From assembly GCA_963793425.1 (NCBI GenBank), contig CAWCAG010000006.1, forward strand, positions 19,199 to 83,198: a stretch of 64,000 nt of DNA, written 5' to 3'. Positions 1-64,000 of the stretch are shown piece after piece; position 1 is the first letter of the stretch, and every line of letters starts with the position of its first letter. The notes under the pieces are model-generated. The model ran no database searches. It was not told where the DNA came from and saw only the letters and a list, made by a program, of their open reading frames with translations. The stretch is from an uncultured cyanobacterium (lineage in GTDB: Bacteria; Cyanobacteriota; Cyanobacteriia; Cyanobacteriales; CAWCAG01). A program made the position numbers and the translations under genes.

Positions 1-352
1 GAGAGTTTCTAGAAGGAAACGGGAATAAACCTGTACGCCCCCTTTGAAGTTAAAGATATTAGGGAAAAGTAGGAAAAAGTGCGCCCTTGATTTGCGTTTA
101 AACATGGCTGGTTAGAGAGAGAAAACAGATAGTTGTTAGATAGAGTGACTAAACTCTTCTATGGTCTTCTCGGTTCTAGTCATGATCTTTTATGCACAAT
201 TGCCGATTTTGTTACAAAACTAAATTTTAGTCGAGGTTAAGAGTGAGAGATTTTGATTGTAAAGAAATGTATCACGATGCGTAAATAACGACTTACCAAG
301 TAGAGAAGAGGGTAAGACAGTAAATCTGATTTTTTCTCACCAGATAATCAAA

Positions 353-3300
353 ATGGCACTACCTGAAAATAAGTCTTCTCGTTCTAGCAATTCCAAAATT
401 CAAGCTTTTATTTTAGAACCAATTCTTACTCCAAGCGGCCTTTTAGATGGCGGTGATGACGGGGTAGACTTAGCCCTCTTTAACCCTGATTCACCAGAAG
501 ATGTTAATCCTTTAGCAGAAATATACCAAGATTTTAGCAATGAAGAACTAGAACCGATTAGCTTCTTTGAGGAAATAGAAGCAGATCAAATAACAGAAAT
601 AGCCAGTACCTCAGTTCCTAGCTTCGACTCCGGTATCTTTACCGTCGGTGACACCGGGAAAGTAACAGTTGACTTCCTCTTTGACGGTGGTGGTTATGAA
701 GGGGAATTAGCCATCTTCAGTTTAGAGGGGCTGAATCCTGAATCGGAAGACTTTGGCAGTGAAGCTGCTAACCGGGCTTTAAGTAACTCTGAATTAGGCT
801 ACATCGTCATCTCCGATGCCACCGACAGGGCAAGATTTTCCGGGGAATTAGGAGAAGCAGATCACAACTCCGGCATTTATAAACAAGGAGATCCTGTGAG
901 CATGAAGCCGGGCGATCGCTTTGGTTTTATGCTCATTCCCAACGGAACAGTAGAAGAGTTTCTCGACAATCCCGACAAGGGTAATTTACGTCCTCTTTTC
1001 TCCGTTGCTACAGCTAATCCTGAAGATGCTTTTCATCTGGGGCAAATTGCTGATGTTACCGGGGATGGCAGCACCTTTGTCATGGAAGACTTGCGAGTTG
1101 ATGGTAAGTCTGATCTGGATTATAACGATATTATTTTCCAGGTGCGTGGGGCAACAGGAGAAGCTGAATTACTAGATAATGTTATTGAAGATGGGCAAGA
1201 GTGGCGAGATACTGAATTGGGAGAAGCTATTTTAGAATATGCTAATCCTCAAGTAGATCCTCCCGTTACTGATTATAATTTTCCCACTGAAGACCAACCC
1301 CTGATTGGCTTTATTGATACCGGATTTAGCGGTGATAATCCCGACTTAGACTATGAAAAAATTAGTTTAGGAACAGATAAAATTGCCAACGATGCTGACC
1401 CTTTGCTAGCTCCAGGAGAGGGTAATGAACATGGTACTCATGTTTTAGGTATTGTCGCAGCCGAGAATAATAATGATATTGGTATTGATGGTATTAATGA
1501 TGATGCGCCTATTTGGTTAGGAAGGGCTGTTAATTCAGGAAAATGGGCAGAATCTTTAATGGAGTTTGTCGATGCTGCTAAAGAGTCTGGGCAACCTAAT
1601 GCGATCGCAAACTTAAGCTTTGATCTAACTCAAATTGATATTGATGGTGCAGAAACCACCCGTTATGAGTTTACACCCTCAGAAATAGCAGCATTAGAAT
1701 ATGCCCAGCAAAATAATGTCCTTGTTGCTGTTGCCGCAGGGAATGAAGGAGAAGTAATGTCAGCGTTGGGACAAGCTTCTCAGCAATTTGATAATGTTAT
1801 TACCGTAGGTTCAGCAGAACAAATTAGTGGTGAAACTTCTGTTTGGCAAGGCTTTGACAAGGCTGAATATGCAAGTTATGGTGAAGGATTAGATATTGTT
1901 GCCGATGATTTAGGTTCAATTGAAGGAACTTCCGTTGCTACAGCGAAAGTAACAGGGGCAGCTTCACAAGTTTGGGCTGCTAATCCTGAATTAAGTTATC
2001 GTCAAGTGATTGAAATTCTTAAATCTACAGCAACAGATATCAATGAGTTAGGAGAAGATGTAGAAACTGGGGTAGGATTACTCAACATTGCTGCGGCAGT
2101 TAGTTTAGCACGAGGAACAACACCGGAAACAAAACAATCAGAACTTCCTTTGATTGAGTTGCCGGACTTAAAAACTTCTAACTTGGAAACCCATCAAGTT
2201 GATCAGGATGTAGTTTACCTTGCCAGCAGCCACGGAGAAATTATCCGAGTTAACACTCGCACCTCAGAAGAAACAGTTATCTATCAGGGCAAAACTTTTG
2301 CTGATATTGCTACAACCGCTAGTGATGTAATTCTTGGTACAACTGGAGACAGTTTATATTTAGTTGACCCTGTAACAAATAAAGAGAAATTAATTGGTGA
2401 ATTTCCTGCCAACGTCAAAATTGATAGCCTAACTTTTTCTCCCGAAGGTACACTTTATGGTGCAGATACCAACTTAGGTAAACTTTATTTCCTCTCTCCT
2501 CAAACGGCAGAAATGACTGAAATACCTTCTTTGGGTAATGCTGATTTGGGTAACATTGTTTTCAACAATCATCAAATTTTAACTACTACCAACGACCAGT
2601 TAGTGACTGTAGACACAATCACAGGGCAATCTGAAGTTATTGGCGATTTAGGTTTTTCCTCTGTTTCTGGACTAGCATTACTCAATGGTACTCTCACTGC
2701 TTTTACCTCAGAAGGGCAACGTCTAGAAATTAATCCTCAAACAGGTGCAGCCAAAATTGTTGGAGAAATGACCTCACCAAGTTTTATTAATGGTGTAGCA
2801 GATTATCCTAGCAAGAGTGGTATTTTCCTCGGTCAAGCCCCTATTCTTCCTGAACCAGGCAAACTCTTTGCACCTTCTATTAGTGAAAGACCAACTAACC
2901 CCAAAAACCCTCAATCTTATGTTTTTCGAGACTCTGACAAAATTAGCTTGCTTAGCCAGGTGGGGAAAGCTGCATTGGGACAAGTCTCAAATCAACCTCC
3001 TCAAAATGTAACCGAGGCCTTTAACTGGCTGTATAACCAACGTCATCAAGGTCAATTAGGTTTTCCTACAGGGCCTGTAAGTCGTCGCCAAATTGCAGGG
3101 CAATCGGTTTGGCTGCAAGAGTTTACTAAATGGACTAAATCTGGCAATCGCGGCATTATCGTCATGCGGGAAAGTGATAATAACCGCACTGATCATGAAA
3201 ATGTTGTTTATGGTGTATTTGGCAACCCCCTCAAACGCTGGCGTATCAAAGATATGGGCTTACCCACTGGTAACTCTGGCCTTGCCCTAACATCTCCTTA

Positions 3301-5341
3301 TGGTACAGAAGGCTGGTGGCAGCCTTTTGAAGAGGGAACACTCCATTGGACTAAACCAGATAATGATAGCTATGCTCTCTGGCAAGAATATCAAACAGAA
3401 TATGAAGCCCAAGGAGGCTCCGGTGGATTTTTAGGTTTTCCCACATACGAACCTAATTCCCTTGGAAGAATGCAAGGGCGCAATTGGGAAATTGGCCACT
3501 TTGAAGGCGGCTTTATGTTGTGGAATGCAGGGCTAGGTGCTATTAGCTTTAGTTGGGATGACTATCAAGGGGCTAATGGCGTTGCTTGGCAACTATTTTG
3601 GCGAGCCGTTGCTGCTGGTTTAAGCGGTGATCAAATAAGAGCCTTAATGGATGCCTACCGACCTCAAAGTAATGCTGCAACTCAGCTAGTTGGTACTTTA
3701 CGGCGTAGGGGTGGTCAAGATGGCTGGGGTTGGACTCAGGAGTTCGATGGCTTCGATGGGAAACGAATCCTCATGTTAGAAGATGGGAAAAACGAAGCCT
3801 TTTGGGTGAATGGAGACAACTACCGGGAGTATATGGAGTTAGGTGGCCCCGAAGGGCGCTGGTTAGACAGTCGATTTGTTGGTTTGGGTTTCCCACGTTC
3901 TAATGAACAGCTTATCAATCGCCCAGATGGCCGTTATGCTACCTGGCAAGCCTTCTCTTCTGGTGATGGTAAAAGTCGTATTCATCATTTGGGACGCAGC
4001 GTTGCTACTTGGGGATCAATTGGTGCTACATACACAGATATAGGCGGTGCAGTCCATTGGCTAGGAATGCCAACACGTCGTGAATATTTTGACGGAGAGT
4101 ATACCATCTCAGACTTTGAAGGTGGTCGTATTGCTTTCCACAGAAACACTGGCTGGATTCAAGTATTACGTCCCTTCTTTGAAGAAGCAACCAGTGGCTC
4201 TGAATGGAATACCAGTGTGTATAGTTGGAACCCAGCACAAAGTGAACCACCAGGGGATTTGCAGAACCTAGTGAAACTTGCTGTACTTAACCTTGGCTCT
4301 CATAACCGCAGCGATGGTAAAAAAGGTATTCAGTTTGATTCGGGACAAGGTTCACCGAAAGGGGATTCTCGCTTACCTCAAGACCACTTTGCACTCCGTA
4401 GCTACACCCATGCTTACTTTGAGGAGGGTAAGAAGTATAAAGCAGTGGTACGAGGGGATGATGGCTTCCAGCTTTTTGCTAAACACCATAGCCTACCTGA
4501 CAATGACCCGAATAAATGGGTCTACTTTACACCTGAAAATGAGTGGCAGTCTGCCTATGGAGATCATAAGGTAGTTGAGTTTACTGTACCGAACAGTGGT
4601 TGGTACGATTTTCACTATCATCTTTATGAAGGTGGTGGCAACGCTTATTTTGATTTGTCTTGGGAGGAAGCTTTTTCTCCTAAAGAAGGTCATGTTAACT
4701 CTAATGTTGGTAATATTCCTCTTAATTTCCGCGACCGGCCTTCTTTAGATAGTTCTACCATTATTGGCAAGTTGCCTCAAGGGACTACGGTGAAAATCCT
4801 GGAAAAAGTTCCTGGTGGTATTTATCAACCAGGCGATCGTACCGATTGGTATAGGATTGAGGCTAACAATAAGACTGGTTATGTAGCTGCTTATTATATA
4901 AGTGAAGGTAGTGGAGATAGTGGTGGAGGTAATAGTGGATGGCAAAATCCACTAGATCCGGGAACATATACAATTCTTCCAGGCGGTGAGTTTGGCGCAC
5001 GTGGTGGCTCACACTATGGTATTGACTTATCTACTTGGCATAGTAATCCATATGTCCGTGTCAAAGCGGCACAACCAGGTAAAGTTGTCGAAGTAGGAAA
5101 TCATCCAAACGGATGGGGAAATTTTATTCGCATTCGACATGGCAATGATTTTCAAACAGTGTATGCACATCTGTCCCAAATTGATGTCAGCGAAGGTCAA
5201 TTAGTGAGTGGTGGACAAAAAATTGGCAATGTTGGCAGTACAGGTAATTCATCGGGACCTCATTTACATTTTGAGATTTACGTTCCTCCATTCCGTTGGC
5301 CAACAGATACTCGTAACCCCCGGAACTACCTGCAATTTTAG
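353..5341 (+). CDS. Large multidomain surface protein: DUF4114-like, S8 subtilase, propeller-like segment, LGFP repeats, PA14-like, SH3b, M23 peptidase
   Basis: S8 triad motifs IDTG / HGTHV / GTSVA; MEDLRVDGKSDLDYND; LGFP/LGMP repeats; SH3b LNFRDRPS...WYRI...GYV; M23 HYGID, YAHLS, GPHLHFE. Confidence 0.85.
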   Translation: MALPENKSSRSSNSKIQAFILEPILTPSGLLDGGDDGVDLALFNPDSPEDVNPLAEIYQDFSNEELEPISFFEEIEADQITEIASTSVPSFDSGIFTVGDTGKVTVDFLFDGGGYEGELAIFSLEGLNPESEDFGSEAANRALSNSELGYIVISDATDRARFSGELGEADHNSGIYKQGDPVSMKPGDRFGFMLIPNGTVEEFLDNPDKGNLRPLFSVATANPEDAFHLGQIADVTGDGSTFVMEDLRVDGKSDLDYNDIIFQVRGATGEAELLDNVIEDGQEWRDTELGEAILEYANPQVDPPVTDYNFPTEDQPLIGFIDTGFSGDNPDLDYEKISLGTDKIANDADPLLAPGEGNEHGTHVLGIVAAENNNDIGIDGINDDAPIWLGRAVNSGKWAESLMEFVDAAKESGQPNAIANLSFDLTQIDIDGAETTRYEFTPSEIAALEYAQQNNVLVAVAAGNEGEVMSALGQASQQFDNVITVGSAEQISGETSVWQGFDKAEYASYGEGLDIVADDLGSIEGTSVATAKVTGAASQVWAANPELSYRQVIEILKSTATDINELGEDVETGVGLLNIAAAVSLARGTTPETKQSELPLIELPDLKTSNLETHQVDQDVVYLASSHGEIIRVNTRTSEETVIYQGKTFADIATTASDVILGTTGDSLYLVDPVTNKEKLIGEFPANVKIDSLTFSPEGTLYGADTNLGKLYFLSPQTAEMTEIPSLGNADLGNIVFNNHQILTTTNDQLVTVDTITGQSEVIGDLGFSSVSGLALLNGTLTAFTSEGQRLEINPQTGAAKIVGEMTSPSFINGVADYPSKSGIFLGQAPILPEPGKLFAPSISERPTNPKNPQSYVFRDSDKISLLSQVGKAALGQVSNQPPQNVTEAFNWLYNQRHQGQLGFPTGPVSRRQIAGQSVWLQEFTKWTKSGNRGIIVMRESDNNRTDHENVVYGVFGNPLKRWRIKDMGLPTGNSGLALTSPYGTEGWWQPFEEGTLHWTKPDNDSYALWQEYQTEYEAQGGSGGFLGFPTYEPNSLGRMQGRNWEIGHFEGGFMLWNAGLGAISFSWDDYQGANGVAWQLFWRAVAAGLSGDQIRALMDAYRPQSNAATQLVGTLRRRGGQDGWGWTQEFDGFDGKRILMLEDGKNEAFWVNGDNYREYMELGGPEGRWLDSRFVGLGFPRSNEQLINRPDGRYATWQAFSSGDGKSRIHHLGRSVATWGSIGATYTDIGGAVHWLGMPTRREYFDGEYTISDFEGGRIAFHRNTGWIQVLRPFFEEATSGSEWNTSVYSWNPAQSEPPGDLQNLVKLAVLNLGSHNRSDGKKGIQFDSGQGSPKGDSRLPQDHFALRSYTHAYFEEGKKYKAVVRGDDGFQLFAKHHSLPDNDPNKWVYFTPENEWQSAYGDHKVVEFTVPNSGWYDFHYHLYEGGGNAYFDLSWEEAFSPKEGHVNSNVGNIPLNFRDRPSLDSSTIIGKLPQGTTVKILEKVPGGIYQPGDRTDWYRIEANNKTGYVAAYYISEGSGDSGGGNSGWQNPLDPGTYTILPGGEFGARGGSHYGIDLSTWHSNPYVRVKAAQPGKVVEVGNHPNGWGNFIRIRHGNDFQTVYAHLSQIDVSEGQLVSGGQKIGNVGSTGNSSGPHLHFEIYVPPFRWPTDTRNPRNYLQF

Positions 5342-5363
5342 TGTGTAATCACTAGTCCAATCT

Positions 5364-5490
5364 GTAGGAACAACCCGTTGACATAATCTCAATCATTTTG
5401 GGTCGCCTCCCCCACCAATAAACCCCGCAAGGGCGACCCAATTTTATCGGTTTGTGGGGTACGAAAATAACCTAGGCGGGTCGCCCCTAC
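5364..5490. repeat. REP/REPIN-like palindromic element (GTAG...CTAC family), with a partial copy to ~5620
   Basis: Imperfect inverted ends GTAGGAACAACCCG / CGGGTCGCCCCTAC and internal hairpin TTGGGTCGCC...GGCGACCCAA. Confidence 0.7.
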
Positions 5491-5799
5491 ACCATGATTT
5501 GGATGATGGGAATATTTTTAAATGCGATCACATATCCCCAATCAACAATCCCCAATTTTATCGGTTTGTGGGGTACAAAAATAACCTAGGCGGGCCGCCC
5601 TTACGATATGATTTGGATGATGGGAATTTAGGAGCGATCGCACAACCCAAAACAATCGTAGAGACTATCTTTAGTAACCTATCAATTAATCACACTAGGT
5701 CGCCTTCCCCACAGATAATTCCTATCGATTATGTTAGCTACATTTCAAATATAATAGACATTTGTGAACAATAATACTTAAATTATTAAAACCAAAAAT

Positions 5800-6054
5800 A
5801 TGTCACATCAACTAACTATTAACTACCCAGAAACATTTCCTGATGCCTTACAACAAACCAGGCAACAATTTGAACAAGAAGCAAAATGGGCAATGGCTGT
5901 TAAGCTTTTTGAAATGAAACGTCTCTCTTCTGGCATGGCAGCAGCATTAATCGGCATTGATAGAGTCTCATTTTTGCTTAATTTACATCGTTACGGTGTA
6001 CCGATGATTGATCTTAGTGAAGAAGAATTATTAACCGATTTAGCCAATGCCTGA
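5800..6054 (+). CDS. UPF0175 family protein (putative antitoxin)
   Basis: AVKLFEMKRLSSGMAAALIGIDRVSFL motif; overlaps the PIN gene start. Confidence 0.85.
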   Translation: MSHQLTINYPETFPDALQQTRQQFEQEAKWAMAVKLFEMKRLSSGMAAALIGIDRVSFLLNLHRYGVPMIDLSEEELLTDLANA

Positions 6055-6556
6055 AACTGAAACAATTGTGATTAATACTGGACCACTAATTGCTCTTGTA
6101 GCTGCTTTAGGGGACTTAGAAGTATTACAATCTCTCTACACCCAAGTATTGGTTCCTTATGAAGTCTGCCAAGAAATCCTCGTTGGTGGTTCTAGTGGTT
6201 TTGCTGTAACAGAATTTGCCGCAGCAACTTGGCTACGAAAACAGCCAACTTCCTTAAATATTTCCCCTTTATTACTCAATACCCTTGATTCAGGGGAAGC
6301 GGCAGTCATTCAATTAGCCATGAATGAAAATATCCAAACTGTCTGTATTGATGAAGCAGCAGGTAGGCGAATTGCTAGATTAAGTGGACTTTCTGTTACA
6401 GGTTCAATTGGTATTTTGCTACGTGCCGAACGAGAAGCTTATCCTGTTTCGATACCCCAAGCTATTTCTCAGATGCTCAACCAAGGAATTAGGTTGAGTC
6501 AGACTGTGATTGATTTTGCTCTCAAACAATCTACTAAAGGTAATTCTGGTAATTAA
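6047..6556 (+). CDS. DUF3368 PIN-domain protein (putative toxin)
   Basis: INTGPLI, LDSGEAAVI, IDEAAGRRIA, VTGSIGILL. Confidence 0.85.
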   Translation: MPETETIVINTGPLIALVAALGDLEVLQSLYTQVLVPYEVCQEILVGGSSGFAVTEFAAATWLRKQPTSLNISPLLLNTLDSGEAAVIQLAMNENIQTVCIDEAAGRRIARLSGLSVTGSIGILLRAEREAYPVSIPQAISQMLNQGIRLSQTVIDFALKQSTKGNSGN

Positions 6557-6584
6557 TTTGCGATCGCTTACTACACGGATAATT

Positions 6585-6795
6585 CCCAAAAAGGGCGACC
6601 CAATTTTATCGGTATGTGGGGGACAAAAACAACGGAAGCGGGTCGCCCCTACGTCATGATTTTGATGATGGGAATATTTTTTAATTGCGATCGCATATCC
6701 CCCGCCAATAAACCCCGAAAGGGCGACCCAATTTTATCGGTATGTGGGGGACAAAAACAACGCAGGCGGGTCGCCCCTACACCATGATTTGGATG
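6585..6795. repeat. Two tandem right-half REP-like units
   Basis: GGGCGACCCAATTTTATCGG...GCGGGTCGCCCCTAC occurs twice; same family as 5364-5490. Confidence 0.7.
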
Positions 6796-6989
6796 AAATA
6801 TTTTTTACCACATTTGTGATACCTACGGTGGGCTTTGCCTACGCACTCCCCAAACTTAGTAAGCAAACTGTTTATATTCCAATGGTTATCTGTCAATTGA
6901 TCAGATGCGATCGCAAAAATCCCGTAGAAGCAATCTAAAATACCCTAAATTAGATTAATCATCCCTCAAACAACTTGCACTAACAGCTA

Positions 6990-7250
6990 ATGACAATGAA
7001 GACTATCTCTATTCAACTTCCAGAAACTGTATTTTCTGCCCTAAGAAAAAGTCCTGAAGAATTTGTACGTGAAATGCAAATTGCTGCTGCTGTTAAGTGG
7101 TATGAATTAGGAGAAATATCTCAAGCAAAAGCTTCAGAAATAGCTGGTTTAACTCGTACTGAATTTATTCAAGCCTTGGCACGTTATAAAGTTGATTTTA
7201 TGCAATACACACCAGAAGAACTTACCGAGGAAATGATGAATGTTAGTTAA
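6990..7250 (+). CDS. UPF0175 family protein
   Basis: AAAVKWYELGEISQAKASEIAGLTRTEF. Confidence 0.85.
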   Translation: MTMKTISIQLPETVFSALRKSPEEFVREMQIAAAVKWYELGEISQAKASEIAGLTRTEFIQALARYKVDFMQYTPEELTEEMMNVS

Positions 7251-7728
7251 GAAAGTTGTTATTAACTCTTCTCCACTCATCGTTCTTTTCAAAAGCCAAC
7301 AAGCCGAGCTTTTGCCACAGCTTTTTTCTGAAATATTAGTACCAATCGCCGTTTGGAATGAGGTGACTGCATCAGGAAAAAGTGACCTATCTACAGTACA
7401 ACTACCCAATGTTTCTTGGGCGCGAAAGGTAGACATTGCTAATGTCGCTCCAGAAATAGTAGCCTGGGATTTAGGAAAAGGTGAATCAGAAGTTTTGAGT
7501 TTGGCTTGGAAAAATCCTGATCATGTTGCCATTGTTGATGACCGCGCAGCACGTCGTTGTGCCAAATCTTTAGCTATTGTCACCATTGGTACTGGAGGTT
7601 TGTTACTTCTAGCAAAACAAAGAGGTTTAATCTCTGTAGTGACTCCCAGACTTCAAGCTTTGCGAGATGCAGGTTTATGGTTATCAGACTCTCTGTTCAA
7701 TCTTCTCAAACAACAGGCTGGCGAGTAA
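7240..7728 (+). CDS. DUF3368 PIN-domain protein
   Basis: INSSPLI, DLGKGESEV, VDDRAARRCA, GTGGLLL. Confidence 0.85.
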   Translation: MLVKKVVINSSPLIVLFKSQQAELLPQLFSEILVPIAVWNEVTASGKSDLSTVQLPNVSWARKVDIANVAPEIVAWDLGKGESEVLSLAWKNPDHVAIVDDRAARRCAKSLAIVTIGTGGLLLLAKQRGLISVVTPRLQALRDAGLWLSDSLFNLLKQQAGE

Positions 7729-7753
7729 GACAATTCGCATCAATCAAAACCTC

Positions 7754-7828
7754 GTAGGGGCAACCCGTTGTATAACCTGACCTAAAAACAAATCATCTTG
7801 GGTCGCCCTCCCCACCAATAAACCCTCC
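7754..7828. repeat. Left half of the REP-like element
   Basis: GTAGGGGCAACCCGTTG...TTGGGTCGCCCTCCCACCAATAAACCC. Confidence 0.6.
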
Positions 7829-7843
7829 ACAAAAAAATCTACC

Positions 7844-10800
7844 ATGTCCAAGCTAACCACCTTATTCCTTCTCGCTACAACAATCCTTTCTGCTTCTCCT
7901 CTACAAGCGCAAATCACTCCTGATACCACACTAGGACAGGAAAACTCACAACTTATCAACAACGCAGAAATTAAAGGCTTACCAGGGGAACTAATCACTG
8001 GCGGCGCTATTCGCGGTAGCAATCTTTTTCACAGTTTTAGTCAGTTTAATGTTGGAGAATTGCAACGGGTTTACTTTGAAAATCCGGCAGCAATCACTAA
8101 TATCTTAACCCGCGTAACTGGTAACAATCCCTCAGAAATATTAGGGACTTTAGGGGTTGACGGTACTGCAAATTTGTTTCTTATTAATCCTAATGGTGTC
8201 TTCTTTGGGGAAAATGCTCACTTAGATATTGCAGGGTCTTTATTTGTTAGTACTGCTGATAGTTTGTTGCTAGAAAACGGTGCAGAATTTAGTGCTACAA
8301 ATCCTGATGTGCCTCCATTGTTAACAGTTAATTTACGTCCTGGTTTGCAGTATGGGAATAATATTCCCCGTGCCAAAATAACTAATCGAGGTAAGTTGAT
8401 TGCGGGGGGCGATTTGACCTTGGTGGGGCAGGATTTAGATTTAACTGGTGAAGTGCAAGGTGGTGGTGATGTTAATTTAGTCGCTACAAACGAGGTTAAG
8501 ATTAGGGATAGTAATACTGCTCCTTTTATTGCTGCTGCGGGGGAAGAGTTGTTAGTGCAGGGTGATGAGAAGGTGGATATTTTTGCCCTGAATCATAGTG
8601 ATAGTGGTTTGTTTGCTGGGGGAGATTTAACTTTGCGTTCTGATAATGCTGTAGGTGGTGATGCTCATTATTGGAGTGGCGGCAACTTTCGAGTTGAGAA
8701 ATTAGACGGGAGTTTAGGAGATTTGTTTAGTCCTGATGACCCCATTGTTAGAGCGAGTGGTGATGTTAGTCTTGGTGCTTATGTGGGAGCTTCTTTGCAT
8801 ATTTTAGCTGGCGGTAGTGTCAATATTACAGGTGATGTAGATATTATTGGAACGGATGCAGTTAATTCATTGCAAGAAAGCATTACTCTTTCTGATCAGA
8901 CAACAGTGGTCAATGTTGATGGTGGTGCAGAAAGGACATTAGATATAAGGGCTGGCACTACGGCATTTAACCCACAGGGAACCCAAGGTATCGTACCAAA
9001 TATCTTTATTACTCCTGGTGCAGGAACTAGTGCCGATATTACAGTAGGAGGTGAAGTTACCAGTCGTAATGGTTTGGTTTTGCTGACGAATCAATATCAA
9101 CCCAATGGATTGGCTGGAGATATTGTCATTAGTGAAGAAATTAATACTGCTGGCATTACTGGTGATGGTGGACAAGTTGTTGTTGATTCGCGGGGGGATA
9201 TTCAATTTATAGGTTCAGGTTCTATTAATCCTACAACTAATAATAATCTAAATGTGCTAGGACTTGAAATTAGCGGCGATATAACACTTCTTGCTGATAG
9301 CGCGATTACTCTTGAGAGTGGCAGCAATGTAGTTACTAGTTTTACCCTTAACGCTGCTAAAAGTGGTGATATAACAGTGAAAGCAAACTCTCTTCTTTTA
9401 AATGAAGGTGCAAGACTCGGTAGTGTTACCGGAGGCGATGGACAAGGCGGAGATGTAAATATTACAACTTCTGATTTTGTCGAAGTACTTGGTAATCCTT
9501 TAGGTTTAAGCTTTCTAGTTGCTTACAACACTAACTTACCTGGTAATACCAATGCTTCAGGTTCAGCAGGGAATTTAACGATTAAAACTGGTCGTCTTTC
9601 AGTTATTGATGGAGGAGAAGTTTACACTAGGGCAGAAGCCGTAGGACGAGGGGGAGATATGACTATCATTGCTAAAGATTTGGTAGAAGTTACTGGGGCG
9701 CAGGGGCTGGGTAATGAAAGCGCTCTTTTTGCTGGGAGTAGAGATATTGGAGGCGATTCAGGGGATATTTTTATTCAAACTAAGCGCTTAGTGGCAGAAA
9801 GAGGAGCGCAAATAAGTGGCAATACTGAGTTCGGCACTTCAGGGGCAGCAGGGAATCTTACTATTATAGCTGATGAGTCTGTTGAACTAGATAATCCTAC
9901 AGCTTATCCTGGTGGACTACCCACAGGAATCTACACATTTACTAGTAATGACAAAGATGGTGGAGAACTTATCATTGAGACAAAAAGATTTACAGTACGG
10001 GGAGGAACTTCTGTGTCTACAGGTACTGATACTAGCGGAAATGCTGGAGATTTGATAATTAAAGCTTCTGAGTTTATGGAAGTCAGTGGAGTGTCACCTA
10101 TTAATGGGGGTGCAAGTAGAGTACGTGCAATCACTTCAAATGTAGGTGATGGTGGAGACATCAGAATCACTACCGGGAGTTTGACAGTAAAAGATGGAGG
10201 TAGAGTATCTGCTGAATCTACTGCTAGTAGTACTGGTAAAGCAGGTACTTTAACAGTTGAAGAGGCTGATTTAGTTGAAGTTATAGGAACTACGCCTGAT
10301 GGTCAAAATCCTAGCGAGTTGTTCTTAGATTCAGAGGGTACTGGTAATGCAGGAAGTTTCAATATTAATACCAGAAAATTGCTTGTACAAGGTGGCGGAC
10401 AAGTTTCTGCAAATACTTCTGGTAGAGGACAAGCAGGTATTTTAAACGTTGATGCTTCTGAATCAGTGGAAGTAATCGGCACTTCATCTGATGGCCAATT
10501 TCGTAGCCAATTGATCTTTGACTCTTCTGGTTCGGGCAATGCAGGAATTTTAGACATTGCCACCAGAAGATTACTCGTACAAGCAGGGGGCCTTGTTTCT
10601 GCTAAAACTTCTGGTTCAGGACAAGCAGGCATTTTAAACGTTGACGCGGCTGAATCCGTTCAAATTGCTGGCATTTCTGGGAATGGACAAAACCGCAGTG
10701 AGTTACTTTTTGACTCTTCTGGTACTGGCGATGCAGGAGAATTAACTGTCAACACCTCCCAACTATTCATTCAAGACGGGGGACAAGTTTCTGCTACTAC

Positions 10801-11704
10801 CTCTAGCCTTGGTTTAGGTGGAACTCTGGACGTTGATGCTGCTGATTCTACCGTTATCAGTGGTACAAACGGTCAATTTAACAGTCGTCTTATCTTTGAA
10901 AGTAATGGCGCTGGTGATGCTAGGGGTATTACCCTGAATACAGGAGACTTAACTGTAGAAAATGGGGGACAAATTACCGTCGGTGGTACTGGTGCAGGGG
11001 AGTCTGGTAATTTAGATATTACTGCTAATCGTATCTTTCTCGCCAACCAGGGCCAACTACAAGCAACCACCCAAGCAGTCCGAGGGGGAAATATTGGCCT
11101 CCAAGTACGAGATTATATTCTGATGCGTTTTGGAAGTGAGATTTCTGCTGAAGCTTTTGGAGTTAGTGATGGAGGCAACATCTTTCTGCTAGATACACCT
11201 TTTGTGATTGCCATCCTCTCAGAAAATAGTGATGTGGTTGCAGGTGCAGAATTAGGACAAGGTGGTGCTATTTTTGCCCCTAATACGAAAGCCTCATTTT
11301 TCCGAGAGTTTAATGGGTTCAGGACTCCGGAAAGTGATTTTACTGCTGATTCTCAAATTCCCGGTTTGGAAGGCGTTGTTGATGCTCAAAGGTTAGACCA
11401 AACTACAGAACCTTTTCCAGAAGATTTTCAGGAACAAGAAGTGACACAAGCCTGTCAAGCAGGCCAAAACTCTGAGAATAGGGGACGTTCTACCTTTATC
11501 AACAGGGGAAGGGGAGGTTTACCACCACAACCGAATGCACCTTTAGGAGGCAGCAGCATTGAGATAGAGTTAAATAATTTTCCGCAACGGGAAGAGCAAA
11601 GTGAGGTTGAAGATGAGGATGCTACAAATAAGATTAAAAATCCTGTTGTGGTTACAGAAAACAATGAGTTTGGTTGTGGTTTAGAATTTCATTCCTACCC
11701 ATAA
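7844..11704 (+). CDS. Filamentous haemagglutinin-like two-partner secretion exoprotein (TpsA)
   Basis: Signal peptide AQITPD; NLFHSFSQF, NILTRVTG, NLFLINPNG; Gly-rich beta-helix repeats; C-terminal GRGGLPP. Confidence 0.9.
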   Translation: MSKLTTLFLLATTILSASPLQAQITPDTTLGQENSQLINNAEIKGLPGELITGGAIRGSNLFHSFSQFNVGELQRVYFENPAAITNILTRVTGNNPSEILGTLGVDGTANLFLINPNGVFFGENAHLDIAGSLFVSTADSLLLENGAEFSATNPDVPPLLTVNLRPGLQYGNNIPRAKITNRGKLIAGGDLTLVGQDLDLTGEVQGGGDVNLVATNEVKIRDSNTAPFIAAAGEELLVQGDEKVDIFALNHSDSGLFAGGDLTLRSDNAVGGDAHYWSGGNFRVEKLDGSLGDLFSPDDPIVRASGDVSLGAYVGASLHILAGGSVNITGDVDIIGTDAVNSLQESITLSDQTTVVNVDGGAERTLDIRAGTTAFNPQGTQGIVPNIFITPGAGTSADITVGGEVTSRNGLVLLTNQYQPNGLAGDIVISEEINTAGITGDGGQVVVDSRGDIQFIGSGSINPTTNNNLNVLGLEISGDITLLADSAITLESGSNVVTSFTLNAAKSGDITVKANSLLLNEGARLGSVTGGDGQGGDVNITTSDFVEVLGNPLGLSFLVAYNTNLPGNTNASGSAGNLTIKTGRLSVIDGGEVYTRAEAVGRGGDMTIIAKDLVEVTGAQGLGNESALFAGSRDIGGDSGDIFIQTKRLVAERGAQISGNTEFGTSGAAGNLTIIADESVELDNPTAYPGGLPTGIYTFTSNDKDGGELIIETKRFTVRGGTSVSTGTDTSGNAGDLIIKASEFMEVSGVSPINGGASRVRAITSNVGDGGDIRITTGSLTVKDGGRVSAESTASSTGKAGTLTVEEADLVEVIGTTPDGQNPSELFLDSEGTGNAGSFNINTRKLLVQGGGQVSANTSGRGQAGILNVDASESVEVIGTSSDGQFRSQLIFDSSGSGNAGILDIATRRLLVQAGGLVSAKTSGSGQAGILNVDAAESVQIAGISGNGQNRSELLFDSSGTGDAGELTVNTSQLFIQDGGQVSATTSSLGLGGTLDVDAADSTVISGTNGQFNSRLIFESNGAGDARGITLNTGDLTVENGGQITVGGTGAGESGNLDITANRIFLANQGQLQATTQAVRGGNIGLQVRDYILMRFGSEISAEAFGVSDGGNIFLLDTPFVIAILSENSDVVAGAELGQGGAIFAPNTKASFFREFNGFRTPESDFTADSQIPGLEGVVDAQRLDQTTEPFPEDFQEQEVTQACQAGQNSENRGRSTFINRGRGGLPPQPNAPLGGSSIEIELNNFPQREEQSEVEDEDATNKIKNPVVVTENNEFGCGLEFHSYP

Positions 11705-11717
11705 CTATCAACCTTTT

Positions 11718-11859
11718 GTAGGGGCGACCCGTTGACTCTCCCTCAGCAACCAACAAGTACATCGAATTAGGTCGCCCGCCCTACCAATAATCCCTGAAAA
11801 GGCGACCCATTTTTGCAAGTTTGTGACAAACAAAAATAATGCAAACGGGTCGTCCCTAC
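11718..11859. repeat. Full-length REP/REPIN-like element
   Basis: GTAGGGGCGACCCGTT ... AACGGGTCGTCCCTAC inverted ends with an internal GGTCGCC/GGCGACC hairpin. Confidence 0.75.
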
Positions 11860-11869
11860 CATGAAATTA

Positions 11870-12823
11870 TTAATTTTTACCACGACTTAGAAGTTTTTTC
11901 TTACTGAACAAAGCCAAGCTAACGGCTACTAAACCGAGTAAGCCAGAAGGTTCAGGGGCTGTTTCTTTGTCTTCTTCAGGGACTTCTTCACAGTAACCCT
12001 TGTCACAAATACCAGATTTATTAAATCTGAAAGCAATAGTATGCTCACCTTCACCAAAATCATAACCTGATGCTTGCAGTTCTTGATTGTTGAGGTAAGT
12101 TAACCCAGTTACAAAATTACCAGAGGCAATGGTATTTAAGCTTTGGTTTTGGTCAAAATAAAGGGTGTCAGCAGGCAAATCTCCTAAGCTGGGGCCGCAA
12201 CCAGGGCCTTGACAACCGTATTGCCTAACTCGCTCATTATAGGCGACAATACCAGCAAAGCCGTCATTAATATCTGTGGTGCTTGTGGCTGTGACATTGC
12301 TATACAAGCCAACTTGGTCTACAAAAGAATCATTACTAGGAGCAAACTTAACCCCAAATAGATTGCCTTCATTGCTAGCAGTGGTAAAGTCTTTGTCAGT
12401 GAAGTTGAAAAATAAATCTCCCCAACCAATATTACCATCCTCTGCTCCATCACTATCTGTTCCGCTTAAAGGTAAGTTCGCATTAATGGCAACCCAAATA
12501 TCATCTTCTGTTTCCCGCAATGCCAGGGTGTAAATTTCGTAGACATTACCACCAACATCAAAATTATCAACACCGTCGTTAGGAGAATCGATAGCATACT
12601 GCCAAGGATAGTCAAAAAAGTCATCTTCCCCATCACCTACAATGATACCAACACCATCGTTAATACATTCGGTAAAGACATTAGCTACATTCCCTTGGCT
12701 TAGAGCTTTCAGCGTGGCTGCTTCTGCTGGTACATCTGCTATAAGAGTGATACCAGAAATAGTGGTTAATCCCAGTAAACAGGGAATTAGTTTTTGGGCA
12801 GTAGGTAGGCTAGGACAGTTCAT
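11870..12823 (-). CDS. PEP-CTERM sorting domain surface protein
   Basis: Signal peptide ending AEAAT; C-terminal APEPSGLLGL + hydrophobic + KKK; start inferred at MNCP. Confidence 0.85.
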   Translation of the reverse strand: MNCPSLPTAQKLIPCLLGLTTISGITLIADVPAEAATLKALSQGNVANVFTECINDGVGIIVGDGEDDFFDYPWQYAIDSPNDGVDNFDVGGNVYEIYTLALRETEDDIWVAINANLPLSGTDSDGAEDGNIGWGDLFFNFTDKDFTTASNEGNLFGVKFAPSNDSFVDQVGLYSNVTATSTTDINDGFAGIVAYNERVRQYGCQGPGCGPSLGDLPADTLYFDQNQSLNTIASGNFVTGLTYLNNQELQASGYDFGEGEHTIAFRFNKSGICDKGYCEEVPEEDKETAPEPSGLLGLVAVSLALFSKKKLLSRGKN

Positions 12824-12995
12824 GAATGTTTCTCCTGGTAATTCAAGCTGAGGTATGCAGTATTTGATTAATAAAAACCTCATCATAGTTACTTACTTCT
12901 CAAAGATCAGGATCGCTTTTTATGCAAAGAAGCCGATTTTTTAATATTTGTTTACATTGATGATATATTGCTAGAAAAGTAACTACAGAAGGAAA

Positions 12996-14723
12996 TTAAA
13001 AAGGACTATAAATAACCGAAAAATGCCACCCTTGTTCCTGCCAAGTATTTTCTGAACTATCAACACTAATCAGAGGAATACCCCAGGCTAAACTGAAAGC
13101 TAAATTATCCCCCTGTTGCCAGCGCAAACCCAAGCCTACCGAAGCTAAACTATGATTATTCAATTCCCGACGTTGCCCTTGATTCTTCGAGTTATTCCAA
13201 ACTGTAGCAAAGTCAGCAAAGGGAGTTAACTGCAAAACGCTATCCCAGTCAGATACCCGTAAAACCGGCCAACGTAGTTCCCCAGAAAGGGTAGCAGCAT
13301 TATCAGCGAGTAATAAATCCTGACGATAACCTCTCACGGTGTTTTGTCCACCTATTCCGAACTGTTCTAAGCTTAATAAAGCTTGGTCAGCAATTTGCAA
13401 ATTTCCTTTGACTATTAACAAGGTGTCTGGTGCAAGCAACCGTAGCCATTGCCCTTGTAAACGCCAGGAGAAAAACAAGCTATCAGGTTCACCTTCGTTG
13501 ATTGTGGTATCAAAAGTCCCTACTCCCAGATTAAACTGCGATCGCAACGCCACAACTTCCCTTTCTCCTCGGTTTACCCATTCCTGGAAAAAACGTAAAG
13601 CGGAGACACGGACACGCCCTTGGTCGTCAGCGCCTACAGAAAGAGGTGTAGGAATGCCTAAAAGAGAACTTTCACTTTCTTGCCGTGAAGCAGTTAAACC
13701 GAGGCTGATTTCTTCTGTTGGACTACGTTTAACGGGTTGTTGCAGAGTGATTTCGTAGTAGCGAGAGTCTGATTCAATATCGAGGATGGCAAAAGGGTCT
13801 TCAATTACATTACTGGAGGTTATACCATAGGCAATGCTGATGCTGCCATTGCGGGGATTTATGGGTAATTCATAGCTAAAATCTAAGCTATCGCTACCTT
13901 CGCTGTGGTAGTAACCCAGGCGCAGAGAGTCCCCGAAACCTAGTAAGTTTCCTTCGTTGAAACTTAAGCCTAAACGATTAGTTCCCACGCTAGGGGAACG
14001 TTGATTGTTGTAACTAAACTCAGTGTGAAAACTATCAGCTTCGGTTATTTGAATATCGAGAATACTTTGCCCAGGGCGAGGACTCTCAGATAAACCAGCA
14101 ATAACATTGTCTATTAAAGGGTCACTACGCAATAGCTGCAAAGCTTCTAAGAGTTTTTCTTGGTTAAGGGGAGTTGTGGTAGCACTTTCTAAACGACTGC
14201 GGATGTAGTTAGCATTGAGTCTTTTTGTGCCAATGACTCTAATTTCTTCTACTTCTCCCTCAACTACTTGAATGATTAAGATTCCTGCCCCGATATCAAT
14301 TTGAGAAACATAAGCCCCCGAAGTCAGATATCCTTGCTGGAGGTAATAGTTTTCAATAGTCAAAGGTACTTGCTGAAGTTCAGGTAGGGATAGAGATTTG
14401 TTGAGGAATGGGGCGGTAATTTCCTGTAATTGGGCTTGAGTGAATACTGTACTACCTTGCACTTGGATTTGCTTGACTTCAAAGGTTTCTAGTGTTGGGA
14501 GAGGTTGAGTTTCAGGTAGAGAAGGAGTGGGTAGTGTAGGGAATATATCTTCTAGGGGAGGTAGCTTTTGTGGAGATTCTAAGGGTTGAGGACGGGTAGA
14601 AGGAGGTTCTATTTCTGGTGGTGGCGGGTTTTGGGCTAAGCAAAAGGGGGTAGCGAAGTAGCTAGTTAATAGCAAAGTAAATAAACGGAAAAGAAAATAC
14701 TTAGCTGCAAAGCAAGTTTTCAT
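12996..14723 (-). CDS. ShlB/FhaC/HecB family TpsB outer-membrane transporter
   Basis: POTRA (GSTVF, YLQQGYLTSGA, VVEG), VRGY motif, terminal Phe. Confidence 0.92.
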   Translation of the reverse strand: MKTCFAAKYFLFRLFTLLLTSYFATPFCLAQNPPPPEIEPPSTRPQPLESPQKLPPLEDIFPTLPTPSLPETQPLPTLETFEVKQIQVQGSTVFTQAQLQEITAPFLNKSLSLPELQQVPLTIENYYLQQGYLTSGAYVSQIDIGAGILIIQVVEGEVEEIRVIGTKRLNANYIRSRLESATTTPLNQEKLLEALQLLRSDPLIDNVIAGLSESPRPGQSILDIQITEADSFHTEFSYNNQRSPSVGTNRLGLSFNEGNLLGFGDSLRLGYYHSEGSDSLDFSYELPINPRNGSISIAYGITSSNVIEDPFAILDIESDSRYYEITLQQPVKRSPTEEISLGLTASRQESESSLLGIPTPLSVGADDQGRVRVSALRFFQEWVNRGEREVVALRSQFNLGVGTFDTTINEGEPDSLFFSWRLQGQWLRLLAPDTLLIVKGNLQIADQALLSLEQFGIGGQNTVRGYRQDLLLADNAATLSGELRWPVLRVSDWDSVLQLTPFADFATVWNNSKNQGQRRELNNHSLASVGLGLRWQQGDNLAFSLAWGIPLISVDSSENTWQEQGWHFSVIYSPF

Positions 14724-14873
14724 ATTTATCTGGTATATACACCAGGAGTATTGTACAGATTTTTACTTGCAAAATTCGCTTTTTTATCAACTTTTGTAAA
14801 TAATCTCGCTCTTTGGCATAAAATTGCCCGCTATAACCAGAGAAGAGAATGAGTACTAATTAAATAGATCATT

Positions 14874-17534
14874 ATGGTCAAACAACATCTACTTTTTCCT
14901 ATTTCCTTTTCTTTTATCAGTACTAGGATTTCTTCCTTGATCTATTTGTTATTGCCTTTTGCTTTGACAGTTTCTTCTACTTCCGTAGCGGCTTTTCCTA
15001 GGCAGTTTTTGGTAGCAGAAGCATTGTCAACAGATAGTTTACAGCCGCTAGAATCTAGTGAACCGAAGAATTGGGAAAATCAGGGTAAAGTGCAGTTTAG
15101 CAAAGGTAGGACTGAGGAAGCTTTGCGAAGTTGGCAACTGGCGGTTGAACAATATGCCCAAGCAGGGGATGATTTGGGGTTACATCGCAATCTAGTTTAT
15201 CAGGCGATCGCACTTCAAGATTTGGGGTTACACACTGAAGCCGTCAAAACTCTTATTCCTGCTTTGGTTTATTGGCAGCAGCAAGAAGATTCGGAGATGA
15301 AGGCTACCAGTTTGCGGGTGATGGCTGATCTTTTGTTGGTGACAGGAGAGGTAAAGAATCCTCAATTACAGGAATTTTTAGCTCAGTTTCGACCTCAACA
15401 AAGTGATGAGAAAGAGGAAAATTGGAGTCATTTTAAACAAGCAGAAGCTTTGCTGCAAGAAAGTTTGAAAATATCTTCAGAGGGTTCGTTTAGTTATAAT
15501 CAATCCCTCCTCAGTTTAGGTAATACAGCCAGGGCAGCTTACTCTCACTGGCAAGACAATTATCAGCGTGTTCCTACACCTAAAGATTTAGAGAAAGCTA
15601 ATGCAAAGTTTAATAAGGCAGTAGATTACTATCAACAAGCTACAAATTCCTCCAATCTAACCCTTAATTATAAAGCAACATTAAATCACTTTAATTTACT
15701 AATTGATGCTCAAAAATGGTTACAAGAAATAGAAAAAGAAGATAACTTGAATCGACGTACTCGAAAAGTAAAACAACAATTTAGCCAAGAAGTTGAGCCA
15801 CAATTGCAGCAAATGAGTACAGATTTGCCTAAGATTATTGCTGGAATTGAGAGATTAGAAACCGGACGAGATAGCCTTTATGTACAACTGAATTTAGCTA
15901 ATAGTTTAATGGAGTTACCAGATGGGAAAGAATATATTTCTAATGCTCTAAACTTGTTAACCAAAGCTGTTGAAATTGCCCGTAATTTAGGAGATTCTCG
16001 TTCTGAAGCTTTTGCTTTGCAATATTTAGGTAAATTGTATGCTAGTAATGGTCAGTTAGCAGAAGCGCAGCAATTAACGCAACAGGCATTTCAGTTAGTA
16101 GAAAACAAGCAAGCTGAACAAGAGATTTATGGGGCGGATCTTAGTTATCAAACTCAGTGGCAACTAGGAAAAGTCTTACTTGAACAAGTGGAACAAGAGA
16201 GTGCGATCGCCGCTTATGAGAATGCTATTGAAAGTTTAGATAAAGTAAGAAAAGATTTGTTATATCTCAACAATACTGACCTCAGATTTAGTTTTCGCGA
16301 TGATGTTGAACCAGTTTATCGAGAGTTGGCTGATTTATTGTTGCAAGCAGCTAAACAAGAAGAAGATAACCCAGATTCAACCGCAAGACAGACCTATCTA
16401 AAAAAAGCTGTCGCTGTCATGGAACAGTTGCAACTAGCGGAATTAGAAGACTATTTGCGTTGTCAGTTGCAAAATGGCGATCACGTTTCTATTCAAGAAG
16501 TTGTTGACAAAGATAACTTGCCCGTAGCAGTTATTTATCCGATTATCTTTGCTGATCGTTTAGAAATTATCGTTAAGCTACCTCAAGAGTCAGAGTTAAA
16601 AACTTATACTACCAACATTACTGCTGGAGAACTAGAGAATTTAGTTGAGAAAGTACAAACAAATATCAAACAAAAAAGGGCTGCTAATAATGCCTCATCT
16701 TTTCAGGATTTATATAGACTTATTCTCAAAGATATCGACTTAGAATTACAAAATCATTCAGTAGAAACATTAGCTTTTGTTTTAAATGGCTCCCTGCGAA
16801 GTATTCCTCTATCTACTCTCCATGATGGAGAAAAATATTTAATTGAAAAATATAGCTTAGCTTCCAGCTTAGGCTTACAAATACCAGAAGATACACAAAC
16901 TATTAATCAGGATACCTTACTATTAGCCGCAGGAGTTAGTAAAGAAAATCTTGATGCTCCTGCTTTACCTTACGTTAGAGATGAATTAATAGAAATCGCT
17001 AAATTTATGTCAAATAGTAAAATTCTTGAAAACGAGGATTTTACGACAGCTACTTTGCAACAACAAATAGAAACTAAACCTTTCTCCATAGTTCATATTG
17101 CTACCCACGGTATTTTCAGTTCTCGCCCTGAAGAAACTTACCTGATGGCTTCTGGAGAAAAAATTAATTTAACTCAATTTGATAATCTAATTAGAAACCA
17201 GACAGAAATTAACACCACCGCCGTAGAATTGTTAGTATTAAGTGCGTGCGAAACTGCTAATGGTGACAAACGGGCTGCGTTAGGTATGGCCGGTGTAGCA
17301 GTGCAAGCTGGGGCCCGTAGTGCTGTTGCTTCTTTGTATCTAGTTAACGACCAATCCACTTCTATACTAATGGGAAAATTTTACCAAGAGTTAGGGCCGC
17401 AAACCCCATCAGATGAACGGTTGACTAAAGCTGAAGCCTTGCGTAGCGCCCAGTTAAGCTTATTAGACAAAGGAGGTGACTATAGTAAACCTTACTACTG
17501 GAGTCCTTTTATTTTAGTGGGAAACTGGCGTTGA
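14874..17534 (+). CDS. TPR + CHAT (caspase-like) domain protein
   Basis: VHIATHG, LVLSACETA, PYYWSPFILVGNW. Confidence 0.92.
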   Translation: MVKQHLLFPISFSFISTRISSLIYLLLPFALTVSSTSVAAFPRQFLVAEALSTDSLQPLESSEPKNWENQGKVQFSKGRTEEALRSWQLAVEQYAQAGDDLGLHRNLVYQAIALQDLGLHTEAVKTLIPALVYWQQQEDSEMKATSLRVMADLLLVTGEVKNPQLQEFLAQFRPQQSDEKEENWSHFKQAEALLQESLKISSEGSFSYNQSLLSLGNTARAAYSHWQDNYQRVPTPKDLEKANAKFNKAVDYYQQATNSSNLTLNYKATLNHFNLLIDAQKWLQEIEKEDNLNRRTRKVKQQFSQEVEPQLQQMSTDLPKIIAGIERLETGRDSLYVQLNLANSLMELPDGKEYISNALNLLTKAVEIARNLGDSRSEAFALQYLGKLYASNGQLAEAQQLTQQAFQLVENKQAEQEIYGADLSYQTQWQLGKVLLEQVEQESAIAAYENAIESLDKVRKDLLYLNNTDLRFSFRDDVEPVYRELADLLLQAAKQEEDNPDSTARQTYLKKAVAVMEQLQLAELEDYLRCQLQNGDHVSIQEVVDKDNLPVAVIYPIIFADRLEIIVKLPQESELKTYTTNITAGELENLVEKVQTNIKQKRAANNASSFQDLYRLILKDIDLELQNHSVETLAFVLNGSLRSIPLSTLHDGEKYLIEKYSLASSLGLQIPEDTQTINQDTLLLAAGVSKENLDAPALPYVRDELIEIAKFMSNSKILENEDFTTATLQQQIETKPFSIVHIATHGIFSSRPEETYLMASGEKINLTQFDNLIRNQTEINTTAVELLVLSACETANGDKRAALGMAGVAVQAGARSAVASLYLVNDQSTSILMGKFYQELGPQTPSDERLTKAEALRSAQLSLLDKGGDYSKPYYWSPFILVGNWR

Positions 17535-17640
17535 TAGTTGACCCCCATTGCTGAAAAGGTATAATCCCCACCAACTACTGGGTTATAATAAGCTAGCTTT
17601 ACCAAAACTGCCCTTAAGCAATAGTTGTAGACAAGAGTTT

Positions 17641-18339
17641 ATGGTTCAAACTCCTTCTTCCCCGGTAACTTTATATCCTGATTCTGACGGTAAACCCATG
17701 GCTGATAATACAGAACAGTATCAATGGATTGTCCGTCTAGTTACCAATCTCAAGTATTTACTAAAAGATGAACTTGCTTTCGTAGCAGGAGATTTGCTGT
17801 GGTATCCTGTGGAAGTGAAAGAACCACCTGCACCGTGTCAAGCACCAGATGCGATGGTAGTTTTAGGTCGTCCCCAGGGATATCGAGGCAGCTATAAACA
17901 ATGGCAGGAAGAACAGATTGCCCCACAAGTTGTCTTTGAAATTCTCTCCCCCAGCAACACTCGTCGAGAGATGGCAGAAAAACAGAAGTTTTATGAAAAT
18001 CATGGGGTTCTAGAAGCCTATTACTACGACATTCAACGCCAGGATTTCTGGGGCTTTGTACGTCAACAGAGCAATGAGGTTTATACTTTAGTTACTGCGT
18101 TGTATTTGCCTTGGACATCTCCCCTGTTGCAGATTCGCTTTGAACTATTTGAGGATGGGTTGTCGGTCTTTTATCCCAATGGTGAGCCATTTACTGAACC
18201 CGAAGTAAGTTTGCTGGAGCGAGATCAAGCGCGAGTAGAGCGAGATCAGGCTCGTTTACAAGAAGAGCAAACCAAAGCTAAACTGAACCAAGCCCTAGAG
18301 AAGCTTCGAGAGTTAGGCATTGACCCTGATACTCTCTAG
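17641..18339 (+). CDS. Uma2 family putative endonuclease
   Basis: YPDSDGKPMADNT, APDAMVV, VVFEILSPSN; start inferred at ATG 17641. Confidence 0.88.
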   Translation: MVQTPSSPVTLYPDSDGKPMADNTEQYQWIVRLVTNLKYLLKDELAFVAGDLLWYPVEVKEPPAPCQAPDAMVVLGRPQGYRGSYKQWQEEQIAPQVVFEILSPSNTRREMAEKQKFYENHGVLEAYYYDIQRQDFWGFVRQQSNEVYTLVTALYLPWTSPLLQIRFELFEDGLSVFYPNGEPFTEPEVSLLERDQARVERDQARLQEEQTKAKLNQALEKLRELGIDPDTL

Positions 18340-18385
18340 GACTGAATAAGAATGGTGCAAATACAACCTAGTCTGTTTGTAACTC

Positions 18386-19144
18386 CTATTCCTCTATTGG
18401 TTGGCAGCAGTTTACAATCGGTTCATTAACAAAGTCTTCTAATCCCATTTCTTCAAGGAAGGTTCGCCATTGCTGTTGCTTCTGAGGACTTTCTGCAAGG
18501 TTGGCTATGTCCGTGAGGCGATCATAAACAAACTCAGCTTCGGGAATTTGACTATCATCGCTTCTTTGTATCCAAGCACTGGTTTCATCCGTTTTAGATG
18601 TTGCGCTAGAGTCACAATTAGCTTCAACAAATAAGTACCATCGATACCATTCTCCTTTGACAAGAGGCTTTTCAGTACTAGGTAGACCAAAGCTAATAAT
18701 ACCTGTAGTATTTGGCTTACTTAGGTTTATGTCTTCGACGATGATGTTATCTTGTTCATCTCGCAACGAAAAAGTTATCTTCTTGATTAAGTCTGCTTCA
18801 TAAGGAATATAAGCCCGAAAAGTAGGATGTTCCTTGCGAGTGAAACCCCAACGCCATTCAGTTGTTTTAGAGTGTGGTTCTATTAATACTAAAGATTTAA
18901 AAGGTGGTTTTGGTTTGAGAATATCACAAGGAGTACGAGTACCTGTACTGATGGGATGTCCTTTTGATGTTCCTTGTCCTGTATCCTCTGTAAGAAAAAG
19001 AGGTTCCCACCAGTTTAATTCATAGGGAAGTTTAGTTAATCGAGATTTAATTACTCTGGCTTCTACAATATTTGTGTTGATTAGTAGAAAGATAACTACT
19101 AAAGGAAAGCTTGAAAACTTAGTAAACAAATTGTTGAACATCAT
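18386..19144 (-). CDS. DUF928 domain protein
   Basis: GTR..C, T...PTF..YIPY, YRWYL, WIQR, PIVNCC. Confidence 0.8.
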   Translation of the reverse strand: MMFNNLFTKFSSFPLVVIFLLINTNIVEARVIKSRLTKLPYELNWWEPLFLTEDTGQGTSKGHPISTGTRTPCDILKPKPPFKSLVLIEPHSKTTEWRWGFTRKEHPTFRAYIPYEADLIKKITFSLRDEQDNIIVEDINLSKPNTTGIISFGLPSTEKPLVKGEWYRWYLFVEANCDSSATSKTDETSAWIQRSDDSQIPEAEFVYDRLTDIANLAESPQKQQQWRTFLEEMGLEDFVNEPIVNCCQPIEE

Positions 19145-21486
19145 ATTGAACGAGATTTTTGTAAATTAATAATTGGAAGCACTACAACAGCAGTGACAAA
19201 TAAAGCTAAAACTGAAGGAATTAAAGGAACCCAAAAGCCCTGAGTTAATAAATAAAAACAAGCTCCGTATAAGGAAGCTAAAGATATAGTTACTGCTACT
19301 GACAAATTAAACTGAGAACGTAAACACAAAGTTAAAATACCTCCTAAAGAAGACCAAATACTTATCCAGATAAAGTCTAGCCACGTAGGCCAGAAAGTAA
19401 TTAAAGGTTGGTTATTGAGAACTCTACTGAGAAGCTGACTAACCATTTGTGCTTGAAGAATTACACCAGGCATTTTCTGGTTATAAGGGGTCTGGTACTT
19501 GTTATTAGGTAAGCTCCTATTTGAACCGATCAAAATTAGCTTGTTTCTTATCTTTGAAGGGATAACTTTGTCTCTTAAGATGTCTTCTAAGGTAACTGTT
19601 TCTGCTACTTCTAAAACAGAACGATAAGACCGATAATTAATAATTGACTTATATCCCCAATTATCATCATCGCTATTTCCATAAATCCCTGGATTGTAGC
19701 GTAAGTTAGGAATTAAAGTATTGCCTATATATAAACTATCATTAGAGTGTTCTGGAAGCTTAATTACTGGATGCGAAATACTTTCCTGTTCCAAATATGC
19801 TTCTACTAACTTAAGGGTAATAGAAAAAGATGCCGAACAAACTGACGTTGCAGGTGTATCCATAAACAAGATGGAACGGCGGATTACATTGTCGTCATCA
19901 CTTATACCATTAGCAAACCCCAAACGCTTTTTTGGTAAAGTAGGAGGAGGTAAAAATCCCCTTTCTCCATCCCCTAATTCATCTACATTACAGATGCCAT
20001 AAAGAACTTGGCTTTTTCTAAAACGTTCTTTAAGCTCCGGGGATTCTGGTTCATAGTCAGGAGGATCGAGGAAGATCATTAAACCGATTGCCCGTGGTTG
20101 ATAAGATTCTAACTTGGTTAAAAGTTCCTCTAATGCAGATTCAGAAATTGAGGAATCTGGCTTTTTACCTTGTTGTTCGGGGAGGTGTTGATCTGCGTCC
20201 GTTATTCCTACTACTAAAATACGAGGATCAGGCCCCTGGTCTTTCCTTTGCTGCATCAGGTGATCAAAAGCTTTTAACTCTAAAGGTTTAAAAACAGACT
20301 GCGATCGCAACCCAACAATACAGCTAGTAACAATCAAACTTGTCAACAAAACAGCTTGCAAACCCCGTCGCCAAGAAAAAACCTGCTTCGCTACTTTTGA
20401 TTTGTTAACTCCTTTTAACTCTTCCCAAGTCAAAGGATTTTCACCAATGTTTTGAAAAATTACTGGCAACCAAGTAGCACAAGGGAAATCTTCCTCTAAC
20501 CAATGCAGTTGTTCCCTTGCTTCCCTTGCTGCTAAATAAAAGGGTTTGCCTCTAGAAAAAGCACTGAGAAAATATTTGAGAAACTGTTGTGCAACCTTAT
20601 CTGGCACTAACTCCCGCATCACAATCATTTGGGGAATGTTGATGTCATCTAAACGTTTTGCTAAGCCTAAACCATCGCAGGAGTTGAATATAGCTAATTT
20701 TAGCCCGTTGTTAACTGCTTTTCTTAAAGCGTGCCACAACTCATCAATGGTCAAACTCTCCTCATCATTGAGATAAATTTTTCCCTCATCATTCTCGGTA
20801 ATACTATGTCCGGCAAAAAAGATAATATCCCAAGGTTGTTCCCACAAACTATCATTAATATCTTTCCGTTTCGGTTGTACTAAAAATAGAGGCTCATCAG
20901 CCCCTGGTAAACTTTGCAACAACCGTTTATCTGCTTCGAGGTTAATACCTTCACTATGTCCTAAAATCGCTAGAATACGAACCTTAGATTGCTTTTTTCT
21001 GGCAGTAACTTGTTGCGGTTTACTAAACTTAGTTCCTCCGTAACCTACTTCTGCTTTGATATAATCAGCAAAGAATTGCCACTTTTCCCAAGGAAGTTTC
21101 AAAACGTTCGTATCATCAGTACGAATTAAAAAGCGGATTATTTCTTCGGGGCTTAATACTGTACGTAAATAGTTATTTATTTCACTAAATTCTGGTGCAG
21201 CCAGCCATTGATTAAAACTTTCTTTAAGCTCTTGGGCTGATTGTTTAACAGACTCGTTAACAGAACCACTATAAGTAACTTTTTTGATTTTAATACGTGC
21301 AGGAGAACCAATTTTACGATAATTTTCTAACCAATGTTCCTGCAACTTTCCTACTAGTTCTGGATTAGCAGGCAAATTTCCTTGTAAGTCCCCAAAACGA
21401 TGACCTTCTTGATCTATTTCTAAAGTTACACGAAAACCCTTCTCGTGCAAATCACCATCTAACTTTAATATTACAAATCTACTCAT
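19141..21486 (-). CDS. CHAT + CHASE2 membrane sensor protein
   Basis: FFAGHS and IFNSCDG dyad; TM; ELKAFD..DPRILVVGITDAD CHASE2; three C-terminal TMs. Confidence 0.88.
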   Translation of the reverse strand: MSRFVILKLDGDLHEKGFRVTLEIDQEGHRFGDLQGNLPANPELVGKLQEHWLENYRKIGSPARIKIKKVTYSGSVNESVKQSAQELKESFNQWLAAPEFSEINNYLRTVLSPEEIIRFLIRTDDTNVLKLPWEKWQFFADYIKAEVGYGGTKFSKPQQVTARKKQSKVRILAILGHSEGINLEADKRLLQSLPGADEPLFLVQPKRKDINDSLWEQPWDIIFFAGHSITENDEGKIYLNDEESLTIDELWHALRKAVNNGLKLAIFNSCDGLGLAKRLDDINIPQMIVMRELVPDKVAQQFLKYFLSAFSRGKPFYLAAREAREQLHWLEEDFPCATWLPVIFQNIGENPLTWEELKGVNKSKVAKQVFSWRRGLQAVLLTSLIVTSCIVGLRSQSVFKPLELKAFDHLMQQRKDQGPDPRILVVGITDADQHLPEQQGKKPDSSISESALEELLTKLESYQPRAIGLMIFLDPPDYEPESPELKERFRKSQVLYGICNVDELGDGERGFLPPPTLPKKRLGFANGISDDDNVIRRSILFMDTPATSVCSASFSITLKLVEAYLEQESISHPVIKLPEHSNDSLYIGNTLIPNLRYNPGIYGNSDDDNWGYKSIINYRSYRSVLEVAETVTLEDILRDKVIPSKIRNKLILIGSNRSLPNNKYQTPYNQKMPGVILQAQMVSQLLSRVLNNQPLITFWPTWLDFIWISIWSSLGGILTLCLRSQFNLSVAVTISLASLYGACFYLLTQGFWVPLIPSVLALFVTAVVVLPIINLQKSRSI

Positions 21487-21519
21487 AACCTGGCTTACCC
21501 TGGTAGTTGCAAACTTTAA

Positions 21520-22476
21520 CTAAATCAAAAATGTTTCAGTGATACTAAAATTATCTAAGACAACTTTAACGCTAAACTTCTCTCCCTTTTCTCCACTAAA
21601 TTCAACTTCAATTTGCTTAGTAGTTTTTGCTTTAGTTTGTACTACCGGATCTCCTGCCTCACTCAAAATGATCAACTGCAAGTCTTGAGGTAAATAAGTG
21701 CTGCCTTCTAAAGGAAAAATCTTAATTGAAATAGTAGATTCTAATGACTCTTTTAAATCTGTGCTAACGACCAGAGCCACTTTTTGGGATGCTTTTTCTA
21801 GTTTAATGAATTTAATTCCTGCTCCCAACGTTGTCTGTTCAGATTGAGGTTGAGGAGCTATTAAGGTAGGACTTCTGAAGCTGAAACCCGGTTCAAGATT
21901 CTGCTCCTGAAAGTATTCCTGTAGAGACTGCCAACCTGCTGCGAAAAGATTATCTGCCCATTCCCTGAGCTTAATGATAGAAGGTTGTAGTTTTCTTGTA
22001 CTTGGGATAAGTGTTAGTTTTTCTAATAACTCTTCTAATGGTAGTAAATCAGTAAGTAGTAAATTTTCTTTCCTGACTTTAACAGCGAAACCTTGCAAAA
22101 TTGCTTGAGTTAAATCCTCATTTAATTTAACAACAACATAACCAATTCTCCCCGAATAAACCTCCGGAGAGACATGACAAACTTTTTGATTAGGTAATAG
22201 ATAACAACATTCCAATCTACCCCGATCTTGTATTACCAAATCTGTTGCATTAGCCATAGTCTGCCTAACTGAATTCCAACTATAACTAGCCTCTAAGTTA
22301 GTAGTAATTCCCATTCCTTCTAGATAAACATTAACAGCATAGACCGCCAACGTATTAAGATAAACTTCCTTAACTTTGTGTTTCTTAGCTTGCTGTTGAG
22401 AAAATGTTTCAGCTAGCTGGTGTCCTTTAGCACCTAAAGAAATAACTACACCGGACTTATCTAATTCTTCTAACAT
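21520..22476 (-). CDS. DUF1822 family protein
   Basis: VYLNTLAVYAVNVYL, GRLEC, RIGYVVV, GEKFSVKV..ITETF. Confidence 0.85.
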   Translation of the reverse strand: MLEELDKSGVVISLGAKGHQLAETFSQQQAKKHKVKEVYLNTLAVYAVNVYLEGMGITTNLEASYSWNSVRQTMANATDLVIQDRGRLECCYLLPNQKVCHVSPEVYSGRIGYVVVKLNEDLTQAILQGFAVKVRKENLLLTDLLPLEELLEKLTLIPSTRKLQPSIIKLREWADNLFAAGWQSLQEYFQEQNLEPGFSFRSPTLIAPQPQSEQTTLGAGIKFIKLEKASQKVALVVSTDLKESLESTISIKIFPLEGSTYLPQDLQLIILSEAGDPVVQTKAKTTKQIEVEFSGEKGEKFSVKVVLDNFSITETFLI

Positions 22477-22491
22477 TGTTTAATCTCCTGA

Positions 22492-23130
22492 TTAATCTCT
22501 TAAATATGCTTTGATTTTTTCCGCAAAATGGCTTAAGTTGCGGTGATAAAAACTGTGTACAGTAGAATATTTTTCCTCTACTTGTTGAGCAATTTCTCGA
22601 AATGAGTAACCTTGATGATACTTAATAAAAAGTATTTGAAAATTGACATCATTATTGCCATTTAAGCATTTGCTTCTAAATATACCTTCTGGATCTTCAG
22701 CTACATAAGCAATAATTTGCTCAGATGTGAATTTTCCCCGATTCTGACTAGATTCTTTTAATTCCTCTAAATCCTGTAGAGTCTTTCTCTGCAAGTTTGT
22801 CTTGCCAATTGGCTTTACCTCCCGATAAGCTTTTTCAAAAAAACCTTTCATCCGTTTATGATTAGCTGCCCATTGTAAAAACTCTCCTTGATTAGGATCA
22901 TACTGGTCGATATTTTGGCAAGCATAGGCTAACAATTTATGCACTGCTTCCGCATGAATTTGTTGATAGTTGGTAAACTGTCCTCGGAAGGGACGGCAAA
23001 GTCTATGGGAGTTTTGCTGTATTTTGTTCCATATTTGATGCAAAACTCGGTTACGATCTTTGCTACCGAAAGGATAGCCTTGTGCTTTTATCGCCAACTC
23101 TTTTAAGGACTCGTCTAGTTCATTCATCAC
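22492..23130 (-). CDS. Sigma-70-like (ECF/HetZ-related) factor
   Basis: CQNIDQYDP region-2-like; EDPEGIF; C-terminal HTH YSFREIAQQV..STVHSFY. Confidence 0.75.
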   Translation of the reverse strand: MMNELDESLKELAIKAQGYPFGSKDRNRVLHQIWNKIQQNSHRLCRPFRGQFTNYQQIHAEAVHKLLAYACQNIDQYDPNQGEFLQWAANHKRMKGFFEKAYREVKPIGKTNLQRKTLQDLEELKESSQNRGKFTSEQIIAYVAEDPEGIFRSKCLNGNNDVNFQILFIKYHQGYSFREIAQQVEEKYSTVHSFYHRNLSHFAEKIKAYLRD

Positions 23131-23279
23131 CCTGGCCAGAATATGTAAGAACTTCTTGGTTGTTCAGGTGAATTACTCACCTTCATCTAGTTCTCTGGTG
23201 AAACAGCGGGATTTTATGCAACTTTCATTAAACGTTCACAAAAATTAACAAATTTTTTTTAAGGAAGCATTAGATTGAC

Positions 23280-23937
23280 CTATGCCTTAGTTGAACAAGT
23301 GAAAACAGAAATGTATCAGAAAAAGGGATTATTTGAGAGTATTTGAGAGGTAATTTTTAGCTAGCAAAGTAAGTCAATATAAGTAAAAATAAAGCAACAA
23401 TAAAATTAAGAATAATCAAAAAAGAGTTAGAGTAATAAAGATAGATGAAGAAGGGCTTAAAAGAAGTAAAAGGAAGTTCAAAAAAGCTAGAAACCAGACA
23501 GAGAAAGAGAAGTAGATCAATAATTTACAGAAAGTAAAATAAAGCAACAGAAAGTCGTAAAAGTGTGAGTAAATAATCTTGTAAAAGTGAAGATAAAAAA
23601 GAGAAAATAGAAAAAACTAACGACCAGAAGAAAAAGAATCAATAAATACAAAGAAACCCTAAAACTCTTGTCTGACGAGGCATAGAAGGATTTAGAAAAA
23701 GAAATGCAAAGAGAGAAATAACAACAAAGACACATAATAAAGTAAAAAGGATAAATTGTCAAATTATCAAGTAAAGTAAAATGTGAGCAAAGCACAAAGG
23801 CAGCTAGTAAAATAGAAAAATAAATTCATAAATCGAGAACAAAATAACCTTTATTTTGTAACTAGTTCAGAGATAAAATAACTAGTAACGATGTAGAAAT
23901 AAGATACATTAGTAATAACTAAAAAGAAAATGTGAGG
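23280..23937 (+). mobile_element. A-rich left arm of an IS4-like element, copy 1 (cut by IS701)
   Basis: Starts CTATGCCTTAGTTGAACAA; homologous to 52279- and 57647-. Confidence 0.7.
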
Positions 23938-25306
23938 CGGGACTTAAACAGAAAAAGAGAATAAAGAAGATATAATAGTTATATGGCATAACTTCAACGT
24001 TAGAGTTATCGGTGGTGAATCTTATGAAAGAAACAACCCCAGCAGCAATGCCTCCATGCTTCAATAGATGGTGCGCTAAGTTTGATAATATATTCAGAAC
24101 AAAAGCTCAAAAGAGAGAATTTAGAAACTATATAGGAGGATTATTAGGCGAAAGTAAGCGTAAAAACCTTACACAGATAGCTAGAGACAGTGTAGGAGTA
24201 ACATACCACAGATTACACCATTTCTTAACCGAAGCCCCCTGGTCAGCAGAGCAAATAAATGAGCGTCGTTTGCAAATAATGAACAAATGCAATCAGACGA
24301 GTATAAACAGTGGATTCAGTCTGATTGTTGACGATAGTGGACACCCGAAGAGCGGCAATTTTACAGCAGGAGTAGGAAGACAGTATATCGGAGAAGAAGG
24401 AAAAGTAGATAATGGTAATGTCGTAGTAACAACTCACCTTTATGACGGCAAGAAAAGCTGACCTTTAGACATTGAATTATATCAACATGCCAAATCATTA
24501 CCCCAAGGAAAAAAAGACCCAGAATTCAAAAAGAAACCTCAGTTAGCTATAGAGCTAATAGATAGAAGTATTGAGAGAGGGTATCGACCCAAAATAGTTC
24601 TCATAGATGGAGGATATGGCAACAATACATCATTTTTAGGAGCATTAGAACAAAGGAAATTAAACTACTTAGGAGGAGTAGCCAAAAACCGTAAAGTTAG
24701 AGTGCTAAAAAGCGATAAAACCACAGAAGAGGTCAGATTAGATAATCTAGCGCAATCACTACCAGCAGAGGCTTTTAGGGAAATAACCATCAACACAATT
24801 AAGCCAAGAAAAGTGTGGGTAGCAACACAAGTAGTAGAAATATCTAGTCTCGAAGGTAGAAAAACAATAGCTATCGTTATGAATGCTTCTACCTTTGAAG
24901 ATGCCGATGATATTGATTATTTAATCACTAATGTTTCCCCAGATTTAGCAACACCACAATGGTTTGTAGATACATACTCAAAAAGAAATTGGGTAGAAGT
25001 ATTTTATAGAGAAGCTAAGGGATGGCTAGGTTTGAAAGAATATCAAGTCAGGGATAAAAGAAGCCTGATGAGACATTTTGTCCTAGTTTTTTGTGCCTAT
25101 ACTTTTATTATTTATCATAAGCTAACCGGAGGTTTGAGAAGACGTTGGGCAAACAAACCTTTGAATACATTTACTGAAGCTTTAGAAGCCTTTCGTACAG
25201 GTGTATCTTATCGTTTTATAGCTTGGCTCAATAATAACCATGACGTATTTACTCGCCACAAAGAGAGTTTAGGCTTTATTTGGGCTTGATTTCTGTTTAA
25301 GTCCCG
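23938..25306 (+). mobile_element. IS701 family element; transposase ~24024-25289 with an in-frame TGA at 24459-24461
   Basis: Perfect 17-bp TIRs CGGGACTTAAACAGAAA; LIVDDSGH, GVGRQYIG, RNWVEVFYREAK. Confidence 0.9.
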
Positions 25307-25312
25307 ATAAGT

Positions 25313-25605
25313 CTCACGGGGTGACAAGTATCTTAAAGCCAAGTCAGTTAAGGTTTCTAGCTCACCGACTTTCAAAAAGATTAGAGTTTATTGATAGGTC
25401 TGTTGACACCTAGATAGCACTCAAGATGGTAACAGTTGAGTAGCTTACGATTTGTACTATTCAGGTAATTTTATCCGTAGTGATCGCATATCAGATTCCC
25501 TAATTTTATAGTCAATAAGCGTGTCAATGAGCATCAATTTTTCGGAGGGTCAAATAGCTGGAAGATTTGTGTGAATAGCTTTCTAATCCCCTGTCACCCC
25601 GTGAA
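25313..25605. mobile_element. MITE or internally deleted IS (~290 bp)
   Basis: 13-bp TIR TCACGGGGTGACA; (G)ATAAGT on both flanks as a partial target duplication; no ORF. Confidence 0.65.
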
Positions 25606-26105
25606 CTGATAAGTTAAAACGTATTTATATTGGATTGAGAGAGTTACCCTGAAAGTAGCTCAAAACTTGTTAAAGCAAGCGGGTAACTTACCTGCGCTGA
25701 CGCTATGGGTACAGACGTAGGCTTCCGAGTTGCCCATAATTGATAACAAACTTTTCAAAGTTCTAATGCGATCGCCATAAAGGAGCAATAGAGAGGCTGA
25801 TCATTGAACAGCTTAACGAAGTAGAACATTTTTCTCTTCGTTATGACGACTCTGCTGGAGTTTTACTAAAAAAAGTTTTAAAAAGGAAGTATTGGTTTAG
25901 TAATAAGCCTTGTTGGGCTGAGGATCAATTCGCCTTCTTAACCCATATGGATATTTCTGCTATATCTGTAACTGTAAGCGTTAATACGAAAAATCCTGAT
26001 GAATTATTTAGAGCAGATTTTCATGTAAGCTAAAAAAAAGAATAGCGAAATCGTTACTTCGCTATTATGTAAAGCAAAACAGAGATGACCCTCTCAAGCA
26101 GGCGT

Positions 26106-26432
26106 TTACTCTTCCTCTTTGCAATATTCTTTCATCTGATGAGTCAATTCTACTTCCGTTGGATCTATTTTTACCTGCTTCAGAGCATTCCAGCTAAACT
26201 TAGCTAATTCCTCGATTGAATCAGCAAAATACGTTGTTCCCCCTTCTGAAGTTGTCGTTGGGAATGTATAAGGAGGTTCTAGATCCTTTAGATGTTCCCG
26301 TACTCTTTTTTCATATGCTTTGTAGTTTGCATAGCTGTATATCTGTGTTTCTTGGGTTGGTAGAGGTTCTTCTAAAGTAGCCTTCTTCCAGTGTTTGAGT
26401 CGCTTCAATCTTTTGGCTTCTTGCTTATTCAC
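26106..26432 (-). CDS. Hypothetical protein
   Basis: 108-aa ORF with a GAGG RBS before GTG. Confidence 0.55.
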   Translation of the reverse strand: MNKQEAKRLKRLKHWKKATLEEPLPTQETQIYSYANYKAYEKRVREHLKDLEPPYTFPTTTSEGGTTYFADSIEELAKFSWNALKQVKIDPTEVELTHQMKEYCKEEE

Positions 26433-27206
26433 TTGTAAAACCTCCTCAAATTATTATGGTTTCAGACCAGAATCTCTATCTCTCGAATTATTTTCCTGTT
26501 CCTGTATGTAGGCAGAGAGTTTAAAGGAAAACCCAGAAGCTGGCAACAACTTCCAGGCTTCATTACAGTTCAAATCCAAGCTTTTCTGTACTTGGTCTGT
26601 TATTGCTTGGGTTTCTTTTTCTCTAGCTTATACGACTCTAAACAGTCAGGGAAAAAATCATTCATATCATAGAGTTTGAAAGCATCCGCTAGTTGCTTAA
26701 AGGTACTGTATTTCGTCCATAGGGCTTCGTAGGAAACTATTTCTTGGACTGGACTTATGGCGTTGGCGAAGCTGATTCCTCCACTATTCATAGCTTTTTT
26801 CACCTCTTCATCAATAGCTTCTGTGTTTGAGTCTAGCAGGAGTACTGAAAATTAACCGATACGTTCATAAATTTTGGCATCCGTTGCGATCGCTAAACTC
26901 CCAAACAGAACCATCTTTGCCAGTTACCTTAGCACCAACTTTTTTCACCCGATCAGTTTGACTTATTCTCTTTCGTCTATTAGTCGCGAGAATCATTCTT
27001 CTTTAGACTAATTTTTCCACTTACTCCTGAGAAATAACACTTGTCTTCCTTTATTTGCTCACTTTCAGGCCTGCTAAGCCAGAGTTCCTTTTTTTGTAAA
27101 GGAATGTTGCAACAAGAGGGCATACTAGAACAAAACCTGTTTTCATTACTACCGATAGGTTTATGATGTACTGGCGAACCCTTCGCTACTAGCAGCTTCC
27201 TTTGTT

Positions 27207-27434
27207 ATGTCTGAAAAGCCAAAAAAGTCGGAACTTTCTGAATTTCGGGATTTTACGATTCCTAACTTGTGTAATACCCTACAGGGGGCTAGCTATCAAC
27301 ATGAAATTGGCAACCATGATTTAGCTGAGTTTTTTCTCAGGCAAGCTCAAGATAAACTGAACATATGTATTGAGCAGAACCAAAAAGATAAGCAAGCAAA
27401 GGAGGGAATTAAAGATGACACTCCAAACCAATAG
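27207..27434 (+). CDS. Hypothetical small protein
   Basis: 75-aa ORF overlapping the next ORF. Confidence 0.5.
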   Translation: MSEKPKKSELSEFRDFTIPNLCNTLQGASYQHEIGNHDLAEFFLRQAQDKLNICIEQNQKDKQAKEGIKDDTPNQ

Positions 27435-27783
27435 CTTCACTATTTGCGCCCATGATGGTCTGTGTAATGTGATGAGTGACTCTCGTTTAACTCAAGAGAA
27501 ACTCATGAAGTTTTTGGAGTTTGTCTTTGAGGTTTACGCTCCTGTGGTGATTATTTCCCAGCCCTGGGAATCTAGTCAATATTCTTATATTTTGGCTCAG
27601 CGTACTCAGATTGTATCGACAGAAAGTTTACTGAATATTCTCAGCAGAGAGGAGATGGGCTGGCATTTGAGTGAAAATATCCTTTACTCTCCACGTCCAA
27701 GTAAGCTCAGACCTCCTCGCTTAGAACAAGCCATAGCAGCAGCACGCCGTAAGGCTTTGGTAAGTACTAAGGTTAAGGTGTAG
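27415..27783 (+). CDS. Hypothetical protein
   Basis: GGAGG RBS before ATG (MTLQTN). Confidence 0.5.
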   Translation: MTLQTNSFTICAHDGLCNVMSDSRLTQEKLMKFLEFVFEVYAPVVIISQPWESSQYSYILAQRTQIVSTESLLNILSREEMGWHLSENILYSPRPSKLRPPRLEQAIAAARRKALVSTKVKV

Positions 27784-27861
27784 GGACTTCAACCCACAGC
27801 CTAATCAATGGGTAAGTGAAGCTAGCCGTAGGCATGGCACATCCAAAACAGAGTAAAAAAG

Positions 27862-27989
27862 GGCGTTGGTAATTGAACGTATGATTTACAAAGTTTTTTT
27901 GTTCGCAGCTATTAGCTATTAGCTTTTTGGGAGCTAATAGCTAGTTAAACATCATGTGGGAGCGAACCATACCTGTATCTACCAACGCC
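27862..27989. mobile_element. 128-bp MITE with internal TAGCTAA-type heptamers
   Basis: TIR GGCGTTGGTA/TACCAACGCC; 8-bp target duplication TAAAAAAG; inverted homologue at 42087-42215. Confidence 0.85.
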
Positions 27990-28120
27990 TAAAAAAGAAG
28001 TAGTCCCTAGCTGAGGCGATCGCGCAACTTGTAACAGGACATGATTACTCTACTCCCTATTTGTGAAAATTCTCACGAAGTTAGACAATAAAGCCAGCAT
28101 GAATTCCTGAAGTAACTTTC

Positions 28121-28508
28121 ATGGTAGAGAATTTGTTGGGGGAACAAGAACAGGGGAGTCTAAGGTTAAGGACACCTCTTCCTTTAGCTTGTCACCCAGC
28201 AGAAGTTTATTTAGATAGTTTGGCTCCTGGGTCTGTGTCCAGTGGTCAAGGGAGGAAAAATTGTCATTCGCCACATGAGTGCTGATGCGGTGGGTAAGAC
28301 TTTAAAAAGGTTGGGCAAGAAAGCTGGGTTAGCTTCTTTTTCTGCCCATGATTTTCGGAGGACATTTTGTTCTGAGTTGTTAGATTTGGGCGCAGATATA
28401 GTAACGGTGCAGAAGCTAGCAGATCATGCTTCTCCTGCTACTACAGCGATTTACGACCGTCGGGGGGAAGAAGTGAAACGTTCTGCAATTCGGAAAATGA
28501 AGTTTTAG
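28121..28508 (+). pseudogene. Internally deleted tyrosine recombinase/integrase
   Basis: N-terminal HPAEVYLDSLAPGS joined out of frame to catalytic C-terminus SAHDFRRTF...H...TTAIYDRR. Confidence 0.8.
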
Positions 28509-28672
28509 AGGGTATCTAGTAGTTTGTCAATTTTCAATTGACGGGTAAGGGGAAAAAATTATTGGATTTTCTGTTATTCAGCTTGGCAAAAAAGTCAAGT
28601 TCGTTTTGACCTAACTTTTTTTCTGAATAGCTCCTAAGCTAGGGATAAGGCAAAATCTACAGTTTTGAAATC

Positions 28673-28767
28673 CCTAAATTGGTCTTGTTGGAAACCAGAT
28701 GCCGACAATTGCAATTCCGCCGAGGATAGCAGGTTCACCAATTACCTAAATTGGTCTTGTTGGAAAC
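28673..28767 (+). CRISPR. Mini-array: 3' part-repeat, 36-nt spacer, full repeat; truncated leader from ~28588
   Basis: Repeat identical to arrays 1/2; 28588-28670 matches the start of the array 2 leader (39910-). Confidence 0.85.
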
Positions 28768-28786
28768 CCTTAACAGTTTACAGACA

Positions 28787-28818
28787 TAAAAAAGGTTAGA
28801 GCCTTAAGCCCTAACCTT
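28787..28818 (-). terminator. Rho-independent terminator, minus strand
   Basis: AAGGTTAGGGC-TTAAG-GCTCTAACCTT-TTTT; the G.U pair works only on the minus strand. Confidence 0.75.
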
Positions 28819-28873
28819 CAAGTTTTGCTAACACAAGGGCAAAACAAAAAGCTACTAAAATCAGTAAACTCTA

Positions 28874-28910
28874 GTTTCCAACAAGACCGATTAAAGCTAA
28901 TCGGTGAAGC
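28874..28910 (-). CRISPR. Solitary variant CRISPR repeat (candidate crRNA-like ncRNA running to ~28787)
   Basis: GCTTCACCGATTAGCTTTAATCGGTCTTGTTGGAAAC; perfect 8-bp stem; intact 3' end. Confidence 0.75.
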
Positions 28911-29048
28911 AAGTACTACACCAGACTTGAATTAATCAAAAAAAAGCTTTTTCAGTAATTCCTTAATCTAGTGCAGAACTTATGTATAACTGTAAAAGAA
29001 ACAAACTGAGCAAAACAGGTCAAAATGACCTTGATTTTTTCTCTCTAG

Positions 29049-29369
29049 TTATTTACCTGCTCTTTGCTTTTCTTGACAAAGAATCTCTAAAAGCTCATCA
29101 GGAATCTCTTCAAAATGCTCAAGCAGAAAATCCATGAACGCTAAATTCTTTAAATCATGGGGTTGGGGACGACGATAATGATGATTCCTTTTAAACCATC
29201 TTTGTACAGTAGAGTAGGAACGAGAACAAATTTGAGCTATCTGTTCATAACTAACTGACCACTTCAAATAAAACTTTTGGGGAGATAAACCCAACTCACA
29301 ATTAGCATAAAGCCTGATTAAATCTAACTCCCGTTTACCTAAAGAATCTGACATAACATTACTCCACAA
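29049..29369 (-). CDS. Cyanobacterial helix-turn-helix protein
   Basis: SYEQIAQICSRSYSTVQRWF HTH. Confidence 0.75.
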   Translation of the reverse strand: MWSNVMSDSLGKRELDLIRLYANCELGLSPQKFYLKWSVSYEQIAQICSRSYSTVQRWFKRNHHYRRPQPHDLKNLAFMDFLLEHFEEIPDELLEILCQEKQRAGK

Positions 29370-29664
29370 CTACTTCTAAATCTTCTTCCCAAGCAACATC
29401 AAACTTACACCAGGAATAGCTAAAAGAACTGCTATCTAAAAGAATTAAATAACACCAACTTCCACTTTTGAGATGTCTGGAATAACTGTAAAAAACTCCT
29501 GCAACCATTCCCCAATCAAAACAATCGTCAAGGGGAAACCAGCGTACCTTAACCCCGTAGGTAAACTTGGGTTTTTTGACTTGTGACCAGTCAATATTTG
29601 TCAGTGGTTGCAATTTTGCTAAAGGTAGTAACTGAACCACTGATGGGGTATTTTGTCCCAGCAT
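29359..29664 (-). CDS. Small hypothetical protein, SH3/KOW-like (possibly DUF1392-related)
   Basis: PKFTYGVKVRW...WGMVAG...WCYLILLD...AWEEDL; 11 bp after cas2. Confidence 0.6.
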   Translation of the reverse strand: MLGQNTPSVVQLLPLAKLQPLTNIDWSQVKKPKFTYGVKVRWFPLDDCFDWGMVAGVFYSYSRHLKSGSWCYLILLDSSSFSYSWCKFDVAWEEDLEVVVE

Positions 29665-29675
29665 ATCCTCTCCTA

Positions 29676-29954
29676 TTAAGCGAAAAAAACTTCATCATCA
29701 ATGGCATAATCTGGTTTAAGCCCCAGAACGGTAACTTTATGGCGACAAGGTTTAGAAAGGGGATAGAATCTCAACTGATCCTCCTTGGCATTTAATAACT
29801 TGCTGAGCCTGGGTAGTAACTTTTCGTACTGACGTGTATTCAAAACCAGTTCAAACACAGACTTTTGCACTCGCAAACCGTAAGCTTCCAATAATTTGGA
29901 TACCCTAGTACGGCGACGGTCATCTACAATGTCGTAGCAAACTAAGTAAAACAT
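29676..29954 (-). CDS. cas2: CRISPR-associated Cas2
   Basis: YLVCYDIVDDRRR, GLRVQKSVFE, EDQLRFYPL. Confidence 0.95.
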   Translation of the reverse strand: MFYLVCYDIVDDRRRTRVSKLLEAYGLRVQKSVFELVLNTRQYEKLLPRLSKLLNAKEDQLRFYPLSKPCRHKVTVLGLKPDYAIDDEVFFA

Positions 29955-30097
29955 TAGATAAGTGATAGGTGACAAGCATTGGTGACAAGTTAAGCTGTTA
30001 TTCCATTGGTCAACTGTTTAGTCTTACGACAAGGCTAGCCTGCGGCAACGCTACGCGAAACGCGAATAGCTCTTAGCTTTTTTGTTCTGAATTCCTG

Positions 30098-30845
30098 TTA
30101 ACAGTCAAGAAAATTGGCGTGGCATAACATGGGACGATAGAATTCTCTGATGCCCATAATGCAAGCTAAGTACTCTTTGACCTGTAACTCAATACAATGA
30201 CGATAGGTCACTTCTCCTGTTCGTAGATGCTTAATGGGACTATCTAATTTTGCTTCCCAGGCTTTAATGAATTTCCGCAAAGGTAGGGGGTAGAGATGAA
30301 TTTCTCCTTCTTCATCAGGCGAAGTAAAATTAGAGTAATTAATAATGCGATCGCTAACCAATTGAAGGACGAAAGAATCAACTAAGACTGCCCCTAACTC
30401 CAGCATCAAATTTTTCTACAGAAGATAGTGTTTGTCTTGATTCTTTCTTACTGTTACCTACTGCCTGTTGCCTCTTGCTTGCTTCTCCAAGCAGTCCCTT
30501 GAGTAAATGAGAGCGATTATGACAACTAGCCCTTAAAAGACTTTCAGTTGTTTCCCAAGTAAACTCTGAATTCTGGCAGCATTGTAACTGCTTTTGCTGA
30601 TGCTTGATAGCAGTTTGCCCAGAACTATAATAGGGCTTTTCTTGTTCGAGGAAGAGTAGAGAAATATTGAGCGAACGCACTAACTTGAGAGCTTCTTGAG
30701 AAATATTCGTGTAGCCAAAGATAATGATTTCTTCGACTTTGGTAATAGCTACTTGGTAGGAAAAACTACGTGTAGGGAAAACATGAAAGTTCGTTTGGTC
30801 AGCCTTTAATAAGGCTCCCGGTTCGGGAATATAGAGAGTAGTCAT
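30098..30845 (-). pseudogene. cas1: Second, decayed cas1 paralogue (central deletion, frameshift and stop)
   Basis: N-term MTTLYIPEPGALL and C-term LVDSFV...YRHCIELQVKEYLAC...YRPM align by eye to the Cas1 part of 32562-34535; the catalytic middle is missing. Confidence 0.8.
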
Positions 30846-30937
30846 GTTCTAAAAAGATAAACAAGTAATAAGTAAAAGCCAGTATTTCTCCAGATAACTT
30901 GTTAGTTATTTCTGGGGTTGAACTTTTAACTTGCTTC

Positions 30938-31015
30938 CATCTTTTCAGTAGCTATATGAGTACTTGTATGAGTAAAAATAGAAAAGTATGAGTTGATATA
31001 TGAGTTTTATATGAC
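30938..31015 (-). promoter_or_regulatory. Promoter/operator with five TATGA(G/C) boxes upstream of the cas1'-cas2 operon
   Basis: Inverted homologue of 32468-32528. Confidence 0.6.
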
Positions 31016-31164
31016 TTAAAAAAAGCTAGAGAATTAATCTCTAGCTGGAGCGCTATTATCTTTGGGCTTTTAGCCGTTTGAGCATTTTTTTGCCCTTACT
31101 TCTGCTAATTCGGAAGCTGAGTTGACCGTTTTTGCTGCTACGTTGAACAACTTGAATAAAGCTT

Positions 31165-32169
31165 TCATCTAAAACAGGTTTGTTCCAGGATATTGAAGAA
31201 TTGACCAAAACCTGCATCTAAACAATGTTTTCCTAGCATTCCTCTTGATAAACCAGTTAAGTTCAGATTCTCGACAAAGATCATCCCTACACCGTCACAT
31301 AGTTGGTGTGATAGTTTTCTGTGCCAGTCTTTACGACAGTTAGCTATGTATTCATGTAGTTTGGCTACTTTCTTCTGGGCTTTTAACCAATTATTTGAGC
31401 CAATACGCTTTCTACTGACGCGCTTTTGCAGTGATTTCAACTTGCGTTGGGCGTTAATAAAAAACTTCGGGCGCTTGATTAAAAGACCATTGCTAGTAGC
31501 TACCATTGATAGTAGTCCTACATCTATGCCTATTGCTTCTCCGTGTGCTTTATGTTGTGGTGGCTCTACGTTCCATTGAATGGTTAGCATTACATACCAA
31601 CCTGAGATACGCTTGAGTATACGTGCTTGTTTAATTTTCCCTCCTTGAGGTATTTGACGAGAGGAGCGATATTTTACCCAACCTATTTTAGGTAGGTTAA
31701 TTTTGTTGTCCTTTATCTTTTCGTTTTTGATTTGAGGAAAGACAAAGGAGCGTATACGCCCAGCTTTTTTGAATCTGGGAAAGCCGTGATTTCTCTCCCA
31801 CATTGAGACGAAGGCTACTTCTATACGTTTTAAGGTTTGCTGCAATACTTGAGAGTGGACTTTTTTTAATTCAGGGTATTCTTTTTTGGCAGCAGTTAAT
31901 GATTTACATTGAGAGGCATAAGTTGGCCTTGGTGTTTCTGTGGGGATGATGTAGCACTTGTGAAGGCTGCAAGAGTTAATCGAACAGCTACGAGATTTGT
32001 ACCAATCTTTGCGTTGTGCTAGGGCGTAGTTATAGACGCGACGATTGATTTCTAACCAGTTTTCAAAGATGTTGGTTTGTTCTTTGTTTGGTTTTAGTTT
32101 ATATTCGTAGGTCAGGTTAAGCATTCTCTTCACCTCCAACGATTAAGTATACACTTATTGTCTGACACC
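31165..32169 (-). mobile_element. tnpB: IS200/IS605-family tnpB-only element, 3' truncated
   Basis: YEYKLKP, GFPRFKK, AIGIDVGL (RuvC-I), IFVENL (RuvC-II); stops before the Zn finger and RuvC-III. Confidence 0.88.
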
Positions 32170-32379
32170 TCAAGAGTTTGACAAAATAATCAGCTTTGCT
32201 GCCGCTACATCCCCATAAATAGAATTTAGGGGCTTTGCGGCAACTTTCGGTAAACGACTTAAAGCACATAATTGGGCTTTAGTAATCCCAGGTTGAGTTG
32301 CGATCGCTAGGAAAAGGATTTTCCTAACTCCGGAAAGAGGTTTCCGCAAAGGGTAATCCTGCTGCAACAACACTTTCAT
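32170..32379 (-). pseudogene. Possible small winged-helix gene disrupted by tnpB (remainder ~31056-31172)
   Basis: ILFLAIATQPGITKAQL helix pattern; downstream fragment DESFIQVV...GQLSFRISRSKGKKML. Confidence 0.4.
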
Positions 32380-32467
32380 AGTTACAGGGGGTGTATGACT
32401 ATCTATATGAGAAAATTTCGCTGACTAAATACGCTCCAAGCTTATAGCAAAGTTCAATCGTTTGAGA

Positions 32468-32528
32468 GCAACTCATACAACCCCTCCTGAAAAGTCATAT
32501 AAGTACTCATATAGCCCCTGAAAAGATG
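32468..32528 (+). promoter_or_regulatory. Promoter/operator with (C/G)TCATA boxes upstream of RT-cas1
   Basis: Reverse complement matches 30938-30995. Confidence 0.6.
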
Positions 32529-32561
32529 AAATAGAAGTAAATTACAGGGGAGATTTGATTA

Positions 32562-34535
32562 GTGCAAATTGAACCAATAGAACTAATAACGGCTTGGCAA
32601 CAAGTGCGTAATCGTAGTCCGGCAGCAGGGGTAGATGGTATTACCCTAGATTTGTTTGCAGGGGTAGCAAAGGAACAACTAAGAACTCTAAAACGAGAAC
32701 TGGAACGGGAATACTATCAAGCCAGTCCTGCCAAGGGTTTCTATTTGAAGAAAAAGAGTGGAGGTCAACGTTTAATTGGTATTCCTACAGTACGCGATCG
32801 CGTGGTACAAAGATTGACCCTCCAATCAATTTACCCCACCTTAGAAACAGAATTTCCCGCCCATAGTTATGGCTACCGTCCAGGGCATTCTGTACAAATG
32901 GCCATAGAACATTTCTCTGAATATTACCGAGAAAGACCAACTTGGGTAATTAAAGCAGATATAGCTCAGTTCTTCGATAGCCTTATTTGGGCCATTTTGC
33001 TGGAAAGTCTGGAAGATATTGCTGTAGAGCAGTTTTGGGGACAGCTTATTGCTGGGCAATTACAGGCGGGAATTAAGTTGCAAGGGCAGTGGTTTAACCC
33101 TGGTAAAGGGGTATTGCAAGGAGGCATTTTATCAGGTGCTTTAGCAAACCTTTACCTGAGTGAGTTTGACCGTTACTGTGCTGATTTTGGTATCCAAATT
33201 GTTCGTTATGGGGATGATTTTGTCATTGCCACTGGGGGTTTATTAGAGGCTACGAGGATTTTAGCCCAAGTGAGTCAGTGGTTGGAGGATATCTACTTAA
33301 CCCTACAACCAGAGAAAACCCACATTTTTGCTCCTAACGAGGAATTTGTTTTCCTTGGTTATAAATTTCAGGCTGGAGAAATTATTCCCCCTCCTTCCAA
33401 AAGCCGTAGTACTTCAAGGAAACCCAAACAAAAGCCAGCACCAGAATCTAGACCACCAAAAGCTTGTAGCATTCTCAAACCTTATTCCTACCACCATCAA
33501 GTTGACAGAGATTTTTACTGGAGCGACTCTATGACTACTCTTTATGTGACCGAACAGGGAGCCTATCTCAAGGTACGACACCAACAGTTTCAGGTTTTCT
33601 ACCACCGGGAATTACGCATCACTGTTCCTGTGAATCGGGTGAGCCATATTGTTCTGTTTGGTTGTTGTAATCTTTCCCACGGAGCAGTGCAACTGGCCTT
33701 AAAAAGACGTATTCCGGTAATGTATCTTTCTCATCAAGGGCGTTACTTTGGCCGTTTGCAAACCGATGGCATGGCAGAAATTGATTACCTCCTGCTGCAA
33801 ATGCAGCGTCACCAAGAGCCAGCCTTTCAACGTCGTCAGGCAGAAGCCATAGTTATGGCCAAACTACACAATTCCCGCAAGCTTCTACTACGGATGAACC
33901 GGAGCAAAAAGATTACTAAGGTGAACAAATCCGTTAATAAGATTGCCCAGATTATTGATAAGCTACCTTCAGCCAAATCGGTTGAGAGTTTGTTAGGTTA
34001 CGAAGGGCAGAGCGCTCATTTATACTACCAAGCCTTGGGAGTACTTTTTAATGGCAAGTTTACTTTTGAAAAGCGTACCCGTCGTCCTCCTACCGACCCC
34101 ATTAATAGTATGCTCAGTTTGGGTTATACTCTGTTGCACCAAAATGTTTTTTCTTTGGTACAAGCAGTAGGTTTACACACCCATTTTGGTAATCTCCATA
34201 CCCCCCGCCGTAATCATCCGGCTTTGGTTTCTGATTTAATCGAGGAGTTTCGCGCTCCAGTGGTGGATTCTTTTATTGCTTATTTGGTTAATTCCAAGAT
34301 TTTTAAGCAAGGGGATTTTACTCCGGCAGATCCAAGGGGTGGGGTTTATCTTCATCCTAGTTCTTTGCGGAAGTATCTTAAACACTGGCAGGAGAAGTTA
34401 CAGACTCAAGTTACCCATCCCCATACAGGTTATAAGGTAAGTTATTATCGTTGTTTGGAGTTACAGGTATGGGAGTATATTGCTTGTTTGAAGGGAGAGC
34501 AGGAGGTTTATCGACCAATGATGTGGAATATTTAG
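32562..34535 (+). CDS. cas1: Reverse transcriptase-Cas1 fusion
   Basis: RT: GVDG, IGIPTVRDRVVQ, KADIAQFFD, LQGG.LS..LANLYL, YGDD; Cas1: MTTLYVTEQG, LLGYEG, RRPPTDPINSMLS, GNLH, SDLIEEFR. Confidence 0.95.
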   Translation: MQIEPIELITAWQQVRNRSPAAGVDGITLDLFAGVAKEQLRTLKRELEREYYQASPAKGFYLKKKSGGQRLIGIPTVRDRVVQRLTLQSIYPTLETEFPAHSYGYRPGHSVQMAIEHFSEYYRERPTWVIKADIAQFFDSLIWAILLESLEDIAVEQFWGQLIAGQLQAGIKLQGQWFNPGKGVLQGGILSGALANLYLSEFDRYCADFGIQIVRYGDDFVIATGGLLEATRILAQVSQWLEDIYLTLQPEKTHIFAPNEEFVFLGYKFQAGEIIPPPSKSRSTSRKPKQKPAPESRPPKACSILKPYSYHHQVDRDFYWSDSMTTLYVTEQGAYLKVRHQQFQVFYHRELRITVPVNRVSHIVLFGCCNLSHGAVQLALKRRIPVMYLSHQGRYFGRLQTDGMAEIDYLLLQMQRHQEPAFQRRQAEAIVMAKLHNSRKLLLRMNRSKKITKVNKSVNKIAQIIDKLPSAKSVESLLGYEGQSAHLYYQALGVLFNGKFTFEKRTRRPPTDPINSMLSLGYTLLHQNVFSLVQAVGLHTHFGNLHTPRRNHPALVSDLIEEFRAPVVDSFIAYLVNSKIFKQGDFTPADPRGGVYLHPSSLRKYLKHWQEKLQTQVTHPHTGYKVSYYRCLELQVWEYIACLKGEQEVYRPMMWNI

Positions 34536-34584
34536 AATATCCAAGATGTTGTAGCTTTTAGCTCAGGGAGAAAATAGAAGGGGC

Positions 34585-34910
34585 AAAAAGTCAATATCAT
34601 AATGACATGGTTTTGACCCTGAATAGCTGCTAAGGTAGTGAGCAAAGATTTTTCACTTTTCGTAATCGCTCTATTTCTTGCTATTACTGAGTTTCAACCT
34701 GATTTTTTGTCCTTTTATTTAGGGGGGTCAAGGAATGGCTGAAATGTCCATTCTTTCGTTGACCCCCACAAATAGCCTTCTGAGTAAGAGTTCTAGCTGT
34801 TATGAGGTGGCATTTACTGCTAATTATTATCAATTATTTGAGGGGTGAGTTGACCCCCCTAAATTTGATGGTTTATAATGACCTCATACCAAAGCTTTCA
34901 TAAGCCGAGG
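34585..34910 (+). promoter_or_regulatory. CRISPR leader of array 1
   Basis: GGGGTC/GACCCC motif triplet; highly similar to the array 2 leader. Confidence 0.75.
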
Positions 34911-35384
34911 GGTTCACCAATTACCTAAATTGGTCTTGTTGGAAACGATCCAGCTTCAACAGTACCTAACAAGGTACTAAAGGCGTTGGTTCACCAATTA
35001 CCTAAATTGGTCTTGTTGGAAACATTTCCAAACTGTTCTAAACTGTATTGTTTAGAATCGGTTCACCAATTACCTAAATTGGTCTTGTTGGAAACAAATG
35101 TAACTTGATGAGCTACTTCTTCATCAGAAGGTTCACCAATTACCTAAATTGGTCTTGTTGGAAACATTGGTTCTGAAGAACAGGCAATTGAGAAATGGTA
35201 GGGTTCACCAATTACCTAAATTGGTCTTGTTGGAAACTTCAGTCTTTTAGCCGTTGCTAGAGTTCCAGACTAAAGGTTCACCAATTACCTAAATTGGTCT
35301 TGTTGGAAACTAAAATCCCTATCTTCATTGTGGCTGCCACATACAGGGGGTTCACCAATTACCTAAATTGGTCTTGTTGGAAAC
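34911..35384 (+). CRISPR. Array 1: 7 repeats, 6 spacers (34-41 nt)
   Basis: 36-nt repeat GGTTCACCAATTACCTAAATTGGTCTTGTTGGAAAC. Confidence 0.98.
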
Positions 35385-35446
35385 ACATTTCCTGATAAGG
35401 TGGGCATTGCCTGCCTTATTTATTTTTCCAGCAACAAAAAAGCCTC

Positions 35447-35863
35447 ATGCCAGCCAGAGACACATATCACAACAAAGCCAAAAACGCATTGCTTGTTGAT
35501 GGGTGGACAATCACCCACGACCCTTTGAGACTTGAGTGTGGGAACAAAGACTTTTATGTAGACTTGGGAGCTATGAAACTGATAGCAGCAGAAAAAGAAG
35601 AAAGGAAAATTGCTGTTGAAATTAAAAGTTTTGTCGGAAAATCTGATATTGAAGAATTAGAAAAAGCTTTGGGTCAATATGTCTTGTATTATGATGTTTT
35701 AGCAGAGCTAGAACCTGAACGTATCTTATATGTAGCAATTCCCCAAAGAACTTATCGAGACTTATTTGAAGAAAAAATTGGTAAACTACTCCTCAAAAAT
35801 CAACGTGTTAAACTTATAGTATTTGATGAGAATCAAGAGAGCATTGTCCAATGGGTAGTATGA
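35447..35863 (+). CDS. xisH: XisH family protein
   Basis: DGWTITHDP, VDLGA, IAVEIKSF, ALGQY. Confidence 0.92.
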   Translation: MPARDTYHNKAKNALLVDGWTITHDPLRLECGNKDFYVDLGAMKLIAAEKEERKIAVEIKSFVGKSDIEELEKALGQYVLYYDVLAELEPERILYVAIPQRTYRDLFEEKIGKLLLKNQRVKLIVFDENQESIVQWVV

Positions 35864-36225
35864 GCTTAGAACAAACCCAACAAATTATCGAAACAATACT
35901 CACTGAATATGCACAAATTCCCTACGCCTATCGTGATATTCAAACAGAAACCATTTTCGATAAAACCAATGGCCGCTACTTACTAGTAAATATGGGTTGG
36001 GAGGAAAATAAGAGGATTTATAGCACTCTTGTCCACATTGATATCATTGATGGCAAAATTTGGATTCAAAGGGATGGAACCGAAGATGGTATAGCCGAAG
36101 ACTTAGAAAGAGCAGGAGTTCCTAAAACTAGGATTATACTGGGTTTCCGTCCACCAGAAGTTAGGAAATATAGCGGCTATGGTACAGGAGTTGAAAATAC
36201 AAGGGAGCCTGTAACCCTAAGTTAG
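35860..36225 (+). CDS. xisI: XisI family protein
   Basis: HIDIIDGKIWIQRDGTEDGIA..L...GVPK..I.LGF. Confidence 0.92.
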   Translation: MSLEQTQQIIETILTEYAQIPYAYRDIQTETIFDKTNGRYLLVNMGWEENKRIYSTLVHIDIIDGKIWIQRDGTEDGIAEDLERAGVPKTRIILGFRPPEVRKYSGYGTGVENTREPVTLS

Positions 36226-36304
36226 CTTTGAGTATAGCCTGCGCCCTATAAATTAAGATAAAATCAAAAATAATACCCCCAAACTATCAACTGTCTTAAC
36301 TCAA

Positions 36305-39300
36305 ATGGCACGGTCGCTAAAAGCAACGAGTAAAGGAATCGAACGAGCCAAAGGAGCCTTGACAGAGAGGGGATTAACTCAAACAGCCTTAGTCAAAGAG
36401 TTAGAAATAGCTTCCTGGTCAACCATCAACAAATTCTTTAATGGCAAAGCTGTAGACCGAGGAATTTTCATCACAATTTGCGAAACCTTGGGTAAGGATT
36501 GGGAAGAAATCGCTACAGAAAAGCCCTTACAGTCGAATGAAGAAATAATTGAAAAAACTAAACTACTTCCTCAACCTTACTCTTCTAACCACAAAAATCT
36601 CAAGCAGAAAATAGATGACTACAGCATAGCTGCTAGAGAAGCTCTTAACCCTCGTATCTTAACCAGAATCGAACGCCCAGTAGTTCGGGAAAAATACCTC
36701 AGAGCTATTCAAAGGGGACTGAGGGGACAACAGCGTATTGTACCGATTATTGGCCCTGCTGGTTATGGTAAAAGCACTATCCTGGGTAATCTCTACGACT
36801 TACTTAAAAACAACCTTCCCCAGCAATCAATTTCTCCTGGTTGGCTAATTCTTAGCTTATGTAATAGTCTCGATCTCAATATAGCCTCTTCCTCAGAAAA
36901 TTAGCTCGTAGTTGGGGAGAAAGTGTAAGTGGTCAGAACAACTCGTTATTAGAAATTGTCACCCAACTAACAGCAGAGTATGGCAAAGGAGTTCTACTCA
37001 TTGATACCATTGACTTAGTAGTTAGTCGCTCCTTCGTCAATGGCTTTGGGGGATTGCTACGCCAGTTATTAGAACAAGATGTCACCGTAGTCTTTACCTG
37101 CCGTGACCATGAATACAATGATTTCCTAGAACCAACTCGAACTAAACTACCAGGTATAGCCTCTGCCATAGAACGCCATTTCGTCCCCGAATTTAGCCCT
37201 GCTGAAGTTAAGCAAGCTGCTAGCATCTTTGTAAAGAAACAAACTCACAACCTAAGCGACCACCAAGCTGACTTTGCCGAAAAAATCCTCACCCTCTCTG
37301 CTGATAGTCGCTCTCTCAAAGAGATTGTTTGCAATCCTTTGCTTTTGGCCTTGTTGTGTGACCTCTTTGCTAAAGATGGAAACGTCCCTCCGGATCTCAC
37401 TGTTAGCAAACTGTACCAACGCTACTGGGAAGAAAAAATAGTTTACAGTCGCTTTGACGACAGCCACTCATCATTACTGGCTTTGCAAAAAGAGAAAATC
37501 TGCCTTGATATTGCACAGGCTTTGTTTGCTATGTCGGTAAACAAGCTTTGTGAAGCAGCTTACTTAGATGAATTAGGGCTAGAACTAACTGAAACAACTG
37601 CTACTGCCTATGATGATTTGCTTAGTGAAGGAGTTTTGGAAAAGTTACCTTCTCAAAAAATTCACTTTTTCCACCAGACACTATTAGAATATGCGATCGC
37701 TTACTGGTTAACTCGTCATAGCTCTCAATCCCAACGTCAACAGCTACTTGCTACTCTTAAAGACAAAGAAAACTCCCATCAATATCATCATTGGTGGGCT
37801 GTCATTCGTCAACACTTGACTCTTGTAGAAGACCGAGAGTTTGAATCTTTACAGCAACAACTAAACTTAAATGACTTAGCTGCATTCGGTGCAGTAGCTT
37901 TTGCGGCTGCATCCCGTGAGCGCTCAGTAGCTTTAGCTAAACTCCTACCTACTGCTTTGGAGTTGGGCGCAGTCCATCAGAAAAGATTGCGTCAAGCCTT
38001 AGAGTCTGCCCCTCGACAGTTAACGGAAGAGGTTTGGCAAGTTGTCCTTGCTCTTTTAGAGAAAAGTAGCCACACCGTTGCTGTCAACACAGCTAAAACC
38101 GTAGGAGCATTGCTAGCCCAATGGTGGCAATCTTTTGGTAGTCACTGGGGTGAAGCCCTTGCTGCTATTGCTAGCAGAAAAATTGAAACGGTAGGTAAAA
38201 GAAACTTTGATGGGCGTTCAGAACTTTCTGGTTGGTTACTTCAACCCTGCTTACCTTTAATGAGTTCAGAACTCCAAGAAGAAGCACCACTTCATAGAAG
38301 AGAGCAGATATTACAGACAAAGCGGAGCAAGGAACTTTTAAATACTTTGAGACAATACTATCAGTATTTTGGTCAAAGAACTTGTATTGAAGTATTACAA
38401 CTCTATCAATTACCTGTAGTTCCCAAAGACTTACAGAGAAAGTTCCTGCCTCAATTGCTTGCAGAAGCAGTACCTCAGAATAAAAAGTTGGAGGCAGAGC
38501 TAACTAATTTTGTAGCGATTGTTCTACCCCAAGAAATCACTGTTACTGATTCACTTTTGGGAAATTCCTGGCTAGAAGTTCTTCATCGTGAGTATCCACT
38601 TAAAGTCAATATTGTCGTTGCTCTGGCTATAGGACGTAATGCGGCAAGAGAGCCGAAAATTCTACAGGAGATAATGACTGATAGTTTGGTTGGTGAACCC
38701 TATCATACTGGTCAAAACAATGCGGCCCTGACAGAAGCTTTACGTCAAGGGGCTGAAAATTTCTTTACTCGTTTCCTAATTACTCAACCCCAAGAAAAGG
38801 TGTTTCCCCAACGTTTGAGTGCTATGGTTAGTTTGCTCAATCACACTTCTAACTATTTCTCGCCAGCAAACCAAGAATCATTGATTCAGTGGTTACAACC
38901 TGTAGCAGAAAAGCATCTAGAAAAGTTTGTACCCCTTTTAGAAGACTGGGGTGATTCGTGCAAAACCGCTCAGCAGATTTTACAACAAGGTATTACTAGG
39001 TTGCCTGCTGTAAAGCAAAAAAAATATCAAGGTGCAGTTATTCGGTTTCTACCTTTGCAAGAACACCCTCCCCTCAACAACTTAGATAAAAAATCTCAGT
39101 TTTCTTTAGTGAAATTTTATCAACAACGGGCATCTACTTCTGTGGTTGCTCTAAACCAGCTATTTTTAGCAGTTAGAAGTAACTCCAAAAATGTTGCTAT
39201 TACTGCTTCTTGTGAGTTAGACCAAGTAGCTGGAGACAATCTAAAAGTAGCTCAGCTTTTACCTTTACTTAACTCTTCTTTAGCTGGAGTACGAAATAAT

Positions 39301-39903
39301 ATCTTTCAAGCTTTGCTTAATCTAAGTGAGGGTGGAGCAACTTTAACTGAAGAGCAGGTTATCGAAGTTTGTCAAATCCTCAAACAAGAAGATAACCAAG
39401 TAGTAGCTCGTCCTTTCTATCAATTGATAGCCTGTTGGACTTGGACTCATAAATCTGTACCTGATACTCTTTTAAAAACTATTGGTGCTATCCCACCTCG
39501 TTTAAGGGCTAAAGGGACTTTTGAAGGGGGAGTCACTAGAACAATCATTATTGCTTTCAGAGCGATCGCTAATACCCAAGCTCCTAATTTGATGCCTCAC
39601 TTAGGTTTGTGGACTCGTCAGATTTTGCTCTCAATTGATTTGATTCGTGTGCAAAACTCTGGCTCAGAAATGACGGATTTTTTGGTAGCTTTAGACCGTT
39701 TAGATAAAGCTTTTCTTTCTCAATTAGTCACTGAAGATGTAGCCAAGTTAGCCTCTCAAGATTGGCAGCATAATGTGATAACTATTGTTCGAGCGATTTA
39801 TAGGGTAGAAAGTCAGAGTTCTCCTTTACTAGCTGAAATTTTAGCAAGTGAATGGTGTCCTCTAGTAGTGCAAAATGCAATTTTGGAGATGTTAGGAGCT
39901 TGA
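36305..39903 (+). pseudogene. HTH-NACHT/STAND NTPase with a helical-repeat C-terminus, split by one frameshift at ~36896-36901
   Basis: Xre-like HTH; Walker A GPAGYGKST; Walker B VLLIDTID in the -1 frame; TCR, NPLLL, FFHQTLLEY. Confidence 0.8.
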
Positions 39904-39909
39904 GAATTG

Positions 39910-40238
39910 AAAAAAGTCAAGTTCGTTTTGACCTAACTTTTTTCCTAAATAGCTCCTAAACTGGAGATGAGACAAAAATGACGGTTTTGAAATTGTCCAA
40001 TATCCTGCTAAATCTAGCTTTTAGCTTAAAAAATTCCTTGCAAATCTGTGGGGGTCAGGGAATCGCTGAGAACCCTCATTCTTTCGTTGACCCCCACAAA
40101 TCTTCTTCTGGGTAAGAGTTCTAGTTATTATGAGGTGATATTTGTTGGGAAGTGTTCTCAATTATTTGGGGGTAAATTTGACCCCCCTAAATTTGATGGT
40201 TTATAATCTACTCATACCAAGGCTTTCATAAGCCAAGG
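39910..40238 (+). promoter_or_regulatory. CRISPR leader of array 2
   Basis: Homologous to the array 1 leader. Confidence 0.75.
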
Positions 40239-40840
40239 GGTTCACCAATTACCTAAATTGGTCTTGTTGGAAACAGAACAGCCTCTAATCCCAATAGTTA
40301 GCATTAGCTAAAGACTGGTTCACCAATTACCTAAATTGGTCTTGTTGGAAACTGTCACTGTGCCGATTTCTCCAACAGCAATTTTGAGGTTCACCAATTA
40401 CCTAAATTGGTCTTGTTGGAAACCTGGTGCAGCTCTATGTATGTTACTTTTCCATCTTGGTTCACCAATTACCTAAATTGGTCTTGTTGGAAACGTTCAG
40501 TCTTTTAGCCGTTGCTGTTCCAGACTAAAACAGGTTCACCAATTACCTAAATTGGTCTTGTTGGAAACTAGGCCATCCAGCCTGTCACCTTCGGAGAAGG
40601 CTTCGTGGTTCACCAATTACCTAAATTGGTCTTGTTGGAAACACTAACAGAGATAATTCTGAAGGGGGGATAGCTCTAAGGGTTCACCAATTACCTAAAT
40701 TGGTCTTGTTGGAAACTTCCTTTTTCACATTTTCCCCCGCCATTCGAGGTGGTTCACCAATTACCTAAATTAGTTTTGTTGGAAATAGCAAAAACAGGCG
40801 CAATGGGAGTTGCAACGATAGCCGGGTTGACCAATTACTT
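40239..40840 (+). CRISPR. Array 2: 8 repeats (8th degenerate) plus a partial 9th; 8 spacers
   Basis: Same 36-nt repeat as array 1; decay at the leader-distal end. Confidence 0.97.
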
Positions 40841-40844
40841 ATTC

Positions 40845-42050
40845 TCAATCAATAGTAGAAAAACGCTCAACCAAAGCCTGAGCCTTGCTTAACTGAAGTT
40901 TTACCAAATCTGGTGGCGCAAGAAATTGAGCGCTATCCATATGCTTAAAAACCCAAAAACCAAATTCCTGGAAAGAACGAGGAGGTAAATTGAGTGAGTA
41001 ATCAATGTAGGGATATTCCTTTTGCTTATTCTTTTTAGGAGTACGAATCCTTTGAGAAGGGTGGCGACATTCTCCTTCTAAGATAAAATTAACAACCGGA
41101 GGAAAAAACCTGACCTTAACCTCTGTAAAAGATAAATTACCGCAACGCTCTAAATACTGCTCTTCCGGCTTACCCAAATATAAACCCCAACCAGTTTTCA
41201 ATAACTTTTGTGCAACCTTAAGACTAGCTTTTTGCTTTTCGATACCTCGTTGGGTTTGAGAAACAATTGGGCAGTAATTCTTGAAACGGTCTAAACGCCC
41301 TATAGCTAGATGGTTAGTTTCCCCAGAATTGTAGAAGGGACTATCCTCCTCAAACAAAAGATACCAAGCAACATCATAATAAATTAACTGCAAAGGATAA
41401 ACTTGCTTTGAACCAACTTGACCACTTTGATAATGGTCAGCAAAACGATAAAGTTCTATCTTATTTCCTAATGCGATCGCTTCTTCAACCGTATCAAGAC
41501 ATTCATAAAGAGTACCTTGATGATATTTACCCTTAGCTCTCTTCTCCTCTGAATCGGTGTAGATAATAGCCCGATTGAGGTAAGCCCTTATGGGGTAAAA
41601 CAAATCTTCCCCTATAGATAAATCAAGCCCCCGCAAACGCTTCTCTAATGTGCGGTAACAAGCAACAATCTTAGAGTCTCTTTGATATTCAGCCTGAGAA
41701 GCCAAAGCATTAAAAGCTAACTTTAGTTCCTCTTGGCTAAGAGCGCCTGTTCCGAGATAATAACCCCAACGATACATTTTTTGCCTCAACAAACCGTAAT
41801 CCCTCAAAGTTGCCAAGTCACTGGAAATAGTAGAAGCAGAAGGATAATCATCTGGTAGCTCGAAATTCAGAGTTTTAGCTAGCAACTGTAACTTATCTCG
41901 AATCAGTGCTTTAGCATCATGTTCTCCTTTAGTACTCTTTTCTGTGGCAGTACCTACCCCAGGAAAGTTAGCCAGAGTAGCGATTAACAACATGATGCGT
42001 TGAAAAGATAACTCATCAGCATAGGGATGCAGCTTCGGTGGTTTAGCCAT
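40845..42050 (-). CDS. WYL-domain transcriptional regulator
   Basis: N-terminal HTH (TISSDLATLRDYG); VYPLQLIYYDVAWYL; RLDR; CRHPSQ. Confidence 0.9.
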   Translation of the reverse strand: MAKPPKLHPYADELSFQRIMLLIATLANFPGVGTATEKSTKGEHDAKALIRDKLQLLAKTLNFELPDDYPSASTISSDLATLRDYGLLRQKMYRWGYYLGTGALSQEELKLAFNALASQAEYQRDSKIVACYRTLEKRLRGLDLSIGEDLFYPIRAYLNRAIIYTDSEEKRAKGKYHQGTLYECLDTVEEAIALGNKIELYRFADHYQSGQVGSKQVYPLQLIYYDVAWYLLFEEDSPFYNSGETNHLAIGRLDRFKNYCPIVSQTQRGIEKQKASLKVAQKLLKTGWGLYLGKPEEQYLERCGNLSFTEVKVRFFPPVVNFILEGECRHPSQRIRTPKKNKQKEYPYIDYSLNLPPRSFQEFGFWVFKHMDSAQFLAPPDLVKLQLSKAQALVERFSTID

Positions 42051-42086
42051 TGACTAATAGGTCGTTAATGTAGAGTTACTATAGGG

Positions 42087-42215
42087 GGCATTGGTAGATG
42101 CAGGTATGGTTGCTCCCATATTAAACTAGCTTTTTGGGAGCTAATAGCTAATAGCTAACAGCTAATAGCTGCGAACAGAAAAACTTTGCACATCATACGT
42201 TCAATTACCAACGCC
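42087..42215. mobile_element. 129-bp MITE in the WYL/cmr intergenic region
   Basis: TIR GGC(A/G)TTGGTA; 14-bp target duplication GAGTTACTATAGGG. Confidence 0.85.
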
Positions 42216-42497
42216 GAGTTACTATAGGGTAGTCGAAAGTAAGAATGAAAAACAACTCAAAAGAAATCATTAACTTTAAGAAAATAAAAGAGCTTCCATG
42301 CAATACTATATGAAGCTTTGAAGCAAAGATATTTTTAGGTCAATAATCTCTTTTCCCTTTATTTCATCTCTCTAGAAAAGTTATCGTATAAACATAGTCA
42401 GGAGGAGTCAAAGCAAAGCTGCATTGTGCGTCTAAGGAAACTCGTTAAGGCAAAGACATCGATAAATTCGGTCAACCGCCACAGCGAGGTACAACCA

Positions 42498-42749
42498 GTG
42501 AACAGCACCCAGCAACGTCCCCGTCCCCAAGCTCAAACTCAGGCTTCCTGGAAAAAGCTGCGTCAGCAGTATGGAGGCTTCGCCATCAAAGCGGTGGTAA
42601 TTGCCCTCACCAGTGGTATCTCTGCTTGCGGAGATAACCTGCTGCTCGATGTCGCCTTGCCAACCCTAGTGGGAATTGGCTTAGAGGCGGTCAACGAGAG
42701 AGACAGCAGACGGGTAGAGGAACAGCTACGACGACTCCGGACTAAGTAG
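42498..42749 (+). CDS. Small hypothetical protein with hydrophobic segments
   Basis: GAGG RBS then GTG; locally GC-richer; followed by a GGGGG-AA-CCCCC hairpin. Confidence 0.5.
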   Translation: MNSTQQRPRPQAQTQASWKKLRQQYGGFAIKAVVIALTSGISACGDNLLLDVALPTLVGIGLEAVNERDSRRVEEQLRRLRTK

Positions 42750-42891
42750 GGAGACGGGGGAACCCCCCCTGTTTTCCTTGCTGTTGCCGTTACCAAAATA
42801 GGGCAGATGGAATAAGTAAATAAGCAATACAGAATTTCAGGGTTTGCAGCTTCGTTAGCCAACTTTTTAAATTTGGACTTTTAACTCAAAT

Positions 42892-44553
42892 ATGTATACA
42901 GCTATTTCCTTTGCACCAGTGCAAGGTTTTATTGAAAAGTCTCGTAAGTTGAGAGATTTGTTTGGAGCATCTCTAATCCTCTCCCACCTTACCTCTAAAC
43001 TAATTGAAGGGCTGATTCCTAAGCAAGAGAGGGGAGAAAGAGTTATTTCTCCAGGGTTGCTGCAATTCGAGAAGGGTATGCCCAACAAAATTTTGCTAAA
43101 GGGGGAGTATTCTTCAGAAGAGATTAAGAATGTTTTCTTATTGAGTTGGAAAAATTTATTGACCGAGTGTAAAAAGTGGCTACAAGAAAATGTACAGGTT
43201 GACTCTGGGTATCAATGGGAGAGACACTGGCGTAATTGGGGCAACCATGCTTGGGAAGTCTTCTGGGGTGTGGGAGATACACCAGATTCAGCAATGAAAG
43301 ACTTGGAAAATCGCAAACTTTCCCGTCGTTGGACAGCTATCAATTGGCAGTGGGATAGTTCTAGTCTTAGTGGTGCAGACGGTATCGTCTTTCCTAATAT
43401 GAGTTCTCCGGACTTTGCACCCCAAAAAGATAAGTCAAAGGAAGAAAAGAAGGAACAAAACCGTAAGCATAAAGAAGCTATTGATAGTTTTTATCGGCAA
43501 CTGGCAGAAGTTTTAGATGATTCTAAGTCTAATGCTTCTCAGAATGAAGATGATGAACCAGAAGGGAAATTCATTGACTCCAACGAAAGATTAAGCATTC
43601 CGGAGTTAGTTAAACGTTTAGTTACCAGGGAAGATATTGCTGAAGAAGTAGGTATAAGCCAGTTACATCGTGGTTTTAAAGAAATTAGGCGTATTCCTGA
43701 AAAGAAAACAACTAATCCTGAAGAGTCACAGGGGCAGTGGACAGGTTGGTTTATGGGAGATGGGGATAAGGTAGGAGATTACGTCAAAGGTTTATATGAG
43801 AAAGAGGGAGAAGCAGGACTCCGGAGATTTAGCCATGCTCTCCGAGATTGGGGAAAACGATTCCAAGAATTTTTCCCTAGCAGATTGGGAAGGGTTATTT
43901 ATGCAGGAGGAGATGACTTTTTAGGAGTTATTTATAGCAAAAAAATAAACCAACAGATTCCTGGGACTACAGCCGTAGATTGGTTGAGGGAATTGTCTCA
44001 AAAGTGGCAAGAGCATAAAGAAAAAATTACTCTCAGCGTTGGTTTTGTCTGGGCTGCGCCCCGTGTACCTCAGAGGGATTTATTACAACATTGCCGCCAA
44101 ACAGAAAAACTAGCTAAGAGTTTAGGGCGCGATCGCGTAACGATTAGGGTGTTATTTAACAGTGGGCAATATGTGCAATGGAGTTGTCCTTGGAACTATT
44201 TGCACATATTAACCAAGTATCAAGATAGGGAAGGTATCGGTTATCGTAATGGAGACTTTCTACAGTATGAAGATGCTAAAGGCAATCCCTGGGACGAACC
44301 TCCTAATTGGAGTCATGTTTACACAGATTTAGCACACCTTAAAGCTAGGCACGTTATAGATTTAAACGCTAACGAAGATAATGCTGATGACCGCATCGCT
44401 TTGAAATTATTTGACCTCTATTTCCGTAAACAAAGTGAATATTTAACTGATAATTCAGAACGAATTATTGGTAAAAACGAGGGGCTAGAGTATACCGATG
44501 TAAACCATTGGATTGACGGCTTAATCCAAATCGGTTGGCATTTATGTTCCTAG
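42892..44553 (+). CDS. cas10: Cas10/Cmr2 without an HD domain
   Basis: Starts at FAPVQGFIEKSRKLRDL; MGDGD; YAGGDD. Confidence 0.93.
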   Translation: MYTAISFAPVQGFIEKSRKLRDLFGASLILSHLTSKLIEGLIPKQERGERVISPGLLQFEKGMPNKILLKGEYSSEEIKNVFLLSWKNLLTECKKWLQENVQVDSGYQWERHWRNWGNHAWEVFWGVGDTPDSAMKDLENRKLSRRWTAINWQWDSSSLSGADGIVFPNMSSPDFAPQKDKSKEEKKEQNRKHKEAIDSFYRQLAEVLDDSKSNASQNEDDEPEGKFIDSNERLSIPELVKRLVTREDIAEEVGISQLHRGFKEIRRIPEKKTTNPEESQGQWTGWFMGDGDKVGDYVKGLYEKEGEAGLRRFSHALRDWGKRFQEFFPSRLGRVIYAGGDDFLGVIYSKKINQQIPGTTAVDWLRELSQKWQEHKEKITLSVGFVWAAPRVPQRDLLQHCRQTEKLAKSLGRDRVTIRVLFNSGQYVQWSCPWNYLHILTKYQDREGIGYRNGDFLQYEDAKGNPWDEPPNWSHVYTDLAHLKARHVIDLNANEDNADDRIALKLFDLYFRKQSEYLTDNSERIIGKNEGLEYTDVNHWIDGLIQIGWHLCS

Positions 44554-44618
44554 CGTTGCTGATTTATGCCTGAATCAGAAAATGATACTGTCCGTAGCTC
44601 TTAGCCATTAGCAATTTT

Positions 44619-45623
44619 ATGTTTAAACACCTAATTATTATCAACCCTCTGGGTACAATGTACGGTAGTTCAGGGGGCTTCCTTTCCCCAGAAAATTTAG
44701 TAGGTATCTCTCGGCGTAAGTTTCCCCCTGAAGCAGCTACCCTCTCTGGATTGTTTTTTCTTGCTGCTGAAGAAGGTGGAACTAAAGAGTTTGCTTCCCA
44801 TAAAGAACTCAAAGGAAAGCTGCACGTTGCTGGGCCATTCTGGGCGAAGCTAAACGACCCCTATAACTTCTATGTACCAATCCCTTGGCATAAGGTCATA
44901 GCTAAAGAAGAAACCGATGAATGGCACATTGAGGAAGGTAAATGGCAGCGTAACCAAGAAGAAATCGAACCAGATTATAAGTGGCAAACTATTGATTCCT
45001 GGGATGATTCACCAGATACCATCTTAAGCAATGAATCTGCTAGTGCAGACCCTTGGAAGTTCACTCCGATTTTGCATCCTCATCTCAAACCAGAAGAGCG
45101 TTGTAGTAAAAGTGAAGATGGTTTGTTCTTAGAAAGTGCAGTGCAAATGCCAGAAGACCACTGTTTAGTTTACCTTTCTACCCACAAGTTACCGGATGGT
45201 TGGTATCGCTTTGGAGGAGAAAATCACACTGTAGAAGTTACTAGTGAGCCAATTGATGAAGGGCTTACAGAACAGTTTGACCAACCTTTAGGTAACGCTT
45301 TCACCCTCATAACGCCAGGAATCTGGGGTTCTAATCGCTTTTCTGAACGTTATCCTCAACCCTTAGCGCAAAAAGCACCAACAAAAGGTAAGCCCTTAAT
45401 GCTAACGGATAAGCCTATTCCCTATCGCTACCGTCTCTCTGGCTTTATGGGTAGGGGGCGTTATGCTGTCGCCCCTGGTAGTGTCTATGTTCTGGAGAAG
45501 GCTTTAGAAGAGTCTTGGTGGGACTTACCTGAAGACTGGTTTCCCACTGAAGGTATCAGTCTGAAAAAAATGGGTTGTGGTCTTTGTTTACCTGTCAATA
45601 TTAAAGGATTAGACAATGTATAA
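44619..45623 (+). CDS. cmr3: Cmr3 (Cas5 group)
   Basis: FPPEAATLSG, YRFGGENH, LITPGIW, YAVAPGSVY; gene order. Confidence 0.88.
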   Translation: MFKHLIIINPLGTMYGSSGGFLSPENLVGISRRKFPPEAATLSGLFFLAAEEGGTKEFASHKELKGKLHVAGPFWAKLNDPYNFYVPIPWHKVIAKEETDEWHIEEGKWQRNQEEIEPDYKWQTIDSWDDSPDTILSNESASADPWKFTPILHPHLKPEERCSKSEDGLFLESAVQMPEDHCLVYLSTHKLPDGWYRFGGENHTVEVTSEPIDEGLTEQFDQPLGNAFTLITPGIWGSNRFSERYPQPLAQKAPTKGKPLMLTDKPIPYRYRLSGFMGRGRYAVAPGSVYVLEKALEESWWDLPEDWFPTEGISLKKMGCGLCLPVNIKGLDNV

Positions 45624-46458
45624 AAAAGCTTACGGAATCATTGAAACCCTTGCTCCTCTTCATGTAGGAGCAACAGCAGGAGAAGAAAGTGGGAATTTGA
45701 ACTTAATCTTCCGTGACCAGTTTACTCAAACTGGCATTGTCCCTGGTAGTTCCATTCGTGGACGTTTGCGTTCTGAGATGCGTAATGACTTAGGAGAAGA
45801 AGAGGAAAGCTACTGGTATGGATACAAAGCAGAATCTACCCTTTCTGATAACACTACAGAATCTCGGATTAAGATTGAACACGCTTCTATAGTTTGGCTA
45901 CCTGTATTTTGTCCTGGTCAACCTATTGTTTGGGTAACTTGTCCGATGTTACTGCAAAGATATAAACGTGTTGTGGGTATAGATGCAGACGTACCAGATC
46001 CCTACACAGCTTCTAACACTTTGCAACCTCTCCATGTAGATGGAGAAGATAAGCTCTTTTTTAACTTCGGTTTCTTAACTATCGAAGATGAGCAAGATTT
46101 GTCTGCCTGGTTTCCTTTTGGTCAGGAACTTCCTGCTGTGGTTGTTGCCAACGATGAAATCGCTATGATTCACGACATGGCTCTTTATCGGCAAAGTAGG
46201 GTGAGATTGGAAGATGATGAAAAAAGAGTTAAAGGGGGACAGTTTTTCAACACAGAAGCTTTGCCAGAACAAACCATACTTATTTTCCCTATTGCTTTGA
46301 AGGAAAAGAAGGAAAGCCAAGATTCGCAAGAAGAAACAAAAGCCCAAAAAACTTGGCAACCTTTTAAAGATAAACGCACTGAAGACATCTATTTGGGAGG
46401 GCTAGAATCTATTGGTTTTGGTCATTGCAAGCTGCTAGTCAAAGATAGACAAGACTAA
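45616..46458 (+). CDS. cmr4: Cmr4 (Cas7 group)
   Basis: PLHVGA, PGSSIRG, FNTEALP, LGGLESIGFG. Confidence 0.9.
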   Translation: MYKKAYGIIETLAPLHVGATAGEESGNLNLIFRDQFTQTGIVPGSSIRGRLRSEMRNDLGEEEESYWYGYKAESTLSDNTTESRIKIEHASIVWLPVFCPGQPIVWVTCPMLLQRYKRVVGIDADVPDPYTASNTLQPLHVDGEDKLFFNFGFLTIEDEQDLSAWFPFGQELPAVVVANDEIAMIHDMALYRQSRVRLEDDEKRVKGGQFFNTEALPEQTILIFPIALKEKKESQDSQEETKAQKTWQPFKDKRTEDIYLGGLESIGFGHCKLLVKDRQD

Positions 46459-46487
46459 CAAGGAAAACTAATAAAGGAGGAATAACT

Positions 46488-46886
46488 ATGGCATGGCAAT
46501 CCTACAGCTTAGACCAAGAAGCACATGATTTAGCACTAAAATACCGTGAAGATAAAGATGCAGCCAAAGAAGCACACAAGATGCGTATGACTGTAGCCTA
46601 TGGTTTAGAACGCTTTTGGGGAGAACATCTGCGTTTAGAAGGTTCTAGCAAAGGTGATTACTGGCAAGATACTTGGCAAGCCTTGCACGATATTTTAGCC
46701 TTAGCAGGGATTAATTTGCCTAATGATGAGGTTAGTAGCAATGATACTGAGGCTATTGAAGCAATGGCAGCTAAAATCTGGGCTTTTCCTACTAATCATA
46801 GCAAAGTCGCTTTAGCTATCCTTACCCAGTTGTGTGACAGCATGGTTTGGTGGACGCAACGTTACAAAAAGCGCCAAGCAGATTAA
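46488..46886 (+). CDS. cmr5: Cmr5-like small subunit (Cas11)
   Basis: 132-aa helical protein between cmr4 and cmr6; AYGLERF. Confidence 0.75.
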   Translation: MAWQSYSLDQEAHDLALKYREDKDAAKEAHKMRMTVAYGLERFWGEHLRLEGSSKGDYWQDTWQALHDILALAGINLPNDEVSSNDTEAIEAMAAKIWAFPTNHSKVALAILTQLCDSMVWWTQRYKKRQAD

Positions 46887-46971
46887 CTGAAAAGCTAACA
46901 GCTAATAGCTAACAGCTAATAGCTACGAACAGATTACTTTATAATCCTATACTTTAAATCAGCAACGCCAA

Positions 46972-48663
46972 ATGCACAACAGAGTACCTTTAATGTACCA
47001 GGCACAATTGCCGGAAAGAGGAAAAATTCAATATGCAGGGGATGAAGGCCCTGCTGCTAAGTGGATTGAACAATGGCTAGAAGGGTGTCCACCTGTTCCT
47101 AGTAATGTGGATGAAAAGATACCTCTTTATAAACGCCGTAGCCTCAAACCAGAAGTAAAGATGCCTGAATTTGGGCCGGAGGTAGAAACTAAAGACTACA
47201 CCTTCAGTTGGCGTTTTGTAACTGATGCTGGTCAAGATGAAGGATGTATCCGTCCGGTTATTGGTGCTAAGGGTTTACCTTTTATTCCTGGTTCGAGTAT
47301 GAAAGGTGCTTTCCTGCGTCATTGCCCTCAGAAAAAGAAACTCAAGTACTGTGGTGGCGAGGTACGGGAAAAGGGAGAAATTAAGATGAAACCAGGGATT
47401 TTGCGTTTTCATGGCGCTTATCCTGTGGATATGTCTTGGGCAAAACGAAAGCGCTTGATGGATATTATTCATCCCCAGCAAGAACGTCAGGTGATGGAAA
47501 ATAAAACTACTAGCGCACACGTGCAGATTTCCCTTTATCAACCAACTTTAAGGTTTGGTATTTCCAGTAGTAAAAAATTAACTACCCAAGAATGGCAGGA
47601 AGTTTGGGCTATTTGGGAACAAGCTTTAGGGGAGGGAATGGGTTCGCGGGTAAGTGCTGGTTATGGACAAGTTACATCTCTAGCTAGCCCGAAAAAGCCT
47701 TTGCTGGCAGTTCATTTGCAAGGGCAAGGATTAGCTTCCCAGTTACTGAATAATACCCCAGAGTTTCGTCCTAATATGTTTAAGGCAGCTTTGCGGGGTC
47801 ACACTTTGCGTTGGTTAGCAGGGGTAACTGATAAAGAGACAGCTTTGGCTTTAACTAAACAACTCTGGGGTGGCATTGATGGGGAAGCAGGGGCGATAGT
47901 TGGTAAGTTGGGAGTTAACTTCGTTGCTGATGAAGAGAATCTTCAGGTAGGGAAATATCGCTATGATTTGCAAAAAGGTGAGTTAGCTGTTCACTGTCTA
48001 GCTAAAGTGAGTACTCAAGAAAAGAAAGAGTTACGAAAGTTGGTTAGACAAATAATTAGATTCTCCTTATTACTGGGGGGTTTTGGTAAATCTTGGCGTA
48101 GGATAGACCATGAGCTTTTTTTTCCTAGCTATGTCAATAACAGCAACAATCCTGGGATTGGTTGTCATTGGCAGTTTGCGGAGGAATCGGAGAAACTGTA
48201 TTTGCCAGTTCACTCTCTAAAAAATGTTACAGATTTTCTGGACTATTACCAAAATTTGATTACAGAATGGGTGCAATCTAACCGAAAAACAACTGGTAAC
48301 TCAGTCCGGGAGTGGCGGGAAGCATGGCATCCGAGTAAAGTTCAAGTGTGGGGTCGTATTGCCCAGAGTGAGAGAGATAGCACAGCCATTTACTGGTTAC
48401 ATGGGCCATACTCTGGTAAGAAATCGATTAAGAACACTGCCTTGACAGGAAAGATAGGGCAAATTGGTCGTCTTTGGCATCGTATGTATCCCCGTTACAA
48501 GAATTACAGAGACAAGAGTAGCGGAGAGATTGTTTTACGTTCTACAGGGGAGTATATAGAGTTGCTTACTCTTTTTCCTGATGAGTCTCAAACAACGACA
48601 GATTTTTTGAGATATCTATACAATGTGTCTGATTTTGAACTGTTGTTTGGCGAGATAAGATAA
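46972..48663 (+). CDS. cmr6: Cmr6-Cmr1 RAMP fusion
   Basis: PFIPGSSMKG, DIIHP, GSRVSAGYG, then FRPNMFKAALRG and LGGFGKSWRR. Confidence 0.85.
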   Translation: MHNRVPLMYQAQLPERGKIQYAGDEGPAAKWIEQWLEGCPPVPSNVDEKIPLYKRRSLKPEVKMPEFGPEVETKDYTFSWRFVTDAGQDEGCIRPVIGAKGLPFIPGSSMKGAFLRHCPQKKKLKYCGGEVREKGEIKMKPGILRFHGAYPVDMSWAKRKRLMDIIHPQQERQVMENKTTSAHVQISLYQPTLRFGISSSKKLTTQEWQEVWAIWEQALGEGMGSRVSAGYGQVTSLASPKKPLLAVHLQGQGLASQLLNNTPEFRPNMFKAALRGHTLRWLAGVTDKETALALTKQLWGGIDGEAGAIVGKLGVNFVADEENLQVGKYRYDLQKGELAVHCLAKVSTQEKKELRKLVRQIIRFSLLLGGFGKSWRRIDHELFFPSYVNNSNNPGIGCHWQFAEESEKLYLPVHSLKNVTDFLDYYQNLITEWVQSNRKTTGNSVREWREAWHPSKVQVWGRIAQSERDSTAIYWLHGPYSGKKSIKNTALTGKIGQIGRLWHRMYPRYKNYRDKSSGEIVLRSTGEYIELLTLFPDESQTTTDFLRYLYNVSDFELLFGEIR

Positions 48664-48737
48664 CTTCTTCTCAACAAGAACATCAGAAATTGTGGTGATA
48701 TCTAACGTCTACTTCTTATACTCTACTCTTTTTTGAT

Positions 48738-50417
48738 ATGGCAATTTGGCTTTTGACTATTGGTAATAGTGACGTTCAACTAAAAAGAAATGTGAAGTGG
48801 AAGGATTGGCAACGTGATTTTAAAAAAGGGCTAAATAACTGTAATTTTACTCCGGTAGACAACGAACTAGCTAACAAAACCAAGACTAGTCTTGTTCCTT
48901 CACGAGCTTTGGGATATGTTTACACTCAGGAATTGAAAGAAAAACCAGATAAAAAGGTAGATAGATACGCAAGTTTGGTATTTCCTCTTCTCAATAACTT
49001 TTGTAGTTGTTTGAAGGCAAACGAAGATGGAAAACAGAATATTGAACTATCTCAAATTGTCATTTTTGTGACAGACCAATCTCAAGTTTTTGCCAGCAAC
49101 CAACTTAGTAAGTTCAATTGTCCTTATTGGCAGGATACTTGTGAGTTAGAGCCGATTATCTCCAAATATCTCAACGAAGCTTTTCCTAATGTCAGGCAAA
49201 AGTTCATTAGACTCTGCTCAAAGTCTTCTCAAGAAGGTCTAGAAAACTGGAATAGCACTTTAAATCTTGTCAAGGAAGAACTTTCTGCTCTATTACCTGA
49301 ACTCAATCGAAATTCAGAAGAAACAATTTATGTAAGTCATCAAGCTAGTACTCCTGCTATCTCTTCTGCGGTGCAGTTTATGAGCTTAACTACCTTTGGC
49401 GATCGCATTAGGTTCTTAGTCAGTAATGAATACAATGATCAACCGGGGGAAATTATTGCTAGTTCTACTTATTTACGAGGAATTAAAGTTCAGCAAGCAA
49501 CTGGTTTAATCAAAGCTGGCTCTCCTGGTGGCGCTATGCAGTTGTTGCAAGATGTAGAAGATATTAAAAAGGATGATAAAAAAGAGTTAGATGCCTTGGT
49601 TAGTTTTTTCAATATTGAAAGTTCAGGAGATAGTAAAACTGATTTTGAAGTAGATATAACTATAGCTAGAATTATTAATGCCCTCGACTTGATTGAGAAG
49701 TTCTTTGAACAGGAAAATTACATTCAAGGAATTACTCTCTTAGCGGCTGCTCAGGAAGCTTTTGTGAAAGCTGCTATCGTCAATAAATTAGAGAAACTTT
49801 CTACTATTTCTGGCCAAACTCAAGGCAAGGTTTATAGATTTAAACCTCGCCGACTCTTTAAATGGTTTGAAGGAGGGTTATGGTTCGATGAGCGCTATTT
49901 GATAAGAGAACTCAATCTTAGTAAGGATGAAGTTCAATTAGCTAAGCAAGCAATTATGGCAAAATTAGGATTTACTTTAAGTAAGTATACAGGTCAAAAC
50001 TGGCAACTACTTCCTTGGTTACAAAATTTAGCTAGCACATTTAAACCTTGGGATTTGCTAGAGTGGACTGGCAAGTATAAAAGAGACTTTGATAGCGACA
50101 AACGTAATCAAATTATGCACAATTTGCGAGGGGTAGAAAAAAAAGATGTTGTTAAGTACTTATTAGGAAAAGAGAATAATGAAGATGTTGCTGAGTACTT
50201 ACAAAGTAGAGATAAAGATAAAGCAGAACATTTATTAAGTAAAGATGAATGCGAGGAAATAACTAAAGGTATCACTAAGCAAGATATTTACGAAGTTTAT
50301 CAAGAGAAAGTTAAACAACCTTTTATAGAAGCTATTCAAGATTTGAAATTACCTTACAAAAAAACTAATCTACAAAATAGGTTGAATAAGTTAGCAGAGC
50401 GATTAGCTATACAATAA
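48738..50417 (+). CDS. Putative CARF-like + HEPN ancillary ribonuclease (Csm6/Csx1-like architecture)
   Basis: N-term LTIGNSD and YVSHQASTPAI (Rossmann/CARF-like); RNQIMH = RX4H; last gene of the cmr operon. Confidence 0.65.
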   Translation: MAIWLLTIGNSDVQLKRNVKWKDWQRDFKKGLNNCNFTPVDNELANKTKTSLVPSRALGYVYTQELKEKPDKKVDRYASLVFPLLNNFCSCLKANEDGKQNIELSQIVIFVTDQSQVFASNQLSKFNCPYWQDTCELEPIISKYLNEAFPNVRQKFIRLCSKSSQEGLENWNSTLNLVKEELSALLPELNRNSEETIYVSHQASTPAISSAVQFMSLTTFGDRIRFLVSNEYNDQPGEIIASSTYLRGIKVQQATGLIKAGSPGGAMQLLQDVEDIKKDDKKELDALVSFFNIESSGDSKTDFEVDITIARIINALDLIEKFFEQENYIQGITLLAAAQEAFVKAAIVNKLEKLSTISGQTQGKVYRFKPRRLFKWFEGGLWFDERYLIRELNLSKDEVQLAKQAIMAKLGFTLSKYTGQNWQLLPWLQNLASTFKPWDLLEWTGKYKRDFDSDKRNQIMHNLRGVEKKDVVKYLLGKENNEDVAEYLQSRDKDKAEHLLSKDECEEITKGITKQDIYEVYQEKVKQPFIEAIQDLKLPYKKTNLQNRLNKLAERLAIQ

Positions 50418-50619
50418 CTATGTTGTGATCGCTTTGATTCAAAATCAAACAAAAATGGCGGGATGTGATCGCGATGGTGGGCTTCTCAAATTATGCCTAC
50501 ACACAATCAATCAAATAAATGTCTCCTGATATCCTGTGCATTTAAGATTACGATGAGTCAAGTAGTTGCTAATTGGTAAAAATTGAGTAGCAAATTTCTA
50601 ATTTTCGTATGTATAATTA

Positions 50620-50853
50620 CTTGATTTTGCGCGGCAGGGTAGGTCACAGAATTGCCTCTTTTTCAAAAATGGCTGAAAGTAAGGCAGAGATAGGGTTTCA
50701 GCGTTTTTCTATCGTAAGAGTACCGCGCACCTTACACAGCAAGAGTTTCAGCGTTTTGAGCTTGTTTTGTTGGTTCGATTATGGTAAATTTGTAGGGGTT
50801 CCGCGCAAACGGGCTTTGAAAGCTAAATATAATAAGGGTTTCAGAGTACCGCA
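50620..50853 (+). promoter_or_regulatory. CRISPR leader of array 3 (different class)
   Basis: GCGCGG / CCGCGC / CCGCGC motif triplet. Confidence 0.7.
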
Positions 50854-51871
50854 GGTTCACCAATTTCCTTAAATTGGTATTGTTGGAAACGCTAGCCTTT
50901 ACTCTATCGCTATTTTGCACCGGATTGGGTTCACCAATTTCCTTAAATTGGTATTGTTGGAAAAAAAATATTAAACATCGTATTTGATCAGAATCTAGTA
51001 AAGAGGTTCACCAATTTCCTTAAATTGGTATTGTTGGAAACTGATATCTCGTAACTCCCCAATGAACAGTGCCTGGTTCACCAATTTCCTTAAATTGGTA
51101 TTGTTGGAAACATCGCCGTTGTCCCACGGGATGCCGAAAGGGACAAGTGGTTCACCAATTTCCTTAAATTGGTATTGTTGGAAACGTCGTTGCCAATTCT
51201 TGATAAATCTGACTACCTGGTTCACCAATTTCCTTAAATTGGTATTGTTGGAAACGAACGGTAGGTGCAAATCTAAAATTACCAATCAAGAAAGGTTCAC
51301 CAATTTCCTTAAATTGGTATTGTTGGAAACATTGTTGGAAACGAAGTAAACCACGCTTGTACATAGGATTCAGTTCAAGCGGGTTCACCAATTTCCTTAA
51401 ATTGGTATTGTTGGAAACATGGTGGTCGAGGCTCTTAGGGGGAATCAAAGCACGGTTCACCAATTTCCTTAAATTGGTATTGTTGGAAACACAGAATTGT
51501 ATTGTGCGTCTTCATCTTGCTTTTTGCGGTTCACCAATTTGCTTAAATTGGTATTGTTGGAAACGCGGATGTAAGATGTGTTTCCACTCCTGCCCTTCGG
51601 TTCACCAATTTCCTTAAATTGGTATTGTTGGAAACATTCAATTGGATCGTTGAAATTTTTAAATTACTCTCCCCTCTTAGGTTCACCAATTTCCTTAAAT
51701 TGGTATTGTTGGAAAACCACTTTTGGAAGTAGCGCGATCGCATTTTGATTATAGCTATGGTTCACCAATTTCCTTAAATTGGTATTGTTGGAAACGCGAT
51801 CGCATATATCTTTTGGCCACCAAGGCGAAATATCGGTTCACCAATTTCCTTAAATTGGTATTGTTGGAGAC
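50854..51871 (+). CRISPR. Array 3: 14 repeats, 13 spacers
   Basis: 37-nt repeat GGTTCACCAATTTCCTTAAATTGGTATTGTTGGAAAC. Confidence 0.98.
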
Positions 51872-51891
51872 GCGAAAGAAACTACCATTAA

Positions 51892-52158
51892 TAGGGTCAA
51901 ATATAGCGAGGCTGTTATGAAGTACACTTTGTCCCAAAAGTATTGATATATAAGGGTTTCAGAGTCGAAGGTTTTGTATATCTTTTTTAGTAGTATACAC
52001 GTAGAGAATAGCTACATAGCAGATATATCAGTAGCTAGAGCAATCGAGGAATAAAATGAAGAGGAAGCCTTTCATGACGAATTAGAGCAGGCTTCAAACG
52101 AGGGTAAGCATTACTTGCCCAGATGTTTCCATGCCCAAGTTCTAGCATCTGCGATCGC
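51892..52158. repeat. 267-bp dispersed repeat (copy at 55869-56135), probable IS end
   Basis: High identity; homology ends at a HIP1 site in both copies. Confidence 0.7.
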
Positions 52159-52278
52159 CACCTCATTTCGAGCCGCGTATGGAACCTTTTTTTGATACAC
52201 TTCTAACCAAAGAGATATCTTTCGTAGAGGGAGAAACAGTTGAGTTTGCTGAGTAGCGAACAATTAAGCTAATGTATT

Positions 52279-53745
52279 CTATGCCTTAGTTGAACAAACC
52301 GCAATAGGAAAGTCTCAGAAAAAGGGAGTAATTGGGAGTATTTTAGAGGTAAGTTTTGGCTAGCAAAGTAAGTCAATATAAGTAAAAACAAAGCAACAAT
52401 AAAATTAAGAATAATCAAAAAAGAGTTAGAGTAATAAAGATAGATGTAGAAGGGCTTAAAAGAAGTAAAAGAAAGTTCAAAAAAGCCAGAAACCAGACAG
52501 AGAAAGAGAAGTAGATCAACAATTTACAGAAAGTAAAATAAAGCAACAGAAAGTCGTAAAAGTGTGAGTAAACAATCTCGTAAAAGTGAAGATAAAAAAG
52601 AGAAAAAAAGAGAAAATAGAAAAAACTAACGACCACAAAAAAAAGAATTAATAAATATAAATAAACCTTGAAACTCTTGCCTGATAAGACATAAAAGGAT
52701 TTAAAAGCAAAAATAAGGAAAAAGAAATAATGACAAGGACACATAATATAGTAAAAAGAATAAATTGTCAAATCATCAGGTAAAGTAAAATGTGAGCAAA
52801 GTACAAAGACAGCTAGTAAAATAGAAAAATAAATTCATAAATTGAGAACAAAACAACCTTTATTTTGTAACTAGTTCGGAGATAAAATAACTAGTAACGA
52901 TGTAGAAATAAGATACATTAGTAATAAATAAAAAGAAGATTTGAGGGTGCAATAAGAACATCAATATTCTTCAAATAGCATCAGGGGAAAAGAAAGATGA
53001 ATTGGGTAACAGAAGAACTTAAGTATGCAGACTTAGGGGACACAAGGAGAAACAAACGGTTAGTAAAAATAGTAGAAGACCTAGCAGATCAACCTAACGT
53101 CAGCGTCATTTCAGTTATCAGTTATCAGTTATCAGTTATCAGTTGGGGCTAATAGGGCAGAAAGTATGGGCTAGAGAGAAAAAGCATCGTAGCTTAGAAA
53201 AAGAAGGACATATAAAGGACATAGAGAAGCGGGAGTCTCAACGCTGGATAGAAAGCCTAGAAAAAAGCCAAGAAGCATTGCCAGAAGGAGTAAAAGGAAT
53301 AACAGTCGCAGATAGAGAAGCAGACATACATAAGCTTCTGGTCAGGCATAAACAATTAGGAGCAGACTTCATCATTAGAGCTTGCCAGAATAGGCGAAGC
53401 ATAGAACTAATCAATAGAAAAGGAAGAAAACAACCACTATGGGACGCAGTACGAGAGCTTCCCAGAAAAGGGAAAATAACTATCAAACTACAGAGAACGC
53501 CAAAAAGGAAAAAAGTCAGGACAGCAGAACTGTCTATAAGGTATGGAACAGTACCATTAAGGCCACCAGAGTCAGCATCAGCAGAAGAAAAAAAAGAAAA
53601 GCTCACAACTCAAGTAATACTGGCAGAAGAAGAAAATCCGCCACCGGGAGAAGAGCCAGTAGTGTGGCTATTACTAACAAGTTTAGAAGTAAACAGCTTC
53701 TCCCGAAGCGAGAAAATCTTAGAACTGTACTCTTACCGTTGGTTA
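52279..53745 (+). mobile_element. IS4-family (IS50-like) remnant: ~700-bp A-rich arm and broken transposase from 52997
   Basis: MNWVTEELKYADLGDTRRNKRL; KRESQRW, VADREADI, WLLLTS, YSYRWL. Confidence 0.82.
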
Positions 53746-54870
53746 GAGAGAGCCACAAAAAGAATGATCCAGTTTAAGCTAGGAGAATTAGGGGTGAAAA
53801 AAGTGGATGAAGAAACTAAGCGAAAGTATAAAAGCTCTTTACATAAAAACGGCAACGCAACTAAAAGGTAGTGCAAGAAGACAATTTATGGCAGCAGTAG
53901 TGAAAGAATTAGGTGTAGGGGGACAAAGTTTAGCAGAAAGAGAATTGAAGTGGAATCGACGAACAATTCGTAAAGGAATGAAGGAATTAACCAGTGGCGA
54001 AGAAATTAAGGATGGTTATGAACGTAGTGGACGCAAACGAGTAGAAGAGAAACTGCCGCAATTGCTCGAAGATATAGAAGCCTTGGTAGAGCCACAAACA
54101 CAAACAGACCTAAGTTTCTTGAGTACAAGATTATATACTCGTCTGAGTGCAGTACAGGTGCGTCGTCAGTTAATCAAACACAAAGGCTATACCGAAGAAG
54201 AATTACCGAGTGTAGAGCAGTAATCAAGATTGGGGAATTTGACAGAGGAGGTAAAACCAGAGTCCCGACAATAGCTCTAGACCATGACTTTACCCCCACT
54301 ACAACAATAACTCCCTATGGTATTTTTTTGCCTCAATACCAGGAGTTGTACTTGTTCTTTGTCAGCTCCAAACTGACCGCAGATTGTATTGTGGATTTGC
54401 TCTGGTTGTGGTGGTCAATGGTTAAAGACCGCTTTCGAGATATCGATAAATTGGTATTAAACCAGGACAATGGCCCAGAAAACCATTCCCGTCGGACTCA
54501 GTTTCTCCATCGAATTGTGGAGTTTGCTTGTCAGTCTCAACTCCAGGTTAGCTTGGCTTACTATCCTCCTTATCACAGCAAATATAATCCCGTCGAGCGT
54601 GCCTTTGGCTGGTTAGAGCAGCATTGGAATGGTAGCTTACTTGACAGCGTTGAAACGGTGCTACGCTTTGCTGAAAACTTAACTTTTCAAGGGCAGCAAC
54701 CTGTCGTCCGGCTCGTGGAGAAAGTTTATCATACTGGAGTTAAATTAACTCAGCAGGCTATGTCCGAGTTGGAGAAACAAGTTCAGAGATTTTCCTCTTT
54801 GCCCAAGTGGTTTGTCGATATCGTCGGTAAACCTACTTGATTATTGGATCATCCTTTTTGTGGTCTTCTC
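53746..54870 (+). mobile_element. ISAzo13-family element, internally deleted
   Basis: TIRs GAGAGAGCCACAAAAAGAATGATCCA / TGGATCATCCTTTTTGTGGTCTTCTC; TTA on both sides; DNGPENHSRRTQF, YPPYHSKYNPVE. Confidence 0.85.
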
Positions 54871-55219
54871 TTAGAGCTTTGATCTCGGACTTAGCCGGAG
54901 TTGATTTCTTTAGAGGGAATAACAGGAGATTTGAACATAAATTCTGATGTCTTTTGAAACACACAATACCAAGATAATATCCTAAGATACCCTATCTTTC
55001 GCCCTGTCTTCTATGTTGCTTCCTGAAAAAGTAGTAGTGATTTGATGTTATATTGGTTTTAGCAATCCTCATATTGAGGAAAACCCAGAAGCTGGCAACA
55101 ACTTCCGGGCTTCATTGAACCTCAGATTAATGATATACTAAAAGGCTTATTTTGATAAATAAGCTTTTTTAGTATTTAGTATTTAGTCTTTAGTTTTGAG
55201 TTCTTGATTTAGAAGAGTA

Positions 55220-55690
55220 TCAACCCGAATTTCTCTTTAAAAAGCGAATTGTTAATGGGTAACGATAAAACTGTCCGCTACTAGCTTTTACTGCGGCAAA
55301 AATGGCTAAAACAAACTGTAGTAATCCGATAATAACTCCCAAGGCAACTAGCCCAAAAATGCCAAATGTGCCGAAGAATAAAGCAATTAAACCACCATCA
55401 CTACCCCCAGCGATCGCACCAGCAAAAATTAAAATAAACAAGGCTGCGAAAAATACTATCGTCAAGACAATCCCATAAATAGTCATCGAAATTTGGAAAT
55501 TTAGCGATTCTCTTCCGTGGGCATCAATAAACTCATCTTCGTCTTTCTTAATTAACCAGACAATCAACGGGCCAATGATATTAGTGAAGGCAAAGGGCGG
55601 CAAACCAACAAATGCTAGGAGCAAGCCGACAAGTGAGACTAAATGGCATAACATTGCCCAATTATGTACTTCTGGACGTAGAGATTTCAC
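55220..55690 (-). CDS. DUF4870 (Tic20-like) membrane protein
   Basis: WAMLCHL, GPLIVW, HGRESLNFQIS, YRYPLTIRF. Confidence 0.88.
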   Translation of the reverse strand: MKSLRPEVHNWAMLCHLVSLVGLLLAFVGLPPFAFTNIIGPLIVWLIKKDEDEFIDAHGRESLNFQISMTIYGIVLTIVFFAALFILIFAGAIAGGSDGGLIALFFGTFGIFGLVALGVIIGLLQFVLAIFAAVKASSGQFYRYPLTIRFLKRNSG

Positions 55691-55782
55691 GAGCGCTTAC
55701 CTCACATTTTAGCTATGAATCAATATTAAGCGATCACGAAGATTGATTAGAATGGCTATATTATGTAAACTCTGTCCTAACT

Positions 55783-55835
55783 ATGCCCTCTCCATTCCCT
55801 GGCATGAACCCCTACTTAGAGAATCCTAACCTTTA
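55783..55835 (+). pseudogene. 5' fragment of a DUF4058-like gene
   Basis: MPSPFPGMNPYLENP followed by a stop. Confidence 0.55.
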
Positions 55836-56212
55836 AAATCTTAGCATTATTGCGATCGTGTCTCCTACCAGGGCTAGATCTAGCGAAGCTGCTATAAAGG
55901 GCTGTTTGTCGCAAAAGCATTGATATATAAGGGTTTCAGAGCCGAAGATTTTGTATATCTTTCTTAATGGTATACACGTAGAGAATAGCTACAGAGCAGA
56001 TATATCAGTAGTTAGAGCAATCGAGCAATAAAATGAAGAGGAAGCCTTTCATGACGAGTTAGAGCAGGCTTCAAACGAGGGTAAGCATTACTTGCCCAGA
56101 TGTTTCCATACCCACGTTCTAGCATCTGCGATCGCGGCTTAAGTTCGCATTACGATCACATTTTCAGTCCAAATCCCTATCTTGCACAATTGTCGCTAGA
56201 TTATTAGACTTA

Positions 56213-57240
56213 TAGCAATTCCACGACTTGTGAGGTACAGTTATAGTGAAAATATCTAATTAGTAAAGTATCGACGATGAAACCTTATTCATGGGACTTT
56301 AGACAGAAAATAATAGAAGTACATGAGAAAGAGAATATCTCCATTAGAAAACTAGCTGAACGTTTTTGTGTAGCCAAAAGCTTTGTGCAGAAATTGCTCA
56401 AACAATATAGAGAGACAGGAGATATTAGTCCCAAACAATCTGGTGGCAATCCCAAACCAAAACTAAATGCAGAGCAGATAGTTATCTTAGTAGAAATAAT
56501 AGAAGCAAATAATGATGCAACTCTATTAGAACTGTGTGATTTGCTCTTAGAAAAGACTCAAATTAGAGTAAGTAAATCAACCATGGGAAAAATAACTCAA
56601 AAGTTAAATTACAGTGTCAAAAAAAACACTATATGCAGCAGAAAAAGAAAGTGAAAGAGTACTGCAAAAGCGTGTAGAGTATTGGGAGCAACTGAGAGAT
56701 ATAAAAGTTGAAGACCTGGTATTCATAGATGAGAGTGGAGTGAATCTCGCTATGGTGAGACTTTATGCAAGAGCTTTAAGAGGAAAAAGAGCTAGAGGAA
56801 AAAAGCCCCAAAAAAGAGGTAAAAATGTGTCAATGATTAGTGCTTTATCTCTGAAAAAAGTTCTAGCATCAATAAATATATATGGAGGTGTAAATGGGGT
56901 AACATTTGAAGGTTTTGTAGTGAACTTATTAATACCAGAGCTGTGGGAGAATGCTTGTGTAGTCATGGACAATGCCAAAATTCATCTGGGAGAAATGGTG
57001 AGAGAAGCTATAGAACAAGCAGGAGCCAAACTGATTTATCTTCCTCCTTATTCTCCTGAATTTTCACCGATTGAGAACTTTTGGTCGAAAGTCAAAAGTA
57101 TCTTAAAAAAACTTGGAGCAAGAACTTATAAAGATTTAATTGAGGGGATTAGTGAAGCTATGCTTCAAGTTACCAACGAAAATATTCGCAACTGGTTTAC
57201 CCACTGCTGCTACTGTACCTCATGAGTCCGAGAAACGCTA
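56213..57240 (+). mobile_element. IS630 family element; ORFs 56277-56654 and 56614-57225 joined by a -1 frameshift
   Basis: TA target duplication; imperfect TIRs; A-run at ~56618; FIDESG, VMDNA, LPPYSPEFSPIE. Confidence 0.92.
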
Positions 57241-57255
57241 TACATTAAAACAAAT

Positions 57256-57633
57256 ATGGAAAAATTAGAATTATATAAACAAAAAGTAGGCAATTTAAAA
57301 CGCTACCAACTAGTGGGGATTTACTTAGATTCCTTCTTGTCAAGTCTTAATCTTGAGTTTACTTATGGATTGCCAAAAGAAGACAAAATATTCCGATTTA
57401 CAAATATCCTAGGTTTTGCTATTTCAAAAGTACCAGAAGATGACGAAGGATGTTTTTCAATTTATGAAGTTTCTATAGATATTTTCGATAGAACTAATAA
57501 GAATATCATTCTTCTAAAAAATGTTGAAATTAAGAAAAGAAACCACGAACTTTTTCACTTTTCTGTGGATGGAGGAGCTAGAGTTGAAGTCATTTTCGGC
57601 TATTTACACTTTTTTGAAGCTCAAGATATCTGA
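57256..57633 (+). CDS. Hypothetical protein
   Basis: 125-aa AT-rich ORF. Confidence 0.5.
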   Translation: MEKLELYKQKVGNLKRYQLVGIYLDSFLSSLNLEFTYGLPKEDKIFRFTNILGFAISKVPEDDEGCFSIYEVSIDIFDRTNKNIILLKNVEIKKRNHELFHFSVDGGARVEVIFGYLHFFEAQDI

Positions 57634-57646
57634 TGTTCAAAGAATG

Positions 57647-58085
57647 CTATGCCTTAGTTGAACAAACCTCAACGTGAAGGTATCAGAAAAAGGTAGTAAT
57701 AGAGAGTAATTGAGAGGTGATTTTTAGCTAGCAAAGTAAGTCAAAATAAGTAAAAACAAAGCAACAATAAAATTAAGAATAATCAAAAAACAATTAGAGT
57801 AATAAAGATAGATGTAGAAGGGCTTAAAAGAAGTAAAAGAAAGTTCAAAAAAGCCAGAAACCAGACAGAGAAAGAGAAGTAGATCAACAATTTACAGAAA
57901 GTAAAATAAAGCAACAGAAAGTCGTAAAAGCGTGAGTAAATAATCTCGTAAAAGTGAAGATAAAAAAGAGAAAACTAAATTCATAAATCGAGAACAAAAT
58001 AACCTTTATTTTGTAACTAGTTCAGAGATAAAATAACTAGTAACGATGTAGAAATAAGATACATTAGTAATAAATAAAAAGAAGG
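57647..58085 (+). mobile_element. A-rich IS4-like arm, copy 3 (internally deleted)
   Basis: Starts CTATGCCTTAGTTGAACAA. Confidence 0.7.
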
Positions 58086-58480
58086 CTTTATTTGTTGATG
58101 ATGCTCATGGAATCCACAATAAAACTTTGTCTGGTCTCAAACGTTTGATTGAGCTAGTTCATCAAAATGGTGGTCTTCTTTCTGTTGTTTTGGCTGGTCA
58201 TCCTAGGCTCCGCAATGATTTGTGTCGCCCCAACCTAGAGGAGATTGGCGCTCGTGCTAGTCTTTTTACTCTAGAAGGTATTCGGGGTCATCAGTCTGAG
58301 TATAATTTGCAGATAATCTGAGCCGAGTTTTCTTGTTTGCAAGCCGAGTTTTCTTATTTGCAAATAATTTGAGCCTATTTGCAGATAATCTGAGTCCAAA
58401 CGCGGTCTTATTTGCAAATAATTTGAGCCGAAAACTTCCTTGTTTGTAAGTCCGAGCCGTATTGTTTGCAAGCCGCTACA
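58086..58480 (+). mobile_element. Transposon remnant: ExeA/TniB-like ATPase fragment plus a terminus with repeated binding sites
   Basis: ALFVDDAH...LSVVLAGHPRL; TTTGCA(A/G)ATAAT(C/T)TGAG repeated four times; ends ...GCCGCTACA. Confidence 0.6.
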
Positions 58481-58651
58481 GTTAACCCTTCAAAGAAAGT
58501 AACTGTAGCTCTTTCTGCTCTAATTGCCTGTTCCACCTTTGACCCTACTAATAATCAACTTCTTCGAGTGCCTCATCTAAAAGCATCCGAACAATATCTG
58601 CTTTACTCGTGCGAGTGTGAACTCCCAAGAGGGAGAGTTTCTCAATCCAAG

Positions 58652-59050
58652 CTAATCTGGAGAATGATCCAGGTTGATGGAGTCCAAGAGTTGCGCCTCG
58701 GTAGCTCCTTTAAGCTTATTGTCTTGAGCAAGAAGTAAATCCACAGCAACTCTAATCAGAGTATTTTCAGTAATTCTTTCCCCTCCTTTTTTTGCTCGGT
58801 TTAACTTTCTGGCTAAGACAGTTAGCTGGTCTAATTGGTCTTCCCTAATTCGAGCTTCCTTACGAACTAAGGTTAGGTATTTGGGTAGCTTAGTAGGAGT
58901 TGGAAACTTTGTAACTCTGTAAGTACCCGACTCTGGCACTCTGTAAACGCCAGATTTAGGTACTTTATTAGTTTGTGATTTCTGCTGTTGTGCTGGGTCT
59001 TTATCGGTTTCGTGTTCAACCAAATCAGTTAGCTTCTTTCTTTTAGCCAT
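58652..59050 (-). CDS. Plasmid-type partition/CopG-like small DNA-binding protein
   Basis: RKEARIREDQ...ERITENTLIRVAVDLLL; no ParA next to it. Confidence 0.6.
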   Translation of the reverse strand: MAKRKKLTDLVEHETDKDPAQQQKSQTNKVPKSGVYRVPESGTYRVTKFPTPTKLPKYLTLVRKEARIREDQLDQLTVLARKLNRAKKGGERITENTLIRVAVDLLLAQDNKLKGATEAQLLDSINLDHSPD

Positions 59051-59308
59051 TACTTGGGTTTATCACTAACAAAGTTTGTTACTTACAGAGTACCAGAGAA
59101 TTTACATTTCCCAGGGGTTAAGAATTAGGAGTAAGGGGTTTTTGAAGTATGTCAACTTTTAGTAGATAAGAGAAGCTAATAACAAAGGTAAGGAAAGCTC
59201 ATCCTCATATTGTTTACATTAGTTTACAAACCTGTCACAATGGAGTTATACCAAGTAAGTTAAACCAACTTCGCTTTTTTATATATCATTCACGCAATTA
59301 TTTGAACC

Positions 59309-60391
59309 ATGACAACTACATTACAACGTAGCCAAAGCGCAAGCTCTTGGGAACGGTTTTGCAGTTGGATCACCAGCACCGAAAACCGCCTCTATGTAGG
59401 TTGGTTTGGAGTCTTAATGATCCCAACCCTGTTAGCCGCCACCACTTGCTTTTTAATCGCCTTCGTCGCAGCACCTCCTGTAGACATTGACGGAATCCGC
59501 GAACCAGTAGCAGGTTCATTACTTTATGGAAACAACATCATCTCTGGTGCAGTTGTTCCATCATCTAATGCCATCGGCTTACACTTCTACCCAATTTGGG
59601 AAGCAGCTTCTCTTGATGAGTGGTTGTATAACGGTGGTCCCTACCAGCTAGTGATTTTCCACTTCCTCATTGGCATATTTGCTTACATGGGAAGAGAGTG
59701 GGAACTATCCTACCGCTTAGGAATGCGTCCTTGGATCTGTGTAGCTTACTCTGCTCCAGTAGCAGCAGCAAGTGCAGTATTCCTAATCTACCCATTAGGA
59801 CAAGGAAGCTTCTCAGATGGAATGCCTTTAGGTATCTCCGGAACCTTCAACTTCATGTTTGTCTTCCAAGCAGAACACAACATCTTAATGCACCCCTTCC
59901 ATATGTTGGGAGTAGCGGGTGTATTTGGTGGAGCATTATTCAGTGCCATGCACGGAAGCTTGGTCACCTCTAGCTTAGTTAGAGAAACCACCGAAACCGA
60001 ATCACAGAACTACGGTTACAAATTCGGACAAGAAGAAGAAACCTACAACATTGTTGCGGCACACGGTTATTTTGGTCGTCTCATCTTCCAATATGCCTCC
60101 TTCAACAACAGTCGTAGCCTTCACTTTTTATTAGGAGCATGGCCAGTAGTAGGAATCTGGTTCACCGCATTAGGAATCTCGACAATGGCGTTTAACCTCA
60201 ACGGATTCAACTTCAACCAGTCGATACTAGATTCACAAGGTCATGTAGTCAACACCTGGGCTGATGTATTAAACCGCGCCAACTTAGGCTTTGAAGTAAT
60301 GCACGAGCGCAATGCTCACAACTTCCCCTTAGATTTAGCAGCAGGCGAGTCTACACCAGTAGCTCTCACTGCCCCAGCTATCAACGGCTAA
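59309..60391 (+). CDS. psbA: Photosystem II D1 protein, Glu130 (high-light, D1:2-type) form
   Basis: Canonical 360-aa D1; YMGREWE; Mn-cluster ligands intact. Confidence 0.99.
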
Positions 60392-60425
60392 GTTGCTGCT
60401 TACAACTAAAATTAAATAGCTAAAT

Positions 60426-60462
60426 AAAAAAAGCGTCCTCCGCAAATGGGGGGCGCTTTTTT
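60426..60462. terminator. Bidirectional intrinsic terminator after psbA
   Basis: AAAAAAAGCGTCCTCC-GCAAAT-GGGGGGCGCTTTTTT. Confidence 0.85.
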
Positions 60463-60624
60463 CGGTTGAATCTAGCTTTAATAGACATCTCCAGAAAAGA
60501 GTTTTTCTCCTCCACCAGACGTTTCGCGTTCGTATAAACCGACGGGATACCGAGAGTCAACCGAGTTGTCCTGCGCCACAATCTCTGATTTAGCGACAGG
60601 ATCTGTCACCTTCAGCACAGCCTA

Positions 60625-61461
60625 TTACTCGACAAGTTCCATAGCGATGGGGACATTTAGCTTAGAGAGCAGATCGCTAACGTTCTGTAAATTTGCTTGA
60701 CTAGGTTCAATCTGGCTGATTACCTCTACTAAAGCCGCCGCATGATCTTTTTCATCAAGAGCCGCGAAATCAATCGTTGGACGATTCCGCAGGGGCAGTT
60801 CCTCAATTAACTGTGGAATCTGCACATCTGGTATCACAAGTAGTCTACCGGATTCGGGTTCAATTGTGTTGAGGCCTTTGCCACTCGCTAGTACAAGCGG
60901 GTAATTAATTTGGTCAAAATCGCCACCACCGCTAGGGAAGTTATTAGGCAAGAACGTACCGCGAATTTCAGGATTGAGCAGTACTTTTACTGGACTATCA
61001 CTTTGAGGTACGCGCCTGAATCGTGGTGGGAAGCTTTGAAACCTAAAAACTGCTGGCAACCGCAGTCGAACGAATCCTCGTACTTCCAAGTCAGGGTTGG
61101 GATCTGCTAGCAAAGCTGGAGTGAGATTAGGTAGTAGCTGTAGGGAAGCCGTTTGCTTCCCTCCCAAGCGGAAACTAGTTGAAAATCGCGTTGTACCTAC
61201 CGCAGCACTAACCGGTGAGAGAGTCAGAGGCTGGTTTGCTCCTGCAACATCGAGAAGGACGGTGGCATTACCAGCCAAAGTGCGGTCTGAATCAGGAGGG
61301 TCTGGGAGACTGATTTGAAATTCTAAGGTATAGCGAAATTCTTCGTCTTCAAGGTTGGAAATGGTTAAAAAGTAGCCTTGCACAACCCGGCGAGCCAAGG
61401 TAGGACTGGTCGGAGGGGGCGCAATGCGCTTAGCAAGCAGTTCAAATGTAGAAACTTCCAT
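60625..61461 (-). CDS. Hypothetical protein
   Basis: Long ORF; start inferred at MEVSTFELL. Confidence 0.7.
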   Translation of the reverse strand: MEVSTFELLAKRIAPPPTSPTLARRVVQGYFLTISNLEDEEFRYTLEFQISLPDPPDSDRTLAGNATVLLDVAGANQPLTLSPVSAAVGTTRFSTSFRLGGKQTASLQLLPNLTPALLADPNPDLEVRGFVRLRLPAVFRFQSFPPRFRRVPQSDSPVKVLLNPEIRGTFLPNNFPSGGGDFDQINYPLVLASGKGLNTIEPESGRLLVIPDVQIPQLIEELPLRNRPTIDFAALDEKDHAAALVEVISQIEPSQANLQNVSDLLSKLNVPIAMELVE

Positions 61462-61645
61462 CGGATTTTTTAGCCTAAATATTTTGTTGAAAAAAGCTTT
61501 TCTTGCTCTTGTGTTAATTACTACGCACAGCAATTAAAAAATATTCCTTTTCTTTAAGGGGTTTAGTGATAAGTTACAAGCTACATCCCCTGTCACATAA
61601 GCTTTTTCACCAAAAAAAGCAAAATTGCTATTTCAGCCTATTGGA

Positions 61646-62266
61646 CTAGGCCGTTTGTTGGAGTAATACCTTCACCTCACAGTTAATGTGTGAGACTAAC
61701 TCCTGCCAGCGTTTAGAAATAGTACCTTGGCTTGTACCTAACGCAACAGCAAGTTGAGTTTGGTTTTCCCCTCGCATTCTTCCTTGCCACAGTTGGAAAT
61801 ATTGACGCTGAGGATGATACTCATCTAATTGAGCGATCGCTTCTACCAAACAAATAAGCAAATCTTCACGTTCTAAAGTTGCCCACAAATTACCCTTGCT
61901 AGGGATATTATCTAACCAAGAGAACTTTGTACCTGCTAGCTTTTGGTCAAGGCTCAAGTGCCTCTTTCGCTGCTCCCGACGAACTAAATCAATAATTGCA
62001 AACTTAGAAATCTTTGCACTCCAATGGTAAAAACTACCTTTTTCTGGATGAAACTTGTTATCTCTAAGAGCTAAAATTATTTTTTCATGAGCAGTTTGGG
62101 CAGCATCCTCCCAGGGAATAGTAGTACCTCTAGTATTGCAACGAGCAATCCTTTCTACTCTTTGCAGATATCTAGAGTCTTGTAACAAGGCTAGATAATC
62201 TTGGGCATTTGTTCGTTTAGTTTCTCGGTAATCACTACAAAGGGGCAATAAAATGTTCTCACTCAT
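61646..62266 (-). CDS. ECF-type sigma-70 family factor
   Basis: WEDAAQ, F..W...I..FAIIDLVRRE; C-terminal HTH QTQLAVALGTSQGTISKR. Confidence 0.8.
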   Translation of the reverse strand: MSENILLPLCSDYRETKRTNAQDYLALLQDSRYLQRVERIARCNTRGTTIPWEDAAQTAHEKIILALRDNKFHPEKGSFYHWSAKISKFAIIDLVRREQRKRHLSLDQKLAGTKFSWLDNIPSKGNLWATLEREDLLICLVEAIAQLDEYHPQRQYFQLWQGRMRGENQTQLAVALGTSQGTISKRWQELVSHINCEVKVLLQQTA

Positions 62267-62894
62267 AGGTTTAGGAATTAGTTATGTATTTTGTATTCAA
62301 GTCCCTAAAACCCTGGTATTTTCCTGAAGCTGTCTGAAAATGATGTATAAATAGATGCTGGCTTGAATGCTTCAATCCTATGTGTGCTGCTTAAATCCTT
62401 TGATAAATGAGTACCAGTTTGGATATTGTCTCAACTTACTCATACAAATGACTACAAGAATCGCTATTCTTGTGTATTTATATGTGCCAATGTGCTGTTT
62501 TGTCCACTTCTACCTCATTTGATTAGAAGGCTTCCAGAAGCTTTTAGACCAGTTCAAACGACTCGAAGAAGAGCTACGCTTAACAAAGCTTGAAGCTTTG
62601 AGAGCAGAAATCCGTCAAAGTGGGGTAAATCTAGTGATGCGATGTAGGAAGTTGATTAGGGAAGAAATTCTCATCTGCTTTTCCACCCTCCTTGTGGCTC
62701 CCCTGAGCAATTAATGATATTGAAAAGTCTCACTTCAAAGTAGATAGAAACTAAAAGAGTAGAAACTGCGATCGCATCACTGAGGCGATCATTACTTTTA
62801 ACTAGCTGCCAAGAGTAAAGAGACTTCTATTGGCTCTGGTAGTGGCAACTTACCGATGGAAACCTTGATTCCCATTTCCCAAACACTCTTCTAG

Positions 62895-64000
62895 CGGGAC
62901 TTAAACAGAAAAAGAGAATAAAGAAGATATAATAGTTATATGGCATAACTTCAACGTTAGAGTTATCGGTGGTGAATCTTATGAAAGAAACAACCCCAGC
63001 AGCAATGCCTCCATGCTTCAATAGATGGTGCGCTAAGTTTGATAATATATTCAGAACAAAAGCTCAAAAGAGAGAATTTAGAAACTATATAGGAGGATTA
63101 TTAGGCGAAAGTAAGCGTAAAAACCTTACACAGATAGCTAGAGACAGTGTAGGAGTAACATACCACAGATTACACCATTTCTTAACCGAAGCCCCCTGGT
63201 CAGCAGAGCAAATAAATGAGCGTCGTTTGCAAATAATGAACAAATGCAATCAGACGAGTATAAACAGTGGATTCAGTCTGATTGTTGACGATAGTGGACA
63301 CCCGAAGAGCGGCAATTTTACAGCAGGAGTAGGAAGACAGTATATCGGAGAAGAAGGAAAAGTAGATAATGGTAATGTCGTAGTAACAACTCACCTTTAT
63401 GACGGCAAGAAAAGCTGACCTTTAGACATTGAATTATATCAACACGCCAAATCATTACCCCAAGGAAAAAAAGACCCAGAATTCAAAAAGAAACCTCAGT
63501 TAGCTATAGAGCTAATAGATAGAAGTATTGAGAGAGGGTATCGACCCAAAATAGTTCTCATAGATGGAGGATATGGCAACAATACATCATTTTTAGGAGC
63601 ATTAGAACAAAGGAAATTAAACTACTTAGGAGGAGTAGCCAAAAACCGTAAAGTTAGAGTGCTAAAAAGCGATAAAACCACAGAAGAGGTCAGATTAGAT
63701 AATCTAGCGCAATCACTACCAGCAGAGGCTTTTAGGGAAATAACCATCAACACAATTAAGCCAAGAAAAGTGTGGGTAGCAACACAAGTAGTAGAAATAT
63801 CTAGTCTCGAAGGTAGAAAAACAATAGCTATCGTTATGAATGCTTCTACCTTTGAAGATGCCGATGATATTGATTATTTAATCACTAATGTTTCCCCAGA
63901 TTTAGCAACACCACAATGGTTTGTAGATACATACTCAAAAAGAAATTGGGTAGAAGTATTTTATAGAGAAGCTAAGGGATGGCTAGGTTTGAAAGAATAT
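62895..64000 (+). mobile_element. IS701 family element, copy 2 (runs off the window) with the same in-frame TGA
   Basis: Near-identical to 23938-; preceded by CTAG. Confidence 0.92.

Follow-up and report, generated by a model that had tools for sequence, protein, structure and literature searches.

A candidate crRNA-like RNA gene with a single CRISPR repeat at the 3' end of cyanobacterial type III adaptation operons

Lone repeat RNAs are, according to the accessible text of the sources cited below, established regulators or inhibitors for CRISPR systems of types I, II and V. CreA, CreR and mini-arrays are degenerate repeats, single or in pairs, from which crRNA-like regulators are made in types I-B, I-E, I-F and V-A, as given in the available portions of three sources (bioRxiv 10.1101/2023.03.03.530964 and 10.1101/2023.03.10.532045, PMC9458426). 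In these portions, CreR and CreA usually have two repeat-like elements and a body that is partly complementary to a cas or toxin promoter. For type III, the accessible text of Shmakov et al. 2023 (10.1101/2023.03.03.530964) reports mini-arrays without positional conservation, enriched clades or targets, which are considered probably degraded. Phage Racrs have been described for several CRISPR types; in the part of the source available to us they are single repeat mimics, often with a terminator of their own, which are encoded by phages or other mobile elements and inhibit the CRISPR system of the host (PMC10651486). A further point of reference is CRISPR3 of Synechocystis sp. PCC 6803, a Cas6-less system of type III-Bv, in which RNase E cuts 13/14 nt from the 3' end of the repeat, below a 5' stem-loop, and the mature crRNAs of 42 and 48 nt carry long 5' handles (PMC12464536, accessible text).

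The unit described here resembles CreR and CreA, as presented in the accessible parts of those sources, in being an ectopic degenerated repeat-like element outside an array, with a spacer-like body and a conserved position in cas loci, and both are presumably processed and bound like crRNA. It differs from them in belonging to a Cas6-less type III-B system, in having one repeat and a terminator, in its location at the end of an adaptation operon and in having no detectable target. Unlike Racrs, it is chromosomal or plasmid-borne within the host adaptation operon and absent from the viral collections searched. With Synechocystis CRISPR3, as far as described in the accessible text (PMC12464536), it shares the 5' stem-loop, a single-stranded 3' tail of ~13 nt, the lack of cas6 and Cmr-type effector genes, but the crRNAs of CRISPR3 derive from a normal array with spacer turnover, whereas the present unit is single, fixed and terminator-ended. 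We found no description of such a type III unit in the literature, where a mention in Hou et al. 2019 or in preprint supplements is possible. Term searches of the accessible text did not find 'type III' in the Racr paper (PMC10651486) or in a 2024-2026 crlRNA preprint, nor 'single repeat' or 'solitary' in Silas et al. 2017 on RT-Cas1 systems or in an Anabaena Cas6 preprint. Among crRNA-like or solitary-repeat RNAs, the unit belongs to a recurrent and apparently undescribed variant of type III systems.

Locus and anatomy of the unit

The window, i.e. the whole stretch of 64,000 nucleotides that was analysed, contains four plus-strand arrays built from two closely related repeats, R1 and R2. Its effector genes encode Cas10b, Cmr3, Cmr4, Cmr5, Cmr6 and a Csx1 of the CARF-HEPN type, and a CARF-WYL protein is encoded as well. 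No Cas6 turned up in the window and a whole-genome Pfam Cas6 search gave just one sub-threshold match, on contig C9; judging from its genes, we therefore classify the CRISPR system of the window as an RT-Cas1-linked, Cas6-less type III-B. A preliminary description of this DNA had proposed a crRNA-like RNA of an RT-Cas1 type III-B variant, a proposal supported by the presence of RT-Cas1, Cas10b, Cmr3-6 and Csx1 and the lack of Cas6. The genes next to the unit and the arrays are as follows.

29049-29369, minus strand: HTH gene (106 aa, HTH_23), last gene of the adaptation operon
29359-29664, minus strand: orf101, encoding 101 aa that belong to no known family; conserved as partner of the HTH gene
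29676-29975, minus strand: cas2
30098-30845, minus strand: cas1, split over two frames that cover profile positions 1-144 and 237-283
28673-28767, plus strand: mini-array of two repeats, the first truncated (28673-28695) and the second a full R1 (28732-28767), with one spacer between them
28673-28767 (the mini-array), 34910-35384 and 40238-40786, plus strand: arrays with the R1 repeat (36 nt)
50854-51871, plus strand: array with the R2 repeat (37 nt)

Beyond the broken cas1, which is intact in the congener G001 (331 aa), lie a TnpB gene and a divergent RT-Cas1 gene, and an integrase fragment is also found near the unit. The unit does sit directly behind the cas2 operon, where the preliminary description had placed it: cas1, cas2, orf101 and the HTH gene are all upstream of it on the same strand. 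The mini-array, which that description had missed, converges on the unit from ~105 bp away. It is the trailer end of an array that in the congener has a leader and 3 repeats, with spacers unrelated to those of the window. The unit itself, with the elements upstream of it, is made up of the following parts.

29017-29031, strand-neutral: palindrome AGGTCA-N3-TGACCT, just past the HTH stop codon
28912-28980, minus strand: long imperfect hairpin immediately upstream of the repeat (conserved -70..-1 region), seen in the fold
28874-28910, minus strand: lone variant CRISPR repeat, with a stem-loop ACCGATTA/TAATCGGT (28905-28886) and then a single-stranded tail CTTGTTGGAAAC
28846-28873, minus strand: 28-nt spacer-like body, 25/28 identical in the congener, all 3 changes pair-keeping
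28822-28845, minus strand: 7-bp hairpin GTTTTGC-N10-GCAAAAC with a 10-nt loop (hairpin 3), 24/24 identical in the congener, loop included
28785-28819, minus strand: intrinsic terminator with a 13-bp stem (28819-28791), then TTTTTTAT, called on the minus strand only

At 28874-28910, the minus-strand 37-mer GCTTCACCGATTAGCTTTAATCGGTCTTGTTGGAAAC is the sole match in the window with at most three mismatches, where shuffles give an expectation of 0. Compared to the R2 array repeat it has seven changes, at positions 2, 9, 13, 14, 18, 22 and 26, which include compensatory changes in the stem pairs 9-22 (A-T to G-C) and 13-18 (T-A to A-T), and its final 11 nt are identical; this comparison bears out the two co-varying stem pairs and the unchanged last 11 nt of the preliminary description. 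The differences to the R1 repeat are five mismatches and one indel, with the final 15 nt identical. The single-stranded tail CTTGTTGGAAAC is common to the repeats of the window arrays. The lone repeat folds into an 8-bp hairpin of -8.6 kcal/mol, the R2 repeat reaching -6.1.

Downstream of the repeat we recovered the succession of ~28 nt, a 7-bp hairpin and a strand-specific U-tailed terminator that had been reported before (28845-28822 and 28819-28791 for the hairpin and the terminator stem, respectively). Missed in that report was a 9-bp hairpin at 28875-28854, in which the first 20 nt of the body pair with the last two nt of the repeat. A 136-nt stretch of the unit folds better than its shuffles, with a z-score of -3.8 in the window and -6.0 in the congener. 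No ORF of at least 60 aa covers the unit, and an Rfam search with it returned only sub-threshold chance matches to eukaryotic miRNA and snoRNA models. Likewise, a scan for sigma-70-like promoters, which says little for cyanobacteria, gave 0 sites in 28400-29200, the upstream hairpin included. A same-sense likeness between the body and the upstream hairpin (TTACTGA...AGCTTTTT), which we spotted by eye, was dropped as low-complexity.

Recurrence at operon ends and divergence

HTH homologues were found in 109 of the 401 genomes of the order sample. We examined 52 HTH loci: the window, a paralogue on contig C8 of the same genome, the congener G001, the locus L005 on an Anabaena azotica plasmid, 28 loci of 3.3 kb and 20 of 6.3 kb. 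An orf101 homologue precedes the HTH gene in 25 of 28 loci, and many loci have a further ORF of ~68 aa in the adaptation operon. Eighteen of the 52 loci were counted as CRISPR-linked, by a cas2 or cas1 gene upstream or, for L009, by an array downstream. A lone, co-directional hairpin-plus-tail element follows the last ORF of the operon in 13 of these 18 (the window, G001, C8, L005, L009, L015, L017, L020, L022, L044, L049, L051 and L056), so that the region downstream of the HTH gene, whose conservation in related loci the preliminary description had suggested checking, carries the unit in most CRISPR-linked loci. The lone elements of the 13 loci end in GGAAAC, with GGAAAG in L044. One locus, L019, is ambiguous, its contig ending at a candidate repeat, and the hairpin scan and reading of the sequence found no unit in four CRISPR-linked loci (L028, L032, L033, L043). 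Since the first hairpin scan, with a stem of at least 6, had missed the units of L044 and L049, which were later found by reading the sequence, these four loci may hide weaker units. Modules of orf101, HTH and small ORF outside CRISPR loci had a unit in 0 of 5 cases (C5 of the same genome, L023, L027, L031 and L034).

The paralogous module on C8 encodes RT-Cas1 (57% identical), Cas2, an orf101-like protein and the HTH protein. It is followed by the lone repeat GTTTCCTATTACTAGGAAACCTAACAGAATGGAAAC and, ~470 nt on, by an ordinary co-directional array with the repeat CTTTTCCATAACGGAAAAACTAACAGAATGGAAAC; between these two repeats the stem is replaced and the 16-nt tail is identical. In nine pairs of lone and cognate array repeats, the 10 variable nucleotides before GGAAAC are identical at 79 of 90 positions, a value reached by 4 of 20000 permutations. 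The 14-nt tail is identical at 12-14 of 14 positions, the 5' 20 nt at just 7-16 of 20. By this sequence comparison, the tail of the lone repeat tracks the cognate array while the stem differs.

The neighboring array converges on the unit in the window, G001, L005 and L017 but is co-directional with it in C8, L009, L020 and L049, and the convergent arrangement is therefore not essential. Under our rule, 11 of the 13 units are followed by a hairpin that resembles a terminator, with a tail rich in T; in L005 and L051 the terminator is a longer-looped stem with T7, seen in the fold, and the terminator stems of these two loci differ yet stay paired. The unit directly adjoins the stop codon of the last ORF in L005, L049 and L051. 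Overall, the unit combines a repeat-derived stem-loop with the 3' tail of the cognate array; its fixed body, of ~30-55 nt or more, leads into an intrinsic terminator, and this arrangement is held at the end of the operon across paralogous and orthologous modules. Because some loci are related (window/G001, L005/L051, L017/L022 and L009/L020), the 13 loci represent perhaps eight independent lineages.

The variant repeat of the window is present in a single copy in its own 5.28-Mb genome and, among the 401 sampled genomes of the order, occurs only in the window genome and in the congener, with one copy each. A pattern fixing the stem and tail of the repeat had 0 matches in metagenome contigs and 0 in viral contigs. 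The preliminary description had named two findings that would speak against its proposal, an exact match to an ordinary array repeat and absence from homologous loci; no such match was found in the same genome or the 401 genomes, and the unit is present in the congener and further loci. The locus of the congener is syntenic, with a lone repeat, an intact cas1, no TnpB and no integrase fragment. Its lone repeat is identical to that of the window at 36 of 37 positions, the one change, C26 to A, being the R2 state. Divergence between the window and the congener was as follows.

Four-fold degenerate sites of three flanking genes: 17/96 changes, 17.7%
Intergenic stretch nearest the HTH stop codon: 15/78 changes, 19%
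Unit, from -60 to the terminator: 11/185 changes, 6%

The difference between the unit and either comparator, the four-fold sites or the adjacent intergenic stretch, has a Fisher p of 0.003. The unit is thus kept in the congener at about one third of neutral divergence (6% against 17.7%) and is under purifying selection. In this, and in its conserved position, it differs from the type III mini-arrays in the accessible text of Shmakov et al. The earlier suggestion of selection rather than decay is supported by the reduced divergence as well as by the same position in 13 of the 18 CRISPR-linked loci. Conservation extends upstream of the lone repeat, where positions -60 to -1 are identical to the congener at 56 of 60 sites, and the terminator is kept with two pair-keeping changes and one loop indel.

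All seven substitutions in the predicted stems are of the G-U/A-U type and keep the minus-strand pairing; none breaks a pair. These pair-keeping substitutions would favor a strand-specific RNA structure, a point that is just suggestive, since the stems were predicted from these two sequences themselves and double compensatory changes are absent. For the same reason, that the structure came from those two sequences, shuffle and slide controls on it were uninformative.

The conservation of the body is mixed overall. Between L005 and L051, which differ at 43% of four-fold sites, the repeat is identical at 32 of 34 positions and the body at 28 of 33 (p = 0.013). The body diverges at about the neutral rate between the window and the congener (25/28). 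It changes fast between L017 and L022, where 45 nt hold ~9-10 changes and the neighboring coding DNA is ~95% identical. The stretch that the preliminary description had called a 'guide' is conserved just patchily.

Target searches with the body

A blastn-short search with the 83-nt RNA that follows the repeat against its own genome gave as best match 18 nt in a 455-aa intein-like ORF on C5. We rejected this match as a target, since the orthologous site in G001 does not follow the variant of G001. The 35-nt body reached at best 23 of 35 matches in the 64-kb window, where shuffles reach 24, and the 32-nt bodies of the 13 units gave nothing above shuffles in an ungapped scan of their own loci. 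These target scans were ungapped and would miss short seed-only or gapped pairing. Searches with 30-nt bodies in the genomes G270, G296 and G267 yielded only self-matches with at most three mismatches. In phage and plasmid blastn searches nothing scored below E = 0.3 except a terminator-like match in an Anabaena cylindrica plasmid, and degenerate body patterns had 0 matches in viral contigs. Taken together, no target of the body was found in four host genomes or in the phage, plasmid, viral and metagenome collections, and no small toxin candidate was found adjoining the unit. Partial host targets, which the preliminary description had proposed looking for, were thus not found in these searches.

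Maturation and alternative readings

We propose, with a confidence that is moderate and no higher, that the unit is a selected, dedicated crRNA-like RNA gene that closes a cyanobacterial type III adaptation operon at its 3' end. It would be transcribed together with the operon or just behind it, as suggested by the units that adjoin the last stop codon in L005, L049 and L051 and by the lack of a promoter call in the window. The nuclease responsible for maturing the array crRNAs may then also cut this transcript, within the tail below the stem-loop; in a Cas6-less III-B locus this would probably be RNase E, as in Synechocystis CRISPR3. The stem-loop at 28905-28886, its tail of 12-13 nt and the absence of cas6 from the locus correspond to the layout of an RNase E type III-Bv substrate, and by analogy the retained stem-loop and ~13-nt tail would fit maturation of the RNase E type. 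The product would start with an authentic 5' handle of 13-14 nt and end in hairpins of its own, and the handle could lead to its loading into the Cmr complex as a constitutive RNA without turnover. By the same analogy, the lone units appear to have dropped the 5' flank, i.e. the portion of a repeat that would go with the preceding crRNA, and to keep the part that would become the 5' handle. Several observations count against such an RNA gene: the four CRISPR-linked loci without a unit, the empty target searches, the mixed conservation of the body, the lack of a sigma-70-like promoter call, the relatedness of the loci, and the start of the window body, which is folded with the last two nt of the handle, an arrangement unusual for a guide.

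The unit might instead act in cis at the 3' end of the adaptation operon mRNA, as a processing or stability signal for RNase E (or Cas6) joined to a terminator, insulating the operon from the neighboring array and having no guide. The units directly behind the last stop codon in three loci and the lack of a window promoter fit the co-transcription that this would entail; the body is unevenly conserved and without target, a terminator follows all 13 units (11 by rule, two by fold) and the array converges on the unit in four loci. Yet a bare cleavage signal does not need 13-16 nt past the cut that track the tail of the cognate array, the body is conserved between L005 and L051, and hairpin 3 is conserved with its loop in the window/G001 pair. 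The retained handle in particular argues against a pure mRNA 3'-end element, which we consider rather unlikely. The unit could also be a relic, i.e. the last repeat of a collapsed minus-strand cas1-cas2 array, or a minimal array, i.e. an empty integration site of leader and repeat. Its position does match that of the co-directional array after the HTH gene in some relatives (C8, L009, L020, L049), the cas1 of the window is broken, and the type III mini-arrays of Shmakov et al. were judged degraded in the accessible text. In the same four, however, an intact array with a leader of its own is present in addition to the lone repeat. Modules with HTH proteins just ~60% identical have the lone repeat at a constant position, divergence is one third of neutral, and the tail keeps following the cognate array through changes of the stem. 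Neither form of this explanation finds the leader homology it calls for, the 200 nt upstream of the lone repeat being unrelated to the R1 leader (four R1 arrays) and to the R2 leader. Acquisition at a minimal array would duplicate the repeat, but the variant was never duplicated in its own genome, in G001 or in the 401 genomes, even though G001 has an intact cas1, and the downstream body is conserved between the window and G001 while the spacers of the neighboring array differ, without sign of spacer turnover. We accordingly assign only a small probability to a relic or a minimal array.

The preliminary description had considered a regulatory, antitoxin or decoy RNA. A regulatory crRNA like CreR or CreA would have a body that pairs partially with a cas or toxin promoter or transcript and would direct the effector to repress it, and the anatomy is indeed similar to that in the accessible sources (one repeat-like element, a spacer-like body, a terminator and a conserved position in the cas locus). 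In the ungapped scan of the 13 loci, however, matches stayed within the range of the shuffled controls, the strongest genomic match (18 nt on C5) does not co-vary in the congener, no small toxin candidate adjoins the unit, and type III effectors bind RNA, the known cases being of types I, II and V-A. Since no partial or full target was found in the loci, the host genomes or the phage and plasmid collections, a regulator of this type is unsupported; the unit does not behave as a promoter-targeting regulator, and we regard the regulatory reading as improbable. Still less probable is a Racr-like decoy on a mobile element, a lone repeat RNA that soaks up the processing nuclease or Cmr subunits and so inhibits the host system. 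The architecture of lone repeat and terminator would suit it, as would the nearby integrase fragment and TnpB gene. But the unit sits in the adaptation operon of the host itself in many genomes, viral contigs had 0 matches and the phage and plasmid searches were empty, and the congener locus keeps the unit without integrase fragment or TnpB. We therefore set the phage decoy aside, on account of the location of the unit and the empty viral searches.

For the crRNA-like RNA gene we can envisage a more specific role, which we judge quite unlikely to hold in this form: as a dedicated RNA subunit it would connect the type III effector with the adaptation machinery of RT-Cas1/Cas1-Cas2, the handle docking in Cmr and the fixed, structured body being held by orf101, the HTH protein, the ~68-aa protein or RT-Cas1. 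If true, interference or the supply of crRNA would be linked with spacer acquisition, and the RNA would represent a functional class of CRISPR-derived RNAs that is new and restricted to cyanobacterial type III systems without Cas6. More generally, an element that is positionally fixed, selected and provided with a cognate handle at the ends of type III adaptation operons in many cyanobacteria suggests that type III, too, uses a hard-wired crRNA-like RNA, tied to spacer acquisition rather than to effector promoters. The unit is a concrete, testable object for studying RNA production and loading in type III-B systems without Cas6, and it bears on whether adaptation modules carry an RNA component.

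Separate from the unit, the palindrome AGGTCA-N3-TGACCT could, from its sequence, be a weak terminator hairpin or an operator. Just two such sites exist in the whole genome, and the motif also occurs past the HTH stop codon in L009, L017, L020 and L022.

Elements 3' of the HTH gene

Directly 3' of the stop codon of the HTH gene, which encodes a 106-aa HTH_23 protein, lies a palindrome whose sequence is conserved as AGGTCA-N3/4-TGACCT in the window and in four loci of other genomes (L009, L017, L020, L022). Only two such sites are present in the whole 5.28-Mb genome, and the palindrome could be an operator of the HTH protein rather than a terminator. Many loci have, after the HTH gene, a conserved ORF of about 68 residues (M.Y.E.L.PWCIVR...ARFRRR.DA.AHLQ). 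This ORF has no family in Pfam or PADLOC, and its stop codon coincides with the start point of the lone repeat. The ORF is absent from the window and from C8, the contig of the same genome that carries the paralogous module.

29017-29031: palindrome AGGTCA-N3-TGACCT
L005 (Anabaena azotica plasmid) 4406-4612: ~68-aa ORF; also in L009, L020, L043, L044, L049 and L051

In four non-CRISPR HTH loci (L037, L038, L041, L042), a hairpin, GCTTTAG-TTGT-TTAGAGC, is conserved about 80 nt past the HTH gene and is followed by a tail of ~20 nt with GAGAAC at its end; this may be another repeat-like element.

Adaptation module and arrays of the window

The cas1 gene of the minus-strand module is broken and adjoins a TnpB gene, whereas the syntenic locus of the congener has an unbroken cas1 (331 aa) and lacks TnpB.

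30098-30845 (-): broken cas1, two overlapping frames, profile positions 1-144 and 237-283
31165-32139 (-): TnpB gene, 324 aa
28242-28508, (+) region: tyrosine recombinase gene, C-terminal fragment, just upstream of the mini-array of R1, the 36-nt repeat

This mini-array (+), which converges on the lone repeat unit, ends at 28767 and its first base, 28673, is already within a repeat. Because the congener's counterpart, with different spacers, has three full repeats and the usual R1 leader and the window's array begins mid-repeat, the leader end of the latter must have been lost. In the array of the 37-nt repeat R2, the repeat's last 11 nt are present again as the start of one spacer (51320-51342; TTGTTGGAAAC-A-TTGTTGGAAAC).

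Related modules elsewhere

C8 and another contig, C2, carry the same RT-Cas1 module, C8 at its end and C2 at its start (identical tblastn matches, offset 26472). C2 also carries an RT-Cas1 fragment (95% identical), an R1 array and an R2-type array of 14 repeats; a further R2-type array of 14 repeats lies on contig C3. These duplicates are due either to overlaps in the assembly or to the locus being present a second time in part.

Modules of orf101, HTH and small ORF also exist away from cas genes, one of them in the window's own genome:

C5:681774-682640: orf101-HTH-small-ORF module

In other genomes (L008, L010-L014) the orf101 and HTH parts are fused in multi-copy ORFs, with open frames of ~340 aa (330 aa in L008) and as many as 12 or more matches in a single genome. 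Since these ORFs are multi-copy and their downstream flanks are conserved, the fusions suggest a mobile element.
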